A program made the translations under genes and the position numbers. The notes beneath the pieces were generated by a model. The model worked only from the letters and a program-made list of their open reading frames with translations. It did no database searches and was not told the DNA's origin. Shown piece after piece: positions 1 through 36,200 of a stretch of 36,200 bases of DNA. The stretch's first letter is position 1; every line of letters starts with the position of its first letter. Origin of the DNA: Candidatus Altimarinota bacterium (lineage in GTDB: Bacteria > Patescibacteriota > Gracilibacteria > BD1-5 > UBA2023); assembly GCA_043722085.1 (NCBI GenBank), contig JAYSPL010000136.1:1-36200 (forward strand). The letters are read 5' to 3'.

Positions 1-291
1 ACGCAGTACCTGCTTCGTCTTACCAAGAGTAACCTAGAGCAGATATGGTTTTTGTTGGAATTTTGTCAAGCGGAAATGTGGGTAGTGTGAGTGATTACAG
101 AAAATAATTTTGACAAAACTCCTCCCATACATACTATCATCTTATGAATCTCAAGGAAATCCTCCTCACATACCTTGTCCCCCCTCCCCTATCGACTCCC
201 TGACGGTAATTTTGTTGTAAATACTAAAAATTCCCTCCAGAGAGTCTTACGCTTTGAGGGGATTTTTATGTTTCTGAACGACCCCCACTAG
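1..291 (+). CDS. 3' end of an unidentified CDS (partial, runs off the left edge)
   Basis: Frame +1 is open for 96 codons from base 1 to TAG 289-291 with TGA=Gly (2 in-frame TGA). No recognisable motif. Confidence 0.3.
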
Positions 292-354
292 GAACTTTCC
301 ACTTTGGAATAATAATATTTTCTCTATACTACTCGCATTACCCTCCATACAATT

Positions 355-1572
355 ATGCTATTTCTTTCAAAAATCCCTTTTAAAACTCAAAAATCAATCC
401 CATCAGGATCTGATAATCGTGGTACGGGGCTCCTCCTTCAGGCGGGTTTTATCCGTATGACCCTCGCTTGAGCCTATAACTACACGACACTCGGACTCAA
501 AACACTCAGGCGCATCGAGAATATCGTGCGAGAAGAGATGAATGCAATCGGTTCTAGTGAAGTGCTCTTGACAGCACTCGGGGCAAAGGAAAACTGGGAG
601 AAAACAGATCGTTGGGATACGGTCGATATCCTGTTCAAGCTGCCCGCTGCCGAATGACGCGAATATGCTCTCAATCCAACTCATGAAGAAGTGGTTACTC
701 CACTTATGGGAGAATTCATCCAATCATACAAAGACCTCGAAAATTGTTCAGTATATCAGATTCAGACGAAGTTCCGCAATGAAAAACGGGCCAAATCATG
801 ACTCCTCAGAGGCCGAGAATTTCTCATGAAGGATATGTATTCATTTCATCGGACTCAAGAAGAACTTGATACCTACTTCGAAGTAGTTCATGGTGCCTAT
901 GATCGTGTATTTGAAAGACTTGGACTCGCAGAATCTACATACTACACATTTGCCAGTGGTGGAGATTTTTCGAAATATTCGTATGAATTCCAGACTGAGA
1001 TCGGAATTGGTGAAGATGAGATCTTTATCTGCAACAAATGCGGGCAAGCTCATAACAAAGAGATCATCGATGAACATCAATTTATCTGTGCAGAATGTGG
1101 AAATACGGAATGTGAGCAAAAGATTGTCTCGGAAGTCGCGAATATCTTCAAGCTTGGTTCTCGGTTTTCTGATACATTCTGACTCAAATACCAGGATGCG
1201 GATGGACAATCCAAAAATATCGTCATGGGATGTTATGGGATTGGAATATCTCGACTCATGGGACTCATTGCGGAAAAATTCTCAGACGAGAAATGACTCG
1301 TTTGGCCAGAACAGGTGGCGCCATATTCTCATATTATGATTGTTATTGGTGATCATCTTGAAGTGGCCAAAAAACTCGCGACTTTCCTAGAATCAACATG
1401 AGCCACGGTTCTCATAGATGACCGAACCGCTGGATTTGGACAAAAGGCCGGAGATGCAGATCTCTTTGGGATACCAAATCGTATTATTGTATCAGATAAA
1501 ACTCTAGAAAAGTGAGGCTATGAACTCAAGAAGCGCACCGAAACTGATGGTATGATCGTTGTGATGATCTAG
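355..1572 (+). CDS. proS: prolyl-tRNA synthetase (short form, no INS editing domain)
   Basis: ATG 355 to TAG 1570-1572, one frame across 7 in-frame TGA. It absorbs track ORF 826..1182. Motifs [27 protein letters not shown] (class II motif 2) and [12 protein letters not shown] (motif 3), plus a CxxC...CxxC insert. Confidence 0.9.
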
Positions 1573-1987
1573 TCTGTATTAAGATGGTTTCTTCCGTATG
1601 TGAATTTTGTTATTTTTTGCAAAAAAGTAAATGGAAATGGTGTCAGGAAAATATTTTATAACTAGATATAGAGAAATGACTACGAAAATAATAATATGAA
1701 AAGAGGAATATAGCCTTGAGAATGATATTTCAAAGACTTTTTTGGAAGCATGAGAAGAAAAGTGAATTAATATTCCTTTCTCTTGTAGAAATGGATTTTG
1801 TTTTTCCTGTGCTTGTAGAATTAAGAAGTGAAAGGAGTTTATAAATAGAGAGTTACAATGAAATGATATGGTTACTGATCCAAATGATGATATTATTTTA
1901 ACTTGTGTTGCGTGACCTACTGATAGTAATGCAGAGATCGAACTTGAAACGATATAATCAAATCATCTCATATATAAAATCATCCAT

Positions 1988-2608
1988 ATGATGCGTAAAA
2001 TATTCCTCTTCATCATTGCACTCGCAATACTCCTCATGGCTCCATGGGTGATTATCTCGTTGTCAGTACAACAACATATTTACCGAAGCGTTGAAGATAT
2101 TCCGAATCGAGAAGTTGGTATTGTCCTGGGTACCAGTCCGTGAGTCAATGGCAGCAATCTTTTTTTTAAAACTCGCATAGAGGCCGCGAAGGAGCTCTAT
2201 GAACGTGGACGTATTCATCATATCATCGTTTCTGGAGACAATAGTGATAAGAGCTACAATGAGCCTGAATTTATGAAAAAAGCACTCATGAAATCATGAG
2301 TGCCTGAGGAAGTGATTACGATGGACTTTGCAGGATTTCGTACCCTCGATTCGGTCGTGAGGGCAAGTGAGGTATTTTCACTCACGGGAGGATTCACGAT
2401 CATATCACAGCCATTCCACGTAGAGCGAGCACTATTTCTGGCTCAGGCAAACAGGATCGATGCGATCGGATATGGGGCGGCAAATGTGTCTCTCGAATAT
2501 GGACTCTACGCCTATATCCGTGAGATTCCCGCACGATGGCTTGCCCTCTATGATGCCTGGTCTGGAACTGAAGCGACGGTACTCTGAGAAAAAGAGTCAA
2601 TACGCTAA
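1988..2608 (+). CDS. sanA: SanA/DUF218 family membrane protein
   Basis: N-terminal TM helix, then GIVLGTSP, IIVSGDNSDKSYNEPEFM, DFAGFRTLDSVVRA and ISQPFHVERALF, closely matching E. coli SanA. 3 in-frame TGA, TAA at 2606-2608. Extends track ORF 2300..2587. Confidence 0.85.
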
Positions 2609-3634
2609 TTACTCAATCACTCCACTTCCCATAACTCTATCTCCCTCATAGATCACACAAATTTGTCCACTGGCCATCGCACGCTGCGGACTTTCAAATA
2701 AGACTTCTATATGAGAGTCTCATTTTATGAGAGTACAAGGCTGATCTATTTGACGATACCTGACCTTGGCTCCATATACCTTCCCTACTTCTGGAATTGC
2801 TCATATCCAATCTGTAAGAGTGCATTCAGAGGAAAATAGGGCCTTCTCATCCTCATATCCTACAGTAATGGTATTTTGCACAGTATCTTTGGCAATCACG
2901 AAGAGAGATGGCCCTCATCCTACTTCTATGCCACGTCTTTGGCCGATTGTATAAGAAAAGGCACCGTCATGCTTCCCTATTATTTTACCCACCGTATTGA
3001 GGATATTTCCGGGTTTTTTAGCAAATCTCCGCTCTAAAAATTCTTTCATCGAAACCTTCCCAATAAAACAGAGTCATTGACTATCTTTACGATATGCATT
3101 TGGAAGGCCGATTTCTGAGGCAATTTTTCGAACTGCAGATTTCTCGAGCTGTCCTATTGGAAAGCGTGCGTGCTCGAGTTGAAAAGAGGAAAGGCGTGCC
3201 AAAAAATAGGACTGATCCTTGGTAGGATCAAGTCACTTGAGGAGTTTCGCGTCCATCGTTCGGGCGTAGTGTCCCATCGCAATACCATCAAAACCCAGTG
3301 AGAGCGCCTCTTCGAGAAACAGATCAAACTTGATTAAGTTATTACAAAATACGTCAGGATTTGGGGTTCTTCCCTTTTCATACTCACGATAGATATAGTC
3401 GATAATTCGTTTTTCATACTCCTCTCGATAGTCAAAGGTATAAAATGGAAGATGCAAAAAATCTGCTACAGCACGAGCTTCTGCAAGATCAGCACGCGTA
3501 GGACAACTCGCGCTATCTTCATCGAGATAATTGATCATAAACCCACAAGACACTTCGTATCCCTCTGTTTGGAGGAGGTAGGCTGAAACGGCAGAATCAA
3601 CCCCTCAAGACAGTCATACGAGGATTTTTTTCAT
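2609..3634 (-). CDS. mnmA: tRNA-specific 2-thiouridylase MnmA
   Basis: ATG at 3634. PP-loop [21 protein letters not shown] has both Gly as TGA (3614-3616, 3605-3607). Also [23 protein letters not shown] and KDSQ-G-LCFIG. TAA at 2609-2611. Contains track ORF 3233..3553. Confidence 0.92.
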
Positions 3635-3639
3635 TATTT

Positions 3640-4272
3640 TTATTGCAGATTATCAATTATTTCTTGCCAGTTTTTAACTCGATAGAGTTGTGAGTATTCA
3701 TCAAGTATATTTTTATTCCATGGCTTTTCGAGAAGGATCATGGAGAGTCCAGCACCAACCATATCGTGAGCATTGCCCATGTGATCATCAATGAGAAGGG
3801 TGATTCCTTTATTTTTACAAACTACCGATTTTGGCAGTGCATCCTCGTTATAGTGATTCACAAAGTAGATATTATCCATGGTAATTTCTGGAAAATAACA
3901 TGCCACCCAATTGAGTGTTATCTGTTTTTTTAGGGCGTCATTCCCACTTCTGGCAGTTACGATGGAACACTTGATTCCAGTATCCATGAGGCGCCTTACA
4001 CCATAGATAGCTCCTTCCGCTACCGTTACATCTTCGGGTTTCTGGGTACGAAGATTGTATTCATGCCAGATATCATACATTTCTTCTTTCGAGATCAAAA
4101 ATGAAGGATCTTCATACAGATCGTGCACATAGAATTGTTCGATACTCGTGCAATGAAGCAACTTTCACATACTATGCGCAACCATGAGCATTCCTGAGAA
4201 TGTATTAGCGAGCGTCTCATCCAGATCAATCCCAATATGTTGGTGTTTTTTGAAGATATCTTTTGGAAGCAT
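3640..4272 (-). CDS. HAD-superfamily hydrolase, 5'(3')-nucleotidase-like
   Basis: N-terminal DxDxT motif IGIDLDETLA appears only after reading through TGA at 4162-4164. C-terminal LLIDDH aspartate motif. Its ATG overlaps the upstream gene's TAA (TAATG). Confidence 0.7.
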
Positions 4273-5000
4273 TACTGGATATGGTTACGAGTACTATTTT
4301 CATTTATTTTTTCCATAAAAAAGTCTTCGAGTGGAATATGAAGTTCTGATATCTTCATATTCGCGATCATTTTTCCTTCGCAAATAATTCCAAAGCTATC
4401 ACAAATCGTTTCAACATCTGAGAGGATATGGGTATTAAAAAATATTGTTTTTTTTTGTTTTTTGAGCTCTATCATGAGGTCTTTTACCATCTTTCGCCCT
4501 ATTGGATCGAGTCCACTCATAGGTTCATCCAAAAATATGATCTCAGGATCATGAAGTATTGCCTGGGCCAGTCCGATTCGTTGCAGCATTCACTTGGAAT
4601 AGGTATTGAGTCGCTTATCTCGAGCCGCACTCAATCCAACTTTTTCTAGTGCCCAATCCTTTCTCAATTTGAGTTCATCAGAACTGAGCGCATAGAATTT
4701 CCCATTGAAATCCAGAAACTCATCACCCGTCAAGTACTTGTAGAGGTAAGTATTCTCTGGCATAAATCCAATCCGCCGTTGCACGCTCAGGTCCATTGGA
4801 GAAAGTCAGAATATCTCTACACTCCCCTCAGTTGGCTGTATGATACCAAGAATTGCCTTCATGGTGGTTGTTTTTCCGGCACCATTGGGTCCCAGAAATC
4901 CAAATACTTCTCCAGAATGGAGCGTGAGAGAAATATCTGAAAGAATATCCGATTTTCCGATAGTTTTCGAAATATTTTTGAGAGAAATAACTGTGTTCAT
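4272..5000 (-). CDS. ABC transporter ATP-binding protein (ABC-2/daunorubicin-type)
   Basis: Three track fragments (4806..5000, 4590..4796, 4272..4589) are one frame joined by TGA. Walker [10 protein letters not shown], signature YSK-G-MLQR, Walker B IIFLDEP, H-loop NTHIL. Confidence 0.88.
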
Positions 5001-5025
5001 ATGTCAAAGATGGGGAGAATATATA

Positions 5026-5364
5026 TTATATTTTTCTGATTTGGATACGTATCTCTGCAACCTCATATCCCACTGGGATACCCGACACCTCAATATTTTC
5101 CATAGGAAAATCGCAAAACATACCTGATGCGTCCTCCACGAGGTGAGCATGAGTCAGATTATTGCATTCATAGTAGGTCTTACCATTGATACCTGGAAAT
5201 CGCCTCAGTATCCCTTGTTCCGCCATGGATTCGATATTTCGGTACACGGTGGCTCGCCCTATCTTTGGCTCTCGGATACGAATCTCATCAAAAATATCAT
5301 CAGCCGAAAGATGACGACAGGTACACGTATCACAGATGATATCACGATATTGATGGGTGCGCAT
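5026..5364 (-). CDS. Fur-family transcriptional regulator (short)
   Basis: Winged-helix segment IGRATVYRNIESMAEQGIL and HAHL motif. One of the few genes here with an AGGAG Shine-Dalgarno upstream (5367-5371). Confidence 0.75.
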   Translation of the reverse strand: MRTHQYRDIICDTCTCRHLSADDIFDEIRIREPKIGRATVYRNIESMAEQGILRRFPGINGKTYYECNNLTHAHLVEDASGMFCDFPMENIEVSGIPVGYEVAEIRIQIRKI

Positions 5365-5414
5365 GTCTCCTATTATGAGAAAAATTCTCAGAAAAGCAAC
5401 TTTTCTATACTCAT

Positions 5415-6032
5415 CTATCGTATAGAATACTTGTCACCAAAAGAATCAACGAACATCTTCTCATCATACTTCATCTTTTCTCTCCACTCTTCTGGATCAC
5501 CATAATCTGCAAAATCACGATACCAGCCATGGGAAAATCGTGGCTTATGAGCCGCTTTGAGTGGACACCAAAACCGCTCAGTACGAGCGCCAATCTCAAC
5601 GGCATAGGCAAATACTCCATTGACGTAGCTACAATAGAGACAATTTAGTTTTTCAAGCGGATTGAGGTAGTCGAGAAAGCGTCTATCAAAAATAATAAAA
5701 TCTGCCCGTTTCACAAATGGGATACCATACAGCCAAAAAGCAATCCGTTGAAATATCGTAATACAGATATCCAACAATACCGTTGGAATAATCATGCCGT
5801 AGATAAATGGAATCGCGATAATATAGAGAACATGACGCCACTTGCTCGGGATGAGATACTGATAGAGTGGGATTTTTTTGGTCTTATTGGACCGAGCGAA
5901 TATCTCTAGAAACACTACTTTTTTTTGCTGAAAGAAAAAACCATATTTGTCAGATAATCGTTCATATTCTCACTTGAGATCATTATTGAGGGCTTCGATT
6001 TTTAAGAGAATATCTCGAATTTTTGATTGCAT
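5415..6032 (-). CDS. hypothetical membrane protein (coiled-coil N-terminus, conserved ERFWCPLKAAHKPRF segment)
   Basis: Track ORF 5415..5915 starts at GTG. Read-through of TGA 5970-5972 extends it to ATG 6030-6032. Two hydrophobic helices. Confidence 0.5.
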
Positions 6033-6086
6033 AGCATGGTACTAAAAAATAGTGAAATCCTAAGAAAGCGAAGCTCATACGGAATG

Positions 6087-6626
6087 CTAATCTCCTGATC
6101 CGACAATTACCTTCGCATGACGGAGGACTCTATCTCTCAAAAGGTATCATTTTTCAAACTCTGATACAATTCGACCCGCTTCACCCGGTATTTGTGTCAT
6201 GACGTCATGACGATCTGGATCTACTTCTTCACCCAGAGAAACAAATGTTGTTACTCACTGTGATTCGAGGAATTTTTGAAATCCAGCGAGTACTAAACGA
6301 ATACCATCCACAAATGCATCCCCTTCTACTCATTCTTTGAGTTTTACGGCACGTTCGAGATTGTCCATCTGCGTCAGAAGCGGTATGAGCATCTTCGTCG
6401 AGAGAAAAAAGGCCATATCCACCTTGTCTCGTTCAACTCGCATCAGAAGGTTCTGATAGTCTGCTTGCGATCGAGCCAGTGCGGCATGGAGTATAGATAC
6501 TTGCTCGAGAGTATTCATTGGCACGTCTTCACCAATGTTCTCAGTATCGTCATTGGGGGCTTCTATAATTGCCTCGATACTATCGAGAATCGTTGACTCT
6601 GGTTCTTTTGGATCTGGTATAGTCAT
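6087..6626 (-). CDS. grpE: nucleotide exchange factor GrpE
   Basis: Track ORF 6330..6626 continues through 3 TGA to TAG 6087-6089. C-terminal VDPDRHDVMTQ...EK-G-YLLRDRVLRHAKVIVG is the GrpE beta-domain signature. Confidence 0.85.
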
Positions 6627-6658
6627 GGTATGATTATAAGTATTTAGGGAAGGATAAT

Positions 6659-7222
6659 CTATTCAGCATTTTTTGAGTGAGCCTTCTTTTCTACGGGCTT
6701 TTTAACCGAAAGATCTTTTTGAGGCTCTTCTGGAAATGTTTCTGAGAATTTTGACTGGATTTTCGTATATGCAGCCATGAGTTCTGTGCGTGCATTTTTT
6801 AGCCATACATCGATCGTATCCTCTGAAATACCAGTAAATGAGGCGGCTTTTGACTTTGCAGCATTCAATGTTACTTCATGTGTTTTATAGAATTCTTGAG
6901 CAATTCATAGTAGTTCATCTTTTTTTATGATACCTGCTTTTTTAGCATCTTCCATTCGAGACTCAAGAGATCATGAAAAGTCTGAAATCATTCCAGAAAC
7001 CTGAGACTGCAGGTCGTCAAAGTTTTCAATATTCTCGAAGTTTTCTTTCACAAAACCCTTCATATCTCCAAAAGCGGTCTTATGAATATCTACTACTTCA
7101 TCAATAAATGAATTCAGTTTTGACTGCTTCGTGTCCATTTTTAACGTGCCAGCCTCTTTGCGATATTTCATAGCAACCGCAAGTCCCACAGCATATCCAG
7201 CAATCAGTGTAAAAAGTTTCAT
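6659..7222 (-). CDS. hypothetical membrane-anchored helical protein (YtxH-like)
   Basis: Track ORFs 6971..7222 and 6659..6868 are in one frame joined across 2 TGA. N-terminal TM LIAGYAVGLAVAM followed by charged helical sequence. Confidence 0.5.
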
Positions 7223-7744
7223 AAGCTATATAATAAAAAAAATAAAGTATCAAGTGGTCTATGAGAGATACACAATGAATTATGCACCCCATTACCACGC
7301 AAGGCTCTAGTATAACACTGTACAAATCACTTATACTGGATTGCCATTATATGTGGAATCCTGATTTTTTCAAATCGTTTTTGAGAGGAATTGCTCATAT
7401 GCAGTATCCATCAATAGAGAATCATCCTCTCCTCGAATTCCTTGGTGGTCTCGGATATCTGAGATTCCTGATATAACCCACGTGTATTGGTCAGTCAGCT
7501 TGATATATCCCATCGATATATATTCTTCAGGTGCAAAATCCCGCTAGAGAATCAATTCTGATCAAGCTATCATCAGTATGACACGTAGAATTGACATACC
7601 ATATATACAGAAAAAATGAGATGATTGCTCAAATGGAAAATTGACATCTCGATTGCGAATATTATCAGATTTCCTATAAGGCACGATACTGGCAACTACT
7701 CATTGTATTGAGTGAAATACAAGAAGATATATGATATCAGAAAA

Positions 7745-9250
7745 TTATATTCGTTCCAGTCTCACCACCGTCTCGATATGATGCGTATGAGGAAACATAT
7801 CCATTGGCGTAATATCAGTTATCCGATACTGAGCAATACATGGTGTATTTGAGATATTTTTTTGATGTATTTCTAGAGGTGCTAGTTCTGTGGCATCAGA
7901 ATCGGTCGTCTGGTGACTCATATCTCGACCCAGCATGATCGAAATATCGCGAACCAGTGTGGCTGGATTACAAGACACATAGATAATTTCACGAGCGCCA
8001 AATGCGAGGATATGAGGAATGGCGCTGGCATGAAGGCCATCTCTTGGAGGATCCAATACAATGGTATCAGCCCTTCCTCATTCGGTTGAGAATTTTTTGG
8101 CAAAGTCTTCTACCTTCGCATTTACGAATTCCACATTCCCGACCTTATTTCTGTCTGCATTTTTGAGTCCATCTTCACTCGAAGATGCGACGAGTTCTAC
8201 CGAATATACTCGACTAAAAGCACTTGCTAGGAGAATCCCAATCGTCCCAGTGCCGGCATAGAGATCAAGAAGAACTCCACCCTTATACTGGATCGAATCC
8301 ATCACGCTCGTATAGAGCTTCTCCGCGCCGAGCGTATTGACTTGGAAAAAACTCTTCGGTTGAATCTCAAATGTCAAACCCAAGAGCTCATCGGTGATCG
8401 TTGTTTTTCCATACAGTAATACTTGATTTCCTTGGACCACATCAGCTCGTCCAGTATTTTCTAAGAAGTGGATAGAAGCAACATTATTATATTTTTCGGA
8501 CAGTTGTTGAACTATTTGAGTGAAAAAATGTTCTTTTGTTCCATAGATCGCCACTTGAGAAGCATCAAATATACCGTTTACTGAAAATATAAGCATCGTC
8601 TCTCAGGTCTTTTTGGCCCGTCTGACAACGAGGTGTCGCCAGAATCCAATCCCAGTTTTTGGATCATAGGTTGGCAGGTGTGAATCGCGTGCGAAGGTAT
8701 CTATATCCTTGTAGATCGCATTCGTGTTTTCATCAGCCAGCACACAGTACCAACAATTTTCAATTCGATCAAATTGTCCCTGAACATGAAATCCAAATCG
8801 ATACTCATCGTGTATTCATTCTCTGTCGGAAATATACTTTCCCCATGAGAACTCAACTTTGTTTCGATAGTGCTCTGAATCCGGCGATCTGATAATCGTA
8901 TGCCAAGTGGTACCCACTGTTTCCTCACGCAGTGAATGAAAGGCCTCAGTGATCTGTTGTTGCTTGATCTCGAGTTGTTTCGGGTATGGGATCGGAAGCC
9001 ACTTGCAACCACCATAGAGTTGCCAATTGGAAGGAATATCGAGCTCGAGTGGTGACCGTTTCACTGTTCTATAGATTTGCGCTTCTAGGTGATTCTTTTT
9101 AGACTTGGTAATCCTGAGATCGACGATAGCATCGGGAATGGCTCAACCCGAAACAATGATCTTACGACCATCAGAAGCGGTTGCCAGTCATGACCCTCCA
9201 AATATGAGCTTTTCTATGTGTATATTTTGGAGTATATCGTTTTTTTTCAT
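7745..9250 (-). CDS. TRAM-domain 23S rRNA (uracil-5)-methyltransferase, RumA/RlmD (TrmA) family
   Basis: Three track fragments (8816..9064, 8078..8596, 7745..8056) plus an N-terminal TRAM-like piece are one frame (ATG 9250) across 5 TGA. SAM motif LDLYAGTGTIG, DPPRDG, YVSCNPATLVRD, DMFPHTHHIE. Confidence 0.88.
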
Positions 9251-9252
9251 AG

Positions 9253-9410
9253 TTCAAATGGAGTGAGGAAAATAAAATGTAATTTTAGCTTTACGAATGG
9301 AATGCAGAACTAAGAGGCAAGGCCTCATATTCAAATGGAGTGAGGAAAATAAAATGTAATTTTAGCTTTACGAATGGAATGCAGAACTAAGAGGCAAGGC
9401 CTCATATTCA
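9253..9410. repeat. perfect 77-bp tandem duplication (2.05 copies)
   Basis: Unit ttcaaatggagtgaggaaaataaaatgtaattttagctttacgaatggaatgcagaactaagaggcaaggcctcatat occurs at 9253-9329 and 9330-9406, then ttca. It starts 3 nt upstream of the methyltransferase ATG. Confidence 0.95.
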
Positions 9411-9425
9411 AGTTGGTTTCAGAAG

Positions 9426-9453
9426 CCAAAAATCCTGAACTATAGAGTTCAGG
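9426..9453 (-). terminator. rho-independent terminator candidate
   Basis: Minus strand reads cctgaact-ctat-agttcagg (8-bp stem, 4-nt loop) followed by atttttgg. It lies downstream of the 9611..10132 gene. Confidence 0.5.
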
Positions 9454-9610
9454 AAGTATAGAGAGAAAAAATGAAAAAGAAATTTATTTTTTTACTTTTG
9501 ACGTATTGTGTGAGCTTACTCTGCACGTTGCAGTTATACTTGGCAATGGGAGTGCAATCTCAGTCTAATATCCGTAATGTTCTGGTGATATCTAATGAGT
9601 TGCATGCATT

Positions 9611-10132
9611 TTATTCTCACTTACTCGTTATACTATAGCGCTGCCCCGCACTCATGAATTCTGTATCTGTGAGGGCGATAGGCGTACCTGGAACAATACC
9701 GGCTACCAATTCTGCAATGGTAGTTCCAGGGGCAATATCCGCACCATGCATATCGATGCTGATATGGTATGTTCCCATCTCAGGCTGTCCAATGATATGT
9801 ACCGATGGACTCGTCGTGGTGAGTGATGTAAATTTGGTAGGATCGGAAAGGAGAGTGAACGCTACTTGGTCTACTTTGCTCGCTCTTGTTCCAAAGGTCA
9901 GAGAAAGTATAGAACCACTTCGTGACATAATGAGATCAGCATCATAGTGCTTCGTATCCGAAACATTGGCAACACTGGCCATAAGTCCCTGCATATCGAT
10001 ATCCCCATGAGAGAAACTCACGAGAGAAAATGCTGTAAATACGGCAATACCACCTGACAGGCAGTATTTACGAATTTGGCTAGACCTGTAGAGTGAGAAA
10101 AAGTCAGTTGTTTTTTTGATAGTTTTTTGCAT
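9611..10132 (-). CDS. hypothetical secreted/membrane-anchored protein
   Basis: ATG 10132, N-terminal hydrophobic segment GGIAVFTAFSLVSF. The track stop at 9617 is TGA; the true TAA is at 9611-9613. Confidence 0.55.
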
Positions 10133-10208
10133 AGGAGACTTGATAAAGAAGGGAAAATGGATATCTTATTGCAAGTCTACTCTGATTTCCTTTTTTTGTC
10201 AAATTATC

Positions 10209-10580
10209 ATGCCTCTGCGCGCATATTTCTTCATCTTATTTCTGATATTTTCAGCCAGTAGTGCTTCAGTCGCCATGCTCTATTTTTATATGGATCCGAA
10301 TACGGCACTGATGATGGCTTTTTCGCTCATGAGTATGGCGGTATTTCTTACCGCGAGTAGCTCACTTTCCCTTATTTTATTTTTTATCAAAAAGATCTAC
10401 TATCGAGGTGATGTCAATATCAGTACTATTCATTCGAGTATCCGGCAGGCTATTTTACTATCCGTTGGTGGCATCATGATGGTTGCACTCTATGGCGCTC
10501 ATATCTATGAGCCAAGATTGATTGCCACCGTATGGCTGACCCTGGGTTGTATTGAGGTGATGGCACAAGCCATAGAATAA
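10209..10580 (+). CDS. hypothetical multi-pass membrane protein
   Basis: ATG 10209 inside track ORF 10116..10580. About four hydrophobic helices. TAA at 10578-10580. Confidence 0.5.
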   Translation: MPLRAYFFILFLIFSASSASVAMLYFYMDPNTALMMAFSLMSMAVFLTASSSLSLILFFIKKIYYRGDVNISTIHSSIRQAILLSVGGIMMVALYGAHIYEPRLIATVWLTLGCIEVMAQAIE

Positions 10581-10595
10581 ACTCATTTATACCAT

Positions 10596-11060
10596 ATGTT
10601 CAAAAATCTCATACATCTCTTCTCATCAACCAAAAGACTCATCATGGGCATTGTGCTCATAATTGCTCTAGCACTTCTCTGGTGGTATACCACCGATATA
10701 GCGATCATGTTCGGTAATTATGGAAATATCCACACCTATACCGATATCATACTCTCATGAATTATGATAACCATGTTCCCAGTGTTTATCATGGCACTGT
10801 TCTATAGAAGCTGGAAGTATTGAAAACGTGCAGATATAGATTGAAAATCGATCAATTGAATGATTTGAGGAGTTATATGAACCATTATATCTGGTGCATC
10901 CTGCTGTGGTGCTACCCTTGCTGCGTCATTCGGACTCCTTCCTCTCCTGTCACTTCTTCCATATAATTGACTCGAAATCAAGATAGTGGGAACCGCTGGG
11001 CTCCTCTATGCGCTCCGAGAGATACTCCTACAACTCGAGACCTGCAGAATCAAGAAATAA
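10596..11060 (+). CDS. hypothetical membrane protein with vicinal-Cys helix (SGASCCGATLAASFGLLPLL)
   Basis: Visible only with TGA=Gly: 154 codons with 7 in-frame TGA, five of them within 10836-10880. ATG 10596, TAA 11058-11060. Absent from the standard-code ORF track. Confidence 0.5.
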
Positions 11061-11085
11061 TTGTACGCATCTAACGACTCCTCCC

Positions 11086-11925
11086 ATGAAGCTCATTCCT
11101 ACCTCAGAATATCCAAAGGATTTCTTCTACCATCGTACCAGTGCTGAGATCTATCATCCTTACCTCGAATCCTGTGGGAATATTACCACTTTCGGGATAT
11201 GAAACGATCCACAATATGCCTGGAAAAAATGATTATTTGGAAATCGAGTGCATATTATAAAATATGAACGGACGGATATGGAACCAAAAATAGATTATTT
11301 GAAACAATCAGGGGTGAAACATGCGATGGTCACGTGGATCCCCTATAGTCGCACGGACATCCCTCTCGGATGGAGAAAGCTCTGGCTTACGGATCATTTT
11401 CAAGAAACCAGCGTCAATATTCTCGATGAACACTATAGATCAAAATGGAATGATCGAGCCAGACGAGCCCTCAAAAAATATGAAAAATCTGGTGCTGAAG
11501 TCCAGGCAGTTGATTCGACTACATTCGTACGGGCTTTTCGAGCTACCAAAGTAAAACACTGGTATAAGAGTGATTATATACGCAACTATGAACGGATTCG
11601 TTCATTTGCACCAGAGAAGGTCAGGCAGTGGCTTGTATACCATGAGGGTAAGGCCGTAGCGGGACTAGCTTGTATTGACTATATTGGGAATCATAGTGTG
11701 CATTTTGTAGCCTTTACAGCGAAAGAATCCTATCCAATCCAATGATGAACCGCCCTCATCGATACCTGGTTCCGTGAGTCACTGGCTCTGGGTATCAAAT
11801 ATATTACCTTTGATCAACTGCGAAATCCGCATGGCCCCAAGGATCAACGTGGATACACGGAATTCAAAGAAAACTTTGTAGAGCACCACCTTTCATTCCC
11901 AAGAGCCTATTTTAAAATGTTTTAA
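11086..11925 (+). CDS. FemAB-like / GNAT-fold acyltransferase family protein
   Basis: Track ORFs 11008..11202 and 11248..11745 plus the tail are one frame across 4 TGA (two adjacent, 11743-11748). C-terminal half KAVAGLACIDY...HFVAFT...GGTALID...GYTEFKENF resembles Fem/peptidoglycan-bridge family proteins. Confidence 0.5.
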
Positions 11926-13388
11926 GCTTGAGCCTTATTCGGTGCCATGAGTAAAAACATCCGAAGTGGAATACGAATAATTCCCGATAGAGGATCAACA
12001 TCGAGTTGATTCTCAGTAATAATAATTCCATATTTTGATGGGATTTTACTGCGTGTCTCTATGATCTGATTGTATCAATCTATGGATGATCCCACTTGCA
12101 CAACGATCGATACCTCATCGATCGTAACAATGAAATTGCCTCATCCATTGCTCCTATCGTAGAGGAGAGTACCCGTTCCCATCGTGTCAAATAGAGCGTG
12201 AAAATACATAGCAATAAAATCCTCTGTAATCTTTCATTTCGCGTGTTCATTGGAAATAAGATCTGAGAGTAGACGATAATAGAGAGTTCTAAATACGGGA
12301 GTAGAAAAGAGGTACTTAGATGACTTTCGTGAAACCACTTCTTGCGCGTAGGGTCCGTGAGGATATATTCGCCTGAGAAGACCGGCTCATACGAGTGCAT
12401 CGAGTATATCACTCATCTTAGACCTACTGAGTGCGAACTTCTCTGCCATTTTTTTGACGTTGCAATGATCCATATCAGAGAGTGCAAATAGCATAGCCGG
12501 AATAGCCGATACGGTATCAGGATGAAACTTGGACGCTGGAAGATCCCGGTACAGGATGCGGTCTATAGTCGTCTGTATCTGCTCATATGTCTCAGCTTCA
12601 CTTACAGAGGAGAGAAGGTGTGGGAGTGATCCGTATAAAAAGTACTTGTAAACATCTGACTGCAAAGAACCTTTATAGAAGGTATTCACTTCTGGTGCAA
12701 TCGTTTGGAGGGCGCTGTAGAGAGATTGACTACTCTCTGAATAGAGGATAGCATCACGGATACTCTCTCAGAGTCCTGGAATTTGGAATTTTTGCTTGGT
12801 GATCTTGATATATTCAGGAGAACTCAGTGGTAATAGTGATATATGAACTATCTGATGGCTGCTATCTACTCCCTCTTTCGGTTGCAATGCCATTGACCCG
12901 ACCATATATATAAAAATCTGACTTGAACGATGCATGAGTGCCTGAAGGGTCGTATTCCAGGTTCAATCACACTGAGTTTCATCAAGAAATAATACTAGTG
13001 GCTTATCGAGTGTCTCATACGTCAAACCGATTGATTTTTCATAGGATATGAGGACTTCCTCGAGTGTTACAGCGAGAATGCCATACGTATGGTCGAGTGA
13101 TAGAAAGAGTGTATAACAATCGGTATTGCGAATCTTGCTATAGAGCTGAAATAGGAGTGTTGTCTTTCCAGTACCACGTACTCAGGTAAGCGTAATCCAC
13201 CTTGGACTCGTATCCGATTCCATAAAATCATCAAAATGAGCTAAAAGCGGAACATATACATCTCGCTCAGGACGTTTCTGATCTCTAGAATCAAGAATAT
13301 ATGCCCTTGCTCTGAAATCAGCAAGATTTTGTTGTTCCACGAGAAGCTGCAGGAGATATGAATTATCCATAGAAAAATGAGTATACAT
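11922..13388 (-). CDS. AAA+ ATPase with DUF4143-type C-terminal domain
   Basis: Track fragments 13182..13388, 12387..12689 and parts of 12080..12412 join in one frame across 7 TGA. Walker A is LT-G-VRGTGKTTLL, Walker B VLFLDETQ. The restriction-endonuclease-like tail is typical of this family. TAA at 11922-11924. Confidence 0.8.
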
Positions 13389-13775
13389 AGGAAGTTATAT
13401 CATACTATTCATATTTATCTGATATGCAATGTAAAAAGTACATATACTCAGTAATCAATTATTATAAATAAATAATTTGTATAAATTACCATTTTTGAAT
13501 AGAAATTCTGAAAATTTCATTCTTGATACAGCCATAGTATCTCCCTTATGAGGATATTACGCTATATAAACAGATTGAAAAATATTTTATATGGCTAGTC
13601 CACTGCTCATACTTCTAGTAATCCAATATACAATTATAAAATTCAATCAAAATAGGAAGTAGAGTTTTAAATAGGCTCGGTAACAAACACAGAAAGTATG
13701 AATTTGCTTCATAGCAGTGAGATCATTCGATATTGGTATATAACTAGCATGCGTGTTACTAGAATCGCTCTTAGA

Positions 13776-14843
13776 TTACGCTACAATTACATAGTGGAGA
13801 TATTCGATTACACTATCTTTCTTGTGATTGCGTGATTCTGTTTTGTCTGCCTTGAACCGTGTATATTCTCGCTCGAATACTCCATACTTGCCACGGCGAC
13901 TCATGATCTCGCGGATATCATCGAGACTCATGAGCCCCTCATCATTGTACGAGAGGAATATATACCTCGCATCGAGATTGTCGATAAGTTCACCATATGC
14001 CTTTTTGACATTGGTTCTACTGCAATATGCTGATTTTTGTTCACGACAGTCTCGCATCCCGGTCTTGCCATGGATCTCGGGTGAGTCATATCTCGCAATC
14101 GTCTCCAGGATATGGTAGTTCCCGCTATATTGACGATGATTGTATGGTGGGTCGAGATAGACAACATCGTGCTTGCTCCCTGACACAAGGAGTCCGACAT
14201 CACTATTCGTCACGATATGATCATGATCGTTGAGATGGTATTTTGCTGGCTTGAGTTCAAGTGGTTTTTCGGCTGATTTTTTGAGTTTTTTCAGGAATGC
14301 TCCATACACCGATGCGGTATTGGCCACCTTGTCGATGGCTTCCAGAAGAGATGCGAGGAGGAAAAAATACTCATCCTCTGTCACTTTTGCTTCATTTTTC
14401 CAGATCTCTATCTGTGTACGGATCGTATCACATCGTTTGCCGTTCTCATCGGAGAAGTATTGTCGCTCGTGAGTATCTCCACTCGTCCCACCAGAACAAT
14501 AGTTCTGATAGATGAATCCACTCGTGAGCTCCAACCCACTCAGGTATGCGAGTACGATCTCCTTGGTCTCATTCACTGACGCAACGAGGAGCTCTGGGAT
14601 CTCACTCGTGAGTCCTACGAAGTAGAGATCATGATGATTACCGATGTAGTGACGGTTCAGTGCATAGCTATAGTACTGGAGATCGTTTGCCCACACCTGA
14701 TGCCCTCGCTCCTTCCAGTATCTCCCGACCTGCCCTGTCCCTGCAAAAAGATCCGAAAACATATATTTCTGATCTCCCACCACCGAAGTGATCGAAGTAT
14801 AGAGAAAATCAAGAAGGGAAAGTTTTGAGCCGATATAGTTCAT
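13776..14843 (-). CDS. DNA N6-adenine methyltransferase, D12 (Dam) class
   Basis: Intact 355-aa ORF even in the standard code. MNYIGSK, motif I DLFAGTGQVG, motif IV DPPYNHRQY, in alpha-type order. It has no in-frame TGA. Confidence 0.9.
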   Translation of the reverse strand: MNYIGSKLSLLDFLYTSITSVVGDQKYMFSDLFAGTGQVGRYWKERGHQVWANDLQYYSYALNRHYIGNHHDLYFVGLTSEIPELLVASVNETKEIVLAYLSGLELTSGFIYQNYCSGGTSGDTHERQYFSDENGKRCDTIRTQIEIWKNEAKVTEDEYFFLLASLLEAIDKVANTASVYGAFLKKLKKSAEKPLELKPAKYHLNDHDHIVTNSDVGLLVSGSKHDVVYLDPPYNHRQYSGNYHILETIARYDSPEIHGKTGMRDCREQKSAYCSRTNVKKAYGELIDNLDARYIFLSYNDEGLMSLDDIREIMSRRGKYGVFEREYTRFKADKTESRNHKKDSVIEYLHYVIVA

Positions 14844-15036
14844 GAGTTTTCATGATTAGGATGCGATCAAGCATTCCTATAGTACATGAATATTTCATGA
14901 AATCCACAGATTATAAGTATCATTTTTACCCAAATATTTTGTACTATGCAAAGTTACTATATTTTTTCCCTTCCACTCTATTCTTGTACCAATTATCGAT
15001 GAAATCATAATTCAAGAATCCACATCGATCCTTAAT

Positions 15037-15672
15037 ATTAGAAAATGCTACCTTTGATTTTTCTGTTTCAAACTTTATTTTTCGATCTTCAGGAGCTACA
15101 AAATGAAAGGAGCTACGGAAATCTTGGATTTCATTGAATTTGATAAAACCAGCTCGAAAATCAGTACTATTTTCTACTTCAAATAATTTCTCTGGAAATC
15201 ATCTTGAATTAAACCAGATAACATCAACAAAACGAATGGAATCATCAATAATATTGTCGTAAGTAAATCTTGGAATCGTTGCAAGTGTTGCGATCTTCCC
15301 AAGCTCTCTATTAATAAATATTCCATTTCGATCTGGCGTATAAGTATCAAATCATTCCATATTCCCAATCTCAATGAGCATTCCCTGAATATGTGTGTGC
15401 ATTCGCAGTGTTTTTTCTACAACTGTTTTTGCTTCTATTTCTGTAGGGAGATTTTTCAAATGAGCTGTAAGAGCGTAGACTCAGAGTCCTATTTTCGTGA
15501 ATCTTGGATCCCTCTGTACTCGCTCCTGTATAGTCATATTTGGAGTTTTTCCTACAATTTGAGATCTATCTTTATATTTCCAGATTTCCTGGTAAATAGT
15601 TTTGAGTGGAGCATAAAATCCATTATGGATCATCACTTGTTCTATAGCATCTGAGTAAGTTATATCGGACAT
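15037..15672 (-). CDS. HARE-HTH domain fused to a PD-(D/E)xK-like nuclease domain (candidate restriction endonuclease)
   Basis: Track ORF 15481..15672 continues through TGA at 15481, 15352 and 15199 to TAA 15037-15039. N-terminus ITYSDAIEQVM...GKTPNMTIQERVQRDPRFTKIGL-G-VYAL fits the HARE-HTH pattern. C-terminus has IE...VDVIWF...LFEVENST, a nuclease-like D...E-x-E core. Confidence 0.65.
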
Positions 15673-15937
15673 AATTTATACTTTTAAAAAATCTGTTATT
15701 CCCCTACCTATTAAGGTCTATTTCTTTCCATTTTTCGAGATCGAAGTCGTTGTGTACGGGCATAGAGTATTGTTTACTTATTTTGATAACTTTTTGTGAA
15801 CAGATGTACGCTTGCGTCAAGTGCAAATAATTGTTTTTTGGTATTTTATTTTGACTTTTTGATAGTATATGATACTATGCTCGTACACCCGGTGAGTGAA
15901 CCTCACCTCCAGAAACTCAATCGCAAGATTGGGTTTT

Positions 15938-16675
15938 TTATTTGTATGGACTATAGATCTTGCGACCACCGATCATGATCGTCTCACCAAGGAGCGAATT
16001 ATCAAGTATAGGGAATGTGATGGTTTTACTCATATCACAAGAAGATGCTATCACTCTTCCTTTTCACTTGAATGGCAATACACACATGAATTTTTTGTTC
16101 GGCAAATGTCATCTTGCCATATGTATGGCTGGTGCTATATCACTGTCTCCACTGAATATAATTGCCTTGTCATAGTAATTCATGACTGCTCATTCGAATA
16201 TATAAAGAGCCATATTCACATCCGTTTGTTTCTCTTCGAATGTAGAATATTTGAATCTTTGAGGACTCACAATAGCATCCAATGGATCAAGTACTTTATG
16301 TTTAATAGCAGAGAAATTTTTGGTTACCGATGTATAGTTCCCGTTGATAATCCTGATTCAGAGACTGCTCATCACTCACATGAATGTATTATGCCGTTGT
16401 ATTTTGAGTGTATCCCATTTTGGTAATGCAGTAAAAAGAAAAATATCAGTAATTTCATTATTCTCAGATAGAAATTTTTCTACAATAGATCTATAATTCA
16501 TCCATTTATATTTGTTTGGGAGATTGTTCGCTATAGAGTGATAAAAATTGAAACCATCAATATACGCAACTACTCTAGTTTTTTTGGATTCATTCATATC
16601 AGTGTATTTAGGAAAATGTATTTCTGTTATTCTATGTATTTCCTCCCATTTTGCCAAAACAAAAAATCCCCCATT
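15938..16675 (-). CDS. NYN-domain (LabA/DUF88-like, PIN-fold) protein
   Basis: RVVAYIDGFNFYH, EEKQTDVNMALYIF and AIIFSGDSDIAPAI motifs. Track ORF 16376..16657 continues through 5 TGA to TAA 15938-15940. Start uncertain: ATG 16675, TTG 16657 or ATG 16597. Confidence 0.72.
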
Positions 16676-16707
16676 TGCGTGGGAGATCTTCTTTTGAAGA
16701 TATATGA

Positions 16708-17181
16708 TTATAGAGCAGCTGGAGCCTCAGCAACAGTGACTGTACCTCCTGCCTTCTCGATAGCGGCTCGAGCTCCTGCAGATACGGCATCAGCAGTGAT
16801 CGTCATAGCGGACTGGATCTCACCTCGACCAAGAACTTTAAGAAGTTTACCTTTTTCTCGGATGATACGTCGTTCATAGAGAATCGCGTAGTCAACTACC
16901 GTAATTCCATCGAGTGCGAGTGCCTCGATCTGATCGAGATTCACAAGAACATATTGATCTGGCTTGTACGCCGTGAAACCTCGTTTCTTAGGAGTACGCC
17001 TGAAGAGTGGAGTTTGACCCCCCTCAAATGTAGGATAGCGTTTACCAGTACCAGTACGAGAGTTCTGACCATTCATACCACGACCACAAGTACCACCTAC
17101 TCAGCTCCCTCGACCTCTTGCAAGGCGGGTCTTTCGAGTTTGTGAACCAGGAGATGGGCTCAGAGTTGTGAGATTTGACAT
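16708..17181 (-). CDS. rplO: 50S ribosomal protein L15
   Basis: MSNLTTLSPSPGSQTRKTRLARGRGS-G-VGGTCGRGMNGQ matches the L15 N-terminus. ATG 17181 is reached by reading through one TGA. Confidence 0.93.
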
Positions 17182-17212
17182 AGAATTGAGAGTTTAGTTT
17201 TGTATGACGGGA

Positions 17213-17860
17213 TTATTTGGCAAGAGGAGTAACCATCTTGGTAAATGACTTGATCTGAGACGCTGGCTTGAGAGCTGCAAATGCCTTCATAGCAACGCGA
17301 GCGTTGGTAATAGGATTTGATGAACCGTGTTGTTTGGCGATAACATCTTTGAGTCCAGAAACTGAACAGATCTTACGAACCGCACCTCAGGCAATGATAC
17401 CAGTACCTGGATGCGCTGGATGAAGAAAGAGTGTAGATGACTTGAAGTTGACTGACACGTCATGAGCAATCGTACCACCCGAGATATCAAAAGTAACCAG
17501 GTTTTTCTTAGCGTCACGGATTGCTTTTTCGATAGCACCCTGGACTTCTCCAGACTTACCGATACCGAGACCAACTCGTCCTTTTCCATCACCGATAACA
17601 ATCGATGCACGGAAACGAAGTTGTCGTCAACCTGCTGTTACACGAGTAACTCGAGCAATTTCGAGCATCTCTTCTTTGAATTCCTTGGCTTCCTCACGAA
17701 TTCCACCACGACCACCATCACGACGAGGACCACCCTTGCGAGCAGCGCCACCATCACGACGATCACCTCTTGGTGCATCTTTCGAGATATCTGGAGTTGA
17801 AGTAGGAGCTGATGCCTCTACTTGACCTTCTGCGATTGGAGTAACTTGAGTATCTGACAT
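17213..17860 (-). CDS. rpsE: 30S ribosomal protein S5 (with R/G-rich N-terminal extension)
   Basis: VTAG-G-RQLRFRASIVIGDGKGRVGLGIGK and HPGTGIIA-G-GAVR, with TGA at 17627-17629 and 17387-17389 on invariant Gly. TAA at 17213-17215. Confidence 0.93.
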
Positions 17861-17884
17861 AGAAAAATATATGAGAAAGAAATA

Positions 17885-18226
17885 TTAAAATTGAACACCG
17901 GTAGCGCGAGCCGCTTCAGCAAGTGCCTTGACACGACCATGATAGAGACATCCTCCACGATCAAATACACAAGTCATGATACCCTTGGCGATCATAGCCT
18001 TACCGATCATTTCACCAACGATCGTAGCACTTTCTGTCTTGGTTCCTGATTTTGTCATGAGATCACTCGCAGCACAGAGGGTAGTTCCAGTAATATCATC
18101 AATGACTTGAGCCGAGATAGAAGTATTACTTCGAAACACGGAAAGACGAGGTTTTTGTGCAGTACCAGTCATGCGAGAACGAACTCGAGTAGCTCTTGAG
18201 AGGCGGTTTTGAACTTTTTTTAACAT
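17885..18226 (-). CDS. rplR: 50S ribosomal protein L18
   Basis: [20 protein letters not shown]...[21 protein letters not shown]. Confidence 0.93.
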
Positions 18227-18265
18227 AAGAAAAAATTAACAGTGTATAAGGAACGATTTTTACAA

Positions 18266-18817
18266 TTATTTACCAGCCGTCTTACCAGCCTTGCGACGAA
18301 CCACTTCTCAAGCGTACCTGATACCCTTTCCTTTGTATGGTTCTGGCTTTTTGAGAGAGCGGATATACGCAGCAAAGTAACCAAGCAGCTGCTTATCGTG
18401 AGAGGAAATATGAATACGGTTTTTTTCTTGTGGATCAGCGGCGATTGTGACACCCATTGGCGCGTCAACGAGAACCTTATGAGAGAATCCAATAGCGAGT
18501 TCCATTTTTGTAGGGCTCTTGATATCGAATTTGTACCCCACGCCTATAATCTCAAGAGCTTTCGTGTATCCTAGAGAGACACCGATGATCATATTCTGAA
18601 TCATGGCACGAGTAAGACCCCAAAAAGCTTTTTGTTGCTTGTTTTCAAGATTCTCAATAGTTACGGTGATAATACCAGCATCTTGCGATACGCGTACCCC
18701 TTCAAGGATATTAAAATTGAGAGTTCCCTTAGGACCTGTGATCGTAACGAGATCAGATCCGATCTCGACGGTTACCCCTGATGGGATAGTAATAGGCTGT
18801 TTTCCGATTCGTGACAT
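18266..18817 (-). CDS. rplF: 50S ribosomal protein L6
   Basis: MSRIGKQPITIPSGV...[22 protein letters not shown]. The track stop at 18308 is TGA; TAA is at 18266-18268. Confidence 0.93.
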
Positions 18818-18865
18818 AATAGATTGAAATTAGATTTTTGAGAGTAGGCCGGTATCCGAAAGAGA

Positions 18866-19252
18866 CTAGTAGATCTCACAGAGGAGTTCTCCACCGACAC
18901 CAAGTGCATGTGCTTCATATCCAGTAACTACACCCTTAGGGGTAGAAAGAATAAAAATACCGACTCCATTTCGAGATTTGCGAATATCGCCACTCTTGAT
19001 ATAGATACGTTGACCAGGTCGAGAAATTCTTCGAAATGAAGGAATGTACTTTGATTTACGAACATCTTGAAGAGAAACAATGAAAGTTCTTTTGTCTTCA
19101 GAGATAACGTAGTCTATGATATATCCATTTTTTTTAAATATTCGCAAAATTTCGGCTTTCATATTCGAGCATGGGACAGCTACCTCGTGGAGACGAGCCA
19201 TATATCCATTTCGGATACGAGTGAGAAGATCTGCGATTGGATCGGTAGTCAT
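18866..19252 (-). CDS. rpsH: 30S ribosomal protein S8
   Basis: DPIADLLTRIRNG...GVGGELLCEIY. Confidence 0.93.
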   Translation of the reverse strand: MTTDPIADLLTRIRNGYMARLHEVAVPCSNMKAEILRIFKKNGYIIDYVISEDKRTFIVSLQDVRKSKYIPSFRRISRPGQRIYIKSGDIRKSRNGVGIFILSTPKGVVTGYEAHALGVGGELLCEIY

Positions 19253-19301
19253 AATCGTTGTAATTTAGGGATTAGATTTGAATGAGGGAACAAAATATAT
19301 A

Positions 19302-19526
19302 TTACCAACTTGACTTACGAACACCCATAAGTTCTCCAGCATTGGCTCGTTCTCGGATACAGATACGGCAGAGATTGAACTTACCGATATATCCTTGTGA
19401 ACGACCACAATTGGAACAACGATGGTAGAGTCTGGTTGAGAATTCTGGTTTCTTTCCGAGTACGCGTTGACGTTCTGCTTTTTTTTGAGCTTCCTGACAT
19501 TTGTGTACGATTGCTGTTCGAGCCAT
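19302..19526 (-). CDS. rpsN: 30S ribosomal protein S14 (zinc-binding type)
   Basis: CxxC...CxxC (CSNCGRSQG...CRIC) and C-terminal GVRKSSW. Confidence 0.9.
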
Positions 19527-19590
19527 AGGGAGTAGGATTACGAATTACGAATTTTTTAGATTTCGAAAAGTGGAAAAAAAGGAGTTGAAA

Positions 19591-20130
19591 TTATTTTGAG
19601 AATGGGAATCCGAGCTTATCAAGGAGTGCTTTAGAATGATCCTTTGATTCAGTACGCATCTTGATAGTTACCTGCATACCGTGTGATTTGACCACATCAA
19701 GCTGAGGAACTTCTGGAAATATGGTGTGTTCCTTGATACCAAAGTGGTAGTTTCCTTCTTGATCGAATGAACGAGCCGAGATACCACGGAAATCACGAAC
19801 ACGAGGGAGGACGATAGAGATAAGCTTCTCGAGGAAGTCATACATACGTTGTCCACGGAGCGTAACCATCATACCAACTGGCATCCCTTCACGGAGCTTG
19901 AAGTTGGAGATCGCCTTGCGTGCGTGGTTAATACGAGGAAGTTGACCAGCAATCAGTGCAAAATCATTCTTAAGACTTGAGAAGTCCTTGTTTCCTGATG
20001 CAACATAGGTTCCAATACCCATATTAAGGACAATTTTCTCGATATGAGGAACTTGCATAGGGTTTTTGATTCCGAGTTCTTTGGCAAGTTCTACGAGAAT
20101 TTTTTTATTATAGTGTTCTTTGAAAGTCAT
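19591..20130 (-). CDS. rplE: 50S ribosomal protein L5
   Basis: Internal ATG 20130 of track ORF 19591..20292. IEKIVLNMGIG...FRGISARSFDQEGNYHFGIKEHTIFPE. Confidence 0.92.
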   Translation of the reverse strand: MTFKEHYNKKILVELAKELGIKNPMQVPHIEKIVLNMGIGTYVASGNKDFSSLKNDFALIAGQLPRINHARKAISNFKLREGMPVGMMVTLRGQRMYDFLEKLISIVLPRVRDFRGISARSFDQEGNYHFGIKEHTIFPEVPQLDVVKSHGMQVTIKMRTESKDHSKALLDKLGFPFSK

Positions 20131-20197
20131 GGGTGGAGTGGTTAGATTATTTGGTACTCTGGGCAGGCTCGCGCAGGGTATTAGTGTAATCAGAGAA

Positions 20198-20500
20198 TTA
20201 GAGGACTGTGCCTGATTTCTTGGCAATTCGAACTTTTTTTCCATTTTCGATACGGTATCCAACTCGTGTTGGAGTACTCGTCTTAGGGTCAATAAGCATC
20301 ACATTCGAAACATCAATAGGTTTTTCAAAAACTACCTTTTGACCAGGAGTAGACCCTTGGCGTTTCATATGGCGAGTCACCATATTGATACCTTCCAGGA
20401 GAACCTTCTTTTCAGTAGGAAATGCTCGAGTGACTTTTGCAGTCTTGCCTTTATCTTTTCCGGCAATGACGATGACTTGATCATCTGTGTGGATTTTCAT
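20198..20500 (-). CDS. rplX: 50S ribosomal protein L24
   Basis: KIHTDDQVIVIAGKDKGKTAKV (KOW motif). Confidence 0.92.
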   Translation of the reverse strand: MKIHTDDQVIVIAGKDKGKTAKVTRAFPTEKKVLLEGINMVTRHMKRQGSTPGQKVVFEKPIDVSNVMLIDPKTSTPTRVGYRIENGKKVRIAKKSGTVL

Positions 20501-20543
20501 AACAATGAAGTTTTTTTAGAATTAGAGTGAGAGTTTGCTGTAT

Positions 20544-20912
20544 TTATACGACTTCTGGAGCGAGAGAGATAATTTTCTGATATCCTCGAGCCTTGAGCTC
20601 ACGAAATACTGGGCCAAATATACGAGTTCCTTTTGGTTCTCCCTTATCATCGATAATCACACAAGCATTGTCATCAGACCGAACGTATGATCCATCAGCA
20701 CGTCGGAGCTCTTTGGCTACACGAACTACTACTGCCTTACATACCGATTTTTTCTTAACGTTTCCATTAGGAAGTGCCTTTTTAACAGCAATTACGATAA
20801 TATCACCAACACTGGCATATCGTCGTTTTGAACCACCAAGTACTTTGATGCAAAGGGCTTCTTTTGCTCCAGTATTATCAACGATGGCGAGTCTGGTTTC
20901 TGTCTGAATCAT
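20544..20912 (-). CDS. rplN: 50S ribosomal protein L14
   Basis: [27 protein letters not shown]... Confidence 0.95.
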
Positions 20913-20941
20913 AGAATTGAGATTTAAGATTTTAGAATTTT

Positions 20942-20969
20942 AGAAATTTTTGGATTTCCAAAAATTTCT
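20942..20969. repeat. 13-bp perfect inverted repeat in the rpsQ-rplN spacer
   Basis: agaaatttttgga-tt-tccaaaaatttct. Confidence 0.8.
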
Positions 20970-20983
20970 GTTTCATATGAGAA

Positions 20984-21226
20984 CTATTTTGAAGAAACGA
21001 TAGAATCCTCTACGAGAGTCCAGCGCTTGAGAGCGGAAAGAGGTCGTGTTTCAGATACTGTAACCGTATCTCAGAGTTTTGCGAGACTGTTTTCATCATG
21101 AGCATAAAACTTTGACGTAACAATATAGCGTTTCTTATACTTTGGATGAGTTTTAGATGTTTCTACCGAAACGACGATAGTTTTTTGCATCTTAGTACTG
21201 GTGACTGTTCCTGTTTTTGTACGCAT
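20984..21226 (-). CDS. rpsQ: 30S ribosomal protein S17
   Basis: ATG 21226. TGTVTSTKMQKTIVVSVE...HPKYKKRY...YAHDENSLAKL-G-DTVTVSETRPLS. TGA at 21071-21073 is read through; TAG at 20984-20986. Confidence 0.9.
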
Positions 21227-21245
21227 GTGGCGAGTGGTAAGAGAA

Positions 21246-21482
21246 TTAGATAGAGCTCGTAAGAAAAGTGGAGATCTGTGCAATATAACGACGTTGTCCT
21301 TTGAGAACATGCGGTTGTTTGAGCTCTCCGAGGTTCTTTTTCATGTTGAGAATATAGAGCTCTCGACGAGCTGACTCAAGCTCGCGGGTGAGTTCAGTAC
21401 GTTCCAGTGATTTGAGATCATTGAGACCCTTATGTTGTGTTACCGCTGTAGTTGATTTAGATGTTGTTTTCTTTGGTGCCAT
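21246..21482 (-). CDS. rpmC: 50S ribosomal protein L29 (with N-terminal extension)
   Basis: LKSLERTELTRELESARRELYILNMKKNLGELKQPHVLKGQRRYIAQI. Confidence 0.88.
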   Translation of the reverse strand: MAPKKTTSKSTTAVTQHKGLNDLKSLERTELTRELESARRELYILNMKKNLGELKQPHVLKGQRRYIAQISTFLTSSI

Positions 21483-21537
21483 AATATGGATGGTTGAATT
21501 ATTTAATTGTGAATTGCGAGTGATGAAAGGAGGTGAT

Positions 21538-21606
21538 ATGGATATTTTTTTGAAAATATGTTTGTCAATTTTTCATTACCATTATCAATTTACTATAATT
21601 GACTAG
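21538..21606 (+). CDS. candidate 22-aa hydrophobic peptide, antisense to the rplP-rpmC spacer
   Basis: Strong SD aaAGGAGGtgat (GGAGG at 21529-21533) lies 4 nt before ATG 21538. Peptide [25 protein letters not shown] at 21604-21606. No homology support. Confidence 0.2.
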   Translation: MDIFLKICLSIFHYHYQFTIID

Positions 21607-22019
21607 AAGTCATTACGAGAGAGGACAACTTTCATTTTGAGTGGGAGCTTGTACGCCGCTTTTTCAAGAGCTTCACGAGCAATCTCTGGAGAGATATCTC
21701 CGAGTTCGAAGATAATACGTCCAGGTTTTACTGGTGCTCGATACATTTCAACACTTCCCTTTCCTCATCCCATCGGAGCTTCCGCTGCATGAGTGGTGAA
21801 TGGTTTGTCAGGAAATATACGAATCCAGAGTTTACCACCCTTTTTGAGATATCGTACAATTGTCTTTCGAGCGCTCTCAATTTGACGAGAAGTCAGGTAT
21901 CCAGACTCAATAGTCTTGATAGCATACTCACCAAAGCTGATGTCAGATCCTCGCATAGCGAGACCCTTGATGACACCACGATGCGCTTTACGATATTTAG
22001 TTCGACTCGGTTGTAACAT
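21603..22019 (-). CDS. rplP: 50S ribosomal protein L16
   Basis: [15 protein letters not shown]...AAEAPMG-G-GKGSVE. TGA at 21765-21767 lies in the MGxGKG loop. TAG at 21603-21605. Confidence 0.93.
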
Positions 22020-22064
22020 ACGAAAATCGTTAGAATTATAAAGAAAATTTTAGAAATGCAAGTT

Positions 22065-22703
22065 TTATTTCTTGAAGACGTCACCCTTGTAGATCCATAC
22101 CTTGAGGCCTAGTGTTCCAGATGGAGTCTCGGCTCTTTCATAAGCAAAGTCAACATCAGCTCGTATCGTCTGAGAAGGAATACTCCCATCCTTGAATGTC
22201 TCACGACGAGCAATCTCTGCACCATTGAGACGACCTCCAAGTTTTACCTTGATACCAAGACCACCCTTTTCAAGGGTTTTAGCGATAGCATTTTTGATCA
22301 CTCGACGATATGGCATCTTCTTCTCGAGTTGACGAGCAATAGAATCAGCAACAATAGGTGCGGAAAGCTCTGGTTTTTTGACTTCCTTAACATCGAGCGT
22401 AAATGTATATTCACTAAATGTCTTTGTAAGATTATCTTTGAGCGCGTTGATATTTTCATCATTGTTTCCGAGTATCAGAGCTGTACGAGACGTATAGATA
22501 GTAATCGATACATTCTGAGATCCAGAATGATTGATGAAAAGATTTCCGATTGGAAGATTTTTGAAGTGTTTCGTTGCCATAGCGCGGATTGCAACATCTT
22601 GAGAGACATTTTGTCCGTATGATTTACGGTCATAGTATCCATTGGATCTCCAAGTTTTGATATATCCGATACGGAATGCGATGGGGCTAACTTTGTGTCA
22701 CAT
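22065..22703 (-). CDS. rpsC: 30S ribosomal protein S3
   Basis: ATG 22703 followed by TGA as codon 2 (22698-22700), giving M-G-HKVSPIAFRIGY, the conserved S3 N-terminus. Confidence 0.93.
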
Positions 22704-22732
22704 AGGGTGAAAAACTTAAGATTGAGTAAGAA

Positions 22733-23056
22733 TTATGCAGAGAGAGTGAGATCAACGTGGCTTGTTCTCTTGAGAATACGATGAGCGCGTCCTCGAGAGA
22801 TTGGATTGATACGCCTGTGAACCAGACCTTGACTCACCGAGATAGAGGCGATGCGAAGGCCCTCCATACTCTGATTATCATTGTGTACAGCATTGTGAAC
22901 TGCACTCTTGATAACATCATGAATGATGATAGCCCCTTTTTTTGGCATAAACCGGAGCGTATCGATGGCATCTTTAGCAAGCATATTGCGAACGATGTAG
23001 GCAATTACGTTGAGTTTTTTTGGAGAAATGCGAATATTTCGTACAGAAGCTTTCAT
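22733..23056 (-). CDS. rplV: 50S ribosomal protein L22
   Basis: VRNIRISPKKLNVIAYIVRN...RINPISRGRAHRILKRTSHV. Confidence 0.93.
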   Translation of the reverse strand: MKASVRNIRISPKKLNVIAYIVRNMLAKDAIDTLRFMPKKGAIIIHDVIKSAVHNAVHNDNQSMEGLRIASISVSQGLVHRRINPISRGRAHRILKRTSHVDLTLSA

Positions 23057-23119
23057 AAAATTTGAGAGGTTATATTTTAGATCAGAATACTCTCCAGGAG
23101 AGGCGTATTCTAGAATCTA

Positions 23120-23383
23120 TTATTTGTTACCAGAATGACCAGTAAATCTACGTGTAAAAGAGAATTCACCAAGTTTATGTCCAACCATATCTTCAGTAAC
23201 AAACACTGGAACATGTTGTTTTCCGTTGTGAACACCAAATGTATGTCCAACAAATTCTGGTGCTACCGTACAGGCACGAGACCAAGTTTTGATAATTGAT
23301 TTTCGACCACTCTCGTTGAGGGCCTCAACTTTTTTCATAACACGGAGATCGATGTATGGTCATTTTTTAAGACTACGAGTCAT
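23120..23383 (-). CDS. rpsS: 30S ribosomal protein S19
   Basis: MTRSLKK-G-PYIDLRV with TGA at 23360-23362, then [29 protein letters not shown]. Confidence 0.93.
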
Positions 23384-23443
23384 AAGAGGGGAAATTAGGA
23401 TTTAGTTTTGAAGATCAGGTACCAGCCATCAAATATGATGGGA

Positions 23444-24286
23444 TTATCCCTGAAGTTTTCCAGCACGAGTACGAAGAATCCAACGATCTGTTGTTTTTCG
23501 ACTTCGAGTTTTGACACCACGAGCGAGACGACCCCATGGAGTCTTTGGTCCTTTTCGTTGTCCAACTGATTGATGTCCTTCACCACCTCCGTGCGGATGG
23601 TCAACCGGATTCATAGAAGAACCAAGAACTGTAGGACGCTTACCCATCCATCTGCTTCGACCTGCCTTACCGATTGTTACCTGATTCCAATCTGAGTTAG
23701 ATACGGTTCCGACGGTCGCTGAACATTTTTTATGAACGAGACGGATCTCACCAGAAGACATCTTGAGTTGAGTATATTCACCTTCTTGAGAAAGAACGAG
23801 TGCTGAGGCACCAGCTGCACGAACCGCAATAGCTCCATGACCAACAATCATCTCTACATTGTGAACCATCAGTCCAGTAGGAATGAGTCCAATTTCCATA
23901 CGGTTCCCTGGAATAGGCTTTGCCGTATTAGAAGTAACGATCTGATCACCAACCTTGGTCGTCGCGTGAGCGAGAGTATAGCGACGTTCTCCATCTTGAT
24001 AACATACGAGTGCTATAAAACTCGTTCGGTATGGATCGTATTCTACCGTCTCAATTGTTCCAGGAATATCAAACTTATTAAGTTTGAAGTCTATCTGACG
24101 ATAGAGTTTCTTGTGTCCAGAACCTTGATGACGAACAGATATTCGTCCAGCACTATTGCGACCAGCATGCCTCTGAATAGAGCTCGTAAGTGCTTTGTGT
24201 GGAGTACTTGTCGTAAGTTCTTCATACGTGAGACCTGTCATGAAACGACGAGAGGGGGTATATGGTTTGTACTTCTTGATTGGCAT
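23444..24286 (-). CDS. rplB: 50S ribosomal protein L2
   Basis: 280 aa. MNPVDHPHGGGEG motif. No TGA. Confidence 0.96.
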   Translation of the reverse strand: MPIKKYKPYTPSRRFMTGLTYEELTTSTPHKALTSSIQRHAGRNSAGRISVRHQGSGHKKLYRQIDFKLNKFDIPGTIETVEYDPYRTSFIALVCYQDGERRYTLAHATTKVGDQIVTSNTAKPIPGNRMEIGLIPTGLMVHNVEMIVGHGAIAVRAAGASALVLSQEGEYTQLKMSSGEIRLVHKKCSATVGTVSNSDWNQVTIGKAGRSRWMGKRPTVLGSSMNPVDHPHGGGEGHQSVGQRKGPKTPWGRLARGVKTRSRKTTDRWILRTRAGKLQG

Positions 24287-24333
24287 GGGAGAAAAATAAG
24301 TTTTTAGTTTTTAGTTTTGGTCTCGGCTTGAAA

Positions 24334-24627
24334 TTATAGAATAACTTCAAAGTTATTGATCCGATTTCAAGCTTTCATAGTGATCATCGCCTTCTTTTCG
24401 ATACCCTTTTTCTTTTGTACTCCAGTACGAGTATTGTGGAATTTTTCGCGAGTATAGAGGATATTGACTTTTTCAACATCTTTACCGTAGAGTGCGCGGA
24501 TTGCATTTTTTACGTCGATCTTTGTTGCAGCATCGTCAATCATACAAGTATAGACTCCGCTTAGTTCTCCGTCAGTACTTTTATTAGTAACAACGAATTT
24601 TTTGATGACAGAATAGAGGGAATTCAT
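24334..24627 (-). CDS. rplW: 50S ribosomal protein L23
   Basis: ATG 24627 (the track TTG 24651 is also possible). YSVIKKFVVTNKS...KTDVKNAIRALYG. The TGA at 24367-24369 is read through to TAA 24334-24336. Confidence 0.85.
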
Positions 24628-24680
24628 AGAGAGGGAAGTTAGATTTTGCAAGTGGGAATTGGCATTCGAACTGCAGGGTA

Positions 24681-25304
24681 TTATTTTGTGAAGTGCTCGT
24701 ACATATGCTTGAGTGACGCCTCAGTGAAGATAACATCAGAATATTTGAGAAGATCGTGTGGATTGAGATACTCAACATTGACGATACGAGATTCAGGAAT
24801 ATTCATAGCCCCATTTACTGATACTTTTTCCTCACGAGTAATGGCGAGAAGTGGCTTTCGAGCCGTGATAGTTGCAAGGAATCCAGTCATAGATCGAGTT
24901 TTTTCACCGAATCATGTGAAGTTCTGTACTACCTTGATCTGATCAGCAGAAGCCTTAGTGGAAAGGAGAGAAACGAGCGCAAGACGACGTTCTTGTTTGT
25001 TCATGCAGAGAGAAAAATTCCTATCATTACGAGGACCGAATACCACACCTCCACCGCGACGCATTGGAGAACGACGATCACCCATACGAGCATTACCAGT
25101 TCCCTTTTGCTTGAACATCTTTCGAGTAGAACCTGCAATTTCACCACGATGTTTGGTGTGAGCAATGTTGATACGAGCGTTTGCCTGTTGCAAAACGAGG
25201 AGACGGTGCATAAGAGGAAGATTCGGGGTGATACCAAAGTATGATACTTCGAGATCAACAGTACCAGACTGTTTACCAAGAGTGTCGTAGAGAGGAGCTT
25301 TCAT
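24681..25304 (-). CDS. rplD: 50S ribosomal protein L4
   Basis: Track ORFs 24912..25304 and 24681..24890 join across one TGA. KQKGTGNARMGDRRSPMRRGGGVVFGP. Confidence 0.93.
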
Positions 25305-25372
25305 AGAATTTGATTTTTAGTACCCGGGGGGGTATATGTAAATTTGGAATTGAGCGGATACCTGAGAGAGAT

Positions 25373-25927
25373 CTAGAATGTCAGAGTAACGAGTGAATTG
25401 CGAGCACCAGGGACAGGTCCCTTGATAGCAACAACTCCGAGTTCTTTGTTTACAAGAATAAGAGGAACGTGCTTGAGAGTAATTCCATCAAGACCCATAT
25501 GACCGTGCATCTTTTGACCTGGCTTGGTACGACGAGGCTTGCGTTTACCGATAGAACCAAGTGCGCGGTGAAATTTGGAACCGTGAGATGCAGGACCTCC
25601 TCTAAAATTCCAACGTTTCATAGCCCCTTGGAAACCCTTACCTTTAGAGATACCCGATACCGTCACTTCTGTGATAGTATCAAATATATCAAGCGAGACA
25701 ATATCCCCCTTAACCACTCCTGCGAGTACACCATCGAGATCGAACTCTCGCATAGTGATTTTTTTACCATCAGTCATACGGATGACGACTGCTGAGTATC
25801 CATCAGTCTCTACAGTTTTTACCTGAGCGACATCAAGAGTTGGGACACGAATAAGTGTCACAGGAGTAAAGGCTCCGTTATGAATAACACGAGTCATTTC
25901 AATTTTTTTGCCGAGTATTCCAGCCAT
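25373..25927 (-). CDS. rplC: 50S ribosomal protein L3
   Basis: MAGILGKKIEMTRV...SKGKGFQGAMKRWNFRGGPASHGS. Confidence 0.95.
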   Translation of the reverse strand: MAGILGKKIEMTRVIHNGAFTPVTLIRVPTLDVAQVKTVETDGYSAVVIRMTDGKKITMREFDLDGVLAGVVKGDIVSLDIFDTITEVTVSGISKGKGFQGAMKRWNFRGGPASHGSKFHRALGSIGKRKPRRTKPGQKMHGHMGLDGITLKHVPLILVNKELGVVAIKGPVPGARNSLVTLTF

Positions 25928-26003
25928 AGTATAGAGGGGATATATAAATAATGAGAGGTTGTTCGGATACTCTGTATGAACAGGTATTGGACGAGCAACA
26001 TCA

Positions 26004-26019
26004 ATCTGCCGAAGCAGAT
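26004..26019 (-). promoter_or_regulatory. 5'-leader hairpin with cUUCGg tetraloop upstream of rplC
   Basis: Minus strand reads atctgc-ttcg-gcagat (6-bp stem), between the candidate promoter and the rplC start. Confidence 0.35.
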
Positions 26020-26046
26020 ACTTCCAAAGGGAGTAAAAGTAGGGGC

Positions 26047-26074
26047 ATCATATGGAATGAGGGGGAAATGTCAA
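26047..26074 (-). promoter_or_regulatory. sigma70-type promoter candidate for the rplC operon
   Basis: Minus strand reads TTGACA (26074-26069), a 16-nt spacer, then TATGAT (26052-26047). It is about 120 nt upstream of the rplC ATG and just after the FecR-gene stop. Confidence 0.45.
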
Positions 26075-26091
26075 AAGATTTTGTGAAGAAA

Positions 26092-27261
26092 CTATTGAAA
26101 GAGTTTCTCAAAGAGAATTCGAGATTCAGTACTAACCGTACTTGTATCTATTTTTTTGATACTCGACATGATAGAATCGACCGTGGTTCCACTCTTTTGA
26201 GCGTAGATATTGATGAGATTTTTCGCATTCTGAAGAGTATTCCCTGAGGCACTCCGCAAATCCCAAATAGCTCATCGGGTAAGACTCTCTATGATCTGAT
26301 CTCCATTCGTGAATCCATGAGAGAGTGCGTTAATCGTTCAGCGAAATTGATCTCGTTCTTGTACAAAATCTGTACTCTGAAATGCCTGATACCACTTGAG
26401 GATTGCTTCCTGTGGGAAATTTGCGAGAGAGTCTCTATTTCCAGAACGCAGAGATGAGACAATGTCAATATCTCGGAATGCCGTAAACCAAGAGAGAATC
26501 CACCGTACGATATGATCCCAAACCTGTGTGATGCCTGATTTTCCAGTGAGCCTACCGTAGGCTTGGCGTAATTCTGTATTGCGAAGCGTTGTATACGTGT
26601 TATCCTTGATGGTATTGATTGAAATCCAAGCATCATCCAAGTCTCGGGTAATTTTTTTAAAGATATCGTTTGCCATCACGGATTCCCCGGGCAGGAGGGT
26701 CACGAGTTTTCCAAAAGAGTTCTCGAGCGTCACACTATGGTCAACCGAATGGATATAGTTCGCGTCCAGATTGATCTCAAATACGGTTCCACGAACTCAG
26801 GCAACAGTTCCAGACTTCGGGAGCTTAAATTCGATGCGAGAATCAGGATAGAGTGTCCGAACGATATTGGACCACGCCTTACCATTTTCGAGAACGGCGA
26901 CAAGTTCTATATGAGAATAGTCATCTGCGACACGCATTTTTTCGATCGTCAGTCTTGAGTTGGCGCCCAATCGTGTCGTGGAATGATCGGGCCAAGCAAT
27001 CACCGCGAGCGAATTTTCGCGAGTCATAATACTATCTCATTCCTGAATATCGTATATTTCTGGTGTTGTCATATCGATCGATATGTTACCTCGAGTAATC
27101 GTGGCCTTTCATTGTTCTACTGAAAGAAATGGGTTGATCGGATCATCACTATGAATCGCCTGATAATACCGATACGTTGTCATCGAAAAGGCTATGACAA
27201 AAATCGAAGCAAGAATGATAAGTATGATAGAGATGATATTTTTGTTCACTATAAAAAGCAT
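26092..27261 (-). CDS. FecR-domain membrane-anchored protein
   Basis: Track ORFs 27109..27363 (from internal ATG 27261), 26797..27027 and 26338..26733 plus a tail form one frame across 5 TGA. TM IISIILIILASIFVIAF. FecR-like core LPKSGTVA-G-VRGTVFEI. TAG at 26092-26094. Confidence 0.68.
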
Positions 27262-27305
27262 GAGAGAATAAGAGCTACCGAGATATATGGTAGTTTCAAA
27301 AAGGA

Positions 27306-27680
27306 CTAGCCTACAATCCTGCAAGGTATCATGGCATCTTCGCAGCATGCATATACAGCACACAGGCGATGGTATCCATCCGCGATAATGACGGTAGCAC
27401 TATCTGGACTACGAACAAGGAGAAGTGGCGAAAGTGGGATATTTTCTTTTATCTTTTTTTGATCTTTTTTGACGTGGGAATTGCTCACGCCAAGAAGACT
27501 CAGGTGTGATGCACGAAAAATATCTTTCGCCTTAAAAGTTACGACTTCGGCTTTTTGAAGTGCATCAACGTATCACTTTGCCCGGTCACTTGGGAACATC
27601 AAGCTCAAATACGACTCAGCCGCTGGATAGTCATGCACCTCTGGAACATCGAGCCAAGTAATTGGGCGTATTTTTTTCAT
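27306..27680 (-). CDS. small ParB/Srx-fold-like protein (DGYHR motif)
   Basis: ATG 27680 is reached through one TGA upstream of track ORF 27306..27488. PLLLVRS...VIIADGYHRLCAV resembles the ParB N-terminal domain core. Confidence 0.45.
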
Positions 27681-27754
27681 AATATATAACAAAGAGAGAA
27701 TACCTTATATTTCAGTGCCGAGTAATGCTCGGTTACAAAAATCATACAAAATTA

Positions 27755-27779
27755 GGTACAAAAAATGATTTTTTGTACC
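27755..27779. promoter_or_regulatory. 11-bp perfect inverted repeat in a divergent intergenic region (candidate operator)
   Basis: ggtacaaaaaa-tga-ttttttgtacc, between the divergent starts at 27680 (minus) and 27915 (plus). Confidence 0.4.
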
Positions 27780-27914
27780 TATACTATCAAAAAATAAATT
27801 GAATACAAGAGATTCTCTCATTACACGATCACTGTCACAAACAACATTCCATAGATTGTAATAATTGCAATTATATATACACTACGACTCATAATAATCT
27901 AATTCGATTCCACT

Positions 27915-30900
27915 ATGAAGCACCCTATTTTTTTCGATCCCTCAGAAACACGAAGACCACAAACCAAGAAAGTACTATTTTTACTTATTGTAGCAATAGT
28001 ATTTTGACTCTTTGTATTTGCACTCAGTCTCTTTTTGCATCCGGTTCTTCCTCTGCCACATGTATTTCGTGATATCGCGAGTCATTCTGGTTTTCATAAA
28101 TCTATTCTCCGTACCCCCATCATTCAAAAGCCTATCTCCCATCGAGAGCAACGCATTTTTACTTATACTGGGGTAGTCTCTGCATCTGATCGCAAGATAT
28201 ATGCATTTGGAGTAGAGTGGGATGATGCAAGTTTTGCTTCACTCGAAACAAATAAGGAACATATTGATGCACTCATTCTCGAGGAGCTCTCACTCGCTGG
28301 AAGTGACATGTACATCCTCTTTCCTGAGAAATTCAAGAGAACTCTAGCGTACTTGACTGCCAATGATCCCGATCTTCCCGTTCATGCCCTGATCAATAAC
28401 TATAATCAGTCTAGTGGAGTCTGGGATACGAAGCTACTCTATGGGATATTGTCGGATGAGACGAGCCGAAAGCGACTTATTACCGGATTGGTGGACTTTG
28501 CAACAGAGCATCATCTTGAGGGGATCAATATCGATTTTGAGGAACTCGATACCGCTACATATCCCCTCTATACTGAATTTCTCAAAGAACTGAGTGGAAA
28601 GTTGCATACTATAGGCAAGACCGTGTCCGTTAATGTCCCGCTTTCCAATGATCAATTCGATCTCAAAGAAATTGCCAAATACGTAGATCTGATTTTTCTG
28701 ATGGCTTATGACGAACATTGGTCGAGTGCGAGCCCTGGACCTATTGCCTCACAAGACTGGTTTCTCGACGGAGTAGCATCAGCCCTTCATGATGTCCCTA
28801 GAGAAAAACTTGTCGTCACAATCTGAAATTATGGATACGATTGGACGATCTGAAAAAAACAATCGAGTGCATTGACCTTTCAGGAAGCGCATACGATTAT
28901 GCGAGAATCAGAAACCACCCTGATATTTGATACAGGGAGTCTCAATCCCATGTACTCATACCAAGATGATGAGAACAAGGAACATGAAGTCTGGTATCTC
29001 GATGCAGCCACTGCCTATAATCAAATCTCTGGAATTGCAACACTTGGAATCGGCAATATTTCCCTCTGGCGCCTCGGATCAGAAGATCCATCACTCTGGA
29101 AAATTATCGAAAAATCCGCAACACCAGACAGTACGACAAGCCTTCAGGAATTTACCTATGGGTATGATATAGACTATAATGGAACCGGTGAATTCTACAA
29201 GCTTCAAAGTGAGCCAATCATTTGAAAGCGGCACTTTTCACTCTCGGGGAATCTTATCACCAATGAAATCATTGATACCTATCCTCATCCATTCGTGGTA
29301 GCTCGATATGGGAATCCGAGTAGTAAAAAAATTGCGCTCACATTTGATGATGGCCCAGATACCAACTATACTCCACAGGTACTCGATATCCTGAAAAAGG
29401 AAGATATTCTCGCTACCTTCTTCGTGATTGGAGAAAATTCACAAAAATATCCAGGCATTATCAAGCGGATCTATGAAGAATGACACCTTCTCTGAAATCA
29501 TAGTTTTACGCATCCAGATATCTCAAAAATCGGTTCACTCCGCACGGATATGGAGCTCATCTCTACGGAGCGTATTATCGAAAGCATTACATGACACCAG
29601 ACAATGATATGGCGTCCACCATATGGTGAAGATATTGAACCTGAGACACCGGATCAAATGCAGCCACTCATCAATTCTAAGAAACTTGGATATATAACCG
29701 TCGGAATGAAAATTGATCCCAATGATTGGGCAAATCCAGGAGTTGACACCATTGTGAAGCGCACGATAGAGCAGATACAGTCTGGACAATGAAACATTAT
29801 CCTTCTTCATGACGCTTGAGGAGACCGAATCGAAACCATACAGGCGCTTCCTATTATTATCCGAAAACTCAAAAGTCTCGGGTATGAATTCGTTGGAGTC
29901 AATACACTACTCAATATTCCACGAGAAGAGATGATGCCCATTGTTACTGGAAATGATGCGGTTTTTAAAAAAATCAACCATGCCTCATTCAGCTTCTTTA
30001 CAGTGATACTTTGGGGTGCTTACTATATTTTTATTATCACTTTGATTTTTGGAATTGTCCGCCTTTGTATCGTGATACTTTTCGCATTTTTAGAAAAATA
30101 TCACTTTACCCCTCGACGTACTTATGATACTACTGGTAGTATCTCGGTATCTATCATTGTACCAGCATATAATGAGGCCAAGGTCATTCGCAAGACCATT
30201 GACTCATTGCTACTGAGTCGATACCAATATTTTGATATTATCGTCATCGACGATGGCTCTACCGATGGAACCAGTACGGTTGTACAATCTGCTTACGGAG
30301 ATAATCCACGTATCAAACTATTCACTCGAAAGAATTCCTGAAAGGGAGAAAGCATGAACTATGCTATTACCCATACCCAGTCTGATGTTGTTATCGTCAT
30401 CGACGCTGATACTATTTTTGCACCTGATACGATCAGTATGTTGGCTCGCCACTTTGGAGACAAGTCAGTTGGAGCCGTCTCATGAAATGTGCAGGTATGA
30501 AATCGAGAGAATATACTCACCAATTTTCAAGCACTCGAATATAATATGAGTCAAAATCTTGATAGACGGGCCTATGACGTCATGAATACGATTACCGTAG
30601 TTCCTGGTGCTGTGTGAGCCTGGAGACGAACGGCGCTCCTTGCGCTTGGATGATTCTCAGCAGACACCCTCGCTGAAGATAGCGATATGACGATGCAGCT
30701 TTTGAGAAATAGCTATACCATTCACCACGAGGAATCCGCCTATGCCTTTACCGAAGCGCCTTCAACCTGGTCAGCATTCTCCAAGCAACGATTCAGGTGG
30801 TCTTTCTGAGTACTTCAAGTCACTTGGAAACATATTGAGGCACTTTTTCAGAAAAAAACCTCCCCACTCCTCAGATTTTTTATTTTCCCAAGTTTTATCA

Positions 30901-31256
30901 TCTTTCAGATTATTGTCCCAGTGATTGCTCCCTTATTTGATATATTTACAATTGGACTTTTGATCACGAATATCGTTAGCTATACCATGTATGGCTCGAG
31001 TATCTATATGGAGACGCTTATCCATATTGCTCTATACTCATTCGTATTTCTCATATTTGATTTTTGTATTGCTTGTATTGCCATCTCGTTTGAAAAAAAT
31101 GCGAGCTGGAAGCTTCTCTACTATTTTCTTCCTCAGCGGCTTGCCTATCGATACTGTATGTACTATATCAATATCAAGGCACTGTGGAATGCACTCAAAT
31201 GAGTGGCCATCGGTTGGGATAAGCTGGAACGAAGTGGAACTGTCACTCCAAAGTAA
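27915..31256 (+). CDS. three-domain exopolysaccharide enzyme: TM + GH18-like + CE4 (NodB) deacetylase + GT2 processive synthase (PgaC/IcaA-like)
   Basis: One frame of 1113 codons with about 20 in-frame TGA joins track ORFs 28035..28826, 28872..29225, 29295..29483, 29604..29792, 29931..30341 and 30921..31202. GH18 core LEGINIDFEE. NodB motifs TFDDGP, G-HLL-G-NHSFTH, RPPYG, ILLHD. GT2 motifs IVPAYNE, VIDDGSTDGT, DADT, LAEDSD, QRFRWSFG. C-terminal TM helices. TAA at 31254-31256. Confidence 0.85.
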
Positions 31257-31306
31257 TTCTTCGGGTTGCTTGCTTGAATAATCTGAATATACTCCACGGC
31301 ACTAAT

Positions 31307-31708
31307 ATGTATTCTCGTTTTCACTACATTCTTATTCTGCTCATTTGTATGAGTGTATACTTGATCTATTTGATCAGTTTTTATACCATACAACAATTTC
31401 AGACGATGAATATTATGGATGGATTACAAAACGCAAACAATCGTACCACAGAAAGCAATCTCGAAAAAGAATTTCTTGTACAGTATATCCATACTGCTGC
31501 ATATCAGACACAGATCGCCAAGGCCACGCATAATAAAAAACTCCCCGGCGAAGAAGCGATCAATATTATCCAACCTGATGAAGTCGATAGCAATAAGGAC
31601 CTTGACTCCAATGTAGTCATTGCGGAAGCTCGAAAAAAAGAAGATGACCCTATGAAAAATATGAATAATCCCCAGAAGTGGTTCTACCTCATGAACAAAG
31701 GACTCTAA
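31307..31708 (+). CDS. hypothetical single-pass membrane protein (possible accessory subunit of the upstream synthase)
   Basis: ATG 31307 inside track ORF 31274..31708. TM ILILLICMSVYLIYLISFY followed by a charged tail. Confidence 0.45.
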   Translation: MYSRFHYILILLICMSVYLIYLISFYTIQQFQTMNIMDGLQNANNRTTESNLEKEFLVQYIHTAAYQTQIAKATHNKKLPGEEAINIIQPDEVDSNKDLDSNVVIAEARKKEDDPMKNMNNPQKWFYLMNKGL

Positions 31709-31710
31709 TC

Positions 31711-31740
31711 AAAAAACCTCTCAATATTGAGAGGTTTTTT
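31711..31740. terminator. bidirectional rho-independent terminator
   Basis: 30-nt perfect palindrome aaaaaacctctcaatattgagaggtttttt between convergent genes; A6/T6 runs flank a GC-containing stem. Confidence 0.7.
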
Positions 31741-31755
31741 GATTAGAGTACAGAA

Positions 31756-32747
31756 TTATCTCTTTCCAGTGAGATCTACGAGGAGCGGAGAGGCAATACA
31801 GATAGACGAGTATGCACCCACTATCGTACCGAATATGAGTGCGAGGGAAAATCCCTTGATACTCTCAGGACCAAATATAAACATCGCAACGAGAACGATG
31901 ATGATCGTAAATGTGGTAAAGAGTGAGCGTCTCATTGTATCCCAAATAGACGTATCGATGAGTGTGGAAAATGATCCCTTACTAGATTTTGGATGCTGTA
32001 GGTTGGATCTGATGCGATCCATTACTACGATCGTATCATTGATCGAGTAGCCCAGTACCGTGAGCATCGCGGTAATAAAAAAGGTATCAATCTTGAATTC
32101 TGGGAAAAAGTGAGAAACCACTACATAGAGACCAAATGCAATCACCACATCATGGGCGAGCGAAATCGTTGTTACTACCGCAAATGGCCAACTTGCCATA
32201 CCAGCAATTGATCCACGGAATGCGTACTGTATATAGAGAGAGATCGCGATAATAGCAAGGATGAGAGTGAGGTATCCTGATTTTTTGATATAGTCACCGA
32301 ATGATGCTCCAACATTGCGATACTGTGTTTCTACAACGGTCGCACCCACGAGTGTACCGAGTTCTTTTTTGGTAGCCATATTGAAGGTCGCCTTTGCCGA
32401 TTCGATACGAGCGAAGTCAGCTTTTCCATCTTTTTGTGCCATACTCTCATCGATTCCAGCCTCCACGACAATATGATTGGTGCCACTAATCTGGTAGACG
32501 AGCGTGTCCGTGATGATTTTCTGTTGATCGCTCGAAAGTGAGGCCTTCACTCGTGGAATAATGTCTTCTTTGAGTGACTTGATAGCGCTCGCTCCGCTAA
32601 CGCCATCGATACTATACTCAATCTGAACTCATCCAGTCATGTCAATACCCTGATTGAGTCCAATAGTCCATGGAGTGGAGAGTGAAAAAAGAAAGAGACC
32701 AAAAGCTAGTACGTAGAAATAGTAACGATTTTTTACAAAAGAGAACA
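31756..32747 (-). CDS. secF: protein translocase subunit SecF (5' end needs a 1-nt frame change)
   Basis: Track ORF 31756..32550 extends in frame to GIDMTG-G-VQIEY and the TM FGLFLFSLS. That frame has no ATG/GTG/TTG before stop 32764-32766. The SecF-like start MFSFVKNRYYFYVLA (ATG 32747) is in another frame. Confidence 0.8.
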
Positions 32748-32837
32748 TAGGAAATAATAGTAAATTAATAGAGGAAATTTATCCCACCATTTATACGATG
32801 AAGGTATGAAAAGTCAAAAGAAATGTCGATAATGTGC

Positions 32838-32866
32838 TTGCGGTTTTAGCTCGCTTAGGATATACT
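32838..32866 (+). promoter_or_regulatory. promoter candidate for the PrgI-like gene
   Basis: TTGCGG (32838-32843), a 17-nt spacer, then TATACT (32861-32866). The ATG at 32876 is only 9 nt after the -10 box, implying a near-leaderless mRNA. Confidence 0.4.
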
Positions 32867-32875
32867 CATATTCGT

Positions 32876-33292
32876 ATGCAATATAAAATACCGATTCAGA
32901 TTGAAAACGAGGATGTCATTGTCGCGTGACTCTCACTGCGCCAACTCTTTATCATGATGATTTGGGGTGGTATTGGGTATGGCGTATTTAAATACGCGGA
33001 GGTAAGGATTGGAGCCGACATTGGACTCTGGCTTGGTGGACCATTCGTACTCATTGGTGTCATCATTGCTCTCGTTCGCTATTCTGAGATGACGTTTCTC
33101 CCTATGACTCTCAATTTTCTACGACTCTCACTCAATGCTCGGTCTCGAATGTGGTCCCAATGAGCCGACAGCTACAGCGAAATGGATGTCGGATATATCG
33201 CACCCAGTAATACTCAAAAAGAAACAAAAGCCAATAAAACCTACGAACAAGTCCGGAGTGATGAATTCGAAAGCAATATCGGAAAACTATAA
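32876..33292 (+). CDS. PrgI-family membrane protein (type IV secretion-like systems of Gram-positives/CPR)
   Basis: MQYKIPIQIENEDVIVA-G-LSLRQLF followed by two TM helices. 2 in-frame TGA, TAA at 33290-33292. Extends track ORF 32954..33163. Confidence 0.65.
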
Positions 33293-33304
33293 ACTCCCAA
33301 TATT

Positions 33305-34024
33305 ATGTCCCCCAATGATACGATAAAAACAGGTAAAAAACCCGCAAAAGACGCGAGTACACAACGGTACTTGCCTTTTTCAGAAATCCGAGAAAATATG
33401 ATAATGATGAAGGATGGATCATCTCGAATGGTACTCAGGGTTCACGCGCTCAATTTTAATCTCAAAAGCACCGAAGAACAAGACGCCATACTCATGAGCT
33501 ATCAGAGGTTTCTCAATGCGCTCAATTTTCCCATCCAGATCATGATTCGTTCTCTCAAGGTCGATATCGAAACCTATATCAACAAGCTCAAAAATCTCGC
33601 CCTCAAACAAGAAAATCCCATGCTCCAAGAACAAACCTACAAGTATGTAGACTTCCTGACTACCCTCATTGATCTCGCTCAGATTATGAAAAAAGAATTC
33701 TATATTGTCGTTCCGTATGATCTGGAGAATAATGAAAGCGTCAGGAAGACGGATGTATTTGGGGTATTTAAGTCATTCTGGTCATCCCTCTCCCAGGAAG
33801 AATCAATTGCGGATATCAGAGCCAATCGTATTCGTATGACCCGCCTCAAAAAATGAAACTATGAACGCCTCTCCACCGTGAAGATGGCTCTCGAATCTAT
33901 CGGACTCAAGGCTGATGAAGTAGAAAAGGTCGAACTCGTAAAGCTCATATATAATTACTATAACCCTCGGGTAAAAAATGAAATGCTCCTCAAGGCCGAT
34001 GTAGATCACATTGATCTCGGGTAA
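33305..34024 (+). CDS. VirB4/TrbE-like protein, N-terminal domain only (239 aa, no ATPase domain)
   Basis: QRYLPFSEIRENMIMMKDGSSRMVLRVHALNFNLKSTEEQDAILMSYQRFLNALNFPIQIMIRS...KEFYIVVPY matches the N-terminal region of CPR/Gram-positive VirB4 homologues. It ends at TAA 34022-34024 before any Walker A motif. Confidence 0.6.
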
Positions 34025-34051
34025 TTTTTTCCTCATTTTTAACTTCTACTC

Positions 34052-34492
34052 ATGTCTCGTGTGCTTATTCCCGCGGCCGCCAATCTCATATGCCAACATG
34101 GATCCCATGTGCTTCTTATCAAACGATCCAACAAAACAACCGTCTGGCCAAATTTTTGGGCATTTCCTGGAGGAAAGGTTGACGCGAATGAATTCTTCAG
34201 AGAAGCAGCACTCCGTGAAGCACAAGAAGAAATCGGAATCATAGGTGACGCTCGCAATATTACCGGTGAAACGACTGTAATGATCCGCTCTATACAAGGA
34301 ACCAAAGTGGTATATTTTGGACGGATTGAGCACTACGAAAATGCTCCAGAAATTATTGAGAGAGAACTTGCTACTGATCTCGCTTGGTTTCCAATTTCTG
34401 AACTTCCAGAACCAATGATTCCGCACCACCGCACGTGACTTGAGGCTATTCTCAAATGAATTGGCTATACAGAGATTGATATCGTGGTATAA
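34052..34492 (+). CDS. NUDIX hydrolase
   Basis: Nudix box GGKVDANEFFREAALREAQEEIGI. Track ORF 34052..34438 continues through 2 TGA to TAA 34490-34492. Confidence 0.85.
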
Positions 34493-34752
34493 ATATTACT
34501 TAGTAGTGCCTAATATAAAAAAGAAGATTAATCCAATCCCTTTTTTAGCAAAAATTGGTTGGATTAAAAAGATTGATCCGCTCACTATAGCTGCATGAAC
34601 TTCTTGACTATGAGCTCTCGGACTCGCTTGATGGCTTGCTGCAACGTATCCTTGACAAGAACCATATGAACTACCGAAATAATAGCTATATAGTCTTGCT
34701 TGTTTAAAACCTCACCCTCATCTCCAAAAAGCAGTCTAATTATTGTATACTT

Positions 34753-35937
34753 TTATACCAATCCTGATAAAAACCTATCGGCACTCATCATACGGATACC
34801 GTCATGATCTTCATCGATACCAGATTCAAATACGAGCTGGAATGCCGGGGCCTGGAGCTTGTCTCGAAAATACTTGAGATGCGGAGAGATAGATCATTTA
34901 CTGGCCTTAACTTCGATAATACACTCAATCTTACCATCAGATACGATACAAAAGTCTACTTCACGTTGTTCGCGATCCCTGAGAAAGTATAATTCTGCAT
35001 GTATACCATACACATCTGTCAGAAAATGAGTGTATTTCAGGAGATGATTGGCAACAACATTCTCATACTTCGATCCGATATCATCGATGCCAGTATAGTC
35101 CCAGAGATATATTTTTGGTTCTTTTCGGAGTGACTTGATATATGAGGATTGATACGGATAGATACGGTAACAGAAGTACATCTGTTCGAGCATATCTACC
35201 CAATGGGAGAGCGTTTTATGGCTGACTCGGAGATCTTCAGTAATTGAGTTAATAGAAAATAGTGATCCAACTTTTGTTGGTAACATAGTCGCAAGAATCT
35301 CGAGTGTAGAGAGATCACGAATCGTGCTCACATCACGGATATCTTCTTGTATGAGTCGTTTTTCTCGATCATTGTGCCATCTTTTGAGATCACGCATATC
35401 CCCTGAGTAGTATATTTCGGGAAATCCTCCAAATTGAATGAGATTTTCCCATATTACTCGATCTACTGTATCAGCGTAGAGCATTCCGAGTTCTCTCGTA
35501 TAGATTTTTCCGATGAGTTCTGCGATGGAGAGTGGGTGAAGTCGGAAGTAGAAATATCTCCCCAATAACGAATCTCATCCTTTTTGATATAGATCGAGTC
35601 GTGCACTCCCCGTGACGAGTATATCAAAATCATCTTTTCGGGTGTCATATATTCCTTTAATATGATTTTTCCAATCTCGATACTTGTGAATCTCATCGAA
35701 TATTACGAGTTCTGTGCCTCAGACAAAAGTGTTTGAAAGAATTGATTTTTTATCATCTCGACTATCCCAATTGAGGTATGTGGGATTTGGATAATTGGTA
35801 GCAATATTTTTTGCAAGAGTGGTTTTACCTACTTGACGGGGACCCCCGATGAATACCATTTTTTTCTTGAGATCTGTCTGGATATATGATTCTAGATAGC
35901 GTTTCATATTTTTTATTAATTCCAGAAAATTATACAT
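34753..35937 (-). CDS. AAA+ ATPase with DUF4143-type C-terminal domain (second copy)
   Basis: Track ORFs 35719..35937 and 34894..35565 join across 3 TGA. Walker A GGPRQVGKTTLA, Walker B LVIFDEIH. The tail ...VSDGKIECIIEVKASK-G-...GIRMMSADRFLSGLV is typical of the family. TAA at 34753-34755. Confidence 0.85.
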
Positions 35938-35983
35938 AACTCCAAAAATAAAGCAAACTTTTTGGAGTTATGGTGAAAAATCT

Positions 35984-36025
35984 GGACCTGAGTACAATAG
36001 AATGACTTCTCTTGTACTCAGGTCC
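35984..36025 (-). terminator. rho-independent terminator candidate
   Basis: 13-bp perfect stem ggacctgagtaca/tgtactcaggtcc with a 16-nt loop. On the minus strand it is followed by agatttttc and starts 1 nt after the stop of the partial minus-strand CDS. Confidence 0.5.
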
Positions 36026-36026
36026 A

Positions 36027-36200
36027 TTATTTTGGTGAAATGATTCTTAAAGTTTTCAGAGTGTCTTCAAACAAAAAAACAAGAGGAAGGTTGACACTTG
36101 GGGTATTGAATATGCTTTGTGAAGAAGATACTGGATCATTAGACTCAGAGGATGATCATGGCTCAGAGGATGATCATGGCTCAGAGGATGACTGAGTATG
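36027..36200 (-). CDS. 3' end of a CDS with Ser-rich hexapeptide repeats (partial, runs off the right edge)
   Basis: The minus frame is open from the window edge to TAA 36027-36029: ...SSSEP-G-SSSEP-G-SSSESNDPVSS...LRIISPK. The repeats come from an 18-nt tandem unit at 36153-36200. Confidence 0.35.

Follow-up and report, generated by a model that had tools for sequence, protein, structure and literature searches.

A probable composite accessory slot after rplO in a Gracilibacteria genome with UGA recoded to glycine

A block of four genes follows the ribosomal protein gene rplO in a 36,200-nucleotide stretch of DNA (the window) from a Candidatus Altimarinota bacterium (assembly GCA_043722085.1, contig JAYSPL010000136.1). 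The initial annotation described this block as a candidate defence island and possibly a composite or new four-gene system. Do the four genes form one system, or are they separate modules that share a slot? We consider it probable (about 75% for the explanation as a whole) that this is a composite accessory slot made of known or candidate modules, in which a restriction-modification (R-M) cassette, a NYN gene and an ATPase gene would be evolutionarily independent.

The slot after rplO

The four open reading frames are all on the minus strand and occupy 11922..16707 immediately after rplO (17181..16708), in agreement with the initial annotation, and are unbroken only when UGA is read through. 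Because UGA codons sit at universally conserved glycine positions (x in rplO GRGSxVGG, rpsE TAGxR and IIAxGAVR, and Walker A xVRGTGKT), we assigned genetic code 25 (UGA=Gly), and nuclease homologues called with code 4 show W where standard-code homologues show G. The gene calls of 219, 242, 355 and 488 aa are identical in the independent assembly L001 (Logan SRR22198256). The features are as follows:

11086..11925, plus strand: FemAB/GNAT-like gene (weak Pfam Acetyltransf_6 match; 80% identical orthologue in locus L017)
11922..13388, minus strand: AAA_14 ATPase with a MarR-like wHTH and a degenerate DUF4143 tail, 488 aa (PADLOC PDC-S01 candidate)
13776..14843, minus strand: D12-class N6-adenine DNA methyltransferase M1, 355 aa, putative cognate of the nuclease
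14944..15672, minus strand: candidate restriction endonuclease R, 242 aa, with an N-terminal winged helix and a C-terminal NmeDI_C (PD-(D/E)xK-like) domain
15710..15763, minus strand: stump of a deleted second methyltransferase, M2 (N6_N4 type), the first 18 codons, MPVHNDFDLEKWKEIDL...
15849..15950, minus strand: conserved structured non-coding tail 3' of the NYN gene (hairpins 15912-15937, 15891-15907 and 15877-15888)
15938..16597, minus strand: NYN/MARF1-like putative RNase, 219 aa (PADLOC HEC-09 family)
16629..16657, minus strand: sigma-70-like promoter TTGGCA-17-TAGAAT, the best promoter-like match in the region (10/12)
16660..16690, minus strand: intrinsic terminator of the ribosomal operon, a hairpin followed by a U-run, conserved in L017
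16708..17181, minus strand: rplO (L15), by the GRGSGVGG motif in the code-25 translation, a Ribosomal_L27A label in L001 and homology to L017

The left anchor of the slot is rplO, the final gene of the ribosomal-protein operon, with its terminator (-17.3 kcal/mol, z=-2.76 in RNA folding); a sub-threshold Rfam ctRNA match at the same position is explained by the terminator hairpin only. The right anchor is the FemAB-like gene, which is convergent with the ATPase gene. As had been remarked, secY does not follow rplO as far as the ORF maps and the Pfam scans, which covered part of the ORFs, could show, and none was seen after rplO in L017 either. The AT-rich spacers of 265 nt (GC 0.34) and 387 nt (GC 0.28, against 0.41 for the window) were described correctly, while the nuclease-M1 spacer, AT-rich as well, is 100 nt and not 193 nt. 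The slot is indeed accessory, and it is variable. In L017, the only syntenic locus available that spans the whole slot, the R-M cassette lies in the same place after rplO, flanked by an N6_N4-type M2 and by DinD, which takes the ATPase position, instead of the NYN and ATPase genes.

The R-M cassette

The nuclease gene ends at 14944 rather than at 15037 as first annotated, since codon 212 is AAT and no stop. Precomputed annotation places an NmeDI_C restriction-endonuclease domain (PF27126) in the protein, plasmid homologues of the C-terminal domain carry the annotation 'type II restriction endonuclease', and E101, D150, E165, E167 and K178 are invariant in the family alignment. The HARE-HTH proposed for the N-terminus was not borne out: the window nuclease has no Pfam match to it, and PF05066 matches one of 36 family members (E=0.041). 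The predicted model of a 61%-identical homologue (pLDDT 89) has instead a winged helix at the N-terminus, followed by an alpha-beta-beta-beta-alpha-beta core onto which the alignments place the invariant E/D/ExE/K residues. In a fold search with this model, the winged-helix domain matched forkhead winged helices best, no DpnI-like reader was among the 50 matches listed, and the nuclease-fold matches were weak (BsoBI and YaeQ, E about 0.04). The nuclease fold suggested earlier is backed by the core and its invariant residues. All four genes match PADLOC defence or candidate models, the REase_II match of the nuclease being a weak one (E=3.8e-5, 20.9 bits, residues 89-230). Palindrome avoidance gave no hint of a recognition site and no sign of GATC specificity.

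M1 has FAGTG and DPPY motifs, contains MethyltransfD12 (PF02086, E=1.8e-44) and matches PADLOC MTase_II at E=5.7e-105. The earlier label 'Dam-class' holds for the D12 class and fails for the Dam family, whose model TIGR00571 requires 114.85 bits where M1 scores 16.6.

Nuclease and M1, with the 18-codon M2 stump, make up a cassette of about 2 kb that was found again at different sites in contigs labelled Gracilibacteria or Peribacteria. Intact R and M travel together in at least seven distinct contexts, namely the window and L017, L015, L008, L014, L018 and L019 (R/M identity to the window of 98/95%, 90/83%, 73/65%, 69/66%, 67/66% and 67/69%, respectively), with surroundings as different as uvrA/Bro-N, PNPase..MurG and DUF559, among others. 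The cassette DNA is 91% identical to that of L017, against 68-85% for the backbone, and the homology stops at the M1 stop codon and at the M2 stump. The stump is 94% identical to the L017 M2 (tblastn, E=2e-7), with a 94.6% DNA match across 56 nt, and L014, L015 and L016 carry the same stump upstream of R. As the M2-R-M1 order is found in L017, L006, L021 and L024, and more loci have partial signals of both methyltransferases, the ancestral layout was likely N6_N4-type methyltransferase - R - D12-class methyltransferase. Taken together, the comparisons support the type II R-M pair of the initial annotation as an ordinary mobile one. M1 would methylate adenine in the target sequence, and R would bind DNA through its winged helix and cut DNA that lacks the M1 mark. 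We infer that M1 protects against R because their co-travel as a unit with correlated divergence is otherwise hard to explain.

Many homologues of the nuclease occur without a methyltransferase. Across the family, a D12 or N6_N4 methyltransferase signal lies within 3 kb in 20 of the 49 well-flanked nuclease loci, several of these signals being remnants only, which is untypical of a classical restriction endonuclease. Could the nuclease therefore be modification-dependent (type IV-like) or otherwise independent of a methyltransferase, with its neighbour unrelated or being lost? The other 29 homologues have housekeeping genes as tight neighbours, several loci pair an intact nuclease with a C-terminal methyltransferase remnant, and the solitary copies retain the catalytic residues at a dN/dS of 0.05-0.15. 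Also, Helbrecht et al. 2024 (PMC11037411) describe stand-alone winged-helix-nuclease fusions, DpnI, FcyTI and HhiV4I among them, as m6A-dependent type IV enzymes whose adjacent methyltransferases are sometimes frameshifted. The window nuclease resembles these in joining a winged helix and a nuclease in one small protein, and its family resembles them in that most members stand alone and some lie beside decayed methyltransferase genes. However, none of the fusion types that the accessible part of the paper names has its order of winged helix and then PD-(D/E)xK with an NmeDI_C core, and its winged helix resembles forkhead and not, among the listed matches, the DpnI reader. In the window's clade, moreover, the nuclease is always accompanied by an intact m6A methyltransferase, and beside an active one an m6A-dependent nuclease would risk self-cleavage. 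The solitary nucleases could have protecting methyltransferases elsewhere in their genomes, beyond the +/-10 kb that the loci covered. We consider methyltransferase independence improbable and prefer a cognate R-M pair.

Among known type II systems, DpnII combines an endonuclease with the D12-class methyltransferase DpnM and the N6_N4-class methyltransferase DpnA. The M2-R-M1 loci have the same two adenine methyltransferases and one endonuclease in a small, horizontally mobile cassette, with one of the two methyltransferases dispensable. Unlike DpnII, the window endonuclease belongs to the NmeDI_C family, has an N-terminal winged helix and has no DpnII-family Pfam match; M1 is not of the Dam family, GATC gave no sign, and M2 is cut to a stump. 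R.NmeDI of Neisseria meningitidis is a type II enzyme that recognizes RCCGGY and cleaves on both sides of the site (PMC2095814). It shares PF27126 with the window nuclease, and its 351 aa equal the 351 positions of the PADLOC REase_II profile, whereas the window protein has 242 aa and a different N-terminal half. Since M.NmeDI is an m5C methyltransferase and the partner here an m6A D12 methyltransferase, the specificity presumably differs from that of R.NmeDI.

The NYN and ATPase genes

The NYN domain reported earlier was confirmed (PF01936, E=2e-11). The protein matches PADLOC HEC-09 over its full length (E=1.4e-33), and D14, D126, D151 and D153 are invariant in the family. The gene lies within an 864-nt insert (15765..16628) that is missing from L017, where homology extends to 16629, the edge of a promoter common to both loci. 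This promoter precedes the R-M cassette in L017 and the NYN gene in the window. The insertion put the NYN gene behind the cassette promoter and ahead of the first gene of the cassette, so that this promoter probably drives its transcription. Homology with L097-L101 continues beyond the NYN stop codon into the RNA tail, in which 8 of 20 predicted pairs are compensatory (controls were run) and whose covariance model matches NYN loci only. NYN homologues adjoin unrelated R-M types, either MmeI/Type ISP fragments or an EcoRI methylase with GmrSD; each of the three contexts that are informative (window, L097 and L101) has R-M genes as neighbours. HEC-09 is described in its source (bioRxiv 10.1101/2024.01.29.577857) as Hma-embedded candidate 09, a NYN/MARF1-like single-gene defence candidate; its representative failed to protect against any of the phages tried in the single published test. 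The window's NYN family likewise has the conserved aspartates and sits within or beside loci for DNA-modification-based defence, but here the hosts are UGA-recoded Gracilibacteria-type, the embedding is in type II, IIG/ISP and EcoRI-like R-M loci and not Hma, and there is a structured 3' RNA tail that the accessible text does not mention for HEC-09.

The ATPase has AAA_14 (E=1.4e-16) and a MarR-like wHTH, and matches PADLOC PDC-S01 over its full length (E=1.1e-18). The 'DUF4143 AAA ATPase' proposed for it is sound as to AAA_14; DUF4143 scores 18.8 bits, under the Pfam cut-off of 28.1, and is present in homologues. Its nuclease-like tail is there with a degenerate motif, N...QxG where relatives have D...(E/Q)xG. 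The window also contains another AAA_14/DUF4143 gene, unrelated to this one, at a different place. Homologues of the ATPase are found in housekeeping contexts or beside the FemAB-like flank gene, with which the orthologues in L106-L108 are convergent; the ATPase goes with this flank and not with the R-M cassette. DUF4143 is reportedly mentioned in a survey of the PD-(D/E)xK superfamily. PDC-S01 is a PADLOC 'phage defence candidate' that is untested according to the same preprint as for HEC-09 (bioRxiv 10.1101/2024.01.29.577857). The window ATPase has the same succession of AAA_14 P-loop, wHTH and DUF4143-type tail, but belongs to a divergent subfamily of 21 relatives that are not embedded in defence systems, and its tail motif is not D...ExK.

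One system or three modules

A single, undescribed defence system of all four genes, in which methyltransferase and ATPase would work together with an RNase effector and a nuclease that senses modification, would fit their contiguity and common direction, the one promoter that probably serves NYN and cassette, and the PADLOC matches of every gene. However, tblastn and family HMMs detected no member of the window's NYN family near R at any of 80 species-representative loci. Two of the 80 have AAA_14-type ATPases, 8-9 kb from R and never closer than 8 kb, and a distant NYN gene lies upstream of the L014 R-M locus. The closest cassette copies lie beside uvrA or other genes, the L017 copy has other neighbours, NYN came as a discrete insertion, the ATPase follows the other flank, and NYN and ATPase each match a named single-gene candidate. 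On these grounds, the four-gene system is unsupported and largely refuted, and we regard it as very improbable. The four genes are a mobile R-M pair and two independent single genes that do not travel with it.

It is possible, if somewhat doubtful, that the R-M pair alone serves defence, with NYN a selfish, toxin-type or RNA-processing inserter into R-M loci and the ATPase a resident without a defence role; 'defence island' would then be an overstatement. The failure of HEC-09 in its phage test and the untested status of the PDC candidates, both as given in the preprint, are consistent with this, as are the degenerate motif of the ATPase, its housekeeping relatives and the second AAA_14/DUF4143 gene, and a NYN gene that moves with its own RNA tail like a self-contained module. 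On the other hand, the catalytic aspartates of NYN are conserved, and its constant adjacency to R-M genes is the 'guilt by embedding' signal that nominated HEC-09.

Returning to the three-module explanation, we propose that the variable slot between rplO with its terminator and the convergent FemAB-like gene would hold a mobile type II cassette (M2 stump - R - M1), a stand-alone NYN/MARF1-like RNase gene with its own structured 3' RNA tail, and a resident ATPase of the PDC-S01 candidate family tied to the FemAB-like flank. The NYN gene would have entered the 5' leader of the cassette and may act in RNA-targeting defence or as a toxin. Since it shares the promoter of the cassette, a functional coupling between the two may have been acquired secondarily.

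Genetic code and gene map

When called with table 11, the region was fragmented into short ORFs, and once UGA was read through, frames of considerable length covered the whole window, one of them 490 codons long with 7 in-frame UGAs. The UGA codons fall at universally conserved glycine sites (rplO GRGSxVGG, rpsE TAGxR and IIAxGAVR, Walker A xVRGTGKT), and code-4-called homologues of the nuclease described here have W exactly at the G of standard-code homologues. Because of these two patterns we assigned the window to code 25 (UGA = Gly; Gracilibacteria/Absconditabacteria) and built the gene map with this code in place of table 11. Most window genes are broken by table-11 calling (e.g. 16708-17181, 17213-17884 and 27915-31256), and one 1113-aa protein has 16 in-frame UGAs. 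The map of the block after rplO is as follows.

17181..16708, minus strand, rplO
16597..15938, minus strand, NYN/MARF1-like putative RNase (NYN), 219 aa
15672..14944, minus strand, winged-helix and NmeDI_C nuclease (R), 242 aa
14843..13776, minus strand, D12-class methyltransferase (M1), 355 aa
13388..11922, minus strand, AAA_14 protein (ATPase), 488 aa
11086..11925, convergent with the ATPase gene, FemAB/GNAT-like gene

The gene calls were identical in an independent assembly (L001, Logan SRR22198256). The initial annotation, which described four co-directional genes in the place of secY, was largely right once the genetic code and one gene end had been corrected. It ended the nuclease gene at 15037, where codon 212 is in fact AAT, so the middle spacer is 100 nt and not 193 nt; the other two spacers are AT-rich and have the reported lengths of 265 and 387 nt, and nothing SecY-like follows rplO, and the ORF maps and the Pfam scans that were run show no secY in the window. 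The block showed no direct or inverted repeats at its flanks, and neither an integrase nor a transposase gene was found in it. The spacers hold no tRNA and no Rfam family, the sole Rfam match being the rplO terminator, below threshold. Outside the block the window carries housekeeping genes. Just upstream of the ribosomal operon region lies a FecR-domain gene (26092-27348, minus strand), the start of which is overlapped by the gene of a 124-aa protein (27306-27680, minus strand) with no Pfam match and with a 'DGYHR' motif suspected to be ParB/sulfiredoxin-like.

The nuclease-methyltransferase cassette

R belongs to a family of 589 detected members of about 240 aa, with 58-88% identity to the query among the 120 homologues listed. 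A precomputed PF27126 (NmeDI_C) match is present on the L001 gene and on all 120 of these, and the local Pfam copy gave no match for R. The PADLOC REase_II profile matched R weakly (E=3.8e-5; residues 89-230 aligned to profile positions 175-325 of 351), and the C-terminal domain of R is about 30% identical to plasmid genes that carry the annotation 'type II restriction endonuclease'. No phage homologues of R were found, and searching its sequence against the PDB gave nothing useful. In the family alignment E101, D150, E165, E167 and K178 are invariant. We modelled the structure of a standard-code homologue 61% identical to R (pLDDT 89, pTM 0.88). The C-terminal half of the model has the alpha-beta-beta-beta-alpha-beta order of PD-(D/E)xK nucleases, with the conserved acidic residues and the lysine placed on the expected elements; the matches to solved nucleases (BsoBI and YaeQ) are weak. 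The N-terminal 75 or so residues form a winged helix in the model, with forkhead domains as the best PDB matches (TM about 0.66), so that model and fold search support a generic winged-helix fold in R. The HARE-HTH module (PF05066) that the initial annotation had assigned to this region did not match R at E<=5 and matched only 1 of 36 family members (E=0.041).

M1 carries the AdoMet-binding and catalytic motifs of a DNA methyltransferase (FAGTG and DPPY) and matches MethyltransfD12 (PF02086, E=1.8e-44) and PADLOC MTase_II (E=5.7e-105). Its placement in the Dam family (GATC) was rejected, as TIGR00571 scored 16.6 bits against a cut-off of 114.85; no solved structure, Dam and DpnM included, matched at E<=0.01. 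GATC is not avoided in the window (235 observed, 236 expected), and palindrome avoidance in the window pointed to no recognition site for the R-M pair. The most under-represented 4-bp palindrome is ACGT (62 observed, 98 expected, z=-4.9), the scarcity of which is not attributable to this R-M system.

The order of R followed by a D12 methyltransferase recurs at other chromosomal loci, L009 among them, and identities to the window's R and M1 are correlated: 98/95% in L017, 90/83% in L015, 73/65% in L008, 69/66% in L014, 67/66% in L018 and 67/69% in L019. In L015, the R of which is about 88-90% identical to that of the window, the pair adjoins uvrA and a Bro-N gene. A D12 methyltransferase with its motifs thus stands beside an NmeDI_C nuclease and the two travel together in the window's clade, which supports the initial annotation's reading as a type II R-M pair. 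R.NmeDI is a characterised type II enzyme of 351 aa (PMC2095814); R shares its C-terminal NmeDI_C domain but, at 242 aa, lacks the full-length NmeDI architecture, and the partner of R is a D12 m6A methyltransferase.

The closest named relative of the window, L017 (a Candidatus Gracilibacteria MAG, JAYSSB010000083.1), carries the same slot with a different content: rplO, a second methyltransferase of N6_N4 type (M2, 216 aa), R, M1, DinD (NCBIfam E=3.9e-106) and the FemAB-like gene. Nucleotide identity between the two is 79-85% in the ribosomal operon, 83% in rplO, 68% on the FemAB-like side and 91% in the R-M cassette. On the rplO side the homology covers the rplO terminator and a TTGGCA-17-TAGAAT promoter as far as 16629, and restarts at the ribosome-binding site and first 18 codons of M2 (94% amino acid identity, E=2e-7):

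15710-15763, minus strand, stump of the N6_N4-type M2 gene, 18 codons, upstream of R

On the other side it stops exactly at the M1 stop codon and restarts at the FemAB-like gene. The comparison therefore shows that the 265-nt 'spacer' of the window holds the stump of a deleted second methyltransferase, that an insertion of 864 nt carrying NYN separates the cassette promoter from the first cassette gene, and that at its other end the slot is filled by the ATPase in one genome and by DinD in the other. No DinD remnant was found in the 387-nt spacer. Since L014, L015 and L016 have a similar M2 stump upstream of R, the mobile unit is the deleted M2 followed by R and M1.

R-M linkage was seen in 7 contexts of the window's clade. 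Family-wide, 49 R-homologue loci had flanks of 1.5 kb or more on each side, and in only 20 of them did a signal of either methyltransferase class (D12 or N6_N4) lie within 3 kb; many of these signals come from the C-terminal remains of a methyltransferase gene immediately behind an intact R. The two methyltransferase classes are the only recurrent neighbour families, and the tight neighbours of solitary R homologues are housekeeping genes. The solitary homologues are intact and, with dN/dS of 0.05-0.15 at mostly saturated dS, apparently under purifying selection, an unusual state for a type II restriction enzyme. Homologues with no methyltransferase or with a D12 remnant are found among L020-L096 (e.g. 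L042:10001-10690, L046, L066, L002:6001-6738, L058:10001-10995), and genomes with solitary copies include OZ242208.1, OZ243042.1 and Helicobacter saguini. According to Helbrecht et al. (2024; PMC11037411), stand-alone winged-helix-nuclease fusions are m6A-dependent type IV enzymes. In the window's own clade intact R and M1 are strictly transferred together, and this favours a classical R-M system there.

The NYN gene, its RNA element and the ATPase

NYN matches Pfam NYN (E=2e-11) and, over its full length, PADLOC HEC-09 (E=1.4e-33; residues 7-208 on profile positions 2-189 of 203); D14, D126, D151 and D153 are invariant in its small family (32 matches). NYN, R and the ATPase received no name from NCBIfam. 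[quoted passage not shown] In L097 (4910-8001), a NYN homologue lies between an ORF with an MmeI/Eco57I-type methyltransferase domain and a Type_ISP_C ORF, an arrangement that resembles an insertion into a disrupted type IIG/ISP restriction-modification gene; in L101 another NYN homologue is upstream of an EcoRI-like methylase and a GmrSD/HNH gene. The R-M loci in which the NYN family is embedded thus differ in type. On 19 IMG/VR contigs classed as viral (L112-L130) there are distant NYN homologues (22-34% identity), and no copy of the conserved RNA element 3' of NYN was detected on them.

Homology among NYN loci extends about 146 nt past the stop codon and takes in that element:

15849-15950, minus strand, structured non-coding element 3' of NYN (also L097:6645-6747, L098:6648-6749, L101:6651-6755)

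RNAalifold predicted 3 hairpins in which 8 of 20 pairs are compensatory, from an alignment of four sequences only; 96% of cells are paired, and the 8 compensatory pairs compare with 3.4±1.2 in shuffled alignments and 0-1 when partners were slid. In 0.5 Mb of sequence, every place at which a covariance model found the element was beside a NYN gene of this family, and Rfam has no match for it. A small ORF in the same 3' tail was considered and rejected, as, judged by eye on the alignment, L101 has lost the start codon and has an earlier stop, and the substitutions look mostly non-synonymous whereas the hairpins covary. The element could act as a terminator or attenuator, or as an RNA that partners the RNase. 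It is rather improbable, in our estimate, that NYN and its RNA of about 100 nt form a self-contained two-part mobile module which prefers the R-M operons of recoded Gracilibacteria and has captured the R-M promoter in the window; one form such a module could take is an RNase toxin or abortive-infection effector whose RNA partner acts in cis or in trans.

The ATPase matches AAA_14 (E=1.4e-16) and PADLOC PDC-S01 (E=1.1e-18) and also has a MarR-like winged HTH. Among the domains of the initial annotation, Pfam confirmed NYN, MethyltransfD12 and AAA_14 but not HARE-HTH, and DUF4143 in the ATPase was sub-threshold only (18.8 bits against a cut-off of 28.1), being present in relatives. The tail reads N...QxG against D...(E/Q)xG in relatives, with the acidic and lysine positions replaced. 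PDC-S01 is an untested candidate nominated through guilt by embedding (bioRxiv 10.1101/2024.01.29.577857). There are 21 relatives of the ATPase, and the ones examined lie among housekeeping genes, with neither R-M nor NYN genes nearby. In L106-L108 the window's layout recurs, with an orthologue (54-64% identity) convergent to the FemAB-like gene; therefore, the ATPase belongs to the FemAB-like flank. A metagenome scan for syntenic relatives gave only short contigs, which cover the ATPase and the flank gene and stop short of the whole slot. The window also contains a second AAA_14 and DUF4143 ATPase (34753-35937, minus strand, 394 aa), only distantly related to that of the block, with a PDC-S01 match (E=1.8e-54) and an intact C-terminal D...ExK motif (REVDF...IEVK).

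Probable composite origin of the block

The initial annotation had raised the possibility that the four genes are a composite or a new defence system, and had itself made co-occurrence beyond this genome the point at issue. A recurrence scan with one genome per species gave 80 R loci from Gracilibacteria, Peribacteria, other CPR, archaea, Bacteroidota, Campylobacterota, Planctomycetota and others. With the NYN and ATPase of the window, tblastn found nothing in any of the 80, and family HMMs found a distant NYN only in L014 (E=1.5e-4) and AAA_14-type genes only in L020 and L055, 8-9 kb away. The component families thus do not recur together in these loci; the slot differs in L017, and homologues of NYN and the ATPase are located elsewhere. 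These results refute the new four-gene system on its own terms. Taken together, the block is a composite in which a mobile R-M cassette of a known kind is combined with a HEC-09-type NYN gene, which was inserted, and a PDC-S01-type ATPase, which is resident. What is still new is the RNA element that accompanies NYN, together with how often members of the nuclease family lack a nearby methyltransferase.

The result serves mainly as a guard against over-calling: three unrelated modules resembled a new four-gene defence system because they are contiguous and lie on one strand. The block also illustrates cleanly how a type II R-M cassette moves among chromosomal sites in UGA=Gly candidate-phyla-radiation bacteria; code-11 annotation shatters such genes, and to automated defence finders an orphan methyltransferase would probably be all that is visible. 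For the HEC-09 NYN family it provides a second 'guilt by embedding' line, now with a conserved RNA structure, which is a concrete item for experimental constructs. Finally, the widespread winged-helix/NmeDI_C nucleases are often kept without an adjoining methyltransferase, which bears on the persistence or role change of restriction nucleases.
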